This document shows positions 1-64,000 of a stretch of DNA of 64,000 nucleotides, one piece after another; within the stretch, counting starts at the first letter, position 1, and the number at the start of each line of letters is the position of its first letter. A model generated the notes under the pieces. It was given only the letters and a program-made list of their open reading frames with translations. It had not been told where the DNA came from and did no database searches. The stretch lies in the IMG/VR virus record IMGVR_UViG_3300009130_000022, positions 4,954 through 68,953 of that record. One strand, written 5' to 3'. Made by a program: the position numbers and the translations under genes. This stretch comes from a virus. Taxonomy: Duplodnaviria; Caudoviricetes.

Positions 1-182
1 CCATGGACTTGGCCGAGGAGCATGACAGCGTCGTGATGCGCGGCGAGGTCGTGGAGTTCGATCCTCGCGAGGGTCAGGACGACGATGTGGACGCGGTGGA
101 CGCGGACGCATGGGCGTTGGCGAGTGCTGGTTTCGGCACCGATGAGGACTACGGCTGCTACGACAGCGGCGACGAGTGGTAA
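1..182 (+). CDS. 5'-truncated acidic phage hypothetical protein (ALASAGFGTDEDYG motif)
   Basis: Frame from 3 reads MDLAEEHD...ALASAGFGTDEDYGCYDSGDEW, TAA at 180-182; GC-rich; not in ORF track. Confidence 0.7.
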   Translation, partial: MDLAEEHDSVVMRGEVVEFDPREGQDDDVDAVDADAWALASAGFGTDEDYGCYDSGDEW

Positions 183-191
183 AAGCGCGCG

Positions 192-264
192 CTAAGTCCT
201 TGATAGTCATGGACTTACCAGCGCGGCTGCCGCGCACCTAACTCATTGATAGTCAAGGGCTTAA
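192..264. repeat. Paired-palindrome element copy 1
   Basis: CTAAGTCCTTG-ATAGT-CATGGACTTAC, GC core with GCGCGGCTGC, CTAACTCATTG-ATAGT-CAAGGGCTTAA. Confidence 0.9.
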
Positions 265-376
265 GAAGATGCCCTCCCAAGCTAACATGAAAGCTCGGAA
301 GGGCTGCGTGGTTATGAGAGATGAATAACTACGCTAGAGTCATTATTATGTTATTTGCTGTTTCGCTTTTTCACTT

Positions 377-892
377 TTATAATTTATAAAATATATGATT
401 ACCTATAACCTTAACAGGCTTCTTTCCTTTAGCCCATTTCGGTTTATCTATTTTATTATTATGATAGTGATTAGCAAACCCAACAAAATCACGACTTAAA
501 AGTTTTATGTTTTTAGCCAGAGAGATAGCGTATTTGGCTTGTGGAACTTTAAGCAAGTGTTCAAGGCTCTTTAACGCTTTACCGTTCCAACAACTGAACT
601 GGTAGGGCTTGAGACAGACTTCTTTTGGTGTTCTACCTCGTTCAAATGCTCGTTGAGCAATGACAGCAGCAACCGCATACATCCCTCCCTGCCCCTCTCC
701 TCTCGCCTCGGCAAGTATAGTAATCGCAATGACCTTCGTCTCTCTAGTAAGTTTGACATTGTTATGTGTGTGTTGCGCGTTAACAGCATTAAGGCCCGCA
801 GCCATTAACGCTGCCGTCCAGACCAGTCGCCACCACGCATCGAGTTCGTTCAGTCCAGTATCGTTGATTAACCATTTTATTCTATTTTTCAT
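377..892 (-). CDS. SleB-like cell wall hydrolase (Hydrolase_2)
   Basis: TILAEARGEG..GMYAVAAVI, PYQFSCWN, HYH, IGNHIFY motifs; N-terminal hydrophobic segment. Confidence 0.9.
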   Translation of the reverse strand: MKNRIKWLINDTGLNELDAWWRLVWTAALMAAGLNAVNAQHTHNNVKLTRETKVIAITILAEARGEGQGGMYAVAAVIAQRAFERGRTPKEVCLKPYQFSCWNGKALKSLEHLLKVPQAKYAISLAKNIKLLSRDFVGFANHYHNNKIDKPKWAKGKKPVKVIGNHIFYKL

Positions 893-1248
893 TTTATTGT
901 TGGCACAGCATGAGCAAAAGACACGCTACTGTAGCAGTCAGTCTCATCGTACTTCGGGGCGTTTTCAATCTTGTTAAGTTCGTGTTCTACATCTTCTTCT
1001 GTCATCCAGCCGCGAACATCAGAATAGCCCAGTTTTTCGTTGTAAACAACATCCCAGTCATTTTCCTGTGACGCGCCTTTAAGTGTGCCGATCTTCAACA
1101 AGGCCAACTCATACTTACCCTCTCTGCCGCCATAGCTATAACTATGACGAACAACAGACAGACCATAACCGTTCTTGAAACGAACGATTCCGTGAACACC
1201 TTCGGGGTCTACCCCGTGACACCTAAATTTAATATCTGAAAATTTCAT
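889..1248 (-). CDS. Conserved phage hypothetical protein
   Basis: FKNGYGLSVV..YGG..GKYELA motif typical of phage small proteins; coupled overlap. Confidence 0.8.
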   Translation of the reverse strand: MKFSDIKFRCHGVDPEGVHGIVRFKNGYGLSVVRHSYSYGGREGKYELALLKIGTLKGASQENDWDVVYNEKLGYSDVRGWMTEEDVEHELNKIENAPKYDETDCYSSVSFAHAVPTIK

Positions 1249-1511
1249 GCGTCCTCTCCAAGCTCAAAGCCTAACGGTGAAAAAGTATCGTCGAACCTAG
1301 CCTTGTTAAGCCCTTTCCGTAAGGTCGTCAGGATGTCTTTTTGCTCTTTGACGATTCTCCTAATGTCCTCAATGTCACCTTCCATGTAGTAGCATTTATT
1401 ATGCGCACGATTAAACAAATGCTCGACATGGGTCAACGAACCCTCAACATCAGCCATAGCCAAACGGGTCTGTTCGATTTCCTTCGCTGCTCTTTTGGTC
1501 ATATCTCTCAT
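1245..1511 (-). CDS. Hypothetical coiled-coil protein
   Basis: ORF directly after promoter 1522-1550. Confidence 0.7.
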   Translation of the reverse strand: MRDMTKRAAKEIEQTRLAMADVEGSLTHVEHLFNRAHNKCYYMEGDIEDIRRIVKEQKDILTTLRKGLNKARFDDTFSPLGFELGEDA

Positions 1512-1521
1512 AACTTTTAAT

Positions 1522-1550
1522 ATAGTATCACAAACAGGTTAACAAGTCAA
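1522..1550 (-). promoter_or_regulatory. sigma70-like promoter
   Basis: TTGACT-17-TACTAT. Confidence 0.7.
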
Positions 1551-1557
1551 GCACTTT

Positions 1558-1767
1558 TTAGTACCATTGTTTCCTGTCGGTCTCGGTGTCATAGCCGTGG
1601 TTGTAGGCTTCTATCTCCGATGCCGTCATATCCTTCTCCTCTACCATCTTGGATGAACCTGTTCCACCTTCGTAGTAGTGCGGGTTGCTGCCTCTGCCGT
1701 AGTAGCGATCTGCGGAACCTCGATCATAAGGCCCGCCATGTCTCTTGTTGTATATCTTCTCTGTCAT
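1558..1767 (-). CDS. Conserved phage hypothetical protein (RHGGPYDRGSAD motif)
   Basis: Start moved to ATG 1767 because a consensus promoter lies within the longer ORF call. Confidence 0.8.
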   Translation of the reverse strand: MTEKIYNKRHGGPYDRGSADRYYGRGSNPHYYEGGTGSSKMVEEKDMTASEIEAYNHGYDTETDRKQWY

Positions 1768-1777
1768 AACTCCGCAC

Positions 1778-1806
1778 ATTATAGCATCAGAGGGTGTCCG
1801 TGTCAA
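1778..1806 (-). promoter_or_regulatory. sigma70-like promoter
   Basis: TTGACA-17-TATAAT. Confidence 0.85.
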
Positions 1807-1823
1807 CACTTTTTTTTCTTGTC

Positions 1824-1897
1824 GTAAGTTGTTAACTATCATAGACTTAGCAAGCGCGGCTGCGGCCCAGCTAAGTCATTGATAATCAAAGAGATGG
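1824..1897. repeat. Paired-palindrome element copy 2
   Basis: GTAAGTTGTTA-ACTAT-CATAGACTTAG, core GCGCGGCTGC, CTAAGTCATTG-ATAAT-CAAAGAG. Confidence 0.85.
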
Positions 1898-1969
1898 ACG
1901 CGAGGGTCGGAATCGAACCGACGATTGCGGTTTTGCAGACCGCCGCCTTAACCACTTGGCCACCTCGCG
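1895..1969 (-). tRNA. tRNA-Cys (GCA), CCA encoded
   Basis: Acceptor CGCGAGG/CCTCGCG, U73, anticodon arm GCGGT-CTGCAAA-ACCGC, T arm GTCGG-TTCGATT-CCGAC. Confidence 0.95.
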
Positions 1970-2007
1970 TTTATTTGGTATTTAAACATTTCCTATTTGC
2001 CTGTCGC

Positions 2008-2036
2008 AAAAAAACCCCCCGCCGAAGCGAGGGGTC
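2008..2036 (-). terminator. Intrinsic terminator
   Basis: GC hairpin with TTCG loop followed by T7. Confidence 0.85.
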
Positions 2037-2065
2037 GTGAGCATGAATAATAACAACTCAGTTCT

Positions 2066-2371
2066 TCAGGAAGATTCTTCCAACGGAAGGTCATCGAATG
2101 CATCGCCGCCGCTCGGCTGCAATTCCTTCATCCGCGTCTTTAGGTTTTGAATTTGTTCGAGCTTCTTCATTCTATTTAATTTGAGTCCTTCCACGCTTCC
2201 TCGTAAACTCGAAATCTCTAGCTGTTGCTTTTTAACTAGGCTAGATACTTCATGCATTAGTTCACATACATCACTTAAAGACTCGGAATTCTCTTTTCCA
2301 AGAGCTTTAATGATCTCGAACACTTTGGGGTTCATGTTATACGATTCGTGGGGCTGATATTGATTTGCCAT
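2066..2371 (-). CDS. Hypothetical protein
   Basis: 101-aa ORF, coiled-coil-like. Confidence 0.7.
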   Translation of the reverse strand: MANQYQPHESYNMNPKVFEIIKALGKENSESLSDVCELMHEVSSLVKKQQLEISSLRGSVEGLKLNRMKKLEQIQNLKTRMKELQPSGGDAFDDLPLEESS

Positions 2372-2378
2372 AATTAAA

Positions 2379-2642
2379 TTACTCCGAAATTACTTGACGT
2401 ATCTGTGCGAACTTCTTATTGATAAACGCAACAACATCGCAGTCGGCTGCGTTTCTTTGCCGAAGAGACCTAATTTGGTAATCAATGTGCCTCCGCATTT
2501 CACTCCGAACATGATCCCGCATGATAATCTTGTCATGCTTTACCTTTCGTGTGACCTTCTTCTTCGCGGCCTTCTTCTGTAAATGTTTTGTTTTCACTAC
2601 TTCTTCTTCTTCAAATGCTTTTATCAACTCTTGATAATCCAT
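2379..2642 (-). CDS. Hypothetical basic protein
   Basis: 87-aa ORF in operon-like arrangement. Confidence 0.65.
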   Translation of the reverse strand: MDYQELIKAFEEEEVVKTKHLQKKAAKKKVTRKVKHDKIIMRDHVRSEMRRHIDYQIRSLRQRNAADCDVVAFINKKFAQIRQVISE

Positions 2643-2647
2643 GTATT

Positions 2648-2684
2648 AAAAAAATGGTGGCGGGAGTATTTGTGTACCCGCACC
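2648..2684 (-). terminator. Intrinsic terminator or attenuator
   Basis: GGTGCGGG...CCCGCCACC hairpin then T7, just before ATG 2642. Confidence 0.65.
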
Positions 2685-3175
2685 TTTTCAGTACCCAGAA
2701 AACAAATGTTTCAGATCTACTTACTTCGGACTCACCCACGAGATTCCTCAACCGATTGGTCTCCGTACTTGTCGCAGTCGCTACGTTACCCCTTTGGGAG
2801 GGGTTATTCCGTCACACCGATCTCACTCCGTCGAGAGAGAAAATTGAATTGAGTTGCTGCCGCGCCACCAGCAGTATGATCGCGCTGTATTGCAAGCGCA
2901 GTCGCGTAAGATGTCCTACCATCCCTGTCCTCCCCTTCATCCCGCCAAGGAAAAGGTTTGGCGATGGAGGCGTATTTAACTCGCCAACTCAAATTATATA
3001 AAAGAACTTTGGCCGCTTTTTATGAGGTGCTACCTCTAACTAGGCGCGAACCTAGGTGCGACCCAAATAAAGGGTCAGGGAGTGATTAGCATTGTATTCC
3101 TACCCTAATCTTTTAAGTCCGCCCTGCCAGACTTTCAACAACCCAAACCTTGGTTCATGACCAAATCAACCAAGA
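2648..3175 (-). ncRNA. Candidate ~525-nt structured ncRNA or long cis-regulatory leader
   Basis: Own promoter, terminator, no convincing ORF, at least 10 hairpins and long-range stems. Confidence 0.55.
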
Positions 3176-3181
3176 AAATAT

Positions 3182-3210
3182 ATGATAGCATGGTCGGGGT
3201 TCAATGTCAA
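3182..3210 (-). promoter_or_regulatory. sigma70-like promoter of candidate ncRNA
   Basis: TTGACA-17(ttgaaccccgaccatgc)-TATCAT. Confidence 0.8.
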
Positions 3211-3217
3211 CGCCTTT

Positions 3218-3460
3218 TTACAAAGCAGCCAGAGAAATTACTCTGTCTGCTCGAAAGGCCCGAACATCGCCATCACGGTTAATCACGCGAGCGTAAAACC
3301 CTACTTCACGCCCATCGTTGTAAAGTGGCTTCCACCCTCTACGCGCCCCCTTGAGATAATAAATCTTGGTAGCGTGTTTTTCGGGTGAATAAACCATCAC
3401 ATAGTTAGTAACCTTGGGAGCCATCCCAAGCCATCTCTTTACTCTGTCTTTTATCGTCAT
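3218..3460 (-). CDS. Small WYL/Sm-like-fold protein (putative)
   Basis: C-terminal GDVRAFRADRVISL resembles WYL R-x-FR-x-DRI motif. Confidence 0.5.
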   Translation of the reverse strand: MTIKDRVKRWLGMAPKVTNYVMVYSPEKHATKIYYLKGARRGWKPLYNDGREVGFYARVINRDGDVRAFRADRVISLAAL

Positions 3461-3471
3461 TCGTTAAAGTA

Positions 3472-3500
3472 ATAGTAACACAAATCGGGGCCGAGGTCAA
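3472..3500 (-). promoter_or_regulatory. sigma70-like promoter
   Basis: TTGACC-17-TACTAT. Confidence 0.75.
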
Positions 3501-3502
3501 GC

Positions 3503-4003
3503 CTAATCCATCGCAAACTTGAACCTGTCAAACTGTTCTTCTATCCTATGACAGAGAACATCAGTCAGCATCTCTCCACGACTCTCTGGAAAATCTTCCG
3601 AGAAGTTCTTAATTTCAATCTTCACTTGTTCCAATAAATCATTTATGTCATCCATTCCCTCATTATAGCACCCACGGGCTTCTTTGTCAACCCAGTTAGG
3701 GTTATGCTTGGACTGTAAACGCACCCAAGCCTCCGTATACAACACACGGTACTTCTCGCGCTTATCCTTTGGCCAAAGCCGTTGGTCAAACGTTTCCCTG
3801 TCATCGACAACAGGAGGAAAGTCAGGATGCACTATCCTCTGCGCCCTACTAGGCGAACAGCGGATATGCTTGTCATAGATAAACAAACGATTGGCGTCTG
3901 TGTTCTTTAGCTCGCCCGTCTCTACGCCAAGCTCTACCTGTGATTCCCAAGCTCCTTCTATGGGCTTGCCGCACTCTGCACAATCTGTCGGATAATAACT
4001 CAT
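3503..4003 (-). CDS. Hypothetical protein with CxxC
   Basis: 166-aa ORF, coupled overlap. Confidence 0.7.
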   Translation of the reverse strand: MSYYPTDCAECGKPIEGAWESQVELGVETGELKNTDANRLFIYDKHIRCSPSRAQRIVHPDFPPVVDDRETFDQRLWPKDKREKYRVLYTEAWVRLQSKHNPNWVDKEARGCYNEGMDDINDLLEQVKIEIKNFSEDFPESRGEMLTDVLCHRIEEQFDRFKFAMD

Positions 4004-4680
4004 AAAAGTCCTAAATTAACTAAATTCTCTGCGTTCTTTGGCGTATACTTTCTACGGCGTGGATGCTTCTTCTTAAAGCCCATCTGATCAAAGGTATACT
4101 TCAATCCTTTATTCCACGGCACACGCTTTGGCTTTGGCTCTGGAATGTAGAATATGTTGAAGTGCGGCCCAACAGCCGTCTTGTCCCTAACGACAACACG
4201 CTCTGACTTAAACAATGACTTTTTAGATATGTCATCTACAAAAGTATCATACTTATAAGGATTGTAATAAGCATGACGAAATTCCTCGCCTGACTCTGGC
4301 ACACACTTTTCGCACCACATGGTTCCTTTGCATTGACAAATCTCATACTTTTCTATCTTGTCACGAACTAACCGATGACGCTCTTTCGAAACCTCGCCAA
4401 TGTCATGGCAGTTGCCGATAATGTAAGCGTGAACATTCTTACGCTTTTCCCGAAGGACTCGTTGCCGCCCCGCCTCCTGCACTCGAAACTCCGCATTGTG
4501 CAATTCAACACGATGAGCGTGACAATAAAGCAATCCAGTTTCCGCATCAATCACCGAAAGGCATTCCTTCTGAATGTTGTAGTAAACTTTCACGCGGTCT
4601 GGCGCAACCTCGATGCCGTCCATCATCTTGCGAGGCCCAGCATCTTTCCAGCTAATGAATCCCTTTGGTTCTTTGCTCAT
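4000..4680 (-). CDS. Conserved phage hypothetical protein (RQRVLREKRKNVHAY family) with Zn-ribbon-like insert
   Basis: Recognisable phage motif; ATG 4680 gives ATGA coupling. Confidence 0.75.
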   Translation of the reverse strand: MSKEPKGFISWKDAGPRKMMDGIEVAPDRVKVYYNIQKECLSVIDAETGLLYCHAHRVELHNAEFRVQEAGRQRVLREKRKNVHAYIIGNCHDIGEVSKERHRLVRDKIEKYEICQCKGTMWCEKCVPESGEEFRHAYYNPYKYDTFVDDISKKSLFKSERVVVRDKTAVGPHFNIFYIPEPKPKRVPWNKGLKYTFDQMGFKKKHPRRRKYTPKNAENLVNLGLL

Positions 4681-4949
4681 GCTTCTTGGGCAATTTCTTC
4701 CATTGTTCCAAACAACTTTTCCCAACCCATTGGGCTTGTTCCAGAGATTAAAAACTCCCTGTCACCAGCGCACAACGACTTGAGCATCATAATGTTGCCA
4801 GTACGACGAAAGTCAAAAAGCTCTGACCCTTTAACCGTCACACTATAATTGTCACCAGTAACCAAACACGCCCCCGTGAATGTGTAGGTGTGTTCCGGCT
4901 CGTAAGCCTCGGTGTAGGTGCATCCTGTGTCAATGAATCTTTCCTTCAT
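4677..4949 (-). CDS. Hypothetical protein
   Basis: ATG 4949 follows promoter 4960-4988. Confidence 0.7.
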   Translation of the reverse strand: MKERFIDTGCTYTEAYEPEHTYTFTGACLVTGDNYSVTVKGSELFDFRRTGNIMMLKSLCAGDREFLISGTSPMGWEKLFGTMEEIAQEA

Positions 4950-4959
4950 AACTTTTAAT

Positions 4960-4988
4960 AGTATACCACAGCAGGGTGGTGAAGTCAA
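4960..4988 (-). promoter_or_regulatory. sigma70-like promoter
   Basis: TTGACT-17-TATACT. Confidence 0.85.
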
Positions 4989-5110
4989 CTACTTTTTTTA
5001 CCTTTTTTTCGGTTGTATGACCCTTTACCCTTTTTGGGCGTATGTATACGCTGCCCTGTGTTCCAAGGAACAAGTGCTCGTAGTCTGGGCTTTTCCGAAC
5101 TCGTTTTCAT
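4985..5110 (-). CDS. arfA: ArfA-like alternative ribosome-rescue peptide (41 aa)
   Basis: MKTSSEKPRLRALVPWNTGQRIHTPKKGKGSYNRKKGKKSS contains the ArfA signature KKGKGSYxRK; own leaderless promoter. Confidence 0.7.
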   Translation of the reverse strand: MKTSSEKPRLRALVPWNTGQRIHTPKKGKGSYNRKKGKKSS

Positions 5111-5116
5111 GCGTAT

Positions 5117-5145
5117 AGTATATCATACACGTGCTTGCAAGTCAA
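5117..5145 (-). promoter_or_regulatory. sigma70-like promoter (leaderless)
   Basis: TTGACT-17-TATACT, ATG 6 nt downstream. Confidence 0.85.
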
Positions 5146-5162
5146 GCATAAAAGTTAACATC

Positions 5163-5236
5163 GTAAGTCGTTGATAGTCAATGACTTACCCCACGCGGCA
5201 GCCGCCGCGCTAAGTCACTGAACATCAATGGTTTAG
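5163..5236. repeat. Paired-palindrome element copy 3
   Basis: GTAAGTCGTTG-ATAGT-CAATGACTTAC, core CGCGGCAGC, CTAAGTCACTG-AACAT-CAATGGTTTAG. Confidence 0.9.
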
Positions 5237-5270
5237 GGAAGAGCCGCCCCGCTAGGGGGCGGCGATAGAA

Positions 5271-5546
5271 TCAGACTGTTTCCTTTTGCTGCCTGAACAT
5301 ATTAGACAACAAAGCGCGTGCCTTTCGCAGTCTCAATTTAATGGGAGACATATCTATTTTATCTAAATAGTTTTCAACCTGTTCTTGTGTCGCCTTCTCC
5401 AGCTTTCGGTGGTTCCAGCTTCGCTCGTCTTTTTGATGCCAATAGGTTAGCACTCTAACCGGTGACACCTTACCTATGACACGCTCTGTTCTTTTAGTCT
5501 CTGTATTATAATACAGGGCTCCATTTCTTATTTCGTTTATTTTCAT
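5271..5546 (-). CDS. Hypothetical protein
   Basis: 91-aa ORF followed by GC hairpin. Confidence 0.7.
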   Translation of the reverse strand: MKINEIRNGALYYNTETKRTERVIGKVSPVRVLTYWHQKDERSWNHRKLEKATQEQVENYLDKIDMSPIKLRLRKARALLSNMFRQQKETV

Positions 5547-5607
5547 TTTTGCATTCTAATTATGATAGCTACGCAAAACCATAAAACCAACAGTCCTATG
5601 ATTAGCA

Positions 5608-6354
5608 TTATGCGGCCTTGTACCCTGTGAATCCTTTCTTTTTGAGTTCCCGCAAAGCCTTTGCAGACTTACTACCTTTTGGCTGCACCCCATGCAGGAG
5701 CAAACCAAAATCCTTTTCGCCATGTATGGCAAATTCATCGGTGTGGTCAACATCCAAACCCAATGCGTCAATTTCCTCTTGTGAAAAAAATACTGTCGCT
5801 TTTTTGACTCCCAGCCCAGCGATCAAATGGTCAAACTTACCACCTGACGAACAAGTGAAAACATAGTTGCTCGGCAACGCTTCCGAACATTGAAGATACC
5901 TAGCCAGAAACTGAACGCTTTTTGTATAACTGTAAAATGTCACCAAAGGGAAACGCTTTGCCGCTTCCATCCATGCGTCAAAATAGTCATATGAGAAAAA
6001 ATCCCCCCCAATATGCACACGCAAGAAACCGCCAATCTTCTGCAGCCCTTCGGGTATACTTCGGCAAATCAAATCCGTCATTCCTGTGACTGTTTTCGCC
6101 CTTGCTAACTTGTCAAGATTATCCCAACGAGCTTTTCTCACGGAAGGGTAGGTTGCTTCCATCCCTGCTGCATAACAACGATACGATACGCCGTCGACTG
6201 GTGTCGACCTGTCTGTCAGCTTGCCTGTCGCCCTGTCGGCCTTTGTGAGGCAATTCTTCGCGCCGGGACAAGTCCAGCCAGAGGGCAATGAGAAGTGCCA
6301 AATGCCTTTCAGCTTGGCGTTTTCAAATGTAATCAGTAGTTTATCAATTCCCAT
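5608..6354 (-). CDS. GP88-like phage protein
   Basis: FSLPSGWTCPGA..C, CYAA, RVHIGGDFF, FYSYTK motifs; start set to ATG 6354 after promoter. Confidence 0.75.
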   Translation of the reverse strand: MGIDKLLITFENAKLKGIWHFSLPSGWTCPGAKNCLTKADRATGKLTDRSTPVDGVSYRCYAAGMEATYPSVRKARWDNLDKLARAKTVTGMTDLICRSIPEGLQKIGGFLRVHIGGDFFSYDYFDAWMEAAKRFPLVTFYSYTKSVQFLARYLQCSEALPSNYVFTCSSGGKFDHLIAGLGVKKATVFFSQEEIDALGLDVDHTDEFAIHGEKDFGLLLHGVQPKGSKSAKALRELKKKGFTGYKAA

Positions 6355-6364
6355 AACGCAAACA

Positions 6365-6393
6365 AGTATAGCAAAGAGGGGGACGAATGTCAA
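6365..6393 (-). promoter_or_regulatory. sigma70-like promoter
   Basis: TTGACA-17(ttcgtccccctctttgc)-TATACT. Confidence 0.85.
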
Positions 6394-6396
6394 GAG

Positions 6397-6426
6397 AAAA
6401 AAGGAGGGGCGATTGCTCGCCCCTCC
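6397..6426 (-). terminator. Intrinsic terminator
   Basis: GGAGGGGCGA/TCGCCCCTCC stem plus T6. Confidence 0.85.
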
Positions 6427-6455
6427 CGTGTGCTAGGTGTGTTCCCCACCCTTCT

Positions 6456-6662
6456 TTAGTCCATAGCGGCTAAAGAATCCTCAAGATGCTTTCGCGTCAC
6501 TTCTTTGACCTTTGACTCGTCTAAACAGCGAGAGACAATAGTCGATGCTGGGATTCCTGTTTCTTGGGCAATCTTTTTTAGGTTGTCCAATATGCTCTGC
6601 GATATGCGAAATGCGCCCATCGCCTTCTTGCTGCCATCGGCAGACTTTTTTTCTGATGCCAT
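6456..6662 (-). CDS. Ribbon-helix-helix (CopG-like) DNA-binding protein
   Basis: AFRISQSILDNLKKIAQETGIPASTIVSRCL fits the RHH pattern. Confidence 0.65.
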   Translation of the reverse strand: MASEKKSADGSKKAMGAFRISQSILDNLKKIAQETGIPASTIVSRCLDESKVKEVTRKHLEDSLAAMD

Positions 6663-6677
6663 AATAAGTATTATAGT

Positions 6678-6857
6678 TTAACTTTTCTTACTGTTACCGT
6701 AAGAAATTCTTTTGGGCCTACCTTTAGAATCTTTCGGCCCTTCTGGTTCCAAGCCGTGCTTTTTAAGGAACTTCTTGTACCCCTTGTCAACATCCTTGGC
6801 TAGACCCGCAACATCGCCATAGCCCCAATCGCCTTGTTTAATAATGTCTCTACTCAT
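6678..6857 (-). CDS. Hypothetical basic protein (59 aa)
   Basis: MSRDIIKQGDWGYG...SKKS fills the gap; below ORF-track cutoff. Confidence 0.6.
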   Translation of the reverse strand: MSRDIIKQGDWGYGDVAGLAKDVDKGYKKFLKKHGLEPEGPKDSKGRPKRISYGNSKKS

Positions 6858-7293
6858 AAGAATTAAAAGATGGTGTCTTGCCGTTTATGCTACCGAGCCT
6901 GTGTGGGTCAGGCACACATTGTTTCGGTTTAATGTTATTCACAAATTGCAAATTCTCCATTTCGTCAATAGCCGCTTTCATTGAATCTTCGTCGATACGG
7001 CTATCGTCAAAATCCGTATGCCACTCACTATACAATGGAGATTCACCCATTTCAATCCTTTTTTCATCGTCTTGAATAAGTCTTGCCTTGATTGACCTAC
7101 GAAAATAGTGCAACATTAAGTCAGGGCTTGTCATAAATGTCAAACTCTTGCTATCTGCTTCCTTGACCTTGCTTGTAGCTAGATGATTCAAAAGCGAATT
7201 TGCCATTAGTCCTAATGCCGTTTCCGAATTAGTGACGCAACTGCCATACCACTTTTCCTCTCCGTCTCTCTGGAATGTTAATTGTCCTAACAT
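6850..7293 (-). CDS. Hypothetical protein
   Basis: GAGGA RBS-like motif and promoter upstream. Confidence 0.7.
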   Translation of the reverse strand: MLGQLTFQRDGEEKWYGSCVTNSETALGLMANSLLNHLATSKVKEADSKSLTFMTSPDLMLHYFRRSIKARLIQDDEKRIEMGESPLYSEWHTDFDDSRIDEDSMKAAIDEMENLQFVNNIKPKQCVPDPHRLGSINGKTPSFNSYE

Positions 7294-7319
7294 AGTCTTT
7301 TCCTCTAAACGCTGTTAAA

Positions 7320-7348
7320 AGTATGCCATAGGCGGGAAACAATGTCAA
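7320..7348 (-). promoter_or_regulatory. sigma70-like promoter (divergent pair)
   Basis: TTGACA-17-CATACT. Confidence 0.7.
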
Positions 7349-7372
7349 CAGTTTTTTTCAATAATAATTTGC

Positions 7373-7401
7373 TTGACGCAGGGGTTTAACTGTGATAGAA
7401 T
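7373..7401 (+). promoter_or_regulatory. sigma70-like promoter for small RNA
   Basis: TTGACG-17-TAGAAT with TG extension. Confidence 0.8.
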
Positions 7402-7407
7402 ATCCAA

Positions 7408-7480
7408 AGTGAGTGGGGGGTGGCTTAGCGGATTCCCAGCTGCGGCCTGTTAATTGTGATAGGGACTCCCCCCACTCGCT
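7408..7480 (+). ncRNA. Candidate small RNA, tRNA-Asn-like but lacking T arm
   Basis: 13-bp closing stem AGTGAGTGGGGGG/CCCCCCACTCGCT; D-arm-like TGGCTTAGCGG..AGC; CTGTTAA loop. Confidence 0.45.
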
Positions 7481-7481
7481 C

Positions 7482-7556
7482 TTAAACCTTTGACTATCAT
7501 AGACTTACGCGCGGGGCAGCCGCGGCGAGCTAAGTCATTGATACTCAGGGACTTAC
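7482..7556. repeat. Paired-palindrome element copy 4
   Basis: TTAAACCTTTG-ACTAT-CATAGACTTAC, core GCGCGGGGCAGC, CTAAGTCATTG-ATACT-CAGGGACTTAC. Confidence 0.9.
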
Positions 7557-7607
7557 GTGTCAAGCTTTTAATTGAGAAACTTTTTTGCCTATGACCGTAA
7601 AAAGTGC

Positions 7608-7636
7608 TTGCTATGATAACCCTCCTGTGGTAAGAT
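7608..7636 (+). promoter_or_regulatory. sigma70-like promoter
   Basis: TTGCTA-17(tgataaccctcctgtgg)-TAAGAT. Confidence 0.7.
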
Positions 7637-7665
7637 ATAAAGCGTGTTAAGGAAAGGATCAGATT

Positions 7666-8583
7666 ATGGCAAGACCAAGTAAACCCCATACATCGGTGTT
7701 CGACTATGTAGTCGAGCAGAGGAAAACCTACATCCCGCACGGCGACGGTTATCGCTGGACAGGGAAGTGGAGCAATGTTCGCACGGATACGGGCGAATCA
7801 TTAGGTGACGGCATCAGCGAGCAATACGGTTTGCTCCAGAACGGGGTGCTAGTCGAGTCGTTGGAGAACGCCTTCAACGACTACAAGGAGTTGCAGGACT
7901 TCACCCGCGAAGTCTCGGTGACTGAAAACGGTGCGCGTTTCTACGGGCGGTATAGCTTCCCGAAGAACCAGCGCATTCTCACTCCTGCCGTGGGCGACTC
8001 GGTAGGTATGGTGTTCGACTTGCGGAACTCGTTTGACCGTTCCACCAAGGCAGGGCTGGGCATCGGTTCGCTTCGTTTGCTCTGCTTGAACGGCATGACC
8101 TCCACCGAGAACATGGCCTCAATCACGGCAAGGCACACCAACAAGATCAATGTTGGCACGATAAAGGATGGCATCGAAATGGCCATTGAACGCTGGGAAA
8201 ACTCCATCGACAAGATGGCCGAGTTCACCCAGAGGGAAGTCACCCAAGAACAGGGTGTCGTGATTCTGAATAACCTTGCCCAGAAGAAGGTGCTGTCGGA
8301 ATCTCTCAAGGACTCCATCGAGTTCATCTGGAACGGTCAGGTCGAGGGACTTGGCAGGGGCGGCGAAGCTGACAAGGCTCGCAATCTGTGGAACCTCTAC
8401 AACGCGACCACCGAGCATCTGACTCACCAAGTCGCGCCGAAGCGGTTCGAGTATTCTCGCAGCGTCGAGAATAAGGTTCTGTCAACCTTCACGCGCTCGC
8501 TGAAGGACAACAAGGTTTGGGATGCGCTGCTGAAGCCCGTTCCAAAAAACAAAGAGGACAAGACAGTTACAATTTCTGTCTAA
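7666..8583 (+). CDS. DUF932-family protein
   Basis: ISEQYGLLQN, ENGARFY, LRNSFDRS, LRLLCLNG, RHT, NLWNLYNATTE motifs; AAGGA RBS. Confidence 0.85.
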   Translation: MARPSKPHTSVFDYVVEQRKTYIPHGDGYRWTGKWSNVRTDTGESLGDGISEQYGLLQNGVLVESLENAFNDYKELQDFTREVSVTENGARFYGRYSFPKNQRILTPAVGDSVGMVFDLRNSFDRSTKAGLGIGSLRLLCLNGMTSTENMASITARHTNKINVGTIKDGIEMAIERWENSIDKMAEFTQREVTQEQGVVILNNLAQKKVLSESLKDSIEFIWNGQVEGLGRGGEADKARNLWNLYNATTEHLTHQVAPKRFEYSRSVENKVLSTFTRSLKDNKVWDALLKPVPKNKEDKTVTISV

Positions 8584-8595
8584 CCTCATAACGCT

Positions 8596-8630
8596 AGGGG
8601 GCGGGGCGCACGAGCCTCGCCCCTCTTTTT
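8596..8630 (+). terminator. Intrinsic terminator
   Basis: GC-rich stem followed by T5. Confidence 0.75.
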
Positions 8631-8634
8631 AAAC

Positions 8635-8829
8635 ATGACAAGATATCACAATTCTCCGAAGCGGAAATATTCCGTGACGCGCTTTGATGCGAAAAGGGTG
8701 CAGATAGCATGGCGACCCGACCAGCGAACAGCTCACGCCCTATTGTTTGAAAACCCCAATCATATAAACCTGATTCCGCAAATACTGGAAGAGGCAGGAT
8801 ACGAACGCTGCGAACGCGCCGTGTTCTAA
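8635..8829 (+). CDS. Possible hypothetical protein
   Basis: 64-aa ORF after a terminator; weak support. Confidence 0.35.
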   Translation: MTRYHNSPKRKYSVTRFDAKRVQIAWRPDQRTAHALLFENPNHINLIPQILEEAGYERCERAVF

Positions 8830-8898
8830 GTCGTTGACTGTCAATGACTTACGCGCGGGGCTGCGCGCCTCGTAAGTCTCTGATACTCAATAGCTTAC
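8826..8898. repeat. Paired-palindrome element copy 5
   Basis: CTAAGTCGTTG-ACTGT-CAATGACTTAC, core GCGCGGGGCTGC, GTAAGTCTCTG-ATACT-CAATAGCTTAC. Confidence 0.9.
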
Positions 8899-9123
8899 AA
8901 CAATTAAATGGCAAAAAAATTATTAAATTATTCTTTATATATAATACTCTACTCATTTATCTATGTATATCTGTCAACTCATTGGTATATTTACATACTT
9001 ATTTGGTGCTTATTTGAAAACTGGCAATAAACCGGCGTTTATTTATTTGGACTTATTTGATAAACTGGCAAAAACTGGCAAATATTCAATTATAATTATT
9101 TGCAATTTATTTAAAAACTGGCG
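8899..9123. repeat. AT-rich tract with AAACTGGC direct repeats
   Basis: AAACTGGC at 9018, 9062, 9072, 9115; AAACCGGC at 9029; several TTATTTG. Confidence 0.65.
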
Positions 9124-9156
9124 AAAAAAAAAGGACTCACGCTTTCGCATGAGTCC
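9124..9156 (-). terminator. Intrinsic terminator
   Basis: GGACTCATGC-GAAA-GCGTGAGTCC plus T9. Confidence 0.9.
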
Positions 9157-9178
9157 CGCAAGGTACGCCGCAGATAAT

Positions 9179-9373
9179 CTATCTGCTATTAGACGACCTT
9201 TTGACCAGCACCCTACCATCGGTAGAATTCACAAAAGTTGTGCCGATTGCCCGAGCAGATTTCCACTCCGACAGGTGTTGGTTGGTCTTCTTAAGGTATT
9301 CTACCTTATTAACCTTCATCTTCTTGTCAGCGGTTTCGCTAACTGTTACCCGATATGTCTTTGGCCTAATCAT
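9179..9373 (-). CDS. Hypothetical basic protein
   Basis: Last ORF of RuvB operon, before terminator. Confidence 0.6.
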   Translation of the reverse strand: MIRPKTYRVTVSETADKKMKVNKVEYLKKTNQHLSEWKSARAIGTTFVNSTDGRVLVKRSSNSR

Positions 9374-9391
9374 AGCACTAATTAGACTCTG

Positions 9392-10357
9392 TTAACTCAA
9401 CCAATCTTCAAGGTTTTTTAAGTAGTCTTGGCCGCGAGTTGTAAGACAACGACCTTGAGGGTCAATCTCCATCAGATTGTGCTTCTGGAGGTAGAGTTCA
9501 TGGTCGCGCTGTAAACAAGATTTACTCAATCCCAACTTTGCTGACAAATTGGTGAGGCGCGTGAATTTCTGTTCACTCAATGTTTGAAGTAAACGAATCT
9601 CGGCGCGTGATAGCCCAAGAGCAGCAATGTCCAAGGTTCGACGCAACTTCTTCCAATCATCGTAGGTGAAATTAGTTTTATCTCCCGACCTCTTTTTGCC
9701 CAAGTGCAAGCGCACCTTGTCTGCCATTTGTTGAGCCTTCCGAGCGTTGCCGCGCAATGTCGGCGCGATTTGGGAAAGCACCTTGCCTTGCCATTTCTGC
9801 TTCTCGTTGATGCCCTTCATTATCAGACCTAGTTCGTCATGGGAATAATCCTCCAAGTCGATACGCTCCATCCTGTCCATCAAGGCATGGAAAACATCTT
9901 GAGCCTCGGTAGTGGCGAAAATGAAACTCAATCTAGTAAAATCACAAACAAAAGTATAATCATCATAAGTAAATTCAGTTACATTATCTTTGTTTGGATT
10001 CAACATTGTTAACAATGCCATTGTTACATCCTTTGGCAGTTCACTACATTCATCGAACAATATAGTAGCGTCCCTGTCTACCAGATGCGGCACAACCAAG
10101 TCATTGAAGAATTGCTTGAGGTTGCTTATCGTGGCACAATTAATTTCCAGCAACGGTTTAGGCCGCCCATCCTTCGTTACAAGGTTTCTGCCAAGTGCCT
10201 TCGCAAAGACGGTCTTGCCAGTTCCTTTGGGCGCAACAAACATAATGTGCGGTATCTGGCCGCTAGATTGATACGCTTCAATGAAGAATGTTATCTTACG
10301 CTTGGCAGCGTCTTGTCCTACAAGGCTAGGGAAGTAATCAGTAGTAGTAGTTTTCAT
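9392..10357 (-). CDS. ruvB: RuvB-like AAA+ branch-migration ATPase
   Basis: Walker A APKGTGKT, Walker B ILFDE, FIFATT, LRGNAR, C-terminal winged helix ending GRCLT. Confidence 0.85.
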   Translation of the reverse strand: MKTTTTDYFPSLVGQDAAKRKITFFIEAYQSSGQIPHIMFVAPKGTGKTVFAKALGRNLVTKDGRPKPLLEINCATISNLKQFFNDLVVPHLVDRDATILFDECSELPKDVTMALLTMLNPNKDNVTEFTYDDYTFVCDFTRLSFIFATTEAQDVFHALMDRMERIDLEDYSHDELGLIMKGINEKQKWQGKVLSQIAPTLRGNARKAQQMADKVRLHLGKKRSGDKTNFTYDDWKKLRRTLDIAALGLSRAEIRLLQTLSEQKFTRLTNLSAKLGLSKSCLQRDHELYLQKHNLMEIDPQGRCLTTRGQDYLKNLEDWLS

Positions 10358-10382
10358 AAATTAACTAAAAATAAATTAAAAG

Positions 10383-10640
10383 TTATTCTTCTTCGTAGTT
10401 TTCTATCTGTATGCCTATTGCCATTCTAGGCTCATCTGGAGCATTGACTCCCTGCCTCACCAGATCATTTATACTGGCGGCATTGTTGGTCACTTTGAAT
10501 GGTTGACAGGCTAGATTAAGTGCTTCCGCATACCGTCGATTTATTATCACCGATGCGTTCTCTTTCAATACCCGATTTAATTCTAACAGGCTAATTCTAA
10601 CAAAAGACCCTGCTCCTTTTGGTCTGCCAGTTCTCGACAT
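10383..10640 (-). CDS. Small protein with AT-hook-like GRPKG motif
   Basis: MSRTGRPKGAG; leaderless start. Confidence 0.65.
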   Translation of the reverse strand: MSRTGRPKGAGSFVRISLLELNRVLKENASVIINRRYAEALNLACQPFKVTNNAASINDLVRQGVNAPDEPRMAIGIQIENYEEE

Positions 10641-10646
10641 AGGAAT

Positions 10647-10675
10647 AGCTTACAATAGGCGGGGTAACTATGCAA
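10647..10675 (-). promoter_or_regulatory. sigma70-like promoter (leaderless)
   Basis: TTGCAT-17(agttaccccgcctattg)-TAAGCT, ATG 6 nt downstream. Confidence 0.7.
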
Positions 10676-11435
10676 CAAAAAAATGAATTAAAAATGAATT
10701 AAAAGTTATATCTATGATATGTATTTAATAGCCATTTTTGAGTCTTAATGGGCTTTATTATCACTATTAAATGATTTTGACTGTTTTTGGGGTTGTTTTA
10801 GTTTCTTTAATTTGTTTTGAGATGCTTACAACGGCATATTTGGCCATATTTCGTTTACTTTTGTTCATATTTCAATCAAATTCAATAAAACTTTGGCTTT
10901 TTGGGCGGAAAAGTTCGCCACCTTCGCCTCCTAAACGGTTTTGGGCGCGTTTTTGTTAGGTTTTCTTTGTTTTTTTTGCACTAGACCGTCGCATTTATGC
11001 AAAGGGGGGGTCTGGTATATTTGGCCGCATCTGAAAAAGTGGCGGCTTATTTATCATAATTAAATAAATATAATTAAATATATGGTTTGGTATGTATTGG
11101 GTTGGTTTGGGTTGGTTTGGGATGAAGTTAATTGTAATAGTTATATTTGGATAAATAAAAATTCGCCACAACCATTACATCTCATATCAATAAAAAAAAG
11201 GAATACAATTTAATGTATTCCCTGCTTATACTCTCTAATGTATTAAAATGTTAATTCATTGAGTATTTTATTAATTCGGGGTATCAATCCCCTCCTTGGT
11301 TCGTCTGGACAAGAAACATCCAAATAACCCAAACAAAAAGAAGTCCTAGCACAAGTTCTCCCATAACGCTATAATAAGTTACTAATTACGATTTCATATA
11401 TTACAAATAAGGTTTTTGATATATTAAAAACAAAG
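10676..11435. other. Long AT-rich non-coding junction
   Basis: 760 bp without credible ORF; G7 tract 11004-11010; short tandem repeats. Confidence 0.6.
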
Positions 11436-11735
11436 TTAGCGGCGTTCTGCTTTTGCCGCAATCATTTCACATATTTCATCAACATTATCAACCGGCGCAA
11501 AAGTGCCTTCGTTATTGACTGCCCTCTTGAGCCATTCCAAATTGTATGTTACAAGCGTTTGCTGCCCTCTCTTGGTCGTGAAGGCAAGCGTCTTGACTCG
11601 CTTGTCTCTGCGAACCCGAAAGTCGCTTAAAAAGTGTTTTTGGGGCGGGGTTGCCCTGTTCTTGGAGTAGTGATGTTGGGCGCATATTTTGACCAAGTGC
11701 CGCATCCTCTCGTCCCACAAATGTTTACTGGTCAT
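11436..11735 (-). CDS. Hypothetical protein
   Basis: 99-aa ORF, coupled overlap. Confidence 0.65.
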   Translation of the reverse strand: MTSKHLWDERMRHLVKICAQHHYSKNRATPPQKHFLSDFRVRRDKRVKTLAFTTKRGQQTLVTYNLEWLKRAVNNEGTFAPVDNVDEICEMIAAKAERR

Positions 11736-12460
11736 TTCTTCATCCTTTCGTAACTGGTTGAAAGCAACTGGTTGCTTAATTCAGCTTTGATCTTTGAATC
11801 GTTTGGCAATGTTTGGACTAGCTTATCGTATAGGTCGAAGTCTTGAGCCGTCGAAACCACTTCTCTGGCAAGCTCGTTGCTAATCCTGTCCTCTGGTTCT
11901 TTGTCCACTACATCCCTTTTCCATTTTGGTAGCAGTTTGTATAGCCCTGCATATACCCAACGGTATCGGTATGCCCAATCTTCTGGCTTGGCCTTGCTCC
12001 AATGCTCTCTGACTTTGGCCATGTGTTTGTGCATGGGCAATTTAATACCAAAGTATTCGCGGAGTTCCTTGTCAACGGCTACTGCTTCTGGATCACCGTT
12101 TGTGGTTTTTCGGCGGCGGCGGCGGCGTTGTCGTTCTTCTGGCAAACGATTCACGCTTTCTCCAATAGCCTCCTTATTGACGGGAGTAACCATGTCAGAG
12201 AGGTTTTTGGCGTATTTCTCGGTTGAGGTAAGGCTTTCAAGGGGTTGGTCGCCAGTTTTAACCTTGTCTATCAAGTCTGGCAAAGAAGGATTCTTGAGAA
12301 TATCTATCTCAATAGTCCTTTTCAAATCCCCAATTAGCCAAACACCGTCACGGGATGCCATGCCTTGTTGATAAAGGCGTTGCTGAATGTCCCTGACACT
12401 TCTGGCTAGTTGGGTCACGATTTTTTTCAATAGTAGTTTGTCATTCGGATTTAAGTCCAT
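11732..12460 (-). CDS. Hypothetical protein with poly-Arg tract
   Basis: 242-aa ORF, leaderless start. Confidence 0.75.
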   Translation of the reverse strand: MDLNPNDKLLLKKIVTQLARSVRDIQQRLYQQGMASRDGVWLIGDLKRTIEIDILKNPSLPDLIDKVKTGDQPLESLTSTEKYAKNLSDMVTPVNKEAIGESVNRLPEERQRRRRRRKTTNGDPEAVAVDKELREYFGIKLPMHKHMAKVREHWSKAKPEDWAYRYRWVYAGLYKLLPKWKRDVVDKEPEDRISNELAREVVSTAQDFDLYDKLVQTLPNDSKIKAELSNQLLSTSYERMKK

Positions 12461-12466
12461 CCCTCT

Positions 12467-12495
12467 AACCTACTGCCATCGGGGTCAGGAGTCAA
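12467..12495 (-). promoter_or_regulatory. sigma70-like promoter (leaderless)
   Basis: TTGACT-17(cctgaccccgatggcag)-TAGGTT. Confidence 0.75.
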
Positions 12496-12703
12496 GAGAA
12501 ATCTCCTTGTTGTAGTGATTTAACGCATTTATCCTGTCGATAGCACCTGCTAACAAGTCAACATACTTGTCAATTTCAGTAGCAAAATCGGGATGTTCAC
12601 CGATAGCAACGGGTTTGTTAAAGTAAATCTCTAAAGTAGACATAGCAGTTTCCTTGTCTGCCATTGCCCTTGCCATTGCTGCATCATATAACTTATTATT
12701 CAT
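12485..12703 (-). CDS. Conserved phage hypothetical protein (PVAIGEHPD motif)
   Basis: Motif common in aquatic T4-like phages. Confidence 0.8.
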   Translation of the reverse strand: MNNKLYDAAMARAMADKETAMSTLEIYFNKPVAIGEHPDFATEIDKYVDLLAGAIDRINALNHYNKEISLDS

Positions 12704-12896
12704 TTTTAGTTTTCTTCCTTTGTTTCTTTTTAGAAGTCGTGGATAGTCCCAACTCCTTTAATCTCTTGTCTGCTTCTCTCTGCCATCTAGCTCTGGTTGA
12801 TTTAGAGGCATAGGTAAACGATTTACTTCTTTCGAGCAAACCGTTAATTTCTTTACTTGTCTTGGCTTGAGTTATTTTTTCTTTAAGTCCACTCAT
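12696..12896 (-). CDS. Hypothetical protein
   Basis: Coupled ORF. Confidence 0.65.
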   Translation of the reverse strand: MSGLKEKITQAKTSKEINGLLERSKSFTYASKSTRARWQREADKRLKELGLSTTSKKKQRKKTKNE

Positions 12897-13150
12897 AATG
12901 GTCTATGAACCCATTTATCGTTTTTATCGGGAGATGACGAAGTTGAATAGCCTGTTAAAGCCTCAAAACATCTAGTGATTTTAACATGGTCGTTTGTTTC
13001 CGACAAAGACGATAGCACATATTTACGAATTTCTTCTATGTCCATCAAAGACTTGCCGCTTGCTGCTAGTTCGTATTCTAGTTTTGCTTGGTCGAACATT
13101 TTAACTAACGGTATGTATAAAGATTGGAGTGGAATCACCAACATACGCAC
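12893..13150 (-). CDS. Hypothetical protein
   Basis: Coupled ORF; start uncertain. Confidence 0.55.
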   Translation of the reverse strand: MRMLVIPLQSLYIPLVKMFDQAKLEYELAASGKSLMDIEEIRKYVLSSLSETNDHVKITRCFEALTGYSTSSSPDKNDKWVHRPL

Positions 13151-13430
13151 TTACAACATTGAATTCCATATACTCATGCGCCTCTGGATAGGTCATGTCA
13201 TCCCTCTCCATCAAAACCTTGAGGCATTTATCATAGTCATAAACAGCACAAAAACCATTAGCATCGTAACCAACAATAGCATGGTCAAAGCCATCTGCAA
13301 ATAGCGCATTTTCGTTTAACTCCGCTACTTGCTCTCTCTTTGTTAGTCCCATTTTGTCGGTATCCATGTCGCTGATATACTTTTTAATTTGGGTTATATT
13401 TTGTTCTATATGCCTTGGTTTGAGTCCCAT
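13101..13430 (-). CDS. Conserved phage hypothetical protein (ADGFDHAIVG motif)
   Basis: ADGF..AI.G...AVYD...EA.EY..FN...YVG..TP family. Confidence 0.8.
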   Translation of the reverse strand: MGLKPRHIEQNITQIKKYISDMDTDKMGLTKREQVAELNENALFADGFDHAIVGYDANGFCAVYDYDKCLKVLMERDDMTYPEAHEYMEFNVVSAYVGDSTPIFIHTVS

Positions 13431-13440
13431 GATAAATTTG

Positions 13441-13737
13441 TTAATTCCAGTCTACTTCAAGAAATAAAACCCGATTGTTTTTTGTCAGATTCTTGTATCT
13501 GGTCTTAATTTCATCAGTTTTCTTTAGGTTTTCGTTGTTTTCCCAATCTTGTTCAAAAGTTTCTGGAGTGACAATATGCCAAGAGTAATCGTCTATTGCA
13601 TCCTCTCCATCTTCGCGCTTAATGTCATCAATATATTCAGAAATTTTGGCCTGACATATTTGCTTTGCCTCGTCTAGTTTAAGAAATGTATCTCCATCTC
13701 CAACTCGGCGCATCGTGTATTCGGTTGTCATTCCCAT
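13441..13737 (-). CDS. Hypothetical protein
   Basis: 98-aa acidic ORF. Confidence 0.65.
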   Translation of the reverse strand: MGMTTEYTMRRVGDGDTFLKLDEAKQICQAKISEYIDDIKREDGEDAIDDYSWHIVTPETFEQDWENNENLKKTDEIKTRYKNLTKNNRVLFLEVDWN

Positions 13738-13901
13738 TTGTTCTTCTTGCTCCCTTCGTGTTGTATGATGGCTTTAAGTTCTTTGCCTCCCATGTTGATT
13801 ACCGAATCTTCATGGAGAATGTTCTTTTGCCAGCATCTATACATTAGTTGCTGATGTTCGTTTAGTTTACTTTTTAGTTCTTTGATTTTCTTTTTGGTCA
13901 T
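13728..13901 (-). CDS. Hypothetical protein (57 aa)
   Basis: MTKKKIKELK...KNKWE fills the gap; below track cutoff. Confidence 0.55.
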   Translation of the reverse strand: MTKKKIKELKSKLNEHQQLMYRCWQKNILHEDSVINMGGKELKAIIQHEGSKKNKWE

Positions 13902-14104
13902 TACAGAACCCTAGCTAAAGCCCAAATAGCCGAAACAAATACCGCAAACAAAACAAAATACGATATTAAAACATCCATCTTAACAAATCTCTTGATATGC
14001 CCTTTAGATATTCCAAATCTCAATATCTTTTTGGCGGTTTGTTCGTCACAACCAAATCTTTCCTTGATTTCTTCGATCACCTCTCTTTTGTTCATGTTAA
14101 TCAA
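13901..14104 (-). CDS. Small membrane protein
   Basis: C-terminal hydrophobic helix. Confidence 0.6.
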   Translation of the reverse strand: MINMNKREVIEEIKERFGCDEQTAKKILRFGISKGHIKRFVKMDVLISYFVLFAVFVSAIWALARVL

Positions 14105-14164
14105 GATAATCTAATGACCATGCTGTCACTAGGCCCATCAAAGCTAAAGCAAAAACTCCTTCTA

Positions 14165-14917
14165 TCATTTTTTTACTTCTTTTAGTTTTTCTCTGGCTTC
14201 TTTGGCTTTTTTGCTGGAAGCAATTCTTTTTAAGATTTTTGAAGTATGTTCGATTTGGCCTTTTTTACGCATTGTCCTTATCAATTTGCGACTTTCGGCC
14301 AGATGATTCATACGAAACCAACTCGTTCCCTTCTTTTTCCTTGCTTTCTCCCTTTCTAATGCTTTCTCTAGTTCTTCTTTCATCCCTTCTTTGGGGTCGG
14401 AGATAGCCAGTATTCCTGTTTTGATGGGGTCTTTGTTTACTTTTTTGTTTTCATCGGCCCAATCCAGAGAAGGGTAGTGAACCTTTTCGCCTAGCTTGAA
14501 TGGCTTGTCGCAAACTTTTAGTAGCCCTTTGGATTCCTCCAATAGCCTTGCAATGGTTTCTTCATCTAGCAAACGATTCACGCTTTTGGATGGTTTGAAG
14601 TCTGAACCAAATTTACTTTCTTTACCTTTGTCGTCAACGGTTACGCATTCGTGCGCGTTTTTGTTCTTTAATCCTTTAGCGTAATCTCTTTGCTTCACGC
14701 TGCGAAACCACTCCCCTGCTTCTTCAACTGCCCCCGCTCGACCCTTGGCTTGAATCAGTCTCTCCCATACAAATTCACCATCAATCATTCTAGGGGTTGC
14801 GTGTTTAGGGCAGGGGTAAGGAGTGTCCACTTTAATATGGACGGCATAGGTTCTTAACTGCCTAGAACCGTTTTCCTCAAAAGGTTCGCTTGATAGTTGT
14901 ATCCACTCCGCTGACAT
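14165..14917 (-). CDS. Hypothetical protein
   Basis: 250-aa ORF. Confidence 0.7.
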   Translation of the reverse strand: MSAEWIQLSSEPFEENGSRQLRTYAVHIKVDTPYPCPKHATPRMIDGEFVWERLIQAKGRAGAVEEAGEWFRSVKQRDYAKGLKNKNAHECVTVDDKGKESKFGSDFKPSKSVNRLLDEETIARLLEESKGLLKVCDKPFKLGEKVHYPSLDWADENKKVNKDPIKTGILAISDPKEGMKEELEKALEREKARKKKGTSWFRMNHLAESRKLIRTMRKKGQIEHTSKILKRIASSKKAKEAREKLKEVKK

Positions 14918-15303
14918 TAAGCCATTTCCTCCACTTCTTCTCTAATGTAGTTTAATGCTTCTGTCATATCTTCTAATTTGTAGTTTGAGGGTAGTTCTCC
15001 TTGGAAGGAATAGCTGCCAGAATTACCGAATCTGTTTGAGCTAAACGGAAGGGTAACTCTTAATACCCCATCTGGATAAGTATAGTTTGAACCATTGCCC
15101 CAAGTCCTTGTTTTCATTTCGCCTTGGAAATAAGCAGTAACTAGCTTGCTTCTTTGATTGTGATACCTAACAGTAATCTTGCCACAAGGGAATTCGCTAG
15201 TTGAGCTTTTAGGAATAATGTTTTCCCTGTTAATGTTGGGATTTCTTTTAACGAGTCCATTAGATTCCCACACTACTTTACTAATTGCATTGAAGTTAGT
15301 CAT
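14917..15303 (-). CDS. Hypothetical protein
   Basis: Coupled ORF. Confidence 0.7.
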   Translation of the reverse strand: MTNFNAISKVVWESNGLVKRNPNINRENIIPKSSTSEFPCGKITVRYHNQRSKLVTAYFQGEMKTRTWGNGSNYTYPDGVLRVTLPFSSNRFGNSGSYSFQGELPSNYKLEDMTEALNYIREEVEEMA

Positions 15304-15832
15304 TGTTTTTCTCTGCGTCTTTAAGAAATTGTTCTTGTATGTTTTCCTCGACGGGAATCTCTTTGTGAATATCGCTTATCTCACCGTCTTGAATAACTGC
15401 CCTACCTTTGAAGTTCATTAACTCGTCGATGTATTCAAGTTTGAATGTCAGATTAGTTAATTTGGTTGACAATGTTTTCAAGGCCGCTATTGGAGGACTC
15501 CATGCTGTTTGGAATTCTGTCTGTATCTCGTCAAACCCATGTGGGCAACCAGCATACTCAAATAGAACATCTTTTTCGGAATCCAACGAAGTATGAAGAA
15601 CATCCCATTTAGTTCCCCAATTTTTAACTCTCCAGTTATACCAATCTGGTAAGGCTACCTCTGACGGTTTAGACATTTGGGGCGCGGGTTTGTCTACTAA
15701 TTCTTTTGGGGTTGGGTTTATCTTTTCTAAAGAGAAACCGTCTCTCATCATATCTTCTAATTCAGCGACTTCTGATTCGGCCCAATCCCATCTTGGGGTA
15801 ACTTGCAGTTTGTTGTAGCACCAGTTTGGCAT
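15296..15832 (-). CDS. DUF1281/YubB-like ferredoxin-like domain protein
   Basis: MPNWCYN, WYNWRVKNWGTKWD, FQTAWSPP motifs. Confidence 0.85.
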   Translation of the reverse strand: MPNWCYNKLQVTPRWDWAESEVAELEDMMRDGFSLEKINPTPKELVDKPAPQMSKPSEVALPDWYNWRVKNWGTKWDVLHTSLDSEKDVLFEYAGCPHGFDEIQTEFQTAWSPPIAALKTLSTKLTNLTFKLEYIDELMNFKGRAVIQDGEISDIHKEIPVEENIQEQFLKDAEKNND

Positions 15833-15937
15833 AATTTTTAATTCGTTTTTAGTTAGTCGGACGAAAAGTATTTCACAAAGTAAATCGCTGCTATAACAGC
15901 AGCAATCCAACACAACACTAACCCAACAACTTCAAGC

Positions 15938-15966
15938 ATTTTAATACGATGGGGGAGAAATGTCAA
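15938..15966 (-). promoter_or_regulatory. sigma70-like promoter
   Basis: TTGACA-17(tttctcccccatcgtat)-TAAAAT. Confidence 0.85.
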
Positions 15967-16195
15967 GTTTTTCCTCCCTTGCCGCTAGTTCCCTAATTTC
16001 ATCAAGGGATTGTTTGACTATTGTTCTGCCCCATCGGGTAGTGATGATGGTATGTGCCTGTCCTGTTATCCCATCACGCCCATCGCTTTCTATTGAAACA
16101 ACCGTATCAAGATTGAACAACATATCTTCTCTTGTTTCTGAATTAGTTACTGTTATTAGGTGCGCCATTCTTAAACATTTTGTTGGCTTATCCAA
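15941..16195 (-). CDS. FlbD/SwrD-like small protein
   Basis: LFNLDTVVSIE..HTIITT..VKQSLDEI pattern. Confidence 0.55.
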   Translation of the reverse strand: MDKPTKCLRMAHLITVTNSETREDMLFNLDTVVSIESDGRDGITGQAHTIITTRWGRTIVKQSLDEIRELAAREEKLDISPPSY

Positions 16196-16443
16196 CTATC
16201 TGATTCTTTTTCTTCTTTCATTAGGTTTTTAATCTCGTCTAATGTTTGCGTGACAAAGAAGGATGTTCCCCTAGTTACTATCTCTGTATATGTTTCTGGA
16301 TAGCCGTGTTCATCCTTTTTAATTTTGTCAAAAAAATCTTTAGTGACTCCCTCTTTCATGCCGATAACTCTGTATGTATTTACTAATACATTAGAGTATT
16401 CGCTGCCACTTTTCTCTGGTAATGCTGTTAATTTAATATACAT
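16171..16443 (-). CDS. FlbD/SwrD-like small protein (paralog)
   Basis: MYIKLT..VLVN..TEIVT..VTQTLDEI pattern. Confidence 0.55.
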   Translation of the reverse strand: MYIKLTALPEKSGSEYSNVLVNTYRVIGMKEGVTKDFFDKIKKDEHGYPETYTEIVTRGTSFFVTQTLDEIKNLMKEEKESDSWISQQNV

Positions 16444-16445
16444 AA

Positions 16446-16832
16446 TTAGAATTTATCAAGTGAGTATTTAGTCATCAGTCGTTCATCGTTTTCTTTTAAT
16501 TCTCCCTCTATGGGCATATCCTTAAACAAAGGAAACTGTTTGCCTTCTTTTTCTTCTTTTGTAACTGGATTTAGCGGTTGATTACCCTCGCAAACAACTA
16601 CCTCTTTCTTCTTTGGTTTCTCTAGTTTGCGGAACCAGTTGCGTTGTGCCATACTGAACGCAAACCGTAGAAACGAAAAAGCATATACCTTGTTTAGCTC
16701 TATTGAGTTCCCTTTGTATTCAATGGTGAACATCTTTGTATCGTCATTCCAACTAAAGGAACCGAATTTTAGACTTCTTTTAATTTTCATTTTTTGTAAT
16801 TTCCATGTTGTAAACATTGTATCCTTCGTCAA
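16446..16832 (-). CDS. Hypothetical protein
   Basis: 128-aa ORF. Confidence 0.65.
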   Translation of the reverse strand: MTKDTMFTTWKLQKMKIKRSLKFGSFSWNDDTKMFTIEYKGNSIELNKVYAFSFLRFAFSMAQRNWFRKLEKPKKKEVVVCEGNQPLNPVTKEEKEGKQFPLFKDMPIEGELKENDERLMTKYSLDKF

Positions 16833-17073
16833 TCTTTACAATAACATATTCGTGATTCTCTGCAAATTCCTTTTGGTATGTCGATGCTTCCTCATAGGTT
16901 TGAAAATAAGCGTCTGGTATGTCGGCGTTTATGTCTATAACATAATAACGATATTCCGCTCCATTGTGGTCGTAGTTGGGTTCTTCAAGATAGGTTGTCG
17001 CGCAACCGCAAGATAAACCTAACAATAACAAACCAAATATCTTACCTACCTTGTCCTCTATATGGTTTAACAT
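16780..17073 (-). CDS. Putative lipoprotein
   Basis: Hydrophobic segment then LSCGC lipobox-like motif. Confidence 0.55.
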   Translation of the reverse strand: MLNHIEDKVGKIFGLLLLGLSCGCATTYLEEPNYDHNGAEYRYYVIDINADIPDAYFQTYEEASTYQKEFAENHEYVIVKIDEGYNVYNMEITKNEN

Positions 17074-17182
17074 AATTTTTGCTGTTTTTGTTCCAAGAGT
17101 GTTTGTTTTTAGAATGGACTCCTTTGCGTCCCTTGCTGTTTGCTCCAAATGTAATCTTGCCGCTAGTTGCTTTCTTTGCCAT
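17042..17182 (-). CDS. Small basic phage peptide ending YRGQGR (46 aa)
   Basis: MAKKATSGKITFG...KNYVKPYRGQGR; below track cutoff; TAATG coupling. Confidence 0.75.
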   Translation of the reverse strand: MAKKATSGKITFGANSKGRKGVHSKNKHSWNKNSKNYVKPYRGQGR

Positions 17183-17424
17183 TATGGTTTTACTATCATT
17201 CGTTTGGCCTTGCCATCGTCGCTTGCGTCTTTAGCGGCGACATATTTCCATCTTTCATCATCATGTGGGGTTCTTAAATCCTGTTCCATTTTTTTGGGGT
17301 AGTAAATGGTTGTATGAACCCCATTTGTGTCTGCAAAGTAGATTGTTTTGTAAACCACTTCCCTTTCTGTCACGCATCCTGTTAGAATGATACTAAAGAT
17401 TGCTGGTAATAGTTTAATTTTCAT
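17182..17424 (-). CDS. Putative lipoprotein
   Basis: MKIKLLPAIFSIILTGC lipobox. Confidence 0.7.
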   Translation of the reverse strand: MKIKLLPAIFSIILTGCVTEREVVYKTIYFADTNGVHTTIYYPKKMEQDLRTPHDDERWKYVAAKDASDDGKAKRMIVKP

Positions 17425-17669
17425 CGTCCTCTAGGTCTAGTTGTTGATTCTATGATGATGCCTTTGTTTGTGTTCTCACATTTGTCACAAATAAAAGTCA
17501 TTACATCTTTCCCGAAAATATCTTCTGCTATGCTATCAAAGCTAACATCGTTTCCAGCGTCTTTCCATTCAAGGCAGTCCTCGCACCATACCCAATTTTT
17601 TAATGTTCCAAATGTCATTACTGTCCTCCTAATCGGATAGCGGTTTACCACAAGCCCTTCAAGCGTCAT
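17421..17669 (-). CDS. Zn-ribbon protein
   Basis: CEDC...CDKC. Confidence 0.7.
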   Translation of the reverse strand: MTLEGLVVNRYPIRRTVMTFGTLKNWVWCEDCLEWKDAGNDVSFDSIAEDIFGKDVMTFICDKCENTNKGIIIESTTRPRGR

Positions 17670-17983
17670 TGTTTTCGTCTTTGTTTTCTATTCTTAACGA
17701 AATCAGCAGTTGTTTTCAATTCCTCTTTTGAAGTGCAATGAAAACCTCCGCTACAATGATAGCACTTTCTAACCCTTTGGCCAAACTTTTTAGCAACCTT
17801 CAATGCTTCTTCCAAGGTCGCGTATCGTTTCTTGCCTACGCACTCTCTCATCATTGCCCTTTTCTTCTTTTCTCCCTTGGGCGAGTCAAGTAACTGCTTC
17901 AAACGAAAACCGTCAGGCAGTTTATGAAATGACTTCAAGGTCAAATAAGGCTTGATGCTCTTGCTTCCCTCAAACTTTTTCAT
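17666..17983 (-). CDS. Conserved phage hypothetical protein (C..K.RY...EA...C..C..FH.TS)
   Basis: Motif match; ATG 17983 after promoter. Confidence 0.7.
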   Translation of the reverse strand: MKKFEGSKSIKPYLTLKSFHKLPDGFRLKQLLDSPKGEKKKRAMMRECVGKKRYATLEEALKVAKKFGQRVRKCYHCSGGFHCTSKEELKTTADFVKNRKQRRKQ

Positions 17984-17993
17984 GCCAAGCTCA

Positions 17994-18022
17994 ATCATAA
18001 TTCATTCGGGGTTAAAAGTCAA
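17994..18022 (-). promoter_or_regulatory. sigma70-like promoter
   Basis: TTGACT-17(tttaaccccgaatgaat)-TATGAT. Confidence 0.85.
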
Positions 18023-18031
18023 CCAATTTCG

Positions 18032-18235
18032 TCAAGACGGTTGATGCCCTTTGTCGCTATCTTTTAACGCCTGTTCAAAGTCGATTTCGTTTTGCTCAAA
18101 AAAACATTTGGGGCAAAACCACATACTCTGCTTGACATGAGCAACCTTAATTTCCATCTTATGCCAATGTTCATTTATGTCAACACCAGTATCGTGAAAC
18201 CACTCGCATCCACAACTGTCACAACTTAAACTCAT
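18032..18235 (-). CDS. Zn-finger small protein
   Basis: CDSC...CPKC. Confidence 0.65.
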   Translation of the reverse strand: MSLSCDSCGCEWFHDTGVDINEHWHKMEIKVAHVKQSMWFCPKCFFEQNEIDFEQALKDSDKGHQPS

Positions 18236-18326
18236 TTTATCATTGAAATAGGGATACCCTTGCGCCTATACGATAGGCTTACCCGTATGATGAACCTAAT
18301 AAACTGCAAGGGTTCCCTAAATTTTT

Positions 18327-18596
18327 TCATTTTATATCATTAAACTTTGCAATGATTTCACCTTGAACCATTTTGTAATTACTGCTCTCACCGTAAATGT
18401 TTTGGTAATGCTCGACTACTTCTGCATCGGGAATGTTTTTCCAACCAATGCAACCTTCCCAAAGTATCTCTCTCAAATCTCTGTCCTTCAATCCTTCCCA
18501 TTCGGACTCATGCAGGGTTTCGCGCATACCATCAATATCTTCTTTAGAGAATTTGTCAGGCCCAAGGATTTTCATGCTTCTAATACTTTGCTCCAA
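18327..18596 (-). CDS. Hypothetical protein
   Basis: 89-aa ORF; start uncertain. Confidence 0.6.
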   Translation of the reverse strand: MEQSIRSMKILGPDKFSKEDIDGMRETLHESEWEGLKDRDLREILWEGCIGWKNIPDAEVVEHYQNIYGESSNYKMVQGEIIAKFNDIK

Positions 18597-19252
18597 TACC
18601 GTGAGTTTTTACGGTTCTGTTTTTTGTCCCAATATATGCAACGAGCAACATACGGTGCTACGCTTTTCTCTTTGCATCTTGCAAGCCAATCATTTTCAGC
18701 AACTTCATAATACTTTAGTGCCTGTTTGATTTTGATGCCATATACTTGTAACAAATGTGTATCCATGCAAACAACTTGTGCTTCTAGTGGATAAAGCATC
18801 TCTATTGCGAAGGAAGTTTTCGCCTTACCCAAACCAAGAGTTTTCTTGGCAAGCCTATTACGCCACTCACGCCAATCTTCATCAGAATTACGAGAGAGAT
18901 AGTCACTAGGAGAGTTCCAAAAAGTATCATTAAAAAGGCCGATATAATCAGTTCGATTGTTTTGCATACCCACTCTGGTATCCACGATTTTTTTGCACAA
19001 TTTGTCAGAGTCGTAGTTCCAGAGTTGGAGTTGGTCGCCTTTTTCGAGTGTCCATTCCTTGAATCGCTTGATTGCATTATATCCCTTACAGTTATTCTTC
19101 CAAGTAGTATGAACAGACATGAAAGCAAACAGATAACGCTTGAAAGCGGCGATTTCTGTTTGCGGTTTCAACTCCGACCAATACTCGCTGTAGGTTAGAA
19201 CATCTTTTTCCTTTATAGACTTAAAAAAAATTTCAACGGCTGAAGTTTCCAT
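18572..19252 (-). CDS. HhH-GPD superfamily DNA glycosylase-like protein
   Basis: HhH LGLGKAKTSF followed by VVCMDTHLL (catalytic Lys/Asp positions). Confidence 0.7.
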   Translation of the reverse strand: METSAVEIFFKSIKEKDVLTYSEYWSELKPQTEIAAFKRYLFAFMSVHTTWKNNCKGYNAIKRFKEWTLEKGDQLQLWNYDSDKLCKKIVDTRVGMQNNRTDYIGLFNDTFWNSPSDYLSRNSDEDWREWRNRLAKKTLGLGKAKTSFAIEMLYPLEAQVVCMDTHLLQVYGIKIKQALKYYEVAENDWLARCKEKSVAPYVARCIYWDKKQNRKNSRYWSKVLEA

Positions 19253-19386
19253 CTCTCAACTAAATACGAATTAAAAGTTATCGGCTTAATGATTGTTTCA
19301 AAAAGGTTGCCCAAGACTTACATTAAGGAAACTACTACGAAAACTTAAATGCTTGGACAACTGGTATGACTACTAATCAGCGAGGA

Positions 19387-20238
19387 TTAGTTTAGTCCTA
19401 TTTTGGTATTAGGTTGCCCTTTAACACCAAGATGTTTTTTTGCTTGCTCGTAGCCAGCATTATAGCCTTCGTCATACGAATCGGTGTATTCATCGTTTTC
19501 GTAATCTTCGTAATCACCATACTCGTCGCATAAAGGTTTCTCCAATTTCTTTTCGGAGTGGGCAATAACCTTATACTTGGTTGTTCGGAGTTTTTGACAA
19601 TCACAATCTAAAGGAACAGAAACAACATCTGATGGGTCGATTTCTACAATCATCAAATGACCTCCATTGCCATAATTCTTGGCATATTCGTAGCTACCAG
19701 CATGAAAACCAGAAGAACAACCTTGGTTGGCATCGTCGCACACGCTATTTCGGGGCATCTCGTTTACATCTCCGATATTGTTGGAGAATTTGCCGCTATG
19801 CCAATCTGTATAATCATCCCTTACCCCCTTGTATGCGATAAAGTTGCCGTCAGGCGTGAGAGGCATATTCTTATGCTCTAAAAACGCATACAACTCATTA
19901 ACTGCCCTACGGGAAGGATTAATCATCAACTTCTCCAAGAACCGCAAGAGAGGTTTATACGGTTCACCGTTGGACATAAAATCAAGAATCCTCCCGACAA
20001 CATGATTGTGGACAGGTCGATCTTTATAGAAAACCTCTCCTTCTGTAACTCTTATATTGCCTTGGGCGAAATCCTCTACTGCTTTGCTTGTGTCAAACAA
20101 GTTTTCTACTCTGTCCCATTCCTCATTTAACAAGGCTTTTTTTGCCTCGCCAAAAGCGGGGTTTGTTTTGTCCATCGTCAAGGACTTCCCGTTTGCTACA
20201 ACGGTCAGGCTATTATCTGTAAGAATATAAGGTATCAT
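19387..20238 (-). CDS. rIIB: rIIB-like protein
   Basis: NPS..AV.ELY.FL, DGNFIAYKGV, GCSSGFHAG, VEIDPSDVVSVP motifs. Confidence 0.85.
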   Translation of the reverse strand: MIPYILTDNSLTVVANGKSLTMDKTNPAFGEAKKALLNEEWDRVENLFDTSKAVEDFAQGNIRVTEGEVFYKDRPVHNHVVGRILDFMSNGEPYKPLLRFLEKLMINPSRRAVNELYAFLEHKNMPLTPDGNFIAYKGVRDDYTDWHSGKFSNNIGDVNEMPRNSVCDDANQGCSSGFHAGSYEYAKNYGNGGHLMIVEIDPSDVVSVPLDCDCQKLRTTKYKVIAHSEKKLEKPLCDEYGDYEDYENDEYTDSYDEGYNAGYEQAKKHLGVKGQPNTKIGLN

Positions 20239-20252
20239 ATCTGGTGTATATT

Positions 20253-22652
20253 TTACTTCGTGCGGGTTAATAGGTCAAGAGTTTTTTTGGCTTCTGGCTT
20301 TGATTCTTTTTTTTTGTCTGTTTCTTCAAATATGTTATCTGCTTTTCTTTTGCTGGAATGGTGAGTAATGTCAATAATGTTTACATAGTTAAAGAATGTC
20401 AATGAATACTCTTTCTTCCAAGGCCAACTAAACTCATGCCAGTCTATAATAGAAAGCATCGGGTATCTTTCTTTTAACATACTTACACTTGTGTCTAGGT
20501 CGTAAGTAGGGGTATATTCTTTTATCAAACTGTCCAATATGTTCATGCGCTGAAATAATCCGATAATTTTGTCATACTTATCTCCTTTTCTTTTGTTAGC
20601 CATCTCATTGCAGTTTAAGAAGTAAGTCAGGAAAGGTGATTTTTCGTCCACGATATGTTCGCTAACTTTGATTTCCGATTCGTCATTTTTACCTCTACCA
20701 TCTAGGTGCAAGATTTCAACACCGTGTATGTTATCGCTTTTTCTTTGGTGCTGCAATACTGTATGCCTGTCAAGAATTTGTTGTTTTATGTTGTCTTTCT
20801 TTAGCTTTTCGAGAATCTTTTCTTTGGCCCAATCTCTGAATAGAGTCCAGTTATCATTTTTATCAAGTTTATCCCACTTCTTGTTATCTACCCCGCGCTT
20901 AAAACCATAAACATCTGGAACCTTTATGCCAAACGCCTCAATAGCTTTAATCTCTTTAGTGATTAACGATGGATGAGTGTCTTGGTTTTCGCCAATCCAA
21001 AAACCGTCTATCTTGAGATAAATGCCTCCTTCGTTGTCTATGTCAATCGCGCAACTGTTAAAGAAGTCACTTCTGCATTGATGCCACTTGTTGTAGTCGC
21101 AATCCTTATCAAACACAAATTCTTTTGTCTGATGTTTTTCTGGTTTAACAGTTGATGAGCCTTTTGCGGTTTGATTGCTTGGGTAAATATCCCGTAACTT
21201 TACTTTCGGGTATGCGCTCAAGTTTGTAGCAGGGAAATCAAACCCTGTTTTGTCAACGAAGTCTTTCCTGTCTTTTGGAGAACCAAATTTCAAAAGGTAA
21301 ACAAAGTCATACAAAGGAACATTTTCGTCCCTACCTTCGTATTCTTCTACTAATGGGGCAATGGAGTTAAGTCTGCCTTGGTGAGAGGGTCTGTCATCAA
21401 TGATAACAAGGGTTTTATCCTTAACAACTATATGGTTCATTTCTTCACCTTTAACTCTTTTTGTTGTGCCGTATCCTCGACGGGTTTTACTGAAATTGTA
21501 AACAGTTGCTTCGTCGTTTTTCCATTGAGTTAAATCGAATTGACTGTCATTAACTGTAATTGTTTTGCCGCTTGGGTTTACCCATTTAATTCCTTTCTTT
21601 TCTACAACCTTTCTAATGTGATGCCCAAATCCTCCATGAGAAAATGCTGTATCGAATAATAGTTTAGCGTCCCAAAGGGTAGAACAATCTTCAAATCTCT
21701 TTCCTAGCACGACAGGAATCTCTTTCAAACAACTTTTAAGCCTTTTAAGGATGATATTCTTTGTTCTGTCATTATATTGTAGTGCTTCTCGGCTTGCCGC
21801 AATATCCAAATCACCAATTTCAAATGTTAGCCTAATCCCTGCATTCACTAATTCGTAAAGTCCTCCTTCTTGAGTGTCATGCCTGTTAGACCAACTCAAA
21901 TTTAATGCCTCGGAAGAAATTTCATAAGCAATGTTACCCATGATAGCAACTGATTGCCCTTGAACCAGTTTCCAGCTTTCGTCGTCGTTTGTAAAAATTA
22001 CTGTCTCGTCATTCAAGTCGCTATCAAGATTTCTTCCAGAAGCACCTTTGATAGTGGGGGTAACTTTGAAATACTTAAAAAGTCCTACTGCTTTATGGTA
22101 AAACTCGTCAACATCGTCTAGCTTAACTGGAATTACGATTTCAATGCCGCTTTTTGCTTTGCTTTCTTCTTCTGAAAGTTTGGAAATTCTACCTACTTGA
22201 GAAGGGTCAATGAAGGCGTTGTAGGAAACTTTCTTTCCATTTACATAAGAGTTGATAATAAAGTTATCACCGTAAGCAAATGCTGATTTGCAACCTAATC
22301 CTAATTGACCGATCTGCTCGTTTGTGCCGCGCTTGGTAGATTCACCGTACATGGCATAGATTTCACCAATCTCTGTTTCGGTTAATCCGCGCCCAAAGTC
22401 TCTCACTTTTAATTCTAATGATAGGTTAGTGGGGAGGGTTACTACAATAGGGGTTTCATTTTTACCTATCTCTGTATGGGCATCTACCGCATTACAAGAA
22501 TACTCCCGAATTACTGCGAGTATCTTGTCAGAGTATAACTGGTTACGAAGGACATTAAATATATGGGAGATGCCTTCTTCTTTGATTCCAAAAGAATAGG
22601 ATTTGAAATCTTGCGACTGTTCCAAGCTAGTCTGGTTCTTTCTAGTAATCAT
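20253..22652 (-). CDS. rIIA: rIIA-like protein with GHKL ATPase domain
   Basis: LYSDKILAVIREYSCNAVDAH, VRDFGRGL, STKR, GQLGLGCKS; adjacent to rIIB. Confidence 0.85.
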   Translation of the reverse strand: MITRKNQTSLEQSQDFKSYSFGIKEEGISHIFNVLRNQLYSDKILAVIREYSCNAVDAHTEIGKNETPIVVTLPTNLSLELKVRDFGRGLTETEIGEIYAMYGESTKRGTNEQIGQLGLGCKSAFAYGDNFIINSYVNGKKVSYNAFIDPSQVGRISKLSEEESKAKSGIEIVIPVKLDDVDEFYHKAVGLFKYFKVTPTIKGASGRNLDSDLNDETVIFTNDDESWKLVQGQSVAIMGNIAYEISSEALNLSWSNRHDTQEGGLYELVNAGIRLTFEIGDLDIAASREALQYNDRTKNIILKRLKSCLKEIPVVLGKRFEDCSTLWDAKLLFDTAFSHGGFGHHIRKVVEKKGIKWVNPSGKTITVNDSQFDLTQWKNDEATVYNFSKTRRGYGTTKRVKGEEMNHIVVKDKTLVIIDDRPSHQGRLNSIAPLVEEYEGRDENVPLYDFVYLLKFGSPKDRKDFVDKTGFDFPATNLSAYPKVKLRDIYPSNQTAKGSSTVKPEKHQTKEFVFDKDCDYNKWHQCRSDFFNSCAIDIDNEGGIYLKIDGFWIGENQDTHPSLITKEIKAIEAFGIKVPDVYGFKRGVDNKKWDKLDKNDNWTLFRDWAKEKILEKLKKDNIKQQILDRHTVLQHQRKSDNIHGVEILHLDGRGKNDESEIKVSEHIVDEKSPFLTYFLNCNEMANKRKGDKYDKIIGLFQRMNILDSLIKEYTPTYDLDTSVSMLKERYPMLSIIDWHEFSWPWKKEYSLTFFNYVNIIDITHHSSKRKADNIFEETDKKKESKPEAKKTLDLLTRTK

Positions 22653-22661
22653 ACCAGAGAC

Positions 22662-22690
22662 AAACTACAACGGGCGGGGAACGAAGTCAA
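22662..22690 (-). promoter_or_regulatory. sigma70-like promoter
   Basis: TTGACT-17(tcgttccccgcccgttg)-TAGTTT. Confidence 0.75.
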
Positions 22691-22710
22691 GAAGAAAAAT
22701 GAAAACTTTT

Positions 22711-23082
22711 TCAGTTCTTCTTTTTTATGTGTTTTTTGAGAATGTTTTTGACTTTTTCTAAATTTTTGAAGTCTTGTATAAAGTCTGTTACTTTGTCATC
22801 CAAATCGTTACATTTTTGTTCGATTTTGTTGATTGTATCTGTCTCTATCTTTCCCCTAGCTATCAACCCTTTCATCATGGTTTCTAGTTCTTCTGCTCTA
22901 TGTTGATAATTTGGATGCCAACTGTTTTCATCGTTTTCATCCATATCATCGAAAAGGCCGCTCATCTGCTCCTCCCAAAAGTTGATTGCCTTCTCGGAGA
23001 CTTCGACTTGATAAGATAGTTCCTCTCTCTCTTTAATAAGCGACAGGAATTTTTTTTCTTCTTTAGAGAGGTTTCCTGCCAT
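22711..23082 (-). CDS. Hypothetical coiled-coil protein
   Basis: 123-aa ORF. Confidence 0.7.
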   Translation of the reverse strand: MAGNLSKEEKKFLSLIKEREELSYQVEVSEKAINFWEEQMSGLFDDMDENDENSWHPNYQHRAEELETMMKGLIARGKIETDTINKIEQKCNDLDDKVTDFIQDFKNLEKVKNILKKHIKKKN

Positions 23083-23123
23083 CTAATTAAAAATTAGTTT
23101 TTAGTTGGTTGGGGGGAGATGTT

Positions 23124-23693
23124 TTAATGGTTTCCAGAAGTGCCTCCAGAAGTCCATTCTCCTTGGTCAGAGGTTTCTCCAGCACCAGAGGTTCCCGCAT
23201 CATCTTTATTTGGCTCGTTTGCATTTTCGTTTGGAGCATCGTTTTCTCCAGAAGTGCCATTGCCAGAGGTTCCATTGCCAGAGGTTCCATTGCCAGAGGT
23301 TCCCTCGCCAGAGGTTCCCTCGCCAGAGGTTCCAGATGCGTCTTTATTTGGCTCGTTTTCGTTCGCTTGTGGGGAATCGCCAGAGGTTCCAGATGTTCCA
23401 CAAGTGCCGCTATCAGAGGTTCCATTACCAGATGATCCAGATGTATTGGAGTTATCTGGTTCAGAGTAAGACCTTGAAGATGGGTCTGCCCCATTTCCGC
23501 TTGTTCCGCTAGTTGAGTTCATAATTTTATTTTTATTTGAAGTTTGTCTATTCTTTTTTGGAGGCCAATCATTAGAAAGTATGTCGAGCGTTCCTTCTTT
23601 GACCCTTTTAAATACTCTTGATAAGCCCGTAAACCCGCATTCGGGGCATTGTCTTTTTCTTCTGAATAATCTTCTAAACATTTTACCAAACAT
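23124..23693 (-). CDS. GTSG-repeat low-complexity protein
   Basis: CPECG N-terminus then (GTSGN/E)n encoded by 15-bp tandem repeats. Confidence 0.65.
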   Translation of the reverse strand: MFGKMFRRLFRRKRQCPECGFTGLSRVFKRVKEGTLDILSNDWPPKKNRQTSNKNKIMNSTSGTSGNGADPSSRSYSEPDNSNTSGSSGNGTSDSGTCGTSGTSGDSPQANENEPNKDASGTSGEGTSGEGTSGNGTSGNGTSGNGTSGENDAPNENANEPNKDDAGTSGAGETSDQGEWTSGGTSGNH

Positions 23694-23758
23694 TACCTAT
23701 AATATGTCTTTATTTGTCCTTTTATAATTCATATTTGATTTGTTAATCTATCATAAAT

Positions 23759-24013
23759 TCACAGTATGCTCCTATTTACAAACGGATATTTAGATGTAAA
23801 ATCCCTGTCTTGAAAAGAAGGGTTTTTAGAAAACATATGGTCTGGATAGTCAAAAACTGCATCGCCGCCGCTAGAGAAAATTGTTACGGGGATGTTATCA
23901 GCTATGTGTCTTACGAGTTTATTTCTGGCAGCTTCGCTGTCCATGTTTGCTTGTTTGTTAACATCGAAGTAGTCATTTATAACTTTTCTAAAAATAGGTT
24001 CAATCGACTTCAT
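23759..24013 (-). CDS. Hypothetical protein
   Basis: 84-aa ORF. Confidence 0.6.
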   Translation of the reverse strand: MKSIEPIFRKVINDYFDVNKQANMDSEAARNKLVRHIADNIPVTIFSSGGDAVFDYPDHMFSKNPSFQDRDFTSKYPFVNRSIL

Positions 24014-24182
24014 CTACATCTTCCCCATTAATTTCAGTCCTTAATGCTCGTATAGAGCCACTCATTGACTCTGTATACTTTTTGATATTATTTATATTAT
24101 TGTTTAAGTCAGCTAAACAGGTTAAAACTTGCGTTTCGAATGTTAACAGGGATTCATCTTCGTTATAATCTTTATTTGGCAT
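24000..24182 (-). CDS. Hypothetical protein
   Basis: 60-aa ORF. Confidence 0.55.
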   Translation of the reverse strand: MPNKDYNEDESLLTFETQVLTCLADLNNNINNIKKYTESMSGSIRALRTEINGEDVDEVD

Positions 24183-24304
24183 TTTTGAGTTCGCTTTTCA
24201 TTTTACGAGTTGATTGCCTCCAAAAATTCCCACCAATATGGATAAAGTTAAAATTATAATCCACCAAATTAATTTGTGTTTATTTGGCACTTTTTCGTTC
24301 TCTT

Positions 24305-24451
24305 TTAATCCCCTATATCTTTTACGGCTTCGGCTGCTTCCTTTATTTCGGCTGCTGCCTTTGCAAACGCACCCTTTTTGAGGGTGTAAATCCAGTAACC
24401 TAAAGCACCGTTAAGTGCCAACGATAATATTAGTATAATCCACATTGTCAT
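24305..24451 (-). CDS. Small membrane-anchored protein
   Basis: MTMWIILILSLALNGALGYW TM helix; TAATG coupling. Confidence 0.6.
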   Translation of the reverse strand: MTMWIILILSLALNGALGYWIYTLKKGAFAKAAAEIKEAAEAVKDIGD

Positions 24452-24732
24452 TATTTGTCCTCTGTTAAAAGTTCTTTGAGTCTCTTGAGGTGAAAACACA
24501 TCCAGCTTTCACCTATAGCTTTTTCAGCGTTATGCTCTGCTATCATTTTTTTCTTATGCTCTAAATCTTCCCCTTCGGCTACTTCAATTATTTGGTCGAG
24601 AAGCTGTAATACTTTAGTGTTTGCCAAGTTTTTCTCTAAACCTGTTTCTGTCAAGGTGAAATATCTTTGGTCAGAGCTGTCGTAGCTCATTGAAGTGGTC
24701 TCGCCTTCTTGTTCTACCCAAGTAGTGTTCAT
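24451..24732 (-). CDS. Hypothetical protein
   Basis: AIGESWMCFHLK motif. Confidence 0.65.
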   Translation of the reverse strand: MNTTWVEQEGETTSMSYDSSDQRYFTLTETGLEKNLANTKVLQLLDQIIEVAEGEDLEHKKKMIAEHNAEKAIGESWMCFHLKRLKELLTEDK

Positions 24733-24756
24733 ATATACATCTTTTGGTATAACGAT

Positions 24757-25065
24757 TTATTTCTTGGCGAAATTCATGGGATCTATTTTCTTTTCTATGC
24801 CCATTCCTCTGATGTTTTCGTTGGGAATTGTCACTTTTGTTGAAGTGTCTGCGTAGTATATGACAGTCTCCCTCATGCCGATCCTAACTATTCTGGCTTC
24901 TCTGCCGCCAACATATACAATGTCATCAGCTTGATACTGTTTGCTCCACCAAAGTAACACTCCTTGGGCCGTACTGCTAATTAAACTATTGAAAACTATT
25001 GCTACGATACCCACCAAAAAAACCCAACCATGTTCGCCTATAAAGCTTTGAGCTGTCTCTTCCAT
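24757..25065 (-). CDS. Short MscS-like (mechanosensitive channel beta-domain) protein
   Basis: TM helix then DDIVYVGG..ARIVRIGMRET..IPN. Confidence 0.65.
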   Translation of the reverse strand: MEETAQSFIGEHGWVFLVGIVAIVFNSLISSTAQGVLLWWSKQYQADDIVYVGGREARIVRIGMRETVIYYADTSTKVTIPNENIRGMGIEKKIDPMNFAKK

Positions 25066-25108
25066 GTCTTAAATTACACTTTATTTGGCTTTTTTGTGTT
25101 CACTTTTG

Positions 25109-25813
25109 TCATGCGCTGGTAAATTCCATCATGACACAATTATAAAATTGTATAAAATGTTCATTGGGTAAGTCCCATCCTATGTCCACCCCATTAAGCG
25201 CTATAGTCCTGTGTTTTTTCATGGGCAACATTTGGGGCAGTATATTATCTCTAAAATTTTTGAACTTTTGCTTGTCGGGATAGGTTCCGAGGTGGAACTC
25301 ACAAACTATTGTTTTTGTTCTATTATTTAGAAATTCTATATTCTCTTTTATGAATATGTAATATTCGTCGCTTTCTATGTCTATTTTTAGGAAATCTATT
25401 TTTTCTATGTCATAATCTTCTATGAAAGACCAAAATGTCATCGAAGGTAGAGTGGGGTACTCGCCGTCCCAGCTTATTTGGTGTGTTCCGTCTCGATTTG
25501 AGATGGCTTTTTCTATGAGGGTATAGTTATTTATATTTTTGAAATTTTCTTTTAATATTTTGATATGGGGCGGGTATGGTTCAATCATGTAAATATGTTC
25601 GGGCTTTATTCCTTGGGTGAGAATTAGCTTGGAAATCATTCCTACGCTAGCCCCGATATCAACGACTATGTCGCCATCTTTTATTTCTTTGATTAAATCA
25701 TAAGTGCCGTCCTCTATTTCCTTGGACAGAGTCGACCCGTTGAAATCGCCAAAGTTAAAGTTTTTTAAATCAGATAATAGCACTAAGCAATTTAGACGTC
25801 TTTTTGCGGGCAA
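25109..25813 (-). CDS. FkbM-family methyltransferase
   Basis: VVDIGASVG, IEP, IDFLKIDIE motifs. Confidence 0.9.
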   Translation of the reverse strand: MPAKRRLNCLVLLSDLKNFNFGDFNGSTLSKEIEDGTYDLIKEIKDGDIVVDIGASVGMISKLILTQGIKPEHIYMIEPYPPHIKILKENFKNINNYTLIEKAISNRDGTHQISWDGEYPTLPSMTFWSFIEDYDIEKIDFLKIDIESDEYYIFIKENIEFLNNRTKTIVCEFHLGTYPDKQKFKNFRDNILPQMLPMKKHRTIALNGVDIGWDLPNEHFIQFYNCVMMEFTSA

Positions 25814-25986
25814 TCTTCAGACATTTGGTCTTTAAAAACGTAGTCTCTCAGTTCTGACATAATCATTGATTTAGCTTCGTTTTTATTTATCCCTGCTTTT
25901 ATTAATTGTTTATATAAAGAAATGCTTTTAGCTGAGTGGCCTCTAATTTCAGCTAATAAAAAGTTATCTTTTAAAGCATTGGTCAT
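25792..25986 (-). CDS. Hypothetical protein
   Basis: 64-aa ORF. Confidence 0.5.
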   Translation of the reverse strand: MTNALKDNFLLAEIRGHSAKSISLYKQLIKAGINKNEAKSMIMSELRDYVFKDQMSEDCPQKDV

Positions 25987-26165
25987 AGATTTATTTTGCT
26001 ATCTGTTGTTTTTAAGAGACTTCATTATTTTTTTTAAGTCTTTAATAAAGATGTCGGACATCTCTACGGCTATAGCCTCTTCATCTGAGTCTATAATTGT
26101 CTCAACGATAATTTTATGATATTTGTTTATGGTTTCGGTTATTAATTTATGTGTTTTTTCAAGCT

Positions 26166-26519
26166 TCATTCTTCGAATATATAATGGCCGTCACACAAAG
26201 TTTTAACCCATCTGCGATTTGTTCTTAGCTCCCCTCTCTCTCCACATGTTTCGCACGTAAGCTCGCTTAAATACTCTGCCATTTCCGCTACGCCAAAGGT
26301 ATAATCATCATTACGGCTTGAATATATTCTTAATCTCCCAAACTTCTCTTTTATTTGTTTAATTTTTATTCCTTTTTTTGTTAAGGACGAATGTCTGTCT
26401 ACCAGCCTTATACATCCTTCTATAATAGAGGCCCAGCCATCATCGCACTCGATATCGGAAACTTCTTCGAGAATAATGGGGTATTTTTTCTTAAGGGCGT
26501 CTATTTTATTTCCTGTCAT
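26166..26519 (-). CDS. Conserved phage hypothetical protein (QIKEKFGRLRIY)
   Basis: GW..I, QIKEKFG.LR.Y, S..TCE.CG motifs. Confidence 0.8.
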   Translation of the reverse strand: MTGNKIDALKKKYPIILEEVSDIECDDGWASIIEGCIRLVDRHSSLTKKGIKIKQIKEKFGRLRIYSSRNDDYTFGVAEMAEYLSELTCETCGERGELRTNRRWVKTLCDGHYIFEE

Positions 26520-27186
26520 CCTTTTTTCTTCCGGCTTGGTAAGACTCTATTCTTTTAAGGAGATACTCCCTTTTCTCGCTATCGTCCATTTTGCTAATGT
26601 ACTCCAAGCCCCTCTCTATGATACGAGGATCTACAGACCTAGACTCAGACCTACTCCTTCGAGAAGGGACTACTACTGGGCCGGAGGGCTTTTTGGATAT
26701 TTGCTCTTTCTTTTCTTTGTCGCTTTTGCTGTCCCTGCCTCCCTTGCTGTCTCTGGAGTATCTGCTTCTCTCCATGAGTTTAGGCGCTGGCTTCTTTGTT
26801 ATTACTGTGGGTAGCCCGTGCTTCTCGAAAGATAAAAGTATTGGAACTCCGCTGTTTGTTATAGAAACAGAATTATTAAATATCTTATTTAATTCTATAT
26901 TGTCTTGTTCCTCGTCTGTGGATAAAGACACGAATTTGTCTGGGCCGCTGGTTTTTCTTAATACGAAATGAGCTTTTCTAACGTTATTTATTTTTGTAAT
27001 TCCCGTTAGAAAAACGCTAGGAGCAAGTATGTTTGTGGCAGGGGGTAGGGTAGAAACCGGCAAAGGCTCAGTTAGGTTGAAAGCGTTTCTTTCGTTTATC
27101 CTTAGATAAGGATTCTCTACTTTATTAGTATCCGCATCAGCACATACGACAAACGCTAGGGAAAGCGACGCAATTATCTTTTTCAT
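26506..27186 (-). CDS. Secreted protein resembling Verrucomicrobia GspC/PilP-like proteins
   Basis: Signal peptide; NPY..I.ERNAFNL, LTGIT pattern. Confidence 0.55.
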   Translation of the reverse strand: MKKIIASLSLAFVVCADADTNKVENPYLRINERNAFNLTEPLPVSTLPPATNILAPSVFLTGITKINNVRKAHFVLRKTSGPDKFVSLSTDEEQDNIELNKIFNNSVSITNSGVPILLSFEKHGLPTVITKKPAPKLMERSRYSRDSKGGRDSKSDKEKKEQISKKPSGPVVVPSRRSRSESRSVDPRIIERGLEYISKMDDSEKREYLLKRIESYQAGRKKDDRK

Positions 27187-27204
27187 GGCTTAATAAATTA
27201 CACA

Positions 27205-27777
27205 TTATATGTCCATGTAAACATCTAAAGCTTTCGGGTCTTTTTTTAGTCTGCCGGATTTTTCGTAAGCTTCTTTACGAAGTGAAAGGGGTAATTGGTG
27301 TTTTTTTCTTGCCCAATTTGTAGCTTTATTGAAGATTTTCTCTAAATAGGCAAATATTTTGTATTTAATAGAATTATTTCTATAAAAATCAAAAATCTGC
27401 TGCTCTGTGTCCCACATTTTGTCTATGAGGTCTCTTTCTTTTTTTGTGGTTAGTAAATCAAAAGATATAAGGCTCTTCTTGTCTACTCTCCCATGCTTAA
27501 AAACAAACTCGAACTCAATAGAATAAACGTCATCGTTTTTGTCTTTAACATTGTCGTAGAAGTTTATATCCACGTTATCGTTAACGGCAATCCACTTGTC
27601 GGTTTTCGGGCGGTCAAGTCTATAAAGCTTCTGTCTGTAAACCTTATACAAATCCATCACATTATCCAAATCCTTCGTTTGGAAAATATGATCTTTTTCT
27701 AGGAGTTTCTCGTCTTTTTTATCTAAAAGACCTTTTAGATAAGACTTTGGAACTTTTATTTCGTCGAACATTCCCAT
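27205..27777 (-). CDS. Conserved phage hypothetical protein (MGMFD..FQTKDL)
   Basis: Motif recognition. Confidence 0.75.
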   Translation of the reverse strand: MGMFDEIKVPKSYLKGLLDKKDEKLLEKDHIFQTKDLDNVMDLYKVYRQKLYRLDRPKTDKWIAVNDNVDINFYDNVKDKNDDVYSIEFEFVFKHGRVDKKSLISFDLLTTKKERDLIDKMWDTEQQIFDFYRNNSIKYKIFAYLEKIFNKATNWARKKHQLPLSLRKEAYEKSGRLKKDPKALDVYMDI

Positions 27778-27937
27778 GATTGAGACGCAGGCTATTCAGA
27801 TTTTTTATGAAGATCTTTCTTTTTTTGAACTGTTCGCTTCTCCTCTTCACCAGAGCAACACCTTATATAATGAGGAGCAGGAAAAAGCTCTTCTTTTAAT
27901 TGGTCTTCGACCACCTCTCTCAAGCCAAAAGCCTTAA

Positions 27938-28447
27938 TTAAAAACTTACGAAACATATCGAATCTTCTTCCTCTTTTGTTAGTTTTATAGCAACACCGTG
28001 TTCCGGTTCAATATATACCCTTTTAAACGTATGCACATTGCCGCTTCTCCCGAATTCAAAACCTGATCCACAAATAGCTAGGTTGATAGCATGGTAAGAT
28101 GCGCTACTATTTTTATAGTATATAACGCCAACGGCAATAGAATCTACGTTTGTATCATTTTCTACCTTTTTATTATGTCTTTCTGTAAAAGCATAGGGAT
28201 TGTGTTTGGCGTGAAGCATTTGCAAAAAAAGCCTATAAGAAGCCGCTAGATTATCGCAATCCCAGTTTGTTCTCCAGTTTCGCAAATCAGCGAGAGCTAA
28301 CCATTTTTTATATGCCTTGTAGCCCTCTTCTACGAGCCAGCGTTCGTCTAATATAGCATAAGCCTTATCTGAGATAAAGCACTGCTCAATGTCAGGCAAG
28401 AAGCTTCCTAGTTTTTCTCTGTCAATTTCTAGTATGCTATTACTCAT
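27938..28447 (-). CDS. Papain/transglutaminase-like Cys protease (Agglutinin_C-like)
   Basis: DCDNLA, HAIN, IEP triad-like motifs. Confidence 0.6.
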   Translation of the reverse strand: MSNSILEIDREKLGSFLPDIEQCFISDKAYAILDERWLVEEGYKAYKKWLALADLRNWRTNWDCDNLAASYRLFLQMLHAKHNPYAFTERHNKKVENDTNVDSIAVGVIYYKNSSASYHAINLAICGSGFEFGRSGNVHTFKRVYIEPEHGVAIKLTKEEEDSICFVSF

Positions 28448-28679
28448 CTTGATCTGGAGGAGTCTCTTGATTTTTTTTGGCCTCAGCCGCCTTAGCTTCC
28501 GCTTCCTCAATTTTCTCCTTTATTTCCGTAAGCTGTTCTTCTGTAGCTTCAGAAATTAATTTCTTAGCCCTAGCTTGAGCCTCTGCCGACATCGCTTGAA
28601 CCACCGTAGATAATGGAAGGTTATTCAAGATATCGTTTGCTATTTTGGTCTCTAGTTCTTTTGCTTCTTCTAGTGTCAT
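28440..28679 (-). CDS. Hypothetical protein
   Basis: Helical 79-aa ORF. Confidence 0.65.
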   Translation of the reverse strand: MTLEEAKELETKIANDILNNLPLSTVVQAMSAEAQARAKKLISEATEEQLTEIKEKIEEAEAKAAEAKKNQETPPDQDE

Positions 28680-28903
28680 AAATCTGCTTCTCCTATATCA
28701 ATAAAATATAGTAATCTATAAATTCTTTCGCAATTCCCGTCTTCTTTAAAAACGTTCATCGGGCTTGCCATGTTCAAATCTGTGTTAGGTTTTGATAACC
28801 ATTTAGCAACATAATCATGATCCATAACGGCACAGCACTCGTTTACTAGATTGACAAACTCTATCAATCTTTCGTCTGGAATGACATATCCGTATTCCTT
28901 CAT
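28676..28903 (-). CDS. Stand-alone MbcA/ParS/Xre antitoxin C-terminal domain (DUF2384)
   Basis: AKWLSKPNTDLNMASPM...G.ERIYRLL pattern. Confidence 0.7.
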   Translation of the reverse strand: MKEYGYVIPDERLIEFVNLVNECCAVMDHDYVAKWLSKPNTDLNMASPMNVFKEDGNCERIYRLLYFIDIGEADL

Positions 28904-29133
28904 GTAATAAGTCTTATAGGTTCTTCGTAAACGCCTAGGGCCTCTTTTATTTGCCTTATTTTCTCTCGATAGTGCATTTGAGTCCAGCCGTCGTTATATG
29001 GGCTGGTTGCCTCAATTTGCCACTTATGTATTTGGAGCATCATATCCGCAACATCAGAGTCTAAAGTGCCTTTTTTAGTATCTGTAGTCTTTGTATTTGT
29101 ACTTTTCTTTGTCTTTGCTCCACTTTTTTTCAT
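28900..29133 (-). CDS. Conserved phage hypothetical protein (SPYNDGWT)
   Basis: Motif recognition. Confidence 0.7.
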   Translation of the reverse strand: MKKSGAKTKKSTNTKTTDTKKGTLDSDVADMMLQIHKWQIEATSPYNDGWTQMHYREKIRQIKEALGVYEEPIRLIT

Positions 29134-29211
29134 ATTCTGCTTTCCTTTTCGCTCTCTGGTACAAGCATACCAATGATAAGACGATTAAAGCGGGGATTAT
29201 GATCAATGTAT

Positions 29212-29844
29212 TCACGGTGGTGCTTCTAATTCTTCTTCAATATTTTTATGAGGCCCGTTTAAATCCACATAGTGAATAAATAATTGATGGTGCCAATATT
29301 CTTTTGGTTGGTTAAAAATAGGTCTCCAATGTTCAATTTCACATCCTTTGTAAATAACACCATCTCCTGACTCAATTACAATGGGAGTATTTCCCATGAA
29401 CAAAGGCCATTTATAATTTTTATCTTCATAAAAATATTTTAAAGTTATTGATGCACTAATTTCACAGGAAGGCCTATCTACGTGTTTTTTTAATTCAGCA
29501 CCACCTAAATAAATTCTAGTATAAGAATATATAGGTTTTAATTTTAAATTAGTTTCCTTTTCCATAATGGGCAAAAGAAAATAAGTAATATGTTGATATA
29601 TGTCAGAGTGACTTGAATGGTTAGCAGAAGAGAGAGGAACTTGACCATCGCCTATTATCCCTAAATCAAGATCTGGGGGGGTAAAGTTTTTAAAACTCCA
29701 TGAAGTTAAAAATTCTACCATGTCTGGCGACAGCATATTTTTTACATATTTGTATTTTTGTTTATCGTCTGCCCGCCCACCAGAAATAAACGCCTTTCCT
29801 TTCTTTCGCGTATCCATGTTATTATTGCGCGTCTGTCTTACCAT
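29212..29844 (-). CDS. 2OG-Fe(II) oxygenase
   Basis: YSYTRIY, KHVDRPSCEIS, GDGVIY.G, HWR. Confidence 0.85.
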   Translation of the reverse strand: MVRQTRNNNMDTRKKGKAFISGGRADDKQKYKYVKNMLSPDMVEFLTSWSFKNFTPPDLDLGIIGDGQVPLSSANHSSHSDIYQHITYFLLPIMEKETNLKLKPIYSYTRIYLGGAELKKHVDRPSCEISASITLKYFYEDKNYKWPLFMGNTPIVIESGDGVIYKGCEIEHWRPIFNQPKEYWHHQLFIHYVDLNGPHKNIEEELEAPP

Positions 29845-30152
29845 TTTTGAACAATTCTAAAAAAACATTTTTTAGGAGGCAGTTCGTGCCAATGAAACAA
29901 GGGGGAGGTTGAATTATTTCCAAAACTTCCAAAATTATATAAGTCTTTCCAGATTATAAAATCATGAGAATACTGAACCCAATAAGGAAGAACAGGTTCT
30001 ATGTCCTTGATTTCAAAATAGATGCCTCCCGGCGATCCGTAAGGATGTCCAGTAGCTTCGACCACCTTTTGATGCACTAGTTTTATTTTAAGGCTGGCAG
30101 CGTTCAAGATTATAGAAAAACCAAAAAAAGCTAATAAAACTAATTTTTTCAT
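29838..30152 (-). CDS. Secreted protein, Verrucomicrobia-type beta domain
   Basis: Signal peptide; YWVQYSHDF..W..L motif. Confidence 0.55.
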   Translation of the reverse strand: MKKLVLLAFFGFSIILNAASLKIKLVHQKVVEATGHPYGSPGGIYFEIKDIEPVLPYWVQYSHDFIIWKDLYNFGSFGNNSTSPLFHWHELPPKKCFFRIVQKW

Positions 30153-30664
30153 GATAAATTCTTTAGCTCTTGGCGTTGTTTTAGCTCTTGAAGTAATATT
30201 CCTTCGGGTCTTCCAGCCGAAAGATCGACAGGGCTTGCTGTATATTTCTTAATTAGAGAACTGCTGCTTTGCGTCTTTTCTCCTAGCCCGTAGATGGGGT
30301 CTATTCCTAAATCTAAGCACATTTTGTGTTCGGGTTTTTCCCCATCGAAAACTCTATCGCCGCCATTGCAAAACATTATTTTATTATATTTGTCTTTGTA
30401 GTCTTCGTGAATCTGCCACAGGGTTCTACAGACCGTATCGTCTAGATCGACACATTTAATTGTCTGCGTAACAGGTTTAAGGGCTTCGATAACCGTACGC
30501 CTTTCGTCTTCCGGCATAAACGCCTTTCCTTTCTTTCGTATAAGAAAACCATCACTATTAACTATAACAAATAAATCATCAGCCATAGCTCTTGCTTTCT
30601 CAAAGCAATCTATATGCCCAACATGTACGGGATCAAACCCGCCGCTAACTATCGACAGTTTCAT
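30149..30664 (-). CDS. Cytidylyltransferase-like nucleotidyltransferase (HldE C-domain/TagD-like)
   Basis: SGGFDPVHVGH, VNSD, NGGDR, SSS. Confidence 0.85.
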   Translation of the reverse strand: MKLSIVSGGFDPVHVGHIDCFEKARAMADDLFVIVNSDGFLIRKKGKAFMPEDERRTVIEALKPVTQTIKCVDLDDTVCRTLWQIHEDYKDKYNKIMFCNGGDRVFDGEKPEHKMCLDLGIDPIYGLGEKTQSSSSLIKKYTASPVDLSAGRPEGILLQELKQRQELKNLS

Positions 30665-31398
30665 TTTTTAGAAAGTTTAATGCTTTTGACCTTCTTTACT
30701 TTAACATACTCGTCAGGGTAACGTGTCCTATTAAACCATTCTTCGTACTCTTCGTATTTGTCAAAAGAAACCATCAAGCGTTCCATGTCGGGAAAATCCA
30801 CCACCACTTCCCAGTCGAAATTTTTATCAGATTCCTGAGCTCTTTTTGTTGCGTTGCGTATTTCCAAAGCCCCAAAAGTTTTTACTGCGTGTTCCATAGA
30901 GACGCCATCACGCCCAAGCTGACCGTACGAACCGGATTCGTAATGGTCTTGGAAGATCCTACCTTCGGGGCCTACATAAAAAACCGTATGCTGCCCATTA
31001 GGGTATTCATCAACCTTGTAGACGTTATTACGGCCTTTGAAAGCGTGTTGGGGGATATCGCTTCCGCCTACGATATTTACATAAAAACGTTTGTTCTCTT
31101 TCTTGGCTTTAATAAGAGCCTCCTTAGTTGTCCGTGCTAAATTGCGGTTATAGTAATCCAGCGATTTAACAAAAAGTTCCATAGCTTTATCCATTGTGAT
31201 GAAAACCGTCTGTCGGGTTATTATGTCATTAACTACATAATGCTCCTGTTCGGTTTTCACCAAGGCTATCTCCTCTCTGGTCAACCCAGCGTGTTTAATA
31301 ACTTTCTGGACTTCGACTTTTTCTTCAACTTCGACGCCGACTTCCTGTGCCACGGCAAATGGAATTGCCACCAATAATGATAGTATTATTTGTTTCAT
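30661..31398 (-). CDS. Secreted hypothetical protein
   Basis: Signal peptide MKQIILSLLVAIPFAVA. Confidence 0.7.
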   Translation of the reverse strand: MKQIILSLLVAIPFAVAQEVGVEVEEKVEVQKVIKHAGLTREEIALVKTEQEHYVVNDIITRQTVFITMDKAMELFVKSLDYYNRNLARTTKEALIKAKKENKRFYVNIVGGSDIPQHAFKGRNNVYKVDEYPNGQHTVFYVGPEGRIFQDHYESGSYGQLGRDGVSMEHAVKTFGALEIRNATKRAQESDKNFDWEVVVDFPDMERLMVSFDKYEEYEEWFNRTRYPDEYVKVKKVKSIKLSKK

Positions 31399-31400
31399 TT

Positions 31401-31832
31401 TTATTCTCCTGTGCTTCCGAAACCACCTTCTCCTCTCTCTGAGGAGACCAAATCTTCCTCTGACTCAACCTCTTCCCACTCGACATCGTGGCACTTCTCA
31501 ATAATTAACTGAGCTATTCGATCTCCTTCCCTATATTCAAAATCCATCAATCCAAGATTCTGTAAAACAACCCCAACTTCGCCACGATAGCCAGAATCTA
31601 CAACACCAGCTAAAACATCTATGCCATGTTTAACGGCGAGACCTGAGCGGGGAGCTATTCTTCCGTAATGCCCTTCTGGTATGGCTATTTGTATGCCCGT
31701 ATTCACTACTTCCCTTTGTTTCCCTGCGATCCTGCCATCAACGGACGCATATAAGTCGTATCCTGCGTCTGTGTTATTTGCTCTGGTAGGCTTAGTTGCC
31801 TGTTGCGTTATTTTATTTATTTTTATTTTCAT
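31401..31832 (-). CDS. dut: Trimeric dUTPase
   Basis: AGYDL, GRIAPRSG, GVVDSGYRGE, GDRIAQ, RGEGGFGSTG. Confidence 0.97.
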   Translation of the reverse strand: MKIKINKITQQATKPTRANNTDAGYDLYASVDGRIAGKQREVVNTGIQIAIPEGHYGRIAPRSGLAVKHGIDVLAGVVDSGYRGEVGVVLQNLGLMDFEYREGDRIAQLIIEKCHDVEWEEVESEEDLVSSERGEGGFGSTGE

Positions 31833-32605
31833 TTGAATAAAAAATTACTTTTTAAGTACTCAATGGTCCCGAACGTTTGATTAAACCTCTTTCCTTTTCC
31901 CATCGTGTCGGTAAGTCTACCCCAGTCCTTGCTAGTCTCCTGCTCTTTGTATACGGGAGAAGACGATTTAATCAAATCGTTCTCTATAGATGAAACTTTG
32001 TAGCCTTTGTATCTCAAATAATACGAAAAAGTCAAATCATCATTCATAAAAGAATCCTTATGCTCTTTATGGCATTTCGTTACAAAGTTAACATATCCAT
32101 CAATATTGTCAACATTAGTTAGTACCATGTCTACTCCTTGCATGTACAAACAACTGTCATCTACGTCTGATGGGTCAAAATCATCCGGAAAACCGTTCCA
32201 CCAATAATAGGCCCAGTTAGAGGCTGCGTCTAGATGGTTATCTTCTCTGAATTTCCATATCTTCTCAAATATATCATTGTTGTATATAACATCGTCGTCA
32301 GCAGTGCAAACACTGGTTAGATTCTCTTCTTTTTTAACGTTGTTTACGTATATGTATCTTGATGCTGGGCCGTAATCTTCGCCGCGCAAAATTTTTACTT
32401 TATTACGAGATATCAAATCCTTGAGCCACTTCGGATTGTCTACCGTGTCAAAGTTTCGAAACCTTTTGTATTTGTATGGAATACATAAATAAACTTTGTC
32501 AGGAACAAAAGACTGCGCTAGTAAACTATGTATACTTCTCTTTAAGCATTCGCTCTCTTTGAAGCGAATTGGGGTTGTATTAAGAGTAAAGCTATAACCG
32601 TTCAT
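31829..32605 (-). CDS. GT-A fold glycosyltransferase
   Basis: LNTTPIR, DYGPA, TADDDVIY, DDL motifs. Confidence 0.8.
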   Translation of the reverse strand: MNGYSFTLNTTPIRFKESECLKRSIHSLLAQSFVPDKVYLCIPYKYKRFRNFDTVDNPKWLKDLISRNKVKILRGEDYGPASRYIYVNNVKKEENLTSVCTADDDVIYNNDIFEKIWKFREDNHLDAASNWAYYWWNGFPDDFDPSDVDDSCLYMQGVDMVLTNVDNIDGYVNFVTKCHKEHKDSFMNDDLTFSYYLRYKGYKVSSIENDLIKSSSPVYKEQETSKDWGRLTDTMGKGKRFNQTFGTIEYLKSNFLFK

Positions 32606-33399
32606 ACTTTGGCTTCGATATGGTTCTCTGGAGTCGTGACCCCTCTGAGCTGCACTATTTTAGAAGCGCATTCGTTCGCATATCTTATGGATTCTTCTAT
32701 GTTCTTGGTTTCCAGATACTTAACAACTAGACCGGCTTGAAATGTGTCACCCGCTCCTGACACATCGAAAACATCGACAACCTCAACCTCAAACCTCTTG
32801 AAATCTCCTTCTGTATAAAACTCGCAACCATCGTCGCCCAAAGTAACTATCAGTTTACCGTCCCACTGTTCTAAATCTATATCGTCTTTTATTAGTTCGT
32901 ATTCGGGCTTGTTTATTTTTATGAACTTCACCTCTTTACAAAAATCACCCGGCTTCTTTTTTGTATCAAGAAAAACGGTATCATGATTGTTGCAAAAGTA
33001 TTCTATGTCTTCTTTTTCTAGAAAGCCTTTGTTGTAGTCAGCAATAACTACAGCCTTATATAATGATAAGTCATATCCATCCCTCCAATCTTGCGGGACT
33101 CTAGGTACTTTGTCCTGTTCGTCTATCCTTAAAAAAGTATGGTTTGTCTTGGCGTCGACATACCTATGTTTTGTGGTTTTGGTTATGTTTGTTAGCAAGT
33201 CGCAACCGACTTTAAAACTTTCAATATTTGTAAACACATTGCCAGCCATGCCTGAATTATGTGTTGTTCTCACCGGATTGAAAACTGGAGCTGGCGTATC
33301 GGGACAAAGCCTGCTAGCGGTTCCGTATGTAAACTTATCCATGCAGCTATCGCCTACTACTAAAACATCTGCTTCTCCTGAATTATGTATTTTGCTCAT
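32602..33399 (-). CDS. PfkB-family sugar kinase, HldE/RfaE kinase-domain-like
   Basis: VVGDSCMD..YG...RLCPDTPAPV, GMAGNV, IADYNKG, DVSGAGDTF. Confidence 0.85.
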   Translation of the reverse strand: MSKIHNSGEADVLVVGDSCMDKFTYGTASRLCPDTPAPVFNPVRTTHNSGMAGNVFTNIESFKVGCDLLTNITKTTKHRYVDAKTNHTFLRIDEQDKVPRVPQDWRDGYDLSLYKAVVIADYNKGFLEKEDIEYFCNNHDTVFLDTKKKPGDFCKEVKFIKINKPEYELIKDDIDLEQWDGKLIVTLGDDGCEFYTEGDFKRFEVEVVDVFDVSGAGDTFQAGLVVKYLETKNIEESIRYANECASKIVQLRGVTTPENHIEAKV

Positions 33400-34003
33400 A
33401 TTTAAATTTCTGATTCTCTGAATTTGTGCACCAACGCAAATTTTCGATCCTAAAGTCTACCATGTGCGTCAAGGCACGTTTTCCAGTCTTTCCGTCAGCG
33501 TCAAATATACCGGTATCTACGAGATATTTACAAAAGTCAAAGTTATCTTTGTTAATATGATCTATTTGCAGTTTACGCGATGAGTCGGGGTTTGGGATAA
33601 AAGCAAGACCCACTAGTTTATGCATGTCCCACCAAACTTCCTTCTCTCCATTTTTTCCTTTTTGCTTTAAGTTTACAGTAGGGTAGCCGTGTTTTGAGGC
33701 GAGCATTTTGTATACAATTCCTGTTTTTTCGTTTTTGACGAAAGGAAGCTTCGGACATCTCAAGTACCCCTCTTTGTATATAAAATAAGTATCTGAAGGC
33801 AAAGTATTTCTTGTGTTGGCTATTTTAGAGTACCATTTACCCAAAGAGATATCGTCTCCCCAGTCCTCGTGCCCGCAAGTTAGGCATTTTTTGCTAGAGT
33901 TTTCTGGCAAAGGGATTTTGGATACATCAAATCTATCTACTACTTCCCCAGAAACCGTACGCGGCTCGAACAAGCCCCTAAACATTTCAAGCTGCTCGCT
34001 CAT
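33383..34003 (-). CDS. HNH homing-type endonuclease
   Basis: HKLVGLAFIPNP, IDHIN, NLRWCTNSEN. Confidence 0.85.
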   Translation of the reverse strand: MSEQLEMFRGLFEPRTVSGEVVDRFDVSKIPLPENSSKKCLTCGHEDWGDDISLGKWYSKIANTRNTLPSDTYFIYKEGYLRCPKLPFVKNEKTGIVYKMLASKHGYPTVNLKQKGKNGEKEVWWDMHKLVGLAFIPNPDSSRKLQIDHINKDNFDFCKYLVDTGIFDADGKTGKRALTHMVDFRIENLRWCTNSENQKFKYEQNT

Positions 34004-34368
34004 CTACTAACTCTATAGCTGTCACAGTCTTCGTGAAAAGTGCTTACCTCAAGAAACTTTGCTGCTACCCCCGTGGCTGACAGCTTATGGGGAACCAGCC
34101 TATCAACTTCGAAAGTGTCGCCTTCCTTTAAGAAATGGTTCGTTTTGACCGTTGTTGCAGTACAAACGACTTCTACATCGAGCTCCCCTTCTAGTATATA
34201 AAACGTCTCATGTTTGTTTTTATGAAAATGCAAAGAGGTCGACATCCCCGGTTTTATGTGGAGAATTTTACCGCAGTAGTTCTCTTTCTCGTTATTCGCG
34301 AGCCATAGCTCGTAACCCCAGTCTTTAGTTATCTTTCTTGGATTTTTTACAGCACTCATTACAAACAA
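34000..34368 (-). CDS. Cupin (sugar isomerase-like)
   Basis: KDWGYELW, SLHFHKNKHETFYILEG, PH, EVST. Confidence 0.85.
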   Translation of the reverse strand: MFVMSAVKNPRKITKDWGYELWLANNEKENYCGKILHIKPGMSTSLHFHKNKHETFYILEGELDVEVVCTATTVKTNHFLKEGDTFEVDRLVPHKLSATGVAAKFLEVSTFHEDCDSYRVSR

Positions 34369-34504
34369 GCTCCATTTTCTTTTTTTTGGACGGATCCCGG
34401 CCTCTGCCAGTCCAAATTATTCGTATATCATGTTCGCTAGGTAGTTCTACCCACATTAGGTCTACTTCTTCGACAAGTTTCTTACATATAAAACATTCGC
34501 ACAC
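34325..34504 (-). CDS. Small Cys-rich hypothetical protein
   Basis: CFIC...CNECC; start uncertain, abuts tRNA. Confidence 0.4.
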   Translation of the reverse strand: MCECFICKKLVEEVDLMWVELPSEHDIRIIWTGRGRDPSKKKKMELVCNECCKKSKKDN

Positions 34505-34508
34505 TTTA

Positions 34509-34585
34509 TGGTACCCCAAGCCGGACTCGAACCGGCAACCCTCTGCTTAGAAGGCAGATGCTCTGTCCATTTGAGCTATCGGGGC
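34509..34585 (-). tRNA. tRNA-Arg (UCU), CCA encoded
   Basis: GCCCCGA acceptor, TCTGC-CTTCTAA-GCAGA, GCCGG-TTCGAGT-CCGGC. Confidence 0.95.
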
Positions 34586-34594
34586 AGAGCATTG

Positions 34595-34825
34595 TTATTT
34601 ATTGTTTAGTTTTTTGAGTTCGCCGTGGATCTCGAACATGACTAATATCAATTCAGCTTGAATGCGAACTGCTACTGGTCCTAAAATAATAAGTCCGAAA
34701 CCGGTAATTGGTTCCGCAGCCAAGGCGAAAATGCCGAAAATAACAGCACCCACCATTCCGAGATAGCTCAGGATCTTTATAATTCCCGGAGTTATCATCG
34801 TTTTATAACTTAATAGTTCTTTCAT
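34595..34825 (-). CDS. DUF4282-like membrane protein
   Basis: MITPGIIKILSY...RIQAEL..V.F.I...L pattern. Confidence 0.75.
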   Translation of the reverse strand: MKELLSYKTMITPGIIKILSYLGMVGAVIFGIFALAAEPITGFGLIILGPVAVRIQAELILVMFEIHGELKKLNNK

Positions 34826-34862
34826 GATCTTTTATTTATTTGTTTAATTATAGAATGCAATT

Positions 34863-35648
34863 CTATAAAATTGTTTTGCTTTCTAAAATTGCTTCTTCGA
34901 ATGTTTTGGACTTTAGTCTTATGGTTTTATAAAGTAATTCTTGGGTCTTTTTTCCTGCTGTTATCTTCATTGATTTACTAGACCAAACTGTTCTGCCGTC
35001 TTTTTTGCCGCTTTTTAATTGGCGTGGCATTGGAACTCTTGGTATATTTTTATCGAACTCATATTTTGTCCCCACTGTTTTTTGGGACTGCTTTTTTATT
35101 TTATAATGATAGGTGCCTTTTTCAGGGTTAACGTATAAAAGGGGATAGCCAGTTCCTTTCAAGGGTGGCTCCCTGTAGGAGAGACGCTTTGCGTTACTAT
35201 TCCATTCTACAGAGGACTTAACTGAGAAAAATTTTCTTTTTAATTTAGCTTTCCTTAATTTACCGCAGGAGTCTTCTATTAGTTCGTTGATTTTTTCTTC
35301 TTCTAGTAATCTGTTGTTTGAATCATAACAGCGAAACTTTTTGTAAAAAAAGACTTCACCATATGAGTCATCAACGGTTAAGTCTTTCAGGGAAACGTGT
35401 TTAACGCGCTCTCTAGCGGCAGGGCTGCTAGATTTAAGCCTAAAGAGCCAAACTGTCGCCTTCTTGACTGCTTCGATTCTATTATAACAACTAAAAATCT
35501 TTGTCCACACAAACCCATCGCCTCTAAGGAGAATGTTAACTCCAGCAGCTTGAGACTTTCTGGTGGGAGAAATGTAATCGTTTATATTTAAAGTGGCTAA
35601 ATAGCTACGGCGAGGACGAGCCTCTTCGTTTTTTATTTTGTTTTTCAT
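34863..35648 (-). CDS. Hypothetical basic protein
   Basis: 261-aa ORF. Confidence 0.7.
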   Translation of the reverse strand: MKNKIKNEEARPRRSYLATLNINDYISPTRKSQAAGVNILLRGDGFVWTKIFSCYNRIEAVKKATVWLFRLKSSSPAARERVKHVSLKDLTVDDSYGEVFFYKKFRCYDSNNRLLEEEKINELIEDSCGKLRKAKLKRKFFSVKSSVEWNSNAKRLSYREPPLKGTGYPLLYVNPEKGTYHYKIKKQSQKTVGTKYEFDKNIPRVPMPRQLKSGKKDGRTVWSSKSMKITAGKKTQELLYKTIRLKSKTFEEAILESKTIL

Positions 35649-36388
35649 TTCTCTAAGATTGGGTTGGTTTTTGTTTTTTCTACATCGTCTTCGTAGGAGC
35701 TGTCTGAACCTTTGTCCTCACCTGCAAGGCTGACTTTAAAATTTGGGTTTAGCTTGCCTGCTATAACGTTAGTTTGGTACGTCGCCTTTAGGAAGGCGGT
35801 ATTCTTAAAACTGGCAAGAGGAGGCTTGCCCCATCCAACAGTTATTTCCAAATCGTCATTTCCGGCAACTGACTCCATAAGCCCTCGGAGCTTATTTGCG
35901 GCATCAAAAGTGACCTCTGTTCCTGCTAGATGGAGCTTCCTTAAGCTACTCAAGCCCGTTAAATAATCTAATCCTTTATCTGTCACGGAAGTATCGTAAA
36001 GATTAAGTCTTTCAAGTCTGGGGAGGTTCTCTGCTATCTTCTTGCAGGCCAAGTCTGTAATAAGCCTATTTCCAGACAAATTTAGAAACCTGAGTTCATC
36101 TTGGCCTTTTAGAGAATCTATGGCGTTATGGGTAAGCTCTCCTTTTCTGGCCACAAGTTGATATATTTTTTTATTACCTATTTCTTTTATCGCTTGGGTA
36201 AAGTCATCGTCGTTCAACTTCACCCTGTCCGCAACATCCTCGGCATAAACCTCTTCCCTCATCAAAAAATAATAGAGGTCAGGGTTTACTTTGGAAATAG
36301 ACATGAATAAACCGTCATATTTGTCTATGGTGCGGTACTCTTGAGCCGAAAGGGAAATGGCTGCTGCGAATAATAATATATATTTCAT
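35645..36388 (-). CDS. Secreted leucine-rich-repeat protein (PVC-type)
   Basis: Signal peptide; LRFLNLSGN, LERLNLYDTSVTDKGL, LRKLHLAGTEVT. Confidence 0.8.
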   Translation of the reverse strand: MKYILLFAAAISLSAQEYRTIDKYDGLFMSISKVNPDLYYFLMREEVYAEDVADRVKLNDDDFTQAIKEIGNKKIYQLVARKGELTHNAIDSLKGQDELRFLNLSGNRLITDLACKKIAENLPRLERLNLYDTSVTDKGLDYLTGLSSLRKLHLAGTEVTFDAANKLRGLMESVAGNDDLEITVGWGKPPLASFKNTAFLKATYQTNVIAGKLNPNFKVSLAGEDKGSDSSYEDDVEKTKTNPILEK

Positions 36389-36391
36389 AAG

Positions 36392-36619
36392 TTAGTCCAT
36401 TATTTGTATTTTGTAGCTATTTGTTTCTACGTCGACAGGATTAAAAAAATCAAGATTATCCTTTTGTATATATTCGGCAAGGATCTTGGTTGGGTCAGGA
36501 GGAAGCTCTTTGTTTAGCTTTTCCTCTAGCTCTGGTATTAGCTCTGCAACATCGTCATCGACTTTTGCTCCCATAACGACTCCATTTTTGCTGCTCCATG
36601 TAATTATGATGCGTTTCAT
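36392..36619 (-). CDS. Hypothetical protein
   Basis: Coupled ORF. Confidence 0.6.
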   Translation of the reverse strand: MKRIIITWSSKNGVVMGAKVDDDVAELIPELEEKLNKELPPDPTKILAEYIQKDNLDFFNPVDVETNSYKIQIMD

Positions 36620-36951
36620 AAGTTCTTTATATCTTCGTATTTAAAAAAGTCTTCTGTGTTAATAACCTTATCGCAAATAAATAGATCATAATTACGTTTA
36701 CCTAAAAAAACATCGGTATATTTTACGTTCCATGAATCTAGCTGTTCTTTCGTCAACTTCGTCAAGGTCTCTATCCTCTCTTTGTCGTCTAGTCGACTGC
36801 TCCCTCTAGCTGTCCAGTAGAAAATTTCGTGCCCTCTATCATACAATTCGTTTATTCTCCTTATCCGTTTGTAAATAGGAACAGACTCCAAATAGTTCCT
36901 GTTCTCAGGAGTATTACAGATGGTTTCGTCGATGTCAACATATATTCTCAT
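36616..36951 (-). CDS. HAD-family phosphatase (capsule/sugar-phosphate type)
   Basis: YVDIDETI, WTARG, K..YDLFICDK. Confidence 0.85.
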   Translation of the reverse strand: MRIYVDIDETICNTPENRNYLESVPIYKRIRRINELYDRGHEIFYWTARGSSRLDDKERIETLTKLTKEQLDSWNVKYTDVFLGKRNYDLFICDKVINTEDFFKYEDIKNL

Positions 36952-38888
36952 TATTTAATCGGGCAAACGCCACCCTCGCACTCTAATCCCTCTAAAGTTT
37001 GTCCATTGCCGATTTTAACAGAGGAAACCTTTTTAATTCCAGTTGACAATAAATCGTATTGCTTTTTTTCTATCTCCTCATAAGGAGCTTGCTCAAACCC
37101 ATGGTCTTGATGAAGCAGAAAAGAAACGCTTTTAATGTTATTTTTGTAGTTTTTACGTAACCACTCTTTTATTTCTTCTAGTTCGTCTCTCTTGTAATAC
37201 ACGGTACAAGAGACAGCGTTATCCGACCATTCTTTCTGTATTTGTTTAACTAAGTCTAGTTGATCGGTCGCCTTCATATCTTTTGCTAGCTTGGCGTTCT
37301 TCCCTGACTCGCAAGGGAACTCAACAATCACTGTGTCACGGTTTAATGAACCGTCGAAGTTTTTAACATATTCAACAGTATAGCCCATGTCTTTACATGT
37401 TTCAACAAGGGCATCCTGACTAGACATCCTAACACGACGAATATAATACCGAGAATAAGCTGGATGAACGCCCGGAGTTGCTCCAGCAAGTAAACTTAAT
37501 GTCCCGCTGGGTTTAACGGTTGTAAGTTTGATGCTCTCTGGCCATCCTTGTTTTTTGCTCCACTCTTTGTCGAAGGCTTTAAGCGCTTTGTAGCAGTCGT
37601 CTAGCCACTCTAGTTTTTTACCTTCTAAGCTCTGGCAAATTCCCGTAATGCCTTGTCCTATTCTGAAATTTTTATGAACAATTTTATTTGTGTCCTCGTG
37701 GATGAACGGCAGAGAGCAAATTGCTTTCTGCGTTTTGTATATTAACTTCGAGCATTCTATGAGTTCTTGTTTGGACTCTATATTGTTCAAGTATAGCTCC
37801 GCTAGATTGCAGCATTCTTTATCAGCTAAAGAAATTTCTCCGCAGGGGTTTGTCCCTTCGCAGTTTTCCCTGCTCTTTTCCCCTGTTCTGCCAAATTTAG
37901 AACTCAAAGCTACATTAAAAAACCCATATGGCTCACCATTTCCTCCATACCCGTCCCATACTCCTTCGGCAATATGATCGTAGCTGTCGCAATATATGGT
38001 GTTGTTGCTCATCGCTCTCCAGTTAGGAATATTCCCCAAATCCCACCTTTTAGCTTTTATATATAAGTAATCGTCAGGGTCTCCTAGCGCAATTTCAGCA
38101 GAACGTCTCACATTGCCAGCTACAACTACGGAGCCAATAATGTTAGCGATATCAAGAACATCAATACTACGAAGTTTTTTACCTTCTCTCTCTTTTACGA
38201 CTCCGCTTATTTTTTTTATCCCATCTATTAAAATCTCTGGCCCGCTGGCAGTACCTCCGAAACCATGAATAGGCTTGCCCGCGCTTCTAACCAAAACCGT
38301 AGAATAATCAAAAGACTCCCCTGTTACAAAATACGAATGCAACACCTTGGAAAGAAGCCTTACCCATCCTTCTCTGCTGTCTGGAACAATGAAATCCGCA
38401 TCATTGGTATTCTTGACTGTAATATTGACCCCTCTCTTAATCCTTGGGAGTTCGTGAATATCCTCTCGTCGAATAGAGTAGCCTACTCCGCCTCCCAACA
38501 TTAAGTTCTCGAAAACGAAACAAAAATCATCGGGCTTTTTAATGGCGGTAAACCAACAATTAAGAAGGCTGTTTCCCCCAAATCTGTCAACCGTTGAGGT
38601 TCCTAGCTGCCAAAGTCCTCTCCCTGCGAAATTACATTTAAGATTAAAAACTAAATCAAATAACTTCTCAGCTTCTTTCTTTGTATACCCAGCTCCTATG
38701 TCTTGAGCGCCGTTAATACATCTAGCTATCGTTTCGGGCCATTCTTCAAGAAGGCCATCGTCTTTTACTCTTGAGTATGTTCTTTTGTAGACTATATAGC
38801 CTAAGCCATTAAATCCCCATTTTGGTTGTTTGTTTTTGTATTTTTTTAGAAAGTCTGCTGAAAGTATCTCGTCCTTAGTTTTAGTCAT
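36951..38888 (-). CDS. nrdJ: Class II (B12-dependent) monomeric ribonucleotide reductase
   Basis: AGRGLWQLG, NCWF, GNVRRSA, TNPCGEI, CNLAE, TTVKPSGT, C-terminal CEGGVCPIK. Confidence 0.92.
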   Translation of the reverse strand: MTKTKDEILSADFLKKYKNKQPKWGFNGLGYIVYKRTYSRVKDDGLLEEWPETIARCINGAQDIGAGYTKKEAEKLFDLVFNLKCNFAGRGLWQLGTSTVDRFGGNSLLNCWFTAIKKPDDFCFVFENLMLGGGVGYSIRREDIHELPRIKRGVNITVKNTNDADFIVPDSREGWVRLLSKVLHSYFVTGESFDYSTVLVRSAGKPIHGFGGTASGPEILIDGIKKISGVVKEREGKKLRSIDVLDIANIIGSVVVAGNVRRSAEIALGDPDDYLYIKAKRWDLGNIPNWRAMSNNTIYCDSYDHIAEGVWDGYGGNGEPYGFFNVALSSKFGRTGEKSRENCEGTNPCGEISLADKECCNLAELYLNNIESKQELIECSKLIYKTQKAICSLPFIHEDTNKIVHKNFRIGQGITGICQSLEGKKLEWLDDCYKALKAFDKEWSKKQGWPESIKLTTVKPSGTLSLLAGATPGVHPAYSRYYIRRVRMSSQDALVETCKDMGYTVEYVKNFDGSLNRDTVIVEFPCESGKNAKLAKDMKATDQLDLVKQIQKEWSDNAVSCTVYYKRDELEEIKEWLRKNYKNNIKSVSFLLHQDHGFEQAPYEEIEKKQYDLLSTGIKKVSSVKIGNGQTLEGLECEGGVCPIK

Positions 38889-38941
38889 TTTTGTCTTGTT
38901 TTGTCCGCGTTATATTACATTAAAAATGGTCTTATTTCTAG

Positions 38942-38978
38942 AAAAAAATAGCATGGGGCCTATTTCGGTCCCATGCTA
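38942..38978 (-). terminator. Intrinsic terminator of hsp20
   Basis: TAGCATGGG/CCCATGCTA stem plus T7. Confidence 0.85.
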
Positions 38979-38999
38979 CTGAGCAATGTGTAGTCTAAA

Positions 39000-39383
39000 T
39001 CAATTTACTTTAACGGTAACGGGTTTTGAATCGCCCGCTTTATCGATTTTAACGGTTAACAAGCCGTCTTTTAGCGACGCGTCGACCGCAGAAATGTCTA
39101 CCCCTCTAGGGAGTTGGAACCTTTCCGTGACCTTACGCTCTTTGTCGCCTTTAGTAGAACCTCTGACCACCAAAAATTTACCTTCGGAAATCTCAAGTTC
39201 TACATCTTTCTTACCAAAGCCAGCCATCTCAAGCTCTAAGCTATAGTTGTCGCCGTTATCAGTAAAACAATTTATTCTGCGCGGCCTAGTCTCCGTCAAG
39301 ACAGAATCCCAAAAGGGGACAAACGCTTCCAAAGCGCTGTCGACTAATGCCTCTCCTCTATTTTTGAATAATACTGTATCCAT
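39000..39383 (-). CDS. Hsp20/alpha-crystallin small heat-shock protein
   Basis: LEMAGFGKKDVE, F.LP..VD...A.LKDGLLTV. Confidence 0.9.
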   Translation of the reverse strand: MDTVLFKNRGEALVDSALEAFVPFWDSVLTETRPRRINCFTDNGDNYSLELEMAGFGKKDVELEISEGKFLVVRGSTKGDKERKVTERFQLPRGVDISAVDASLKDGLLTVKIDKAGDSKPVTVKVN

Positions 39384-39396
39384 AGTTAATTATTAT

Positions 39397-39413
39397 AGCA
39401 AGTGTTATGCCAA
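39397..39413 (-). promoter_or_regulatory. sigma54 (-24/-12) promoter of hsp20
   Basis: TTGGCATAACACTTGCT (GG-N10-GC). Confidence 0.7.
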
Positions 39414-39491
39414 GTGATTTATGCCTTGTTTGTTAAGGTTTTTTAATATATGAGTCAGTGTGACACGGTTGTTGTCTCAGCTCTCTGTCAC

Positions 39492-40085
39492 TCATTGTGC
39501 CTCATTGTCCCTAATGAAATTAATGCAAGTTAACCTTCCGTTACGAGTATTATCGCCAAAATATACGTTAGATTTATGAAACTCATGAGGAAGGTACACC
39601 AAAGCTTTGTTGTAAACATTGGAAGATTCATGAATTACATTGTAATCGTTTGGATCTCCCGGTATATCTCCATCGTTTTCAGATTCTAACTGTTCAATTG
39701 TCTTGCCGTCCTTACGCTCGTAAAACAATGTGCCTGCAGAAGCGGGAGCATTAGGGGTAAGGTAAACAATACAAACATGAGTCCATCCTTGCTTCATTAT
39801 ATCATGATGAACCCAGCTCTCTCCATCTGACTCGTAACAAAACTGGAAGAAGGACTCGAAATAAACTGATCTCGGAAGATCCCAATTTTGTGTTTTATAG
39901 AAGCTTCTGACGATTTGGTCAAAAACATCATTATCTATAGCCGAAATATAATTAGTTCTAAGCCCCGGCCAATTTCCTCCTTCCGGATGATCATGCGCAG
40001 CCCAAACTGGATGGTTAAAGACTGACTCTCTTATTGCGTCAGGGTTTTCGAAGAAGCCGTCTATTTCTAAAAATCTTTTGTTCAT
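39492..40085 (-). CDS. 2OG-Fe(II) oxygenase (DUF6445-like)
   Basis: NWPGLRT, WVHHD, VYLTP, GT.FY, YN, H. Confidence 0.8.
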   Translation of the reverse strand: MNKRFLEIDGFFENPDAIRESVFNHPVWAAHDHPEGGNWPGLRTNYISAIDNDVFDQIVRSFYKTQNWDLPRSVYFESFFQFCYESDGESWVHHDIMKQGWTHVCIVYLTPNAPASAGTLFYERKDGKTIEQLESENDGDIPGDPNDYNVIHESSNVYNKALVYLPHEFHKSNVYFGDNTRNGRLTCINFIRDNEAQ

Positions 40086-40092
40086 TTTTTGT

Positions 40093-40818
40093 TTATTTTT
40101 TGTTTTTTATTCTGGATATAAGCTCAAATATTTTTGTTTTGTCTATATTATTTACACTATCTAACTCCTCAGCGTCAGGATAACCTTCAGCTATTAGCTT
40201 TTTCTTAACCGAGTCGAAAGAAACCCCTTTTTGCTTCATAGCATCAGCCAATATCTGGGAAGGCTCATTAGAGGAAGAAGCAGTAGCGCCGCCGTTTGAA
40301 AATGGATTACCAGAAGGGTTATTTGACAACTCTTCAGCGGATACTATGTTGACTCTTAGGAAATTCCTAATGCAACGACAGAAGGCTCTGTTTTCAGCCA
40401 TCTCCGCCAAATAGAGCTTGCCAAAATCTTTCGTGTTGTTTAGGGAGGTACTGGCTAAAGACTGAAAAGAGACCTCTCTACCCTCTGTTTCGAAATTAGG
40501 AAGCCAGTTAATCGTACAAGAAACGCACACATAATGTTCCGCAGCAGAAAATACATTGTAGCTAACTTTTGTATACCCCCTTATTTGAGCCAAGTCCTTT
40601 AGTCCTGCTAGTAGAATAATAAGATCTCTGTCTTGGAGATTTTCGATATTCGATTCCTTTGTCCTGTCTCTATTGGGGACAAGGAATTCGGGTTTAACCA
40701 TTTTTCTCCAGTCGATTAGCCCGTTGTCTTCGTATATATAATCAATACCAGAAAGCAGGCCCATCCCATCTCTCTCTTGTGTCGATGCTTTCGACGTTTT
40801 CCTTTTCGCAGCTACCAT
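40093..40818 (-). CDS. Putative single-strand annealing protein (Rad52/Sak-like)
   Basis: LLAGLKDLAQIRG, AEMAENRAFCRCIR..VSAEEL. Confidence 0.45.
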   Translation of the reverse strand: MVAAKRKTSKASTQERDGMGLLSGIDYIYEDNGLIDWRKMVKPEFLVPNRDRTKESNIENLQDRDLIILLAGLKDLAQIRGYTKVSYNVFSAAEHYVCVSCTINWLPNFETEGREVSFQSLASTSLNNTKDFGKLYLAEMAENRAFCRCIRNFLRVNIVSAEELSNNPSGNPFSNGGATASSSNEPSQILADAMKQKGVSFDSVKKKLIAEGYPDAEELDSVNNIDKTKIFELISRIKNKK

Positions 40819-40824
40819 TCTGTT

Positions 40825-40853
40825 ATCATAACTGATTTGGGGTTAAAAGTCAA
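40825..40853 (-). promoter_or_regulatory. sigma70-like promoter (leaderless)
   Basis: TTGACT-17(tttaaccccaaatcagt)-TATGAT. Confidence 0.85.
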
Positions 40854-42052
40854 GCCCTTTTCTTAAGTATTCTAACATGATCTAAGTCTTTGAAGAATAT
40901 AGGTTTATCTGGTATTTTATGTAATACAGAGGCGTCCATTTTTTCGCAAGACTCGCCAGCCTCAAAAGCCGCTTGACTAGGATAGAATTTACCTTTATGA
41001 ATTAAAAACTTATTAGACTGATAAAAAAGATCTTTAATGTTTTCGTTCTTTAATTGTCGAACGTCGTCTTGGACTTTCTTCTCTACCGCAGTAACTTTGG
41101 GATAGTCCAAAAATTTAAACTTTATATTATCAAGTTTATCACCTGTTTCTTCTGTAGCTAAATTGCATCTGATGCCGCAAGAAACGACGTCGTTATGAAA
41201 GTTAGGGGAAGAATCTTCGTCAACAATATATACTATGGTGTCTATGTTTTTTCTGTGGGCCTTCAGCGTACTAGTGGGTATCACCCTTCTCGTTATGACT
41301 GTATACTTGCCTTCTACGGAAAGTTGAGCTTCTAATGTACTGTTTGTTATTTCTATCTTAGGTTTTTTTATGTCTAAGCGCAAGTAAACAGATTGTTTGC
41401 CCATGTTGCCTATTTTAATAATCTCCTCCGGAACCGCCTCAACTATTCCTATATGAAAATATTGACCAGTAACAATAGTCTCGTAATCATAAGAAAAATC
41501 TATGTCTAAAAGTTTACAAATAGAAGCGGCTATTTCCTCGGGTTTAATTGTGTTAATTGTTTTAGGAACTTCGTTTGCCCCGTATGTAGGCTTATCTCCT
41601 TCTTTATCTGATTCGATTAATATAACATCCTCATCATTAGACCAATAAGGTCTGGAGTGACTAGGATACATATTAGAATACAAAGAAACTATTTTAGTGT
41701 TTAGCCCCGAGGCTAAATGAATAGGAAAGCTGTCAGCGCCAACATGAAGCATAGCTCGCTTCATTATGTAAGCTAATTGATTAAATGAAGTTTTTCCTAA
41801 TAGGTTTTTACATTTTTGCACTGGCTTCTCCTTGTCTGTGCCTATTTGTAAAATATCTATGCCTTCTTTATCTAATACTGGTTTTAAGATCCTAATAACG
41901 GAGTCCCAGTGATCATACTGTCTAGAGTCGAACTTACAACAATGGTGCAAAGTAATAAACTTATCACTCTCTAGCGGGTAGTATTTCTCGTAGATAAACG
42001 GCTCGCTTATTTTAAGACAAGTATTAGTTGCGTATGCTTCTAGGATATGCAT
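40850..42052 (-). CDS. GT9-like (heptosyltransferase) C-terminal domain plus unknown domain
   Basis: LQIG, LLGKTSFNQLAYI..A.LHVGADSFPIHLASG. Confidence 0.75.
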   Translation of the reverse strand: MHILEAYATNTCLKISEPFIYEKYYPLESDKFITLHHCCKFDSRQYDHWDSVIRILKPVLDKEGIDILQIGTDKEKPVQKCKNLLGKTSFNQLAYIMKRAMLHVGADSFPIHLASGLNTKIVSLYSNMYPSHSRPYWSNDEDVILIESDKEGDKPTYGANEVPKTINTIKPEEIAASICKLLDIDFSYDYETIVTGQYFHIGIVEAVPEEIIKIGNMGKQSVYLRLDIKKPKIEITNSTLEAQLSVEGKYTVITRRVIPTSTLKAHRKNIDTIVYIVDEDSSPNFHNDVVSCGIRCNLATEETGDKLDNIKFKFLDYPKVTAVEKKVQDDVRQLKNENIKDLFYQSNKFLIHKGKFYPSQAAFEAGESCEKMDASVLHKIPDKPIFFKDLDHVRILKKRA

Positions 42053-43977
42053 TTTAAATCAAAATCTATAATCTCTTTGCTATCGTTATGGTGATAGGTA
42101 AACTGTCTTTGTGTGGTTACAAATGGCAAAAAGGCTATCTCAAACCATCCTTCGTGTGCGCCCTCTCCTTCTAGAAAGTGCAAATTTTCCATACGGATAT
42201 CGTAAGGCAAAAATTTATGTACATAAGGGTTGCCAGCTAGTATATCTTTAAATTGGGACTTGCAAGAAAAATAGAAATTGTAATCCGGATAAAGCCTTTT
42301 GATACTCGGGAAAAGACTGGTAGCCATATAGACGTCTCCAGCGCTTTCTGGAATAACCATCAGAATACGTTTGCCTTGATCATCCTCGTCTAATAATGAT
42401 TCAAAATTATTTTTTTCGCTCTTTCGTATATTTTCAGCAGCGGTCTGCCTAAAGAATTGCTCTACGTGTTCTCTGGAGTGTTTTTGGGACTCTAGTCTAG
42501 CCATCCAGTATTTGTGACCATCATCGTCTTCGTCAACATGGTACATCTTGAGGATTCTGTGATAAGCTTGAATAAGCCACTCTCCGTCATTTTTTATTCC
42601 CTTCGGCATTTCTGCTCTGGGGTCAGCAAGCTCTTCTTCTTCGTTGAAGGCGTCATCCTCAACGAATGGGGCAGATTCTATAAAATCAGAAATCCATTTG
42701 GCTATTACTGGCGTATCAAAGTTTTTCAAAACCCACTTTCTTCCTGTCTTCCCGATTTTGGATCTTTCGTCCTCTGACATGTCGAAAACTTTTTGTAATT
42801 GATCTCTGATCGAATCTGGCTTTGTAGAAGCTTTCCTAAATTCTGTACCTTGCTCTCTATACTCTGACCAGTCCAAGGGCAACGAAGCCGCTTCTTCCAC
42901 GCAAGAATCCTCCCCGCAGCTATAATTAGTCACTAATGTAACTAGCTCGGCTAGTTTGGCTTCTTGGATCGGAATCTCCTGACCACCGCTAGTGAATGGG
43001 TGGCAATAAACATCCATCAAATTATAAATTTCATTAAGCTGACTCTCGCTTACTCCATTACCTATATTGGTTGTGTTTACAGAACTCTCCGCTCCGCAGA
43101 AGTCACACTTTAAGTTCTCCTTTGTGTATTCCGAAACTTTATAGTTTTTGCACTTCTTGCAGACATAGGTTGTTATTATGTCTTCTTTAGGAACATTATA
43201 TTCCTTGGCCAGCTTCATAATACCCCATCCTTCTTGAAAGTAAGTATGCAAAAGAAGCTTTGTTTTCGCTTTCGGATTATTCTTTTTAAACATCGAATAG
43301 CCCTCTAGAAGGTTCGGAACAGATTTTCTCAACTGGTTCCTAAATACAAAGCCAACAATAAAATGGTCGTCCAAATTAAATTTTTTTCTGAAACCTGTTC
43401 TTTCGTCTAGTCTTTTGAAGTGCTTACAATCAACCGCACCCCTAAGTGTTAATACGTGATCATGTCCGAGCTTCCTAAGCTCTTTGGTTGCAAAATCACT
43501 CCATATCCAGTAGTTCTCAACCTTCTTGGCTGTCTTAACGGCTGAAGGCAAAATAGGAAGAGAGTCTAAAGTCGTCCATATACATGAAGTTGTTTTATTA
43601 AACCATTTTTTAGAAACGGCAAAATCAACACCCCATATATCCTGCACGGCTATATAAACATCTGGCTTAAAGTCGTTAACTACCTTGTCTAAATAATAAG
43701 AACCGTAATTGATGGCTCTCTCGGTTGCGGGGTCTCCCTTAGAAGCCCTTTTTCTTTCGTTCTCGTCCTCTGGCATGCACCCTATGCTTTTCCAAGGTGT
43801 TTTCGATAGCTGGATGTGTTTGTGCTGTATGCCGCAGCAATAATGTAAAATTTCGTATTTCCCTGTTTTGTGGAGATGAGAGAGAAGAGTTCTGGCATTT
43901 CTGCCAAAACCAGTCTTCATCAGAACAAAGTCGCTTTGGAATAGCAGGCGCTTTTTTCTACCAGCCTTCTTCGTCAT
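42040..43977 (-). CDS. GT4 glycosyltransferase with Zn-ribbon insert, DUF4214-like and GT9 N-terminal domains
   Basis: TGFGR, GFVFRNQLRK, DVYCHPFTSGGQEIPIQEA; AYHRIL..D.DG..YW; IPESAGDVYMATSL. Confidence 0.8.
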   Translation of the reverse strand: MTKKAGRKKRLLFQSDFVLMKTGFGRNARTLLSHLHKTGKYEILHYCCGIQHKHIQLSKTPWKSIGCMPEDENERKRASKGDPATERAINYGSYYLDKVVNDFKPDVYIAVQDIWGVDFAVSKKWFNKTTSCIWTTLDSLPILPSAVKTAKKVENYWIWSDFATKELRKLGHDHVLTLRGAVDCKHFKRLDERTGFRKKFNLDDHFIVGFVFRNQLRKSVPNLLEGYSMFKKNNPKAKTKLLLHTYFQEGWGIMKLAKEYNVPKEDIITTYVCKKCKNYKVSEYTKENLKCDFCGAESSVNTTNIGNGVSESQLNEIYNLMDVYCHPFTSGGQEIPIQEAKLAELVTLVTNYSCGEDSCVEEAASLPLDWSEYREQGTEFRKASTKPDSIRDQLQKVFDMSEDERSKIGKTGRKWVLKNFDTPVIAKWISDFIESAPFVEDDAFNEEEELADPRAEMPKGIKNDGEWLIQAYHRILKMYHVDEDDDGHKYWMARLESQKHSREHVEQFFRQTAAENIRKSEKNNFESLLDEDDQGKRILMVIPESAGDVYMATSLFPSIKRLYPDYNFYFSCKSQFKDILAGNPYVHKFLPYDIRMENLHFLEGEGAHEGWFEIAFLPFVTTQRQFTYHHNDSKEIIDFDLKCIS

Positions 43978-44560
43978 CTAAAATATCTTTAGCTTCTAGG
44001 GGTTTAGGGGCGGGAGCAGGGGCAGAAGCAGGAGCAGAAGGCTCAAGCTTTGTGTCGGCTTGCTCTGCTTGGTCTTCATATTTTTCTTTGGACTCCTTAT
44101 CTTGTTGTTCGAACATAGAATTAAGAGAATAAATTAAATACTGTTTTAGCATTCTCGCCTCGGGGTAAGTTAAGCCAATTATAAAATTAGCTTTGTTTGT
44201 GGAATCTTCTTTATCCTCCTTATTTACAGAATAGGAAAACCCAACTTGGTGTCCGTCTTTCAGATAAGGCTTAAAGTTAAATTTAGTAACCTGTTTAGAT
44301 GTGCTGTGATAAGCCGAGAAAGGTCTGTTTGTTTCTATAGAGTCCAAAATTGCAGCCGCCTCGGTCTGGTTAAACTTAAACTGGGTGCTGGCATTAGGTT
44401 TCTCCTTGTTCGCTTTAAAAGAGCCGGTTTTGGTTTTGTCGTTCCAGCTGCTTTGTTTAATAAAGGAGCCGAAAATAGCAGATTCTTTTGCGTTGCACCA
44501 AAAAGAACACGCGCTGCCGCTGACTTTGGGGTTAGGTTTGTAGTACTGTATCCTTGCCAT
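43958..44560 (-). CDS. Putative ssDNA-binding protein, Whirly/PUR-like fold with acidic tail
   Basis: Internal pseudo-repeat F/LxxxEA; Pro/Ala linker; DDEEGW terminus; next to dnaE. Confidence 0.55.
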   Translation of the reverse strand: MARIQYYKPNPKVSGSACSFWCNAKESAIFGSFIKQSSWNDKTKTGSFKANKEKPNASTQFKFNQTEAAAILDSIETNRPFSAYHSTSKQVTKFNFKPYLKDGHQVGFSYSVNKEDKEDSTNKANFIIGLTYPEARMLKQYLIYSLNSMFEQQDKESKEKYEDQAEQADTKLEPSAPASAPAPAPKPLEAKDILDDEEGW

Positions 44561-44596
44561 TGTTTTATTGTATGTTTATTTTATGTATTTATCTAG

Positions 44597-47170
44597 TTAG
44601 TCTCTGACTTCTAAAAGCTTTGTATATACTTTATTATCCTGTACTGAAATTAAGTCAGCAAAAACAGCTTCGTCAACTTTTGTGCCTTTGACTATAACTA
44701 TATTGTTTTCCTCTGGGAGTTTGTCTCCGTTCTGACTTTTACAAGTTTCCAGCTTCTTGTTGAAAATGAGAACTTTGGTAATTCCGGTATCGTCTGAAAC
44801 TGATGTTCTCATATATTTGCTACCCTTCCTTGACTTACCTGTATAGGGCTTCTCAAAGATTGTGCCTATAAAGTAACAGGGAGACCTCAGCTCCTTCTCT
44901 TCGACTTCTCTAATCGTTTCTAGCCCTTCTGTTTTGTCTTCGAAAATACTCCTTAGAGTTTTCCCGTGGGTATATCCTAAAAGTTTGTTTTCGTAGTACC
45001 AATTAGCAAAGCTTTCTGATTTTTTGTTTTGATTGTAAATCTTTCTGTATAGCTCAGTATTCCTACGGATAGTTTTAATTCTACTGTCCTTCACTAAAGG
45101 ATTACCTTTTTCGTCTTTTATCTCGCTGTTTAATTCTCTGATTATAGCAACTAAATCATAGTCATACTCTTCGCCTATAGGCATAATTGCCATCTTTTCT
45201 CTTTGGGTTAGTTTGTTCCAAAGTTGAGCTTCGTAAACGACTTTAGTTCTGGTTTGTTTGAAGCCTTCTAGCGCACCAGCTTGTATAAGCGGGCACAAAA
45301 CAGGAAGCGTAACGCCAGCTTCATTCGCTGCTTGAAATATCTCAAACTTATTTGAGTATTCCTGTCTAAAGTTCATTAATTTTTCAACCGATTTATCAGA
45401 AATCCCTTTAATAGACAAAAGACCAAACCGAATGTTATCTCCCTCAATTTTAAAATCTAAATCAGACTTAATGATGTGAGGAGGGAGAAGCTTTATGTTA
45501 AAAATGTCTAGCTCCCTTTCAATTTTTGAAATTTCGCTGATTGGGTCAGGCTCGTGTCTTGTCATCTTTAACAAAGACAAGAAAAACTCCTTCGGGTACT
45601 TGAACTTGAGATAAATCGTAGAAGCAGCAAGAGACGCATAAGCTATAGAGTGAGATTTATTAAAAGAATAATTAGCAGAATCCTCTAAAACCTTCCATAG
45701 CACATCTCCTACATCCACCGAACCTTTGGTTCCAAGCCACTCAGACGAAAGCCTGTTTTTTTCTACTTTTTCCCGAATTTTCTTTTTCCATTGTCTAACT
45801 TCTTTTACTTTCTTTTTGCCTACTATTCGTCTTAGTATTTCAGACTCATCAAGGGTGAAGCCGACTTTGTTAGCCATGCGCATCATTTGTTCTTGGTATA
45901 AACAAACACCGCCCGTAGAAGAAAGAATGTCGTCAAAGAAAGGGTGGATGGACTCAGCAACATCATTATTTGTATAATTGGCGTACTGGTCAACAAATGC
46001 TAATGCCCCGGGTCGACCTAGGGCCAAAACAGCACTTAACTCCTCTAAATTTCTTGGTTTGACTTTCTGGCAAACTCTAAAGTTAGTATCCGCCTCTATT
46101 TGAAACAAACCATGAGGCGCTTTTAGGTCTTGAAGTTGCTGATATATAAAATTATCATCTAGATCAATATCTTCTATCTCTATATTTATCTCTTTGCAAG
46201 CGTTGTCTACAACAGAAACGCTTCTTAGCCCTAGTATATCAAGCTTGATGTTGGTAAGAGAAACCCAGTTCATGTCAAATCCAGAAACAGGGTTCTTATC
46301 TGATGATAATTCAGTAGGACATGAGTTATCGAGTTTATCATAAGAAAGCAAAATGCCAGACGGGTGAACTCCTTTATTTTTTATCAAGTTACGGAGCTTA
46401 AGCGCTATATTGTATACTTCCTCATTGTCTTTGAACCAACTGTCTAGATCTTTGACGTCATCTCTAGCTTTGTCTAAAGGCGCAACCTGACCGAAAACTT
46501 TGGGTATCATGCTGGACACCGTGTTCATTTCCGTTTCGGATTTGCTTCCTGCTATCTTGCCGCATTCTTTTATTAAAAGTTTGCTGCTTAAGGTGTTTAG
46601 GGTTAAAATTTTGGAGGTCTTACCTTTGAATTTCTTTTCTAGGTACTCGAGTACTTTTTGTCTTTGGTAGTAGCAAACGTCTATATCAACATCGCACATC
46701 AAGTTACCATCTAAATACGTTATGCCGTCAACGACTTGTTTTTTGGCTCTTGTTTTGGATATGAACCTTTCAAAATACAAGTTATATTTTATAGGGTCTA
46801 TTTTGGTTACTCCTATTAGGTACAGAACAAGGCTGCCCGCTGCAGATCCTCTCCCAAGGCCAATAGGTATATCATTGCTCTTGCAGAAATTAATAACGTC
46901 CCAGACCAATAACATATAATCAGTAAACCCTAGCTCGTTAATTGTCGCTAGCTCGTGTCTGGCTCTTTTAACGTACTCTTTAAAATGGTCAGCATCGACC
47001 TTCGACTTTATTTCTTTAATTCCTTCGTTACAGAGAGAGTTTAAGAAGCTTAAGTTGTCATTTCCTAGGACTTTTATGCCTATATTCTTATTGGGTTTGA
47101 AGTTAGGCAATCTAACCCCATGAATATTTAGGTCTAAATCTATAAATTTCTCTGCTAGTTTACTCATCAC
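44597..47170 (-). CDS. dnaE: DNA polymerase III alpha (family C) lacking PHP domain
   Basis: GRGSAAGSL, FERF, DVDID, HPSG, KLDILGL, YQEQ, YSFNKSH, OB fold. Confidence 0.93.
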   Translation of the reverse strand: MMSKLAEKFIDLDLNIHGVRLPNFKPNKNIGIKVLGNDNLSFLNSLCNEGIKEIKSKVDADHFKEYVKRARHELATINELGFTDYMLLVWDVINFCKSNDIPIGLGRGSAAGSLVLYLIGVTKIDPIKYNLYFERFISKTRAKKQVVDGITYLDGNLMCDVDIDVCYYQRQKVLEYLEKKFKGKTSKILTLNTLSSKLLIKECGKIAGSKSETEMNTVSSMIPKVFGQVAPLDKARDDVKDLDSWFKDNEEVYNIALKLRNLIKNKGVHPSGILLSYDKLDNSCPTELSSDKNPVSGFDMNWVSLTNIKLDILGLRSVSVVDNACKEINIEIEDIDLDDNFIYQQLQDLKAPHGLFQIEADTNFRVCQKVKPRNLEELSAVLALGRPGALAFVDQYANYTNNDVAESIHPFFDDILSSTGGVCLYQEQMMRMANKVGFTLDESEILRRIVGKKKVKEVRQWKKKIREKVEKNRLSSEWLGTKGSVDVGDVLWKVLEDSANYSFNKSHSIAYASLAASTIYLKFKYPKEFFLSLLKMTRHEPDPISEISKIERELDIFNIKLLPPHIIKSDLDFKIEGDNIRFGLLSIKGISDKSVEKLMNFRQEYSNKFEIFQAANEAGVTLPVLCPLIQAGALEGFKQTRTKVVYEAQLWNKLTQREKMAIMPIGEEYDYDLVAIIRELNSEIKDEKGNPLVKDSRIKTIRRNTELYRKIYNQNKKSESFANWYYENKLLGYTHGKTLRSIFEDKTEGLETIREVEEKELRSPCYFIGTIFEKPYTGKSRKGSKYMRTSVSDDTGITKVLIFNKKLETCKSQNGDKLPEENNIVIVKGTKVDEAVFADLISVQDNKVYTKLLEVRD

Positions 47171-47366
47171 AGCTTTCCATAGCGCCCTCTATATCTAAAC
47201 GGTGCAAAACTTTTTTTAATGTCGTTACCGTATGTTTTTTCGATAACTTGTAGCAAACGTTGGCATTGTTTTTTCTTTCGCCTCTGGAGATGACAACCAT
47301 AAAGTAATCCAAATTATCCTCTTCCAGCTTACCTTTTAAATCCTCTAAATAATCTAAAGAAGGCAT
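47160..47366 (-). CDS. Hypothetical protein
   Basis: Coupled ORF in replication cluster. Confidence 0.65.
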   Translation of the reverse strand: MPSLDYLEDLKGKLEEDNLDYFMVVISRGERKNNANVCYKLSKKHTVTTLKKVLHRLDIEGAMESCDE

Positions 47367-47367
47367 A

Positions 47368-48024
47368 TTAAATGTCGGTTTGAAGTTTTAGCTTGTTCCA
47401 GACCTTGATATTGAGTTGCAGGTCTGACAATGCGTCATGTAATGTGTCATAATCATGATCAATGTCGTACTCTTTGCCTAGGGACTCCAAATTGCTTTTT
47501 ACCCTTTTTTTCTTGGTGTTCATTATCTTGTATTGATAAAGAAGCAATTCTTCACGCGAAACGCTTCCGTTTCTTCTTCTGAAAGGTATTTCGTACTTAA
47601 TTCCTCGGGCCAAACAGTTGGTATCGATAATCTTCTCTACTAGATGTCCGTAATCCCTACCCATAAAATCGTAGTAGCCTTTCAATAAATAAATATCAAA
47701 CCCCAAAAAATTATGACCTACTATATAGTCGCACTCATCAAACCAAGGACTCATTTGTTCAAAGGCTTTTTCGTGATCTATACATCTCTTCCTAAAATTG
47801 TTTTCGCTGTATTTGGTGATTCTAGCTGCCTCTTTGCCTATCTTTAGGTGCGTTTTCCATTTAATATACAGATCCAAAGATTCAATTATCTTATTACCTT
47901 TGACTTTTATGAGTCCGGCTTGCCATGGCCTGTTATGCGAGAAGCTAAGGCATAAATTGTAAGTCTCGAAATCGCAAAATACGAAAGTGCTTTTTTTGTC
48001 GAATCTTAATAAATTTTTATCCAT
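47368..48024 (-). CDS. DEDDh 3'-5' exonuclease (DnaQ-like)
   Basis: CDFET, HNFLGFD, HDALSD. Confidence 0.88.
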   Translation of the reverse strand: MDKNLLRFDKKSTFVFCDFETYNLCLSFSHNRPWQAGLIKVKGNKIIESLDLYIKWKTHLKIGKEAARITKYSENNFRKRCIDHEKAFEQMSPWFDECDYIVGHNFLGFDIYLLKGYYDFMGRDYGHLVEKIIDTNCLARGIKYEIPFRRRNGSVSREELLLYQYKIMNTKKKRVKSNLESLGKEYDIDHDYDTLHDALSDLQLNIKVWNKLKLQTDI

Positions 48025-48781
48025 TAGCTAGCTCCTTCCAGCTTTCCAAACAAAAAGTATCTGAACACATGTTGTTAAGCTCTGGTTTTTCTAAAGTGCT
48101 TCTATTGTTTATGCATCTAAAAGTAAGATACGCTTTGAAATCGGCTTTGTCTTTATAGAAGACACTTTTACAAGCTTTGGTCTCGTAGTCATATTCTTGT
48201 ATATAGTTATTTACAAGCGACAATAGAACTTTGTCGTATGGAAGGTTGTTGTCCTCTGTAAAAAATAATGGATTGTTAAAACTAAAGTTAGGTATGCAGT
48301 TCCTGCTGGAGAAATTGTTATAATAGATAAAAGAGTCATAAAAAGGAACCGCTAAAATCAGATCATCATTCGACCAGAGCCTTTTTAATTGCTTAAAGTC
48401 CGTCCTCGGCTCGTAGTAAAATCCGTCTTTCGCGGCCTGACTGTATATTTTAATGAGTCTTTGGTATCCTTTTTTATTCTTGCATAAGATTATATATTTG
48501 GAAGATGTGCTAATAGAGTCTTCGTTTTTGACCGAGATGTCTTCGCAAACCGTCATACGGACTCCGAAAACTAGCTTTATTCCTACTTCTTTTAGGTTAG
48601 AATAAGCCTCCAGAAAGCCTCCCATACAATCATCGACCAAAAAAACCTCCTCAAATTCGTTTTCCTTGGCTATGTCCACTATAGAATCGGGGCCATCGTC
48701 AACCGAAACCCCTTCTTTTTCGAGAGTAAGGATGCTTCTGCCTAAAGAATAATGGCTTTTGAAAATAGGAACCAAATCCAT
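48017..48781 (-). CDS. Stand-alone PHP domain of Pol III alpha
   Basis: KSHYSLGRSIL, LVFG, ILCKNKKGYQRLIKIYS, YYEPR. Confidence 0.85.
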   Translation of the reverse strand: MDLVPIFKSHYSLGRSILTLEKEGVSVDDGPDSIVDIAKENEFEEVFLVDDCMGGFLEAYSNLKEVGIKLVFGVRMTVCEDISVKNEDSISTSSKYIILCKNKKGYQRLIKIYSQAAKDGFYYEPRTDFKQLKRLWSNDDLILAVPFYDSFIYYNNFSSRNCIPNFSFNNPLFFTEDNNLPYDKVLLSLVNNYIQEYDYETKACKSVFYKDKADFKAYLTFRCINNRSTLEKPELNNMCSDTFCLESWKELANG

Positions 48782-48787
48782 TTCGAA

Positions 48788-48816
48788 ATCTTAGTTGAGT
48801 CGGGGTCTTAAGTCAA
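48788..48816 (-). promoter_or_regulatory. sigma70-like promoter (leaderless)
   Basis: TTGACT-17(taagaccccgactcaac)-TAAGAT. Confidence 0.85.
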
Positions 48817-48818
48817 GC

Positions 48819-49793
48819 TTAAAAGTCGAATAAATCGTCTATGTCGTCTTTTTGTTGGTGGGCTGGGCAACCCGTGTAGTGCATTATCTTAACCTTTTCT
48901 CCTTTTTTGGGTTTCCTGAGTTGAGGCTTTTTCAACGAGCGGGCTACGACTTCGCCCTTTTTATTAACTATTTGATAATATGTAAAAGCATCCAAATACG
49001 GGCATCTCCATGTTTTGCCAGCCTTGCACATCCAAGAAGATTTTCCGTCTTTGGCGTAGTTTGACTTAGCGTCTTCTTCTGTAAAAGAGTTTATTTGTTT
49101 ATAGCAGCTTTCTAAAAAGTATTCAAATCCTTCAAGTTGTTCGTCTGTATACTTGCAGTGTTGTTGGGCTGACTTAGGGAACCTTAAAAACAAAAACTCT
49201 ATAAATGGTTTATATTTCGGCCAAAGCTTTTTAGCTGCTAAAGAATACGCCATCGCCTGTATGTTTGCTGTCAGCTCTTCTCCTCTAAATTTATATTTGC
49301 TGCTTTTGTAATCAACTATCTTTATTTGTTTCTCTTTACCGTACATTATGGGTTTATCCATAAAGCCACGGATTTTGTATTTAGGGTTTTTGCTTTCGAT
49401 AAGAAATTCTTTTTCTGGGTCTACTATTTCCCCTCCTTCTCCAAAAAAGTCGTTTCTGAGGCCAACTATGATCATTTTATTCATTAACTCATAATTTTCC
49501 TCGGATGACATCGGTAAACTATGGAGTTTTTGATACATTTTAAGATGTTTTGTTACAAGTTTGTTAACTGATTTACTTCCTTGTAAGTTATTGCCATCTA
49601 GTATTAATTTTTTGTGATGGCGATGCTTGTCTTTTAAGAGAAGCTCAAAAACTAAATGGGCTATTGTCCCTCTTAATGCTCCTTCGTTCTGTCTTTGCGG
49701 TATTTTAAGTTCGTAATTGCAGTAATACGACCAAGAACAGGTTTCTAGCGTCTTAATTCTAGAAGCAGAAAGAACTTTTTCTTTTTTGTTCAT
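48819..49793 (-). CDS. PD-(D/E)XK nuclease (RecB/AddB-like)
   Basis: LSASRI..C, GTIAH, EKEF, RGFMDK, IVDYKSS, Q..Y. Confidence 0.85.
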   Translation of the reverse strand: MNKKEKVLSASRIKTLETCSWSYYCNYELKIPQRQNEGALRGTIAHLVFELLLKDKHRHHKKLILDGNNLQGSKSVNKLVTKHLKMYQKLHSLPMSSEENYELMNKMIIVGLRNDFFGEGGEIVDPEKEFLIESKNPKYKIRGFMDKPIMYGKEKQIKIVDYKSSKYKFRGEELTANIQAMAYSLAAKKLWPKYKPFIEFLFLRFPKSAQQHCKYTDEQLEGFEYFLESCYKQINSFTEEDAKSNYAKDGKSSWMCKAGKTWRCPYLDAFTYYQIVNKKGEVVARSLKKPQLRKPKKGEKVKIMHYTGCPAHQQKDDIDDLFDF

Positions 49794-50383
49794 CTCCAAA
49801 CAGGGCCACCAATCCAGCAAACCAAAGAATATCTAGTGCCGGATAGTAAGGGCTCCACCTTGTGGAGAAGAAAAGACGGAAAGATAATCACGTTTCCTTG
49901 GGATTTATCAGGAACCATAAAGGTTCCGTTGTTAATCACCAAATCACCCCCATTGTAGTCCGATGGATTGCTTAACTGGACAACTATGCTTAATTTTCTT
50001 CCATTCTGATCAGGGCCGATATCGGGGTGCCAATTATAATGTTTGCCTTTCCCTTCGTATTCTGTGAATTGCAGATTTTCAGTAAATCCGTATAGGTCTA
50101 GTTTAAATAAGGCATCATTAGCTTCTAGAGCCATGCGGGCCAGTTCGTCTTTTAGCCAGTCTATTTTAGGGTCATTTAGATCTATCCATCTTATAGTGCT
50201 GTCTCTTACGTCTGGAGGCGCATCGTCATTGGATGAAAAAATTGTGCCTTTTTCCTGTGGATAGCTTTTCCCTATATTAATAATCGACGTGCACTGATAT
50301 GGAGAGAAGCCGTTTTCAAACCAATAATGACTTAATAGCTCTTTACCTTTGTCTTGTTCGTTTGCTCCAAAAAAATTACTCAT
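49790..50383 (-). CDS. 2OG-Fe(II) oxygenase (PKHD/P4H type)
   Basis: QFTEY, WHPD, RKLS, Y.GG.L, FPSF..H.V.P, R.SLV.W. Confidence 0.9.
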   Translation of the reverse strand: MSNFFGANEQDKGKELLSHYWFENGFSPYQCTSIINIGKSYPQEKGTIFSSNDDAPPDVRDSTIRWIDLNDPKIDWLKDELARMALEANDALFKLDLYGFTENLQFTEYEGKGKHYNWHPDIGPDQNGRKLSIVVQLSNPSDYNGGDLVINNGTFMVPDKSQGNVIIFPSFLLHKVEPLLSGTRYSLVCWIGGPVWR

Positions 50384-51279
50384 AATTCAAAAAATGTTTT
50401 TATTTTATTTATCGGCATCTCGCCAAAGTCATTATATCCAGAAGGTAGCCTAATTTCTACTTGGTTTGGGTCAAAGTATTTCAAAAGCCTTCTTTTTGCT
50501 TTTTCCGCAGCTATGTTTCCTCTGTTATTGTTGTTTGCATCGTTGTTGAAAGATATTGTTATCTTGTCGACGTCCATTCTGAGTAATTGATTTAAGATTT
50601 CTAAACCTATTTCTAAGCCAAAGGTAACAATAGCGTACTTAATCCCAGATTCCCAGAGCGCAAGCATATCTCCGATGCTTTCTATTAAGATAACTTTGTT
50701 TGCTTCCTTTATTATTTTGTAGTTCTCTTGGAGCGGGTACTTCCAAGAAGCCTTGTTTCCTAAATGCTTCCATTTTATCTTACTTTTTCCTGTAACATCT
50801 CTGCCCGTAAAGCCTATAATGTCGCGAGAAGAGTTAAATACGGGAAAAACGTAGCGCCCTTTCATTTTACCTTCTGTTACGATACCGCCTTTAAATCTAC
50901 TCACAGTTTCTTGAGATATCCCTCTTTCTGTCCAGTATTTATGGATAGGCTTTATTTCTTTTAAATTGTCCACGGGGAATATCTTGCTTTGTCTTATTTC
51001 GGGCCTATTCCCGGTTTCGGGCTTTGAAAGCGTAATTTGCTTCTTCGAGATCCATTGCTGGGCTTGTCTATAGTCTAATTTGAGCGTTATCTTTATTAAA
51101 TCCGTTAAAGAGCCCCTTATTCCGGCGCTGTAATCGTTAAAATAGCCGTTTTTCTTGTTGACCTGCAGAGAAGTGCTATTATTAGACTCTCTGTATATTG
51201 GGCGCATTCGATAGTCTTTTCCGTGGTCGCGAATGTTCTCGTACCCTAAATCGACTAAAATATCTCTTACGCTAGACAT
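50380..51279 (-). CDS. dnaG: DNA primase (TOPRIM)
   Basis: RYVFP, GFTGR, LIESIGD, NDFGEM; adjacent to helicase. Confidence 0.85.
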   Translation of the reverse strand: MSSVRDILVDLGYENIRDHGKDYRMRPIYRESNNSTSLQVNKKNGYFNDYSAGIRGSLTDLIKITLKLDYRQAQQWISKKQITLSKPETGNRPEIRQSKIFPVDNLKEIKPIHKYWTERGISQETVSRFKGGIVTEGKMKGRYVFPVFNSSRDIIGFTGRDVTGKSKIKWKHLGNKASWKYPLQENYKIIKEANKVILIESIGDMLALWESGIKYAIVTFGLEIGLEILNQLLRMDVDKITISFNNDANNNNRGNIAAEKAKRRLLKYFDPNQVEIRLPSGYNDFGEMPINKIKTFFEL

Positions 51280-51353
51280 TTCAATTTCCCATTTTGTGAT
51301 TTTTAGTGTATACTGGAAACCTCTTCCCGCTCGGGAAAAAATTCGATTTTTTT

Positions 51354-52859
51354 CTAAATGATATCGCCGTCATCGTCATCATTTGGGTTTTGGTCCTCTA
51401 GGGTGTGCTGATCCCTTTGTCTTTCTACTATTGTTTGTAGCGACCCCATCTCCTCACAGTCAAAATTATCCACGGTAAAATTTAAATAATTATATACGTA
51501 TCTCTCTGAACCGTCTGCTGTTACTCTTCTTACTAGGTCTTGGTGCCCTGCGGCGTCCCTTCCTTGAAATCTAGATTTAATAGTCACAAGTTTATGAGTC
51601 CCGAACTCTTCTCCGTCTAAGGCCATCTCGTCCAAGGTTTTCCTTCTGAATATGCCAACATAGCTAGAGAACCACTGAAGTCTATCAGATAAGGCTATTA
51701 CAGAGCTATCGTCAACCACTTGATCGCCGCTTCTGTTGTGGCTCTCTCCTTGTCGGTTAAGTTGCATAGCGGTTATTATTGGGCAATTAAGTTCCTCCGA
51801 GAGTCTTTTGAGTTTGTCTATTTTTTCTCCTATTGCTTGGTACTCGGCCCAGTTTCTCTCTACTTTCTCACCAGTGAGTTTAACATAGTCATAACCTATG
51901 ATACACGGATTCCCGCGACCCACGTTTCTGTAATACCAACGCTTAACCGTGTTGCAAACTTGATCTATGTCCTTGTTGCCAACATGAAAATGGGTATAGT
52001 CAAAGTCTTTTATGCTGTTAAGGGCCTCCCTGACTTTGCCCATCATTTCTTTATTTTTTCTCCAGTTTCCTGTCTCCAGATACCAAACGGGAACGCCAGA
52101 GATAGCGGCAGTCATTCTGAACTGCATCTCCTCTTTGCTCATTTCGGTATCTAAAATAAGAGCTTTGATTTTATTTTTTACGGATGTTTTAAAAAGAACA
52201 TCATTTATCCAAGTAGTTTTTCCCTGTCCCGGTCTTGAGGCTATTGCATAAAGGTTACCCGGCCTAAATCCTCCGTAAAGCCTGTTAAATTCGTTATAAG
52301 GTGTTAAGTGTCCAGAGTCATCTTTGGGTTTGTTCCCTCTCTCTTCTATTAAGTCGTCTATATCTTCAAAAAGGTTGGATGGCTCAGTTTCTCCAACATA
52401 CTCATAGATTTTATCACTGTATATTTTGTCAGCACCGGATATAAACTCAGAAAGCTTTGTCTCCCCTGTCTTTCTTGAATAATCTATTAATTGTTTTCCT
52501 GTTTGTTCTGTGTTTCTCCTAACTGTTAGCTTAGTTAATTCTTTAGCTGATTCTATTGTGTGCTTCTTTGTGATCTGAGAGAAGGCGATGCTTTTAACGT
52601 AGCTGAAGATATCTATGTCGTCTTTGAACGATATACCCAAGTTGTCTATCTTTTGAGCTAAAATTACTTCATCTAACTTGTTGTTAGAGAATTCGCCATC
52701 TAGTAATATTGATCTTATTACCTTAAAGATGGTGGAGTGAGCCTCGCTATAAAAGTCTTCGTGAGTTACGAAGCCATCAAGCTCAAAGAAACAAGAAGGA
52801 TGATTTATTATCCCCCCTAAAACGTGTTTTTCTATTCTTAAAGAGTAAATTGTAGACAT
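51354..52859 (-). CDS. dnaB: Replicative helicase DnaB
   Basis: ASRPGQGKT, DTEM, DYVKL, QLNR, DSS. Confidence 0.92.
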   Translation of the reverse strand: MSTIYSLRIEKHVLGGIINHPSCFFELDGFVTHEDFYSEAHSTIFKVIRSILLDGEFSNNKLDEVILAQKIDNLGISFKDDIDIFSYVKSIAFSQITKKHTIESAKELTKLTVRRNTEQTGKQLIDYSRKTGETKLSEFISGADKIYSDKIYEYVGETEPSNLFEDIDDLIEERGNKPKDDSGHLTPYNEFNRLYGGFRPGNLYAIASRPGQGKTTWINDVLFKTSVKNKIKALILDTEMSKEEMQFRMTAAISGVPVWYLETGNWRKNKEMMGKVREALNSIKDFDYTHFHVGNKDIDQVCNTVKRWYYRNVGRGNPCIIGYDYVKLTGEKVERNWAEYQAIGEKIDKLKRLSEELNCPIITAMQLNRQGESHNRSGDQVVDDSSVIALSDRLQWFSSYVGIFRRKTLDEMALDGEEFGTHKLVTIKSRFQGRDAAGHQDLVRRVTADGSERYVYNYLNFTVDNFDCEEMGSLQTIVERQRDQHTLEDQNPNDDDDGDII

Positions 52860-52881
52860 AACTCAGCAAAGAGCAATGTGT

Positions 52882-52910
52882 AGTCTAAACTAGCCGGGGT
52901 ATTTTGTCAA
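52882..52910 (-). promoter_or_regulatory. sigma70-like promoter
   Basis: TTGACA-17(aaataccccggctagtt)-TAGACT. Confidence 0.85.
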
Positions 52911-53197
52911 ATTAAATCTAGCCCTTCGTCTTCGTCGTCGGGAAAAAGAATATCTTCGTCATCGATATCAGCCTCAGACAGAGAATCAAGGGTAGATTTA
53001 GTGCTCAGATTATGTAACGCTTCAGACCAGCTCGCCACGAACATTTGCAAAGCCATAGCGTCTTTATTTGTGTCAAATTTTGTATGTACACAAGGGTTTC
53101 CTTTATCGTCGTAGGTAAAAAGAGCAAAGCCTCCGGAAGAAAATTCATTTAGCTGTTGCAAAACTGAGTTCGGCATTTTGAAGCCTTGGCTTTCCAT
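52907..53197 (-). CDS. Hypothetical protein with acidic tail
   Basis: 96-aa ORF. Confidence 0.7.
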   Translation of the reverse strand: MESQGFKMPNSVLQQLNEFSSGGFALFTYDDKGNPCVHTKFDTNKDAMALQMFVASWSEALHNLSTKSTLDSLSEADIDDEDILFPDDEDEGLDLI

Positions 53198-53214
53198 GTT
53201 ATATATTACACAGA

Positions 53215-53628
53215 TTATATGGATATATCAAACTTTTCCTTTATGAACTCTTCGGTTAGGAAATCTACTTCGTCGTATTCTACTGTTATCACTTCAAATC
53301 CGTTCTTTTCTAGCCACTCTTCTTTTTTTACGTCTCTGCTTATGGATTGAAAATACCCGTATCTAGAGTTGTGAAAAAATTTATTGTATGAACCGTGTTG
53401 TTGGCCGTTTACCTCTACCGCTATGAATTTAGTAACATTAACAATGTCTACTTTCATTCTGGTTCCAAACACAGGGAACTCTTCGTATACTATATGTTTT
53501 TCCCAAAAAGGTTTGAGGAACTGCTTTACTTTAAATTGAAGATTAGACCTTGATTTTTTATCCCAGTCTATCAGGTAACGAGAGACGTTTTTATTAACCT
53601 GTCTCCCTCTGATGTTGTAAAGCCTCAA
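53215..53628 (-). CDS. Vsr/DUF559-like endonuclease
   Basis: EEFP, VD, AVEVNGQQH, RD..K..W. Confidence 0.75.
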   Translation of the reverse strand: MRLYNIRGRQVNKNVSRYLIDWDKKSRSNLQFKVKQFLKPFWEKHIVYEEFPVFGTRMKVDIVNVTKFIAVEVNGQQHGSYNKFFHNSRYGYFQSISRDVKKEEWLEKNGFEVITVEYDEVDFLTEEFIKEKFDISI

Positions 53629-54704
53629 ATCAGTTGTCTAAATTTAGTTTTAAGAAACTCAAGAAGCTTTTCGTTTTCAGCGAGATAAGCCCAAAGTTTT
53701 CTTTCTCCTTGGTGTTTTTGCTGTATCTCTATCTTTTTTGCCTTAACTTCTTCCACTAAATCATCAGAGAAAACAAACCACGCTGCAGATTTTTTAATAA
53801 ATTCAAACTGAATCGCCAGCATACAAACTTCTACCTCCTCCCATATTGCTCCTCCCTTCTGGGAGTATTTAACAGGGATGGCTACTGTTTGTCCTGTTTT
53901 TTCGTTCCTAGTTTTTGTAAATTTCATGACGCAATAGTGGCCCAACCTTTTACCTTTGTCTTTTATCGCTGCGGCAGATGGATTCTCCCAGATATAAAGG
54001 TCTGTCCATAAAGGCTGAATCTCTGCCATGACAGAACTATAAAACCCCAAAGCTTTTCCTCCGGAAACGGTAGAGCCTCCTGTTGCTCCGTAGCCGCTCG
54101 TATTCATTTTTGTTCTGGTTTGGGACAACACTATCATAGTGTGACCGTATCTAGTGATAGGTAAGCTAAGAGATTTACCCGCGAACGAGAATGTAACGGC
54201 AGAACCCGCAACCTTTTGCCCCTGTTGGAAATCTTTATTTAAATCCTCCACCCTGCAAAGAGCATCCGTAGAATCTAAAATAAATAAATACTGATTATTT
54301 TTTTTGTTGTCTAGTATTAGCTCTTTTATTATTCCCAAACTCGGCTCAAGCATATTGCTATCTAAGCAAAACCACTTGTCTTCCTTGAGGGATATCCCGC
54401 TCCTTTCGAGGAGAATCTTGTTAAGCCTGCCTTCGGCGTTAACATAGAAAACAAATGAATTTTTGACCGTTTCTTGAAATATTTTAGCACAGTTTAAGGC
54501 GAAGCTGGTCTTTCCGCTTTCCGGTTCGCCAGAAAGCCTAAATATGCCGGGCGTAAGCCCTCCGTCCATGAATATATCTAAGGCAATGCTTCCAGTACTG
54601 CAGCACCAGTCGACCGCGGCGCTAGTGTTGTAGTGAAAGTTCTTAAACCTCTTATCATCAAGTAGTTGTGCTATTTTTTCTTTACTCATTATCTGTAAAA
54701 TCAA
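53625..54704 (-). CDS. recA: RecA/UvsX-like recombinase
   Basis: STGSIALD, GEPESGKT, NAEGR, LDS, GGKALGFYSS. Confidence 0.88.
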   Translation of the reverse strand: MILQIMSKEKIAQLLDDKRFKNFHYNTSAAVDWCCSTGSIALDIFMDGGLTPGIFRLSGEPESGKTSFALNCAKIFQETVKNSFVFYVNAEGRLNKILLERSGISLKEDKWFCLDSNMLEPSLGIIKELILDNKKNNQYLFILDSTDALCRVEDLNKDFQQGQKVAGSAVTFSFAGKSLSLPITRYGHTMIVLSQTRTKMNTSGYGATGGSTVSGGKALGFYSSVMAEIQPLWTDLYIWENPSAAAIKDKGKRLGHYCVMKFTKTRNEKTGQTVAIPVKYSQKGGAIWEEVEVCMLAIQFEFIKKSAAWFVFSDDLVEEVKAKKIEIQQKHQGERKLWAYLAENEKLLEFLKTKFRQLI

Positions 54705-55089
54705 TAAGGTTCTTTTTAACTTTTAATTCGTTTTTATTTGTCCCGAGAGGTTGTTTTTCAAGCTTATGTTTCTTTGTAGAAGGCAAGCGAAGTTTTCTTT
54801 TTTTGTCTAAATGTTTAAGTAAATGTATCTGTTCTGGTTTGAGCCACTCTTTCAAGGAGTAGATTTTGCGCCCTTCTCCTACAAGCCATTGCCAGAATTT
54901 CTTCTCTGGTATTTCAGCGAATAGTTTCTTGGCTTGTTTGTATTGGAAAATAAATGTGGTTTTCTTATCATCTATGAGAAAAGCTTTGACCATGAAAGTA
55001 TAAAAACCGTGATTGTTTTCCTTGGCCTTTTTCGGCTTCGGGGTTTTCTTTGGCTTTTTTTCTTCCGGAAATAGCTCTAGGTTAATCAT
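54682..55089 (-). CDS. Hypothetical protein
   Basis: Follows promoter 55103-55131. Confidence 0.7.
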   Translation of the reverse strand: MINLELFPEEKKPKKTPKPKKAKENNHGFYTFMVKAFLIDDKKTTFIFQYKQAKKLFAEIPEKKFWQWLVGEGRKIYSLKEWLKPEQIHLLKHLDKKRKLRLPSTKKHKLEKQPLGTNKNELKVKKNLIDFTDNE

Positions 55090-55102
55090 CTCCTAAAGCG
55101 TA

Positions 55103-55131
55103 AACATAACACGCCCGGGAAGCCTTGTCAA
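55103..55131 (-). promoter_or_regulatory. sigma70-like promoter
   Basis: TTGACA-17(aggcttcccgggcgtgt)-TATGTT. Confidence 0.75.
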
Positions 55132-55134
55132 TCG

Positions 55135-56127
55135 TTAATCGTAAGCGGCGTCGTAACACTTTTCCCAATAAGAAACCATGTCTTTTACTAACGCTTTGAA
55201 GTTGTATTCTGGTTTCCAGCTTAAAGCATTGCGAGCTTTTGAAGAGTCACCTTTAAGCATGGTAAGCTCCTCTGGGCGCATAAACTTGGGGTTCTGAGTA
55301 ACATAGTCTTTATAGTCTAAACCAAAATAACCAAAAGCTTCTTCGCAAAAGTCCCTCACAGAATGAGTTTCCATAGACGAGATAACAAATTCGTCAGGCT
55401 CATGGTGTTGTAAGATTTTGTGCATGGCTTTGACGTAATCTTTAGAGTGTCCCCAGTCTCTGTACGCGTCTAAGTTACCTAGCTCAAGTTTATTAGATAG
55501 TTTTTTAGCTATAGAAACTACGCCTCTGGCTATCTTCGCCGTTACAAAGTTCTCCCCTCTCCTAGGCGATTCGTGATTAAACAAAATTCCATTAGAAGCA
55601 AACAAATTATAAGAGTTTCTGTAATTTCTTACAATGCAATACGCCGCTAGCTTAGAGCATCCATAAGGGCTTGTTGGCTTCATTGGTGTTGTCTCTCTTT
55701 GGCAGCCGTCCTCGTCTATCTCGTTGCCGAACATTTCAGAAGAGCTGGCTTGGTAAAACCTAGCATTCGGGCAAAAACTCCTATAAGCTTCCAATAGATT
55801 GAGAGTTCCTATCATGTTTGTCTGGAGGGTAAATTGAGGGACATCAAAACTAATGCGGACATGGCTCTGCGCTCCTAGGTTGTATATTTCGTCAGGTTTT
55901 ATTAATCCGAGTAGTTTGTAAAGCGAAGTGCTATCCAAAAGATCTCCATAGTCGGTGTTAATAAGTCCTTTGGATACTAGATGATCTATCCTAGTCTCTT
56001 GGCTTTCTGCTACTGAATGTCTCCTGATCATTCCGTAAACTTCGTAATCATTTTCTACCAAATATTCAGCCAGATAACTACCGTCTTGACCTGATACTCC
56101 CGTGATGAATGCTTTCTTTTTGCTCAT
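55135..56127 (-). CDS. gmd: GDP-mannose 4,6-dehydratase
   Basis: ITGVSGQDGSYL, AQSHV, QASSSEMFG, SPYGCSK, LFNHESPRRG, RDWGH. Confidence 0.96.
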   Translation of the reverse strand: MSKKKAFITGVSGQDGSYLAEYLVENDYEVYGMIRRHSVAESQETRIDHLVSKGLINTDYGDLLDSTSLYKLLGLIKPDEIYNLGAQSHVRISFDVPQFTLQTNMIGTLNLLEAYRSFCPNARFYQASSSEMFGNEIDEDGCQRETTPMKPTSPYGCSKLAAYCIVRNYRNSYNLFASNGILFNHESPRRGENFVTAKIARGVVSIAKKLSNKLELGNLDAYRDWGHSKDYVKAMHKILQHHEPDEFVISSMETHSVRDFCEEAFGYFGLDYKDYVTQNPKFMRPEELTMLKGDSSKARNALSWKPEYNFKALVKDMVSYWEKCYDAAYD

Positions 56128-56873
56128 TTTTTACAAATAAATCTTATTTTATAGTTTTCTTCCGTGGCTTCCTTATCCTCTTCGTTAGACAGTATTTTCT
56201 CCACTTTCATTTGATGTTTTTTTATTAATTCTTTCAAAAAACGCTGAGACCAAATTATATGGTCTAACCTATAGGCAAACTCATCCACTACCTCGTCTAG
56301 ATTGTAGACCTCCACCTTGTTCTCTAGCTTTAGCGAGGCTGTGCCGTCATTAAACGTCGGGGAGGAGGTTATTTGGTAGCTGGCTCCTGCTATCTGAGAC
56401 GCTACTCCCCTCACATAAGGCTGCGGCTTCTCTTTGTTGACCGCGTCCTCATTAAAGCAGTCGAAAACAAAAGTCCCGCCATCTTCCAATAGATTGGAGC
56501 AGCTTTCGAAAAAACCACCGATTTGCTGCCTGTCTAGTACATGGTTTACCACATTAAACATACTTATGATGGTTGTAAACTTTGGTAGGTCGACCATCTC
56601 TTCGAACGTGGTAACGTCAAGATTATATAAGGTGATATCTTTGTTGTCTTTGAGTTTCTCCTTCGCAATGGATATCATGTCCTCAGAAACGTCTAGGCCA
56701 TGCAGGACCCTGCCTTTTTTATAAAGCTTTCGAAGGTGAGCGCCTGTTCCGCATCCTACATCCAAGACCCTATCTAGGTTGCAATACTTTTCTAAGATCT
56801 TGCTCTCGCCAATGTAATCTTTATTGCCGTAAATATCGTCGTAATACCTTGTGAATTTTCCTTTGTACATCAT
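56124..56873 (-). CDS. Class I SAM methyltransferase (amino-sugar N-methyltransferase-like)
   Basis: YDDIY..KDY..E, VLDVGCGTG. Confidence 0.85.
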   Translation of the reverse strand: MMYKGKFTRYYDDIYGNKDYIGESKILEKYCNLDRVLDVGCGTGAHLRKLYKKGRVLHGLDVSEDMISIAKEKLKDNKDITLYNLDVTTFEEMVDLPKFTTIISMFNVVNHVLDRQQIGGFFESCSNLLEDGGTFVFDCFNEDAVNKEKPQPYVRGVASQIAGASYQITSSPTFNDGTASLKLENKVEVYNLDEVVDEFAYRLDHIIWSQRFLKELIKKHQMKVEKILSNEEDKEATEENYKIRFICKK

Positions 56874-57340
56874 GTCCCCCGGCAGTAAGCTGTCTTATCA
56901 ATATTACGTTGCTCCATTAAGATTTGTTGTGGATATTTGAGTCTGTCCTCTCCTTTCATAAATTTTTGGTGATCTTTATAGTGGAGCTCGGCGTGATGGT
57001 TGGAGCATAATAAAATACATTTGTCGGCTTCTTTTTTGAGTTCTTCCATATCGTAGTTATTTTGAATTCCCTCACTAATACTATAGCTTTTCTCTGCGTC
57101 GTTAACGTGATGAAAGTCTAAGGCCCTGAGGGATTTGTTGTAGGTGCACCCTGAGGCGCTACATTCTCCTCCTTTATAATCTACCAAGGTCTGTTTTCTA
57201 TTTACTTGTTTCTGTCTGGCGCTGTTGTTGATGCAGTTTTTGCATTTACGTTTTAAATAGAATTTACCTTTATAAATTTGTCCAGTTACGTGAAACTGAT
57301 CCTCGGACTTTTCCTCTTTGCATGTCTTGCAGCGTCTCAT
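56870..57340 (-). CDS. HNH endonuclease
   Basis: CKTC..., ALDFHH, KCILLCSNHH. Confidence 0.85.
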   Translation of the reverse strand: MRRCKTCKEEKSEDQFHVTGQIYKGKFYLKRKCKNCINNSARQKQVNRKQTLVDYKGGECSASGCTYNKSLRALDFHHVNDAEKSYSISEGIQNNYDMEELKKEADKCILLCSNHHAELHYKDHQKFMKGEDRLKYPQQILMEQRNIDKTAYCRGT

Positions 57341-58506
57341 GGTGTATGATGGTTTAGCCAAATATAGTATTCTTTTATTGTGTCACAAATGTAATCAACC
57401 TTCTCTTCCTCGAGGGCAGGATAAGATGGTAAGCAAACAGCATGATTGTAAGCGTGGATAGAGTTGGGAAAATGGGAATCAAGAATGTACCCCGGCTGGT
57501 CGTTAATGTCTTTGTATAGTTTTTGAGCAGGGGAGTTGTAGCATGGTTGGTCATGTAGAGGATGGAATACCGACCTAACTTCAATGCCTTTCTCTTCGAA
57601 CCGTTTCATTAAACCCTCGACAGGCTTTTGGCACATTAGAACCACCCGGAAAGGAATATGGTTTGATATATGTATAGACTCATCTCTAGGGCAAGGCTCA
57701 ACTATGATGACGTCCTCAACTTCAGACAGTCTCTCCTTGTATAGTTTTAACAAGTTTCGTTTCTTGTCCTTTATCTCTTTGAGTTTGTCTAGCTGCACAA
57801 GACCCATGGCTGCTTGAAAGTCAGTGATTCTAAAGTTGTAGCCTATCTCTGGGTGCACAAAAGACCCTCTGTTGAGTCTGCCTTGGTTCCTAAGGTAAAG
57901 CAGTTTATTGTAGATCTCCTCGTTATTTGTCGTAACAAATCCCCCTTCTCCCATTGTGATAGTCTTATCCGCAAAGAACGAGAAGCAGCCTACTTCACCA
58001 AAGGTGCCGCAATGCTTCCCTCCCCATGTTACTCCAACTGCTTGAGCCGCATCCTCGACTACCTTTAGGTTCTTTTCTATGGCATAAGCCATGACTTCCC
58101 CCATGTCAGCAGCCATTCCAAAAAGGTGGACGGGCATTATAGCTGTTGTTTTTTTGCTTAAAACCCTATCGCAGTCTGTGATATCTATTTGAAGGTCTTC
58201 TAGATGGACGTCGACAAACAACGGTTTGGCTCCACACATCTCCACGGCATTTGCAGAAGCTATAAATGTAAAGTTCGGAACAATGACCTCGTCTCCCGAC
58301 TTGACTCCTGCTGCTCTTAGCCCCAAATACAAAGCTAGCGTACCGTTCTGAGCAAAGACCCCATAGCGTGCTCTCGTTAGGTCTAAAAAGCGCTCAGTAA
58401 ACTCTTTGCATTTTGGACCTTCTGTTATCCAGTTAGAATCAAAACAGGAGCCCATCGCCTCGTGCTCCTCTTTTCCTATAAAAGGTTGAAATTGTGAAAC
58501 TTTCAT
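57337..58506 (-). CDS. DegT/DnrJ/EryC1/StrS aminotransferase (GDP-perosamine synthase-like)
   Basis: NGTLAL, VEDAAQA, FSFFADKTITMGEGG, GYNFR. Confidence 0.92.
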   Translation of the reverse strand: MKVSQFQPFIGKEEHEAMGSCFDSNWITEGPKCKEFTERFLDLTRARYGVFAQNGTLALYLGLRAAGVKSGDEVIVPNFTFIASANAVEMCGAKPLFVDVHLEDLQIDITDCDRVLSKKTTAIMPVHLFGMAADMGEVMAYAIEKNLKVVEDAAQAVGVTWGGKHCGTFGEVGCFSFFADKTITMGEGGFVTTNNEEIYNKLLYLRNQGRLNRGSFVHPEIGYNFRITDFQAAMGLVQLDKLKEIKDKKRNLLKLYKERLSEVEDVIIVEPCPRDESIHISNHIPFRVVLMCQKPVEGLMKRFEEKGIEVRSVFHPLHDQPCYNSPAQKLYKDINDQPGYILDSHFPNSIHAYNHAVCLPSYPALEEEKVDYICDTIKEYYIWLNHHTP

Positions 58507-58937
58507 GTTAGTCCAAATTCTGGATCGTAATTTATAAAGGTTTTATCCATAGCGGATCCAAAATAAGGACCCGTTTTGAACTCGTATAGAGAAGTGTCAT
58601 CTTCCAAGACTTCAAAACCATGGCCTGCCCTAAAGCTAATGGCGCAATCTCCTGAGGATAGGTTTGTGTCTAGTATTAAAGAATCGTCTAGATCATAAAA
58701 CAAACATCTAATCTTCCCGCTTAGTACCAGCCAAGCCTCCTGAGTCCTGTCGGTTTTTCTCTCTAGCTTCTTGTGTTTGTGCGATCTAAAGCGAACACCC
58801 TTGCTGATTACTTTAGTAGAGCATTGCAGGAATTCTGACTCTGGGCTTAGGTCTGTCCTTTCTTTTGTTATTTCCCTTGCTCTGTTGATTACTAACAGCA
58901 GAACGCCTTCTTCTACTTTTGAATATATTTTCTTCAT
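58503..58937 (-). CDS. WbuC-like cupin
   Basis: H.H, QEAW.V.SG, GH, YEFKTGPY. Confidence 0.8.
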   Translation of the reverse strand: MKKIYSKVEEGVLLLVINRAREITKERTDLSPESEFLQCSTKVISKGVRFRSHKHKKLERKTDRTQEAWLVLSGKIRCLFYDLDDSLILDTNLSSGDCAISFRAGHGFEVLEDDTSLYEFKTGPYFGSAMDKTFINYDPEFGLT

Positions 58938-59593
58938 TTTAATTTCTTGTAATAGTGCCCTATTTCAAATTTTGTACCTGTGGTGCCTGAAGCTTTGGAC
59001 ATTTGTTCCGGATGATAGTGTTCCAGTGGTAGAATTCTGAAATCATATGTCACGCGCGTAATTGATGTCTTGTTTATCTTGTTGCCGTGTCTACATATGT
59101 TGCCGTTAAAGGTTATTAGTTCCCCCCATTCCATCTCAATAGGCTCGAAGTCTCCTTTGTCTGGTTCCGACTCTGTCCAAACCGTGTTCGTGTCATAGCA
59201 TTTAGTGAAGGGTAATATAAAATTAATTTCCCCAAACGGATGGTCGTATCCGTTTTGAGAGTCTCTATGGAAATCCGGAGTCGCCCAGTTGCCCGGGACA
59301 TGTATTCTTAGCGTAGGCCAGCGCTGATAAATAAATTCGTACTCGAATAAGGGCCTTACAAATTCAGAAATGAAGCCGTCGTAGATCTCTTCAAACTCTG
59401 GCCAGCCTCCCCTTAGCTTAGAGTAGAAAGCTTTATGTCCTTCGGTGTCAGAATTGTTAGACATAGTAAAGATGTCAAGATCACCAAGTGTTTCGTGGAG
59501 CGTAGAAAGGTCCTCGTGTTTATAAAGGGAAGACATCAACTTGTGAAAGTTGTATCTGTCTTGATCAAAGATAAATTTTTTATAATGATTCAA
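58934..59593 (-). CDS. 2OG-Fe(II)-like oxygenase (StrG-like)
   Basis: QRWPTLR, FHRD, EINF, HGN..N.T..TRVT.DFR. Confidence 0.75.
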   Translation of the reverse strand: MNHYKKFIFDQDRYNFHKLMSSLYKHEDLSTLHETLGDLDIFTMSNNSDTEGHKAFYSKLRGGWPEFEEIYDGFISEFVRPLFEYEFIYQRWPTLRIHVPGNWATPDFHRDSQNGYDHPFGEINFILPFTKCYDTNTVWTESEPDKGDFEPIEMEWGELITFNGNICRHGNKINKTSITRVTYDFRILPLEHYHPEQMSKASGTTGTKFEIGHYYKKLK

Positions 59594-60359
59594 AATATGC
59601 TACTATCCCGTTTTCTATGGGCTTGTTGAAGTATATCATTTTTAGCCCCGCTTTTTCTCCGAGCTTCCTTAGGGTGCTTGTGCTAAAGAAATATAAATGT
59701 TCGTTTGGTATTATATGTTTCCAGTTCTCTTTCTCTTCTTTGTGGTTTTTGCATTCTACATCGTGGGTTCCTACGACTATTAGTCCGCTCTTCTTAAGTC
59801 TCTTCTTCTTTTCTAAAAGCATCTTCAGCGGATCGGAAACGTGTTCTAGTACGTTGAAGCTAGTTATGACGTCGAACTCGTACTCAGAATAATCTTCAAG
59901 AAAGCACTTCTTTATGTTAATCATATAATCTCTTATACCGTCATCGATGTCTTTCTGGTTTAGGTCTATCCCGTATGCTTCGAACCCTTCTTTTCGGGCA
60001 GAGTTGACTAGGAATCCTCTACAGCAGCCGACATCTAAAAGCTTTCCATGTGATACGAACTCTTGGATGTAGCTGATTCTCTCGTCTGAAATCCTTTCGA
60101 ACTCCCCTGTTCTCTCGTCTATTTCTGGTTCACCTACTTGAGTTTGGTACTCTTGCCAGTAATTGCTCTCATATATATCCAGCATAGATTCTCCTGTGTT
60201 TCTTGGGTGGCAATACATTAGAGAACACTCTTCGCATTGAACTATGTCTTTACTGTCTCCTATTTGTTTATACTCTGGGAGGTCGCTAAATTTATAGACA
60301 GTACTAGTTTCTGTTCCGCCGCAGCAAATACACTGTTCTGTTTCTTGGGTCTTGTTCAT
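59580..60359 (-). CDS. Zn-ribbon class I SAM methyltransferase
   Basis: CICC..CEEC, LLDVGC..G, VLEHV.DP. Confidence 0.85.
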   Translation of the reverse strand: MNKTQETEQCICCGGTETSTVYKFSDLPEYKQIGDSKDIVQCEECSLMYCHPRNTGESMLDIYESNYWQEYQTQVGEPEIDERTGEFERISDERISYIQEFVSHGKLLDVGCCRGFLVNSARKEGFEAYGIDLNQKDIDDGIRDYMINIKKCFLEDYSEYEFDVITSFNVLEHVSDPLKMLLEKKKRLKKSGLIVVGTHDVECKNHKEEKENWKHIIPNEHLYFFSTSTLRKLGEKAGLKMIYFNKPIENGIVAYFESL

Positions 60360-61237
60360 TTGTTCATCCAGCCATCCGTCCGGTAACGATTTATTAAGGT
60401 GTCAATGGTCGGCCATACGTTATACCTGTTTAAAATTAAGTCTCTGGCTTCTTTTACCGCTTCCTTTCTGCTGTCAAAATCATCATCTTTTATTAAGTTA
60501 TTGACTCTGTTGGCGTCGTTTAGGTTCAGGGGATTAATTTTAATAAAAGATTTCTCTGGGAAATACTTGCCTAGCTCCCCTCCTCCTCCGTAGATGGGAA
60601 CTGTCCATCTTAACAAAGCGTCAGTTACTTGAGTTCCGAAAAAATCCTTGATTGTTACTTGGTTGTCGAATGCTAATGTATATTTATATTCGTCCAAGGC
60701 TGTCTTCTTGTCGTTATTTTTTAGTTTCTTATCAGCGCACGAAATTGTACCGTAGACATCAATGTCATAACTGTGCTTGTATCTCTTGATAAATATTTGT
60801 CTGGCTTTGTGTATGGGGGTTATGTCTTTGTTTGTTTGGATGCAGCTAATGGTTTTAGTTTTATTTGTTTCCTTTTCTGCTGATAGCTCGTCGTAAGTCA
60901 TGTTTATGCCTCCGTATTCCCCGGGGTATATCCATTTTGTATATAAATAGCCGGTCCCGTCCCAGAAAGAAGATCTTACAGCCTTGTCCGTGGGATAATT
61001 GTTAATGCTGTTGGGGTCTAGGGCCTCTCTAGAAAAATATAATCTTTTTTCTTTGGGGAATCTGTTAAAAACATCTGGAGAACAGGCGTCCTCTATTATC
61101 AAATAGTCAGACTCGTCAGGGTCTGTTGTATAGGTAATGTCTTTCCATGAGCCTGATTCTTTTGGGGTCTGTTTGATATAACAAGACACCATTTGGTCAG
61201 CAGTGAGTCCCCAGTTAGGAGCAAAATATATTTTCAT
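60356..61237 (-). CDS. GT10 (fucosyltransferase-like) glycosyltransferase
   Basis: K...L..YKYTLAFDN..FF..Q..DA....VPIY.G. Confidence 0.7.
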   Translation of the reverse strand: MKIYFAPNWGLTADQMVSCYIKQTPKESGSWKDITYTTDPDESDYLIIEDACSPDVFNRFPKEKRLYFSREALDPNSINNYPTDKAVRSSFWDGTGYLYTKWIYPGEYGGINMTYDELSAEKETNKTKTISCIQTNKDITPIHKARQIFIKRYKHSYDIDVYGTISCADKKLKNNDKKTALDEYKYTLAFDNQVTIKDFFGTQVTDALLRWTVPIYGGGGELGKYFPEKSFIKINPLNLNDANRVNNLIKDDDFDSRKEAVKEARDLILNRYNVWPTIDTLINRYRTDGWMNK

Positions 61238-61788
61238 TCTGGCTCCTTTCTGCACTCCACATTTAAACTAATTAAAGTGCCTTTCTCTTTGTCCATATGT
61301 GGTAAATATGCCTGAGAGTGGTCGTCTATATAGGAATGTTCTTTATCTTCCCATTTGTATTCGTGTATCCCCCAAAAATGATTCTCTGTGAGCAGGTTGC
61401 TTAAGCTCTCTAAATCATAAACCGTTTTGTGGTATATGGTTTGGTCTCCCATAGGCATTTTTCCATATAAAGGACCCAGAAACTTATCAAGTGAATAGCT
61501 CCTATCGTTATACAAGCGAACCATCGCTTCGAAATTAGGAACAGCTAATCTCAAAACACCATCGGGAACAAGAGCTCTACGCCATTCTTTAAGGACTTCT
61601 CCCGCCTCTTCTAAGTCAAAATACTCCAACACATGAGACGCGTATATTAAATCAGCCGAATTATTCTCAAAAGGAAGCTTGGTTATGTCGTGAGAGTGAA
61701 GGTGCTTGTAGTCTCCTCCATCTATGTGGGTCCAGTCTGGGCCAAAGTCTCTTTTGCCGCACCCTAAATGAAGTTTAGTTTCTTTCAT
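61234..61788 (-). CDS. Methyltransf_11 SAM methyltransferase
   Basis: KLHLGCG, ADLIYASHVLE, LRLAVP. Confidence 0.85.
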   Translation of the reverse strand: MKETKLHLGCGKRDFGPDWTHIDGGDYKHLHSHDITKLPFENNSADLIYASHVLEYFDLEEAGEVLKEWRRALVPDGVLRLAVPNFEAMVRLYNDRSYSLDKFLGPLYGKMPMGDQTIYHKTVYDLESLSNLLTENHFWGIHEYKWEDKEHSYIDDHSQAYLPHMDKEKGTLISLNVECRKEPE

Positions 61789-61792
61789 TTTT

Positions 61793-62428
61793 TTAAAATT
61801 CAAATTCGAGCTGAGAAATTATATTGCTATTTTTTAATTTATCATGAAAAACTTCGTATTCTTTTCTAATCCTCTCCATTTCTTTCTTTGGGGGCCTTCC
61901 TGCCTTCCCCTTCTCTTCCGGCACGTATATGCTTTCCCACCCTCCGGCCTCTTCGTATTCTTTTCTAATTCTCTTCATTTCTTCTTCGTGAAATCCGTCG
62001 TGTGTCTCGTTGTGGCAATTCCTGCAAAGTAAAATACATTTAGCCGCTTCTTTTCTCAGTACTGATAAGCTTTTGTGTCGCTGACTCGAGATGGAAAACT
62101 CTTTTTCCTCTGGTTTTATGTGGTGAAAATCTAATGCCCATTCGCAGTCGGAATAGGGACACAGCGCGCACTTGAATCCGGCTTCTTTTATTAATGTTGA
62201 TTTCGCTCTTCTCTGCCGAAACATCTGCCAGTTGGAATGTTTTTTAAGCAGGCCCGGGTTGAGGCGTCTTGTGATGGTGATTTTCGAAACGCCCATTATT
62301 TCCGCGATCTTTTGGTGCGTTAGTCCTTGAGAGACAAGCAGATTAAGCTGGTCCGGGTCTAATTCTTTTCGATGGGCTCCTTGTCTAAGGGAAGTGTCCT
62401 TGTTTTGTTTTCTCTTGCTGGAAATCAT
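61793..62428 (-). CDS. HTH-HNH endonuclease
   Basis: GLTHQKIAEIMGVS HTH; ALDFHH, KCILLCRNCH. Confidence 0.85.
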   Translation of the reverse strand: MISSKRKQNKDTSLRQGAHRKELDPDQLNLLVSQGLTHQKIAEIMGVSKITITRRLNPGLLKKHSNWQMFRQRRAKSTLIKEAGFKCALCPYSDCEWALDFHHIKPEEKEFSISSQRHKSLSVLRKEAAKCILLCRNCHNETHDGFHEEEMKRIRKEYEEAGGWESIYVPEEKGKAGRPPKKEMERIRKEYEVFHDKLKNSNIISQLEFEF

Positions 62429-63015
62429 TTTTTGAAAACGTTCATTTCTCTCAGGTCTGGCCAGTCATCTAGAACCCACTGCCTAGGTTCTTCTTTAGCC
62501 GCTACTTCAAGCTTGGCCAAACCAAGCCTTGCTGTTTCTGGGGTCATATAATAATGATATCCCATCATGCTGATGTTCTGTTCTCGCCATGGGACATCAG
62601 GATGTCGGCCATCGTGTGACATTTTTTTAAGGTCTTCGGCAGCTTCCTCATTGTCTGTTAGTATCATGCCGCCTCTTCCTAGGCTTAGGTGTTTCTGGAA
62701 TTGAAAGCTAAGCGTCATAAATGTGTTAGGGATATAGCTTTTTTCCCTCCACAGAACCGCGGCATCTATTACGTTGTCTGTTAGATAATAATAATCCTTC
62801 CAGTTTTCCTCTTTCCATTCGAGGTCTATTCCTAATTTTTTAGCCAAGAAAGGTATCGAAATATATGTTTGAACAGGGACTTTAATTGTTTGGACCTTTA
62901 GTAGTCTTAAGCATAGCTCTATGCCGTGGGTACAGCTATCGACAGCTACCCCGTATGGGGAGCCGAAGTATTCAGCAACTCTTTTTTCGAATTCCGTAAC
63001 CATGTTAAAGCTCAT
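62425..63015 (-). CDS. Short DegT-family aminotransferase
   Basis: VDSCTHG, DAA, SFQFQKHL..GRGG, GYHYYM; only 196 aa. Confidence 0.8.
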   Translation of the reverse strand: MSFNMVTEFEKRVAEYFGSPYGVAVDSCTHGIELCLRLLKVQTIKVPVQTYISIPFLAKKLGIDLEWKEENWKDYYYLTDNVIDAAVLWREKSYIPNTFMTLSFQFQKHLSLGRGGMILTDNEEAAEDLKKMSHDGRHPDVPWREQNISMMGYHYYMTPETARLGLAKLEVAAKEEPRQWVLDDWPDLREMNVFKK

Positions 63016-63443
63016 TATATAAATTCTTTATCTTGCTCTTGTCCTTTATAAGGCCCTGTCTTGAACTCGTATACGAAAGTGTTCGGAGCAGTGGCTATAT
63101 AATTATGCCCACCTTGAAAAGTCATGGATAGGTCCCCAACGTTAAGGGTCTCTTGAGAAATAATAGAATCATCCAAATCATAAAACGTAACCGCAACAGA
63201 GCCGCTTATAACCACCCATGATTCTTGAGCGATTACCGTCTTCTCTCCTTCTTTCCATATGTGTTTGTGGGGTTTAAATGTTTTGCCTGCGTTCATTTGT
63301 ATTGCCGCGACTTGAAGAAACTGATCCTCAGGGGCTACGTCGACTCTTCCTCCTTCGTTTAGCGTCGTTATCGCAAGGTCTTTCTTTCTGCAAATAATAT
63401 GCAGCAGAAAACTTGAGTCCATTTTGGAATATATTTTTTTCAT
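63015..63443 (-). CDS. WbuC-like cupin (paralog of 58503-58937)
   Basis: MKKIYSK, FLQ, QESW, FYDLDDS, YEFKTGPY shared. Confidence 0.8.
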   Translation of the reverse strand: MKKIYSKMDSSFLLHIICRKKDLAITTLNEGGRVDVAPEDQFLQVAAIQMNAGKTFKPHKHIWKEGEKTVIAQESWVVISGSVAVTFYDLDDSIISQETLNVGDLSMTFQGGHNYIATAPNTFVYEFKTGPYKGQEQDKEFI

Positions 63444-64000
63444 CTTGTATATTTTATGTTCTGTTTCTCTGTTCTATCCCAGTCTTTTATTTCGTCTTGG
63501 AGCTCAGAGCTTAAAAGCGGAAACCACAAATCCCTATTGTCCCATTCTCCCGCAGCAAAGCTTTCCTCTTTGTATACTGGGAATTTATCTCCATAGACCA
63601 TCCATACTTTAAAAAAATCATCAAAGTTAGCCTTGTATGACCCAACGGTCTCGAAATCCCAAGGTGTCATCTCTGGTTCGCAATACTTAAGAAAGAACTT
63701 CTTGTTCCAAATAGAAATCTGCGTTGTTAGTTGATAGTGGCTTGAGTTTGTTTGTTGGTATAGCCCCCAGTCGTCGAAGCTTCTTACTTGCTCTACTTTG
63801 TAGTGTGGGTTTCTCTCTATCGTATAACCCTCTTCGCAGGGGTTAACTAAGTTGATTCTGCCGACGTGCTTGTTCTCTCTGGCTATGTCTATTAATTCGT
63901 TTAGCCATTCTATATCGGCATCTTCATAGAAGGCTATGTCTTCTGTTCCGTAGATGAAGTACTCGTCTGCGTTTTCTATTTGTTTTCTTAGGTCCGTAGA
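63440..64000 (-). CDS. 5'-truncated glycosyltransferase-like protein
   Basis: Frame is open to the window end (STDLRKQ...TEDIAF...QISIWNK...TPWDFE); the 76-aa track ORF is only its tail. Confidence 0.7.
   Translation of the reverse strand, partial: STDLRKQIENADEYFIYGTEDIAFYEDADIEWLNELIDIARENKHVGRINLVNPCEEGYTIERNPHYKVEQVRSFDDWGLYQQTNSSHYQLTTQISIWNKKFFLKYCEPEMTPWDFETVGSYKANFDDFFKVWMVYGDKFPVYKEESFAAGEWDNRDLWFPLLSSELQDEIKDWDRTEKQNIKYTR

Follow-up and report, generated by a model that had tools for sequence, protein, structure and literature searches.

The repressor gp71 of mycobacteriophage L5 has as its sites the stoperators, asymmetric 13-mers dispersed through intergenic DNA in one orientation. 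The REP/BIME (REPIN) class is defined by GC-rich REP palindromes in inverted pairs together with an associated RAYT transposase, and in the BIME-1 (RIP) elements of E. coli, REP palindromes flank a site for IHF; BIMEs have been proposed to act as topological or transcriptional insulators. IHF sites are also known in lambda PL and cosB, in Mu Pe, and at sigma-54 promoters. The promoter-early stem-loops (PeSLs) of the T4-type phages RB49 and phi1 are repeats in which each unit itself combines a promoter with a terminator stem-loop (Arbiol et al. 2010, PMC2839356). In the cultured Stenotrophomonas phage DLP6 (KU682439), repeated boxes were found with PHIRE and published as "phage promoters" (Peters et al. 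2017, PMC5349666). As judged from their sequence, nothing suggests that the DLP6 boxes are themselves promoters.

We analyzed a 64-kb stretch of DNA from an uncultured phage (hereafter, the window), in which the joints between early-gene units hold five DNA modules of 73 to 75 bp. Each is built of a 25-bp imperfect palindrome, a 21- to 23-bp GC-rich spacer, and a second palindrome (Table 1). What an earlier note had observed in this DNA is confirmed: all five copies that it listed were found, with 12 strand-matches to a strict pattern against 0.00 expected from 100 dinucleotide shuffles, and the distance of 46 to 48 bp that it gave between paired palindromes held in every copy (46, 47, 47, 48, and 46 bp from start to start in copies 1 to 5). 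As it had also claimed, a scan of the window gave no copy past 9 kb, and all half-site matches with at most one mismatch fall within the five elements. A relaxed scan recovered 9 of the 10 palindromes and three weak matches elsewhere; shuffled windows yield zero to three matches of this weak type. The orientation said to be common to all cores is found in copies 2, 4, and 5 but is ambiguous in copies 1 and 3, the cores of which are themselves palindromic. The element region may continue leftward of the window edge.

Table 1. Coordinates of the five elements and of neighboring features in the window
Feature	Positions	Strand	Description
Copy 1	193..263	none	Palindrome 193-217, GC core 218-238, palindrome 239-263
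Copy 2	1825..1896	none	Palindrome 1825-1849, GC core 1850-1871, degenerate palindrome 1872-1896
Copy 3	5164..5235	none	Palindrome 5164-5188 (best copy), GC core 5189-5210, palindrome 5211-5235
Copy 4	7483..7555	none	Palindrome 7483-7507, GC core 7508-7530, palindrome 7531-7555
Copy 5	8827..8897	none	Palindrome 8827-8851, GC core 8852-8872, palindrome 8873-8897
Sigma-70 promoter beside copy 2	1778..1806	-	Strong; 12/12 consensus match
Sigma-70 promoter beside copy 3	5117..5145	-	10/12 match
DUF932 gene	7666..8583	+	Pfam PF06067, E=6.7e-15

The elements lie at module boundaries, as proposed: all copies in the window start within 5 nt of a 3' end, which they abut or overlap. Convergent genes lie on either side of copy 1, and a terminator-like hairpin (304-271, minus strand) has its stem 7 nt from this copy and sends its T-rich tail into it. 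Copy 2 has a right palindrome whose outer arm is degenerate and takes in the final 2 nt of a tRNA-Cys (3' end at 1895); on its left side, 18 nt separate the palindrome from the -35 box of a downstream promoter. Gene 5271-5546 (minus strand) ends in a GC hairpin (5237-5268) that directly precedes copy 3, and this copy, too, ends 18 nt upstream of a -35 box, so that two of the five copies have a promoter 18 nt downstream, both of them strong. Copy 4 begins 2 nt past the end of a small promoter-driven RNA (7373-7480, plus strand), and on its right a TTGACA box follows after 2 to 3 nt and the DUF932 promoter after about 50 nt more; copy 4 brackets the DUF932 cassette on the left as copy 5 does on the right. 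Copy 5 opens with a triplet that serves as the stop codon of ORF 8635-8829 (plus strand), and an AT-rich repeat region (8899-9130) adjoins this copy. The description of all copies as intergenic thus gives way at the shared stop triplet and at the 2-nt tRNA overlap, and for copy 2 it requires that the start of the downstream gene be ATG 1767, past the promoter, and not ATG 1842.

About 70 uncultured viral contigs contain this architecture, with at least 300 occurrences in all that usually lie where cassettes join, and this family of elements is widespread and essentially undescribed. In 731 kb of viral loci we counted 714 palindromes, mostly paired with GC cores; they are imperfect and 25 to 29 bp long, and the spacer is about 85% GC. 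The family is not restricted to the kin of this phage, since elements occur outside its relatives. Two near-complete relatives have the element confined to an 11-kb region, and 7 pairs within 11 kb were counted in relatives. The fixed geometry described in the window recurs within each lineage but not between lineages (41 to 42, 46 to 48, 50, 52 to 53, and 58 bp), from which it follows that no universal helical phasing is required. Outward -35 boxes peak at 16 to 20 nt from the element across the family, a range that includes the gap at copy 2; promoters firing into the element and terminators 20 to 29 nt away form further peaks. By strict criteria, 35% of elements have no recognizable promoter or terminator nearby. 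Depending on lineage, the element lies upstream of a promoter, overlaps it, or sits at +1; therefore, no single transcriptional mechanism fits all.

The palindromes behave as DNA sites rather than as RNA structures, which agrees with the protein-binding reading offered earlier. Across 76 promoter-oriented elements (1,672 pairs), we observed 70 G.U pairs, 74 A.C pairs, and 142 other mismatches. G-G and C-C are frequent at positions 4, 6, and 7, one pair position is unpaired in 46 of 102 sequences, and 87.3% of cells are paired, compared with 85.4% in a column shuffle. Equal numbers of G.U and A.C, frequent G-G and C-C mismatches, and pairing close to that of shuffled columns argue for protein sites in double-stranded DNA; the compensatory and wobble changes of a structured RNA and the U-tract of an intrinsic terminator were not found. 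The cores could form GC stems of 5 to 6 bp, although no better than shuffles do (mean z -0.34 against the expectation from GC composition), and no U-tract follows them.

Each half-site contains a 13-mer, TATCAACGACTTA, that fits the IHF consensus WATCAANNNNTTR as given in PMC9452768 and PMC10380432. Full matches to this consensus occur in 369 of 668 distinct palindromes (55%), compared with 15.5% (maximum, 18.9%) when the centers are randomized. In the window, 5 of the 10 palindromes match, all on the minus strand and including both palindromes of copy 1. The two consensus halves overlap within a palindrome, with a 3-bp center; from the structure of IHF-DNA complexes, we presume that a symmetric IHF-family dimer site fits such overlapping halves poorly and that each palindrome would take no more than one IHF. 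Besides their sequence, these putative sites have in common with IHF sites a position 55 to 115 bp upstream of early promoters, and in L114 a palindrome takes the canonical place of an IHF site, with upstream repeats on one side and a sigma-54-type or sigma-70 promoter on the other. The nearness of the 13-mer to terminase genes in a third phage group is a further likeness. They differ in being palindromic, doubled, and paired around a rigid GC spacer, with many repeats per genome. They also differ in that the N4 positions, unconstrained in a plain IHF site, are conserved here (mostly CGAC), as is the flanking CG; conservation that such a site does not require hints at a more specific reader. 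Like BIME-1/RIP, the elements are extragenic palindrome mosaics with an IHF-type site that follow the 3' ends of units in many copies. However, the arrangement is inverted, in that RIP has an IHF site in the middle with GC-rich REPs on both sides and the present elements have a GC core in the middle with IHF-like palindromes on both sides, and the phage and chromosomal elements have no sequence similarity.

DLP6 contains an identical 12- to 13-nt word in 14 sets of direct repeats. These stand as pairs by a GC hairpin and a -35/-10 promoter ahead of gene clusters; all boxes match the IHF consensus, and all sets are co-oriented with the genes. The DLP6 boxes are single half-sites, directly repeated 25 bp apart on the upstream side of the hairpin and scattered across about 100 kb, whereas the window has overlapping inverted half-sites that flank the GC core within 9 kb. 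One weak match aside, the two phages have no protein in common. Direct arrays of the 13-mer occur at 44 further viral loci, 23 of them upstream of terS/terL-like genes, and a third phage group has such arrays with a 22-bp period near its terminase genes; direct arrays with periods of 22 to 25 bp are too tight for simultaneous IHF occupancy. Between the direct-array loci and the palindrome phages, we found no small protein in common, only a SleB-type lysin. A word common to phage groups that lack a common candidate regulator favors a host factor. We found no phage HU/IHF gene in G001-G003 or in DLP6.

Our best explanation, which we advance tentatively and as somewhat short of probable, is that a host protein of the IHF type docks on the modules, insulating transcription units, tuning promoters, and marking crossover points. 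Each copy would be a docking module of double-stranded DNA, with two palindromes a lineage-fixed distance apart. The binder would most likely be a pre-existing IHF-type protein, i.e., a sequence-specific, DNA-bending nucleoid protein, given the fit of the 13-mer to WATCAANNNNTTR and its occurrence in those separate groups. Binding could turn the module into a nucleoprotein block, rigid and with a sharp bend, that occupies the short gap between the 3' end of one early unit and the next promoter. Such a block may insulate neighboring units, either by stopping read-through or by limiting topological spill-over, and may tune the adjacent early promoter: placement upstream (copies 2 and 3, DLP6) would activate, and placement at the transcription start (other lineages) would restrain. 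Being repeated and self-complementary, the copies might also be preferred crossover points at which cassettes have been inverted, swapped, or replaced over evolution.

We also considered whether the palindromes are operators of a global regulator encoded by the phage itself, a dimer that represses or activates early genes, is too small or divergent to be recognized, and is comparable to Cro/Ner-type shut-off proteins or to the system of dispersed stoperators in L5. We consider this unlikely, although several observations lend it weight: the 11-bp half-sites are strongly conserved, including at positions that IHF leaves unspecified; many copies in the family sit at +1 or over the -10 or -35 box, the classic operator positions; and the elements are limited to one early-type region of 9 to 11 kb. 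As with stoperators, a single protein site recurs in many of the short intergenic gaps of an early region, where it could block elongation, but the elements are palindromic pairs without an identified repressor, whereas L5 has a known one. The most constant neighbor is DUF932, homologues of which adjoin elements in 28 loci and are present in 25 of 44 element-bearing records; its predicted structure has a weak, nonsignificant fold likeness to the DNA-binding domain of T4 MotA (Z 5.7 and 5.2). However, no protein family or candidate binder co-varies with the palindromes. The two binders suggested in the earlier note are not supported by co-occurrence: homologues of the RHH protein (6456-6662) occur only in the window and in L073, and the AT-hook protein (10383-10640), like DUF932 and the RuvB-like ATPase, is also present in sister phages (L150-L152) that lack these palindromes. 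These sister phages have another repeat at the junctions of the same set of genes, so the element is not indispensable. DLP6 and the direct-array phages have no candidate regulator in common with the window. A simple repressor would not act from a position upstream of promoters, which is where the sites are found in the window and DLP6.

The rearrangements bear on whether the elements are instead dedicated recombination sites for a cassette exchange like that of integron attC sites or invertases, the palindromes binding a recombinase and the GC core serving as the crossover. Among four element-bearing phages (the window, L073, G003, and G002), all the differences found in gene order or orientation break at elements: the DUF932 cassette is swapped with a GP88 module, a hydrolase module is inverted, and gene 5271-5546 is inverted. 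Bracketed cassettes include GC-rich genes on the opposite strand (DUF932, ORF 1-182). Sites of the attC, hix, or dif type are marked by an encoded cognate recombinase and a conserved crossover core; here, core sequence and length vary between lineages. Cores are 76% alike within a genome compared with 55% between genomes, as exchange between copies would produce, and in L014 the loop flips between copies from a G-run to a C-run. Nevertheless, we regard dedicated recombination sites as improbable. No recombinase domain, be it integrase, invertase, or transposase, was found in the element region or among Pfam-annotated conserved neighbors. Element positions and synteny are kept between the window and L073 at 60 to 80% protein identity, which indicates slow turnover, and in DLP6 the same word forms gene-co-oriented direct repeats upstream of promoters. 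The inter-operon gaps in which the elements sit are the only viable breakpoints in any case, so the coincidence is suggestive and does not prove causation. The earlier interpretation is partly supported: its PeSL analogy holds for repeated regulatory junctions that double as crossover points, without sign of a dedicated recombinase. Both systems consist of intergenic repeats that cluster in an early region of high plasticity (9 to 11 kb here, where the association with shuffling is a correlation), both include a GC-rich (polyG/polyC) segment and lie beside strong sigma-70 promoters whose upstream DNA is AT-rich, and in both, recombination between copies would account for modular shuffling. The 73- to 75-bp unit differs from a PeSL in containing no -35/-10 pair and no proven terminator, its promoters being separate and beside two of five copies, and in that conservation falls on two protein-site palindromes common to unrelated phage groups.

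Passive or selfish spread of a miniature repeat (REPIN- or MITE-like) among phages with a common host pool, with conservation due to descent, would explain why the element occurs in otherwise unrelated phage groups and is missing from close sister lineages, why cores are homogenized within genomes, and why copy number varies widely (5 copies in 9 kb here, 29 palindromes in 9.4 kb in L034). We judge it quite improbable, because four invariant palindrome columns alongside variable positions 4 and 7 are the signature of a binding site and not of recent copying, and because placement is ordered relative to promoters and 3' ends and orthologous in the window and L073. The palindromes are also AT-rich and conserved across unrelated genomes, unlike REPs, and no transposase was found in the element region or among Pfam-annotated conserved neighbors.

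Action as RNA or as a single strand, with three consecutive hairpins serving as a terminator, processing site, transcript-end stabilizer, or N4-like hairpin promoter, is very improbable and largely refuted: the pairing and folding results above speak against it, no Rfam family matched, and canonical terminators usually precede the element, even though copies directly follow the tRNA-Cys and the small RNA, cores in some lineages have UUCG or GAA loops, and in bacteria the same palindrome sometimes lies, terminator-like, between A- and T-runs.

The five copies share a single plan, namely a 25-bp imperfect palindrome (11-bp arms around a 3-bp centre), a core of 21 to 23 bp and a second palindrome, with the two palindromes starting 46 to 48 bp apart. 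Their placing in the earlier note, made from the sequence alone, was borne out by our scan of the window. A strict pattern gave 12 matches on both strands of the window versus 0.00 expected, and every half-site match with at most one mismatch falls within the five copies. A relaxed scan recovered nine of the 10 palindromes, together with three weak matches elsewhere in the window that are background of the kind also seen in shuffled windows. Copy 2 has a right palindrome that is degenerate at the junction with tRNA-Cys, and GCWGC is present in all five cores.

The first 9-10 kb of the window contain small genes, a tRNA, non-coding RNAs and strong sigma-70 promoters, and have a GC content of 44-47% versus 36-42% elsewhere. 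From 9.4 kb onward nearly all genes lie on the minus strand, including those for a DnaE-type polymerase, DnaB, a RecA-like protein, a class II ribonucleotide reductase and sugar enzymes. Read on the minus strand, each copy begins at most 5 nt from a 3' end, which it abuts or overlaps (see the table). Downstream of copies 2 and 3 lies a promoter each, its -35 box exactly 18 nt from the end of the element; seven further strong promoters of the region are without an element, which indicates that the element marks junctions between units and not promoters as such. At copy 4, a consensus promoter leads into an RNA of about 75 nt that is closed by a long G/C stem and ends 2 nt before the element, which follows this small RNA as it follows tRNA-Cys at copy 2. 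Two plus-strand genes, each of which starts or ends at an element, are visibly GC-richer than their surroundings, consistent with their being acquired cassettes.

Positions in the window of the five copies, the 3' ends that they meet and neighbouring features
Feature	Position	Strand	Description
Copy 1	193-263		3' end: terminator-like hairpin with T-rich tail (304-271)
Copy 2	1825-1896		3' end: tRNA-Cys
Copy 3	5164-5235		3' end: GC hairpin (5268-5237)
Copy 4	7483-7555		3' end: plus-strand small RNA ending at 7480
Copy 5	8827-8897		3' end: stop codon (8827-8829)
Promoter beside copy 2	1806-1778
Promoter beside copy 3	5145-5117
Small RNA with promoter	7373-7480	+
GC-richer gene	1-182	+
GC-richer gene	7666-8583	+
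ORF-poor stretch	2648-3175	-	Promoter-driven
manA-like match	2650-2838		Sub-threshold Rfam match
80-aa protein	3218-3460	-
AT-rich gap	8899-9130		Direct repeats at 8995, 9039 and 9092
RuvB-like protein	9392-10357	-
AT-hook-like protein	10383-10640	-	85 aa

An exact-pattern scan of viral contigs retrieved 86 loci, nearly all of which show a palindrome, a GC core and a second palindrome, and a relaxed scan found 714 palindromes in 731 kb of these viral loci. Pair spacing is fixed inside a lineage and varies among lineages (41-42, 46-48, 50, 52-53 or 58 bp). Many loci belong to relatives of the window phage, with the RuvB-like ATPase, DUF932, GP88, an L5 gp82-like protein and a SleB-type hydrolase in common, and others carry PhoH, a sigma-like protein and an intein-bearing terminase. 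Two relatives, G003 (complete, 170 kb) and G002 (90% complete, 144 kb), have seven pairs each, limited to the roughly 11 kb adjoining the RuvB-like gene. No close cultured phage was found: a 12-kb megablast query returned nothing from cultured phages, a single element searched by BLAST returned only noise from them, and the nearest relatives in a search with the RuvB-like protein were phages at only 52-54% identity.

Family-wide, the distance between the palindrome edge and an outward-facing -35 box peaks at 16-20 nt, the range into which copies 2 and 3 fall. The commoner arrangement is a promoter directed into the element, with the transcription start at the first palindrome, and in a minority of elements the -35 box abuts the palindrome. 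A canonical terminator reads toward the element in one third of cases, most often from 20-29 nt away. In one retrieved locus (L114), a palindrome lies between upstream GC palindromes and a sigma-54-type or sigma-70 promoter, 36-40 nt downstream. Inside these junctions, each about 150 bp long, terminator, element and promoter follow one another in every order, which argues for an architectural or boundary role over one fixed promoter mechanism. As a separate observation, one upstream module in L114 serves either type of promoter, and near-consensus sigma-54-type promoters stand directly beside a single palindrome, inside GC-rich inverted repeats, in L058, L079, L085 and L114.

The palindromes could act as hairpins in RNA or as sites in DNA, and we compared these readings through their mismatches. 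In 76 elements whose transcription direction was set by an upstream promoter, G.U (70) and A.C (74) pairs were equally frequent, and other mismatches (142) were commoner than either. Among 102 oriented palindromes, 87.3% of cells are paired, versus 85.4% with partners exchanged among the sequences at random; double changes cluster at one pair, and another pair is unpaired in 46 of the 102. The symmetry is therefore that of one half-site present twice, as is characteristic of protein sites. In the oriented alignment four columns are invariant, a further ten keep the same base in at least 90% of copies, and positions 4, 6 and 7 are often G-G or C-C. The cores average 84% GC, have folding energies no better than those of shuffles, are enriched in GCWGC (46 versus 19 expected) and resemble one another more within a genome (76%) than between genomes (55%). 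On these results the element is a DNA site and not an RNA or a hairpin.

The inner half of the arm and the centre together form a 13-mer that fits the IHF consensus, WATCAANNNNTTR (PMC9452768, PMC10380432). Two-thirds of the palindromes have TAN or NTA as their centre triplet, which completes this consensus, so that 55% of 668 distinct palindromes match it in full versus 15.5% with random centres. The IHF-type word points with transcription about 2:1, and the two centres of a pair show a weak tendency to be co-oriented (36:26). A literature text search for the motif strings gave as its sole relevant match the paper on Stenotrophomonas phage DLP6, in which PHIRE identified 25 "phage promoters", 22 of them in pairs (PMC5349666). 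In the DLP6 genome (KU682439) we found 14 sets of the same 12-13-mer, each made up of two direct copies at a distance of 25 bp with a GC hairpin and then a T4-early-like -35/-10 promoter after them; all sets are co-oriented with the genes. DLP6 and the window have essentially no proteins in common, and a DLP6 box pair used as query matched DLP6 only. Our scan found the word in direct arrays in 44 further viral loci (L153-L196), in 23 of which three to four copies, repeated every 22 bp, lie upstream of a putative pair of small and large terminase genes. No small protein is common to the direct-array and palindrome-bearing phages, their sole shared protein being a SleB-type lysin. The terminase-linked arrays occupy a divergent gap (e.g., L154:6571-6604) and could be packaging, origin or regulatory sites.

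We then considered which protein reads the word. The earlier note had put forward two phage proteins as binders, neither of which tracks the palindromes: the RHH protein was found only in the window and one related locus (L073), and the AT-hook protein is present also in sister phages (L150-L152) where palindromes are absent. DUF932 and the RuvB-like ATPase likewise occur in these sister phages. Because the word is common to unrelated groups and the candidates do not track the palindromes, a host protein would be the most economical reader. No phage-encoded HU or IHF was found in three relatives of the window (G001-G003) or in DLP6. IHF, the only known protein whose consensus fits the word, is a candidate reader on this sequence match; it does not account for the conserved CGAC or for the CG on the flanks.

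Two further candidates were set aside. DUF932 yielded a good AlphaFold model (pLDDT 84) that offers no case for a binder: Foldseek against the PDB returned nothing significant, a PDB profile search was empty, and BFVD gave only other DUF932 proteins. In a wide structural search the top Z was 6.8 and the T4 MotA DNA-binding domain appeared at Z 5.7 and 5.2, inside the tool's stated noise band; no assigned function for DUF932 was found in the literature. The RuvB-like ATPase lacks the GAFTGA motif and so is not an enhancer-binding protein, and the window shows no enrichment of sigma-54 promoters (22 matches versus 24 expected). The ATPase is a full-length, very divergent AAA+ protein with a C-terminal winged helix, matching PDB RuvB at E=1.6e-10, far below family cut-offs. 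The adjoining 85-aa protein has an N-terminal AT-hook-like GRPKG, and the pair is conserved in 11-14 loci, where it borders the cassette region. An 80-aa protein is WYL-like by eye in its C-terminal part and has homologues in 14 loci of several lineages; it has no Pfam match.

With the RuvB-like gene as reference, we compared gene order in the window, L073, G003 and G002. The DUF932 cassette precedes the GP88 module in the window and L073, and this order is reversed in G003 and G002, where gene 5271-5546 is also inverted. Compared with the other three, the window has its hydrolase module in inverted orientation, and the hydrolase gene lies at the other end of the segment between elements, as inversion predicts. 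DUF932 lies on the opposite strand in all palindrome-bearing relatives and is co-oriented in sister phages without palindromes. The proposal that cassettes shuffle at the copies is supported in that every breakpoint among the compared phages falls at an element; it is not thereby proven, because viable breakpoints must fall between operons, where the elements sit. The sister phages have the same gene set with a different junction repeat (L150:11200-19600, L151:10500-20200, L152:11300-20900). It is an inverted repeat with TGGCA in its arms and a GC core that gives a sigma-54-promoter-like GG-N10-GC on both strands, followed by an A-rich tract and a strong -35/-10 promoter; its outer arm bases resemble those of the window palindromes.

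Among known systems, the E. coli RIP/BIME elements are nearest in composition, with their parts in inverse order. The DLP6 boxes are nearest in sequence. In behaviour the nearest described system is that of the PeSLs, which differ in being promoter-plus-terminator units (PMC2839356). We regard the elements as a variant of repeated phage junction elements. A bolder proposal, which we consider improbable, is that one 13-base word read by a host DNA-bending protein would be a "junction code" common to several unrelated phage groups sharing a host pool. With the word doubled to give palindromes on either side of a GC clamp, portable insulator and crossover modules would form, allowing early-gene cassettes to be expressed autonomously and exchanged between otherwise unrelated phages, in a recombinase-free, host-factor-assisted analogue of the integron. 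If a host factor does read the word, this one docking word would organise the early genes of a large set of uncultured phages, 40-200 kb in size, and of at least one in culture, and early-gene cassette borders in metagenomic phage genomes would bear a recognizable mark. It would also offer a testable case of phages recruiting a nucleoid protein both to insulate their early units and to drive them, and a concrete substrate on which to study how small cassettes of accessory genes pass from phage to phage, a question of long standing. Both DLP6 and its host are cultured, which makes the central claim (the reader of the word and the effect of its loss) directly testable there.

Two non-coding stretches of the region also drew our attention. 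The ORF-poor stretch is probably a conserved structured RNA; it includes a sub-threshold match to the manA RNA motif (40 bits versus a gathering score of 55, E=1e-7), and its conservation extends to L073, L021, L067 and L014, in which spurious ORFs give alignments of up to 80-82%. The AT-rich gap between copy 5 and a small gene beside the RuvB-like ATPase holds three direct repeats of about 37 nt, and comparable AT-rich repeats lie at the same place in L150-L152; it is a candidate replication origin or regulatory region.

The palindrome also occurs at 41 bacterial loci, mostly as single copies beside unrelated genes (DsbD, ArgRS, M23 peptidase) and with no neighbouring regulator, a count that partly represents the chance level of hairpin-rich genomes. 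In Fibrobacter (L087, L104, L116, L126), the same 25-bp palindrome lies upstream of the same operon, encoding a 136-aa protein and an M23 peptidase, in at least four loci, and in Akkermansia (L112, L115, L121) it lies upstream of argS in two of three loci, as judged by ORF position. In each of the two genera the palindrome has CG flanks and precedes the same operon in several species, and it may be a functional site in bacterial chromosomes too.

What the first reader, a model, noticed from the sequence alone, without database searches (positions are those of the whole stretch)
2648..3175. Promoter-driven ~525-nt highly structured non-coding RNA near a tRNA
A consensus promoter (3182-3210) fires into ORF-poor DNA ending at a hairpin plus U7 (2648-2684). 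The 5' part holds six short hairpins in series (3149-3174, 3115-3134, 3084-3110, 3060-3076, 3040-3055, 3024-3036), and the loop CAGGG (3122-3126) can pair with CCCUG (3076-3080) as a pseudoknot. An 8-bp stem (2985-2992/2849-2856) closes a multibranch domain. UGGUGGCG (2863-2870) can pair with CGCCACCA (2655-2662), competing with the terminator. It matches no tRNA, tmRNA or RNase P signature I can recognise. It may be a new large phage ncRNA (cf. GOLLD/ROOL, which occur near phage tRNAs) or a long attenuator for ORF 2379-2642.
Basis: partly seen in the sequence, partly recalled or inferred. Interest (0 to 1): 0.8.

Follow-up and report, generated by a model that had tools for sequence, protein, structure and literature searches.

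The report
Modular manA-type phage leader RNA
The flagged gene-free stretch is a real folded RNA of about 530 bases from an uncultured marine phage, built as a chain of separate modules that ends in an uncatalogued relative of the known "manA" RNA and runs straight into a tiny basic-protein gene it is always found with.

Summary
A consensus extended -10 promoter (3210-3182, minus strand) is followed by about 530 nt without a conserved ORF, ending in a hairpin plus U7 (2689-2648) 5 nt before the ATG of an 87-aa basic protein.

It is not one new giant RNA. It is a string of self-contained modules:
- a 5' hairpin;
- an H-type pseudoknot (D1);
- a small three-way module (D1b);
- a boxA-like linker;
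- a multi-stem domain (D2);
- a divergent manA-class domain (D3, 2839-2655). Rfam RF01745 gives 40.3 bits against a cut-off of 55.2, E 1e-8, and a model built from D3 finds canonical manA in return.

More than 100 marine metagenome and virus loci carry D3. Covariation supports D1, D2 and D3. Relatives range from promoter+D3+gene alone to leaders of about 800 nt, so the 5' modules are optional.

D3 and the "KTKH" basic-protein gene were linked in every locus examined, whichever of the two was used as the search query. The mechanism is not shown. My best reading is a co-transcribed leader whose manA-like core gates the gene through competing helices. A free, self-assembling manA-type RNA is the main rival, because a 2026 preprint shows manA cages in vitro.

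This scan had already noted the same kind of element on other DNA (e1-5733779). I class it as a new variant of a known kind.

The parts
3182..3210 (-). Sigma-70-type promoter with extended -10 (TTGACA, 17 nt ending in TGn, TATCAT). The predicted start is near 3175.
   Evidence: 11 of 12 matches, TG present. An equivalent TTGACA-N16-18-TAnnnT promoter is found in 81 of 113 relatives, and the rest are cut by contig ends. TG is present at -15/-14 in 68 of those 81.
3149..3174 (-). 5'-terminal hairpin. Its sequence is specific to this window; relatives have other hairpins in the same place.
   Evidence: In relatives the first 42 nt fold only slightly better than shuffled sequence (-7.5 against -5.6 kcal/mol), so support is weak.
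3076..3132 (-). D1, an H-type pseudoknot. The stem is 3132-3128 with 3121-3117. The loop 3126-3122 pairs with 3080-3076. An optional inserted hairpin lies at 3110-3084.
   Evidence: In 59 distinct copies the pseudoknot pair types are A-U, U-A and G-C with no mismatch at the variable position. The stem's fourth pair is A-U 50, U-A 4, G-C 3, U-G 2. The inserted hairpin is absent in 15 copies and replaced by other hairpins in others.
3011..3063 (-). D1b, a small three-way module: a closing stem 3063-3058 with 3016-3011, and two hairpins at 3056-3040 and 3036-3024.
   Evidence: There are only 6 distinct copies. One hairpin and the closing stem each show a compensating change. Support is weak.
2997..3008 (-). 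boxA-like linear motif. The family consensus is GUUCUUUGAA and this window has a degenerate copy.
   Evidence: The motif occurs in 45 of 55 long distinct leaders against 3.4 expected by chance, and in none of 10 short leaders. It usually lies 12-13 nt 5' of D2. Its resemblance to E. coli rrn boxA (PMC2724277, Table 1) is a lead. Binding was not tested.
2849..2993 (-). D2, a multi-stem domain closed by 2992-2985 with 2856-2849. It ends in the hairpin 2874-2857 and has variable apical hairpins.
   Evidence: In 31 distinct class-B copies 99.5% of cells are paired, against 97.2% when shuffled and about 45% when slid. The terminal hairpin covaries (C-G 17 / U-A 14; A-U 20 / G-C 11). A shorter class A shares the closing stem and terminal hairpin.
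2655..2839 (-). D3, a divergent manA-class domain. It comprises the P1 hairpin with GACG loop (2839-2822), the junction 2818-2804, the P2 hairpin (2803-2789), a central region unlike canonical manA, the stem 2717-2686, and a 3' hairpin (2680-2661).
   Evidence: Rfam RF01745 scores 40.3 bits, E 1.2e-8, over model positions 1-192. Relatives score 22-48.8 bits. Covariation in 69 distinct copies: 99.5% paired, 12 pairs changed on both sides, slid controls about 50%. The D3 model R1 finds canonical P-SSM2 manA at 32.3 bits, E 7e-9.
2648..2689 (-). Terminator-like extended hairpin: an A-run, GGUG 2684-2681, the 3' hairpin, CACC 2659-2656 and U7 2654-2648. The same CACC can instead pair with GGUG 2818-2815, which would close the whole manA-like domain.
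   Evidence: RNAalifold picks the local form. The single-sequence minimum-energy fold picks the long-range form. All bases involved are invariant in 69 copies, so covariation cannot decide between them. That the two forms compete is an inference.
2379..2642 (-). Gene for an 87-aa basic protein with the invariant motif KTKH..KA.K..K.TR..K. It is always found directly after D3.
   Evidence: There is no Pfam or PHROG family. Homologues come only from metagenomes. The AlphaFold model is all-helical, pLDDT 80, with no PDB match by fold or sequence.

Best explanation
Window 3210-2379 (minus strand) is one early-type phage transcription unit. A strong promoter makes a long untranslated RNA that continues into a small basic-protein gene.

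The conserved core is the last module, D3. It is a divergent manA-class fold that ends 5 nt before the start codon. The modules in front of it are optional add-ons that relatives gain, lose and swap: the 5' hairpin, pseudoknot D1, D1b, the boxA-like linker and D2.

Proposed working (inferred, not shown):
- D3 folds into the manA core, closed by GGUG 2818-2815 pairing with CACC 2659-2656.
- The same CACC is also the 3' strand of a local A-run/hairpin/U-run element (2689-2648) that looks like an intrinsic terminator and covers the U-rich ribosome-landing region.
- The folding state of D3 therefore decides whether polymerase and ribosomes continue into the gene, and how much free RNA is made relative to mRNA.
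- The trigger is unknown. It could be binding of the basic protein itself (feedback), self-association of the manA-like core, or a small ligand. I favour the protein.
- The boxA-like motif probably protects the long untranslated stretch from Rho-dependent termination.
For: Shown:
- Promoter.
- No conserved ORF in the leader.
- Covariation for D1, D2 and D3.
- D3 is homologous to manA in both directions of search.
- Canonical manA in P-SSM2 has the same layout: a TTGACA-17-TATAAT promoter, then the RNA, then a U-run, then AUG.
- Minimal relatives consist of promoter + D3 + gene, with only 14-18 nt between the predicted start and D3.
- The start codon lies 11-16 nt after D3 in all loci.
- All 11 viral loci found through the protein carry D3 directly upstream. 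Six of them lie on contigs that the D3 pattern scan of the viral collection had not found.
- Only one copy of each module is present in the window.
- Both alternative helices are possible, and each is picked by one folding method.
- The boxA-like motif is enriched only in long leaders.
Against: - There are no transcript data.
- The bases of both competing helices are invariant, so neither helix has covariation support.
- Canonical manA RNAs precede unrelated genes (PurS-like and hsp20 in P-SSM2). That argues against the downstream protein being the general effector of the class.
- The preprint shows canonical manA RNAs assembling into cages without any ligand or protein, which fits a free RNA product at least as well.
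- The 12-nt loop and bulged C make the hairpin an atypical terminator. The consensus terminator scan did not list it.
Confidence: 0.5

Rival explanations
1. It is a free-standing structural RNA. The promoter-to-U7 transcript (about 530 nt) would be the product. Its manA-like core would self-assemble into multimers, as canonical manA does in vitro, and the 5' modules would be peripheral decorations. The basic-protein gene is then merely downstream and is expressed by leaky read-through, or the protein is a partner that binds the assembled RNA rather than being regulated by it.
For: - Canonical manA RNAs form decamers and a 60-mer cage in vitro (preprint).
- The 3' end has an invariant A-run, hairpin and U-run.
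- The leader is very large and modular (up to about 620 nt before D3), which is unusual for a regulator of a 264-nt gene.
- There is an rRNA-style boxA-like motif.
- tRNA genes are recurrent neighbours.
- Unchecked notes from this scan describe stand-alone manA genes in other marine phages.
Against: - The gene has no promoter or Shine-Dalgarno sequence of its own, and its AUG lies 5 nt after the U-run. It can therefore only be expressed from this transcript.
- The strict two-way linkage with one gene family points to more than simple adjacency.
- D3 lacks the central helices of canonical manA, so the published kissing-loop interfaces may be absent.
- Oligomerisation of D3 has not been tested.
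Confidence: 0.27
2. It is a classical metabolite riboswitch. D3 would be an aptamer for a small molecule, as first proposed for manA, with the terminator-like hairpin as its expression platform. The upstream modules would be unrelated or additional sensors.
For: - manA was proposed as a riboswitch candidate (PMC2864571).
- D3 has many invariant unpaired nucleotides.
- One 3' strand is shared between a domain-closing helix and a terminator-like hairpin.
Against: - No paper found in two searches of the library reports a ligand for manA; these included one review of former orphan riboswitches, which does not mention manA, and one riboswitch database paper that was listed but not opened.
- The regulated gene is a basic protein of unknown function, not a metabolic gene.
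- Canonical manA forms ligand-free assemblies.
Confidence: 0.1
3. It is an N/nut-like processive antitermination device. The basic protein would bind the nascent structured leader (D1/boxA-like/D3), load onto RNA polymerase with host Nus factors, and carry it through the U-run hairpin and the downstream terminator (2036-2013) into tRNA-Cys and later genes.
For: - The layout (early promoter, structured leader with a boxA-like motif, then a small basic protein with an N-terminal Lys/Arg-rich motif) mirrors lambda PL-nutL-N. This comparison rests on established knowledge; the boxA sequences are in PMC2724277.
- A terminator and a tRNA lie downstream.
Against: - The protein has no similarity to N or Q proteins.
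- Minimal relatives lack both the boxA-like motif and D1.
- Canonical manA loci have no such protein.
Confidence: 0.08
4. It is not a functional RNA: either a degenerate coding region or chance structure in a spacer.
For: Minimum-free-energy z-scores are not significant.
Against: - Homologous loci number more than 100, with compensatory changes in three domains.
- ORFs are broken in relatives.
- The domain matches manA in both directions of search.
Confidence: 0.02

Closest known systems
manA RNA motif (Rfam RF01745; Weinberg et al. 2010, PMC2864571; cage structures in Ren et al. 2026 preprint 10.64898/2026.07.01.735769)
   Same: - D3 aligns to the whole model (positions 1-192), E 1e-8.
- It shares the P1 hairpin with GACG loop, the GUGAC.GAAUAA junction, the P2 hairpin followed by UAA, and the 3' hairpin with an A-rich loop.
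- A 5'/3' closing helix is possible.
- It occurs in marine phages, directly behind a sigma-70-type promoter, and ends in a U-run just before an AUG, as in P-SSM2.
- A model built from D3 finds canonical manA in return.
   Different: - All copies score below the Rfam cut-off (22-48.8 against 55.2 bits).
- The two long central stems of the model are replaced by other hairpins.
- A sequence-only profile does not find canonical manA.
- D3 is always coupled to one small basic-protein gene, whereas canonical manA precedes metabolic, hsp20 or photosynthesis genes.
- D3 is usually preceded by 70-620 nt of extra structured modules.
- Oligomerisation has not been tested.
rRNA-operon and lambda nut boxA leaders (NusB/NusE-dependent antitermination)
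   Same: The linear motif GUUCUUUGAA matches about 8 of the first 10 positions of E. coli rrn boxA (PMC2724277, Table 1). It lies after a structured element and before a long untranslated structured RNA, and it is present only in long leaders.
   Different: The sequence is not identical, and the window's own copy is more degenerate. The host is unknown. No Nus binding was tested. No boxC or canonical boxB hairpin was identified.
GOLLD and ROOL large ornate RNAs (Rfam; Kretsch et al. 2025, PMC12286853)
   Same: Both are phage-associated, lie near tRNA genes, and are large, multi-domain and non-coding. Those RNAs form RNA-only multimers, as canonical manA does in vitro; whether the manA-like D3 here does so is untested.
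   Different: - Neither Rfam model matches, even at E up to 10.
- This RNA is a chain of separable optional modules rather than one integrated fold.
- It is fused to a protein-coding gene.
Autoregulated phage leaders (T4 gene 32 pseudoknot leader; lambda nutL-N)
   Same: The resemblance is in how it may work. A 5' pseudoknot or structured site in the leader of a nucleic-acid-binding early protein would let the protein control its own synthesis. This comparison rests on established knowledge.
   Different: There is no sequence or fold relationship, and protein binding is not shown here. The leader is far larger.

Membership tests
manA RNA (RF01745) | Score at or above the Rfam gathering cut-off (55.2 bits) | tested here: not met
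   The window scores 40.3 bits. Relatives score 22-48.8 bits. Canonical P-SSM2 manA scores 181.6 bits.
manA RNA (RF01745) | Significant full-length match to the covariance model, and a match in the reverse direction | tested here: met
   E 1.2e-8 over model positions 1-192. The D3 model R1 hits canonical manA at 32.3 bits, E 7e-9, over its full length.
manA RNA (RF01745) | 5' hairpin P1 with conserved GACG loop, followed by the GUGAC.GAAUAA junction and a P2 hairpin plus UAA | tested here: met
   These lie at 2839-2787. P1 has 5 pairs with changes on both sides. The P2 pairs change on one side only.
manA RNA (RF01745) | Central multistem region (two long stems, model positions about 60-150) | tested here: not met
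   The cmscan alignment deletes both stems. D3 instead has short hairpins and the stem 2717-2686, which covaries.
manA RNA (RF01745) | 3' hairpin, plus a helix joining the 5' junction strand to the 3' tail | tested here: inconclusive
   The 3' hairpin covaries (3 pairs). The closing helix GGUG:CACC is possible and appears in the minimum-energy fold, but it is invariant and competes with a local helix.
manA RNA (RF01745) | Self-assembly into pentamer-based closed oligomers (2026 preprint) | not testable with these tools
   This was shown only for canonical members in vitro. A mutual-information scan of D3 gave only two-state correlations (84-93/85-92 and 54-149), which shared ancestry could also produce.
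GOLLD / ROOL | Match to the Rfam covariance models | tested here: not met
   There is no hit at the gathering cut-off over the whole window, nor at E up to 10 in 2300-3500.
Riboswitch with terminator expression platform | A ligand-binding aptamer whose closing strand is shared with a terminator or sequestering hairpin | tested here: inconclusive
   A shared 3' strand is present. No ligand is known. Termination could not be tested.
boxA antitermination element | Linear boxA consensus bound by NusB/NusE in a leader RNA | tested here: inconclusive
   The motif resembles boxA and is 13-fold enriched in long leaders. Binding cannot be tested here.

The most novel reading that the evidence does not exclude
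The manA-like RNA and the invariantly linked KTKH basic protein form a phage-made ribonucleoprotein. The RNA core would self-assemble into a multimeric shell or scaffold, as canonical manA does in vitro. The small basic protein would bind, neutralise or fill it. The swappable 5' modules would decorate the outside. This would be an early-infection RNA-based compartment or decoy, with the 3' hairpin/U-run setting the ratio of RNA to protein.
Probability: 0.12. Interest if true: 0.9.

Novelty: new variant of a known kind. Interest (0 to 1): 0.6.

Why it matters
manA has been an RNA of unknown function since 2010 and has just been reported to build RNA-only cages in vitro. This subfamily adds three things that make its biology testable:
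- an obligate protein partner gene, a tiny basic protein, which suggests manA-class RNAs may work with or on proteins rather than metabolites;
- a natural series of constructs, from a bare core to about 800-nt multi-module leaders, which shows which parts are core and which are accessory;
- an rRNA-like boxA-type motif that appears only when the untranslated part is long, which hints at how phages keep long non-coding transcripts from being terminated.

D1, D2 and the other modules are covariation-supported RNA structures with no Rfam family. The whole D3 subfamily lies below the Rfam cut-off, so standard annotation misses it.

Tried and rejected
- blastn (distant mode) of 2300-3500 against 50,697 phage records found no match.
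- The protein upstream of the promoter (3218-3460) has no relatives in the viral contigs.
- My first DNA pattern for D2 was mis-specified, with 10 Ns instead of 9. Loci L004-L014 are chance hits and were ignored; L016 is also a chance hit.
- The genome-contig scan gave 24 hits, about the number expected by chance. None is a real D3 by profile search.
- No whole genome is held for this window.
- Coding readings were rejected. ORF 2804-2992 (-) and ORF 2588-3001 (+) are broken in relatives and have no Pfam or PHROG family.
Part of that sequence is already in the covarying D2 hairpin stem. Three distinct variants change the middle U to C without compensation, and combinations of D2 and D3 variants mismatch at position 7.
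- The hairpin 3076-3060 is not conserved.
- For the KTKH protein, Pfam, PHROGs, a PDB profile search, Foldseek against the PDB and the ESM Atlas gave nothing usable.
- A sequence-only profile of D3 does not reach canonical manA; the covariance model does.
- The mutual-information scan for tertiary or kissing contacts in D3 gave only two-state correlations and is unresolved.
- Rfam E-value scans of ten other leaders found no family for D1, D2, D2b or the other modules.

Full report
**What is there**

All genes around the finding lie on the minus strand. A near-consensus promoter with an extended -10 lies at 3210-3182. From about 3175 to the U7 run at 2654-2648 there is no conserved reading frame. 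The ATG of an 87-aa ORF follows at 2642.

The window is part of a large uncultured marine phage:
- It encodes DnaE, DnaB, a class II ribonucleotide reductase and two tRNAs.
- Its DnaE is only 27% identical to the best hit in 50,697 phage records.
- No whole genome is held for it.

**Known-family check**

At Rfam gathering cut-offs only the two tRNAs are found. An E-value scan of 2300-3500 finds the manA motif (RF01745) at 2838-2650. The score is 40.3 bits against a cut-off of 55.2, E 1.2e-8, over the whole model. The 3' third of the flagged region is therefore a divergent manA-class domain, here called D3. The alignment keeps these parts of the model:
- the P1 hairpin with its GACG loop;
- the GUGAC.GAAUAA junction;
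- the P2 hairpin;
- the 3' hairpin.

It deletes the two long central stems.

**Relatives**

The downstream protein led to three viral contigs. A conserved 18-nt D3 pattern then gave 7 viral stretches (6 of them real, on 6 contigs) and 120 metagenome stretches, of which about 103 are real. Their contig names resemble those of ocean surveys, but I did not look up the samples. A scan of 185,579 species genomes gave only chance hits.

Aligning the loci shows that the region is modular. Some relatives have the promoter 14-18 nt before D3. Others have up to about 620 nt of extra RNA in between.

Among 65 distinct leaders with a complete promoter:
- the commonest layout is D1 + boxA-like motif + D2 + D3 (41 leaders);
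- six more also carry a further module, D2b;
- five have only the D1b-type module;
- four have nothing before D3;
- the window's layout (D1 + D1b + boxA-like + D2 + D3) occurs in two.

Only one copy of each module occurs in the window.

**Structure support**

In 59 distinct copies the variable pseudoknot pair is A-U 32, U-A 12 and G-C 15, with no mismatch. None of 5000 shuffles reaches the observed pairing. The stem's fourth pair also covaries. The hairpin inserted in its long loop is absent or replaced in many copies.

*D2.* It comes in a long form (class B, as here) and a short form (class A). Both share the closing stem and a terminal hairpin. On 31 class-B copies 99.5% of cells pair, against 97.2% shuffled and about 45% slid. 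The terminal hairpin covaries strongly, and there are single compensatory events in the closing stem and an inner stem. Variable-length hairpins sit at three apical positions.

*D3.* On 69 distinct copies 99.5% of cells pair, against 94.6% shuffled and about 50% slid. Twelve pairs change on both sides.

*D1b.* There are only six distinct copies, so support is weak.

Minimum-free-energy z-scores are not significant. The case therefore rests on comparative evidence.

**Not coding**

For both ORFs that overlap the region (2804-2992 minus, 2588-3001 plus), every near-full-length tblastn match in relatives contains stop codons. Neither has a Pfam or PHROG family.

**Relation to canonical manA**

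P-SSM2 carries a canonical manA scoring 181.6 bits. It sits directly behind a TTGACA-17-TATAAT promoter. It ends in a U7 run 6 nt before the AUG of a small PurS-like ORF, which is followed by hsp20. This is the same layout as the minimal relatives here.

A covariance model built from D3 finds that canonical copy at 32.3 bits, E 7e-9, over its full length. A sequence-only profile does not find it. I conclude that D3 is a divergent subfamily of the manA class. It fails the Rfam cut-off and lacks the central stems, so I file it as a variant and not as an ordinary member.

**The linked gene**

In every locus with enough downstream sequence, the first ORF after D3 is a 71-102-aa basic protein. It carries the invariant motif KTKH..KA.K..K.TR..K and starts 11-16 nt after D3. 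A few loci have a 65-aa Cys-rich ORF inserted between the two.

I then searched from the protein side, using an alignment as the query. This gave 11 viral loci, and all 11 carry D3 directly upstream. Six of them lie on contigs that the D3 pattern scan of the viral collection had not found. In this sample the linkage holds in both directions.

The protein has no known family and is found only in metagenomes. It is predicted to be all-helical, with a less confident basic N-terminus. It has no structural or sequence match in the PDB.

**How it may work**

The 3' strand CACC (2659-2656) has two possible partners:
- GGUG at 2818-2815. This closes the whole domain, as in the manA model, and is the form in the single-sequence minimum-energy fold.
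- GGUG at 2684-2681. This gives an extended A-run/hairpin/U-run element that resembles an intrinsic terminator and covers the U-rich stretch before the AUG. It is the form RNAalifold picks.

All of these bases are invariant, so covariation cannot choose between the two.

The gene has no promoter or Shine-Dalgarno sequence of its own. It must therefore be expressed from this transcript. A conditional gate at this point is the simplest reading, but it is an inference.

Part of it lies in the covarying D2 hairpin stem, and several relatives break the proposed pairing.

**boxA-like motif**

A linear motif with consensus GUUCUUUGAA lies between D1 and D2 in 45 of 55 long leaders, against 3.4 expected by chance. 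It is absent from all 10 short leaders. It resembles the E. coli rrn boxA sequence given in PMC2724277, Table 1. The window's copy (3008-2997) is degenerate. A role in protecting the long untranslated RNA from Rho is plausible but untested.

**Literature and earlier notes of this scan**

manA was described as a cis-regulatory riboswitch candidate (PMC2864571). Later papers only annotate it (PMC9964418).

A 2026 preprint (10.64898/2026.07.01.735769) shows canonical manA RNAs forming decamers and a 60-subunit icosahedral cage in vitro, through kissing loops. I came to that preprint through earlier notes of this scan and read it myself.

Those notes also show that the scan has met this kind of element before on other DNA:
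- a 'modular manA-type phage leader RNA' running into a tiny basic-protein gene (e1-5733779);
- several stand-alone or two-core manA genes with boxA-like leaders.

I found no publication describing the modular leader, modules D1 and D2, or the protein linkage.

**Verdict**

The element is a covariation-supported, promoter-driven, multi-module RNA whose core is an uncatalogued variant of manA, obligately coupled to a small basic-protein gene.

The best-supported mechanism is a co-transcribed leader whose manA-like core gates the gene (about 0.5). The main rival is a free, self-assembling manA-type RNA (about 0.27). No transcript, binding or assembly data could be obtained here.

Noticed in passing
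window 1895-1969; L046:30-103 and 1950-2023; L031:2449-2522; L018:9440-9513; L020:3496-3569; L111:7390-7463; L064:1762-1838: A tRNA-Cys (GCA) gene recurs near the leader/KTKH unit in many relatives: within about 1.5 kb in L046, L031, L018, L020 and L111, and further away in L049 and L096. In L046 and L031 it lies 50-70 nt after the KTKH gene. L064 has tRNA-Met in that place. The unit may belong to a stable-RNA-type operon.
   Followed up: partly
L144:1460-1720 (P-SSM2, AY939844 142837-143034): The canonical manA of P-SSM2 starts a few nt after a consensus TTGACA-17-TATAAT promoter, just downstream of regA. It ends in a U7 run 6 nt before the AUG of a PurS-like ORF, which is followed by hsp20. 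This is the same promoter-RNA-U-run-AUG layout as the minimal relatives here.
   Followed up: partly
L002:2847-3044 and other L002-type loci (L022, L060): A 65-aa ORF with CxxC...CxxC (zinc-ribbon-like) is inserted between D3 and the KTKH gene in one sub-lineage.
   Followed up: no
relatives, e.g. L020:2280-2170, L029, L046, L101: Some relatives have a further optional closed module (D2b) between D2 and D3. Others (L002, L049, L110) have another long module between D1 and D2. Neither matches an Rfam family.
   Followed up: partly
window 1-10000: The first 10 kb have a higher G+C content (0.44-0.47) than the rest of the window (0.36-0.42). They hold 30 promoter-like sites against 10.5 expected, many with the full TTGACA-17-TATAAT consensus plus TG. 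This looks like an early region of small ORFs, each with its own promoter.
   Followed up: no
window 2013-2036: A strong intrinsic-terminator-like hairpin (10 pairs, 7 G-C, plus a T-run) lies between ORF 2066-2371 and tRNA-Cys. No promoter for the tRNA was detected between them.
   Followed up: no
A3 columns 84-93, 85-92 and 54-149 (window about 2757-2748 and 2787/2693): These are two-state correlated changes outside the nested D3 structure that would keep Watson-Crick pairing. They could come from shared ancestry, or they could be tertiary or intermolecular (kissing) contacts.
   Followed up: partly
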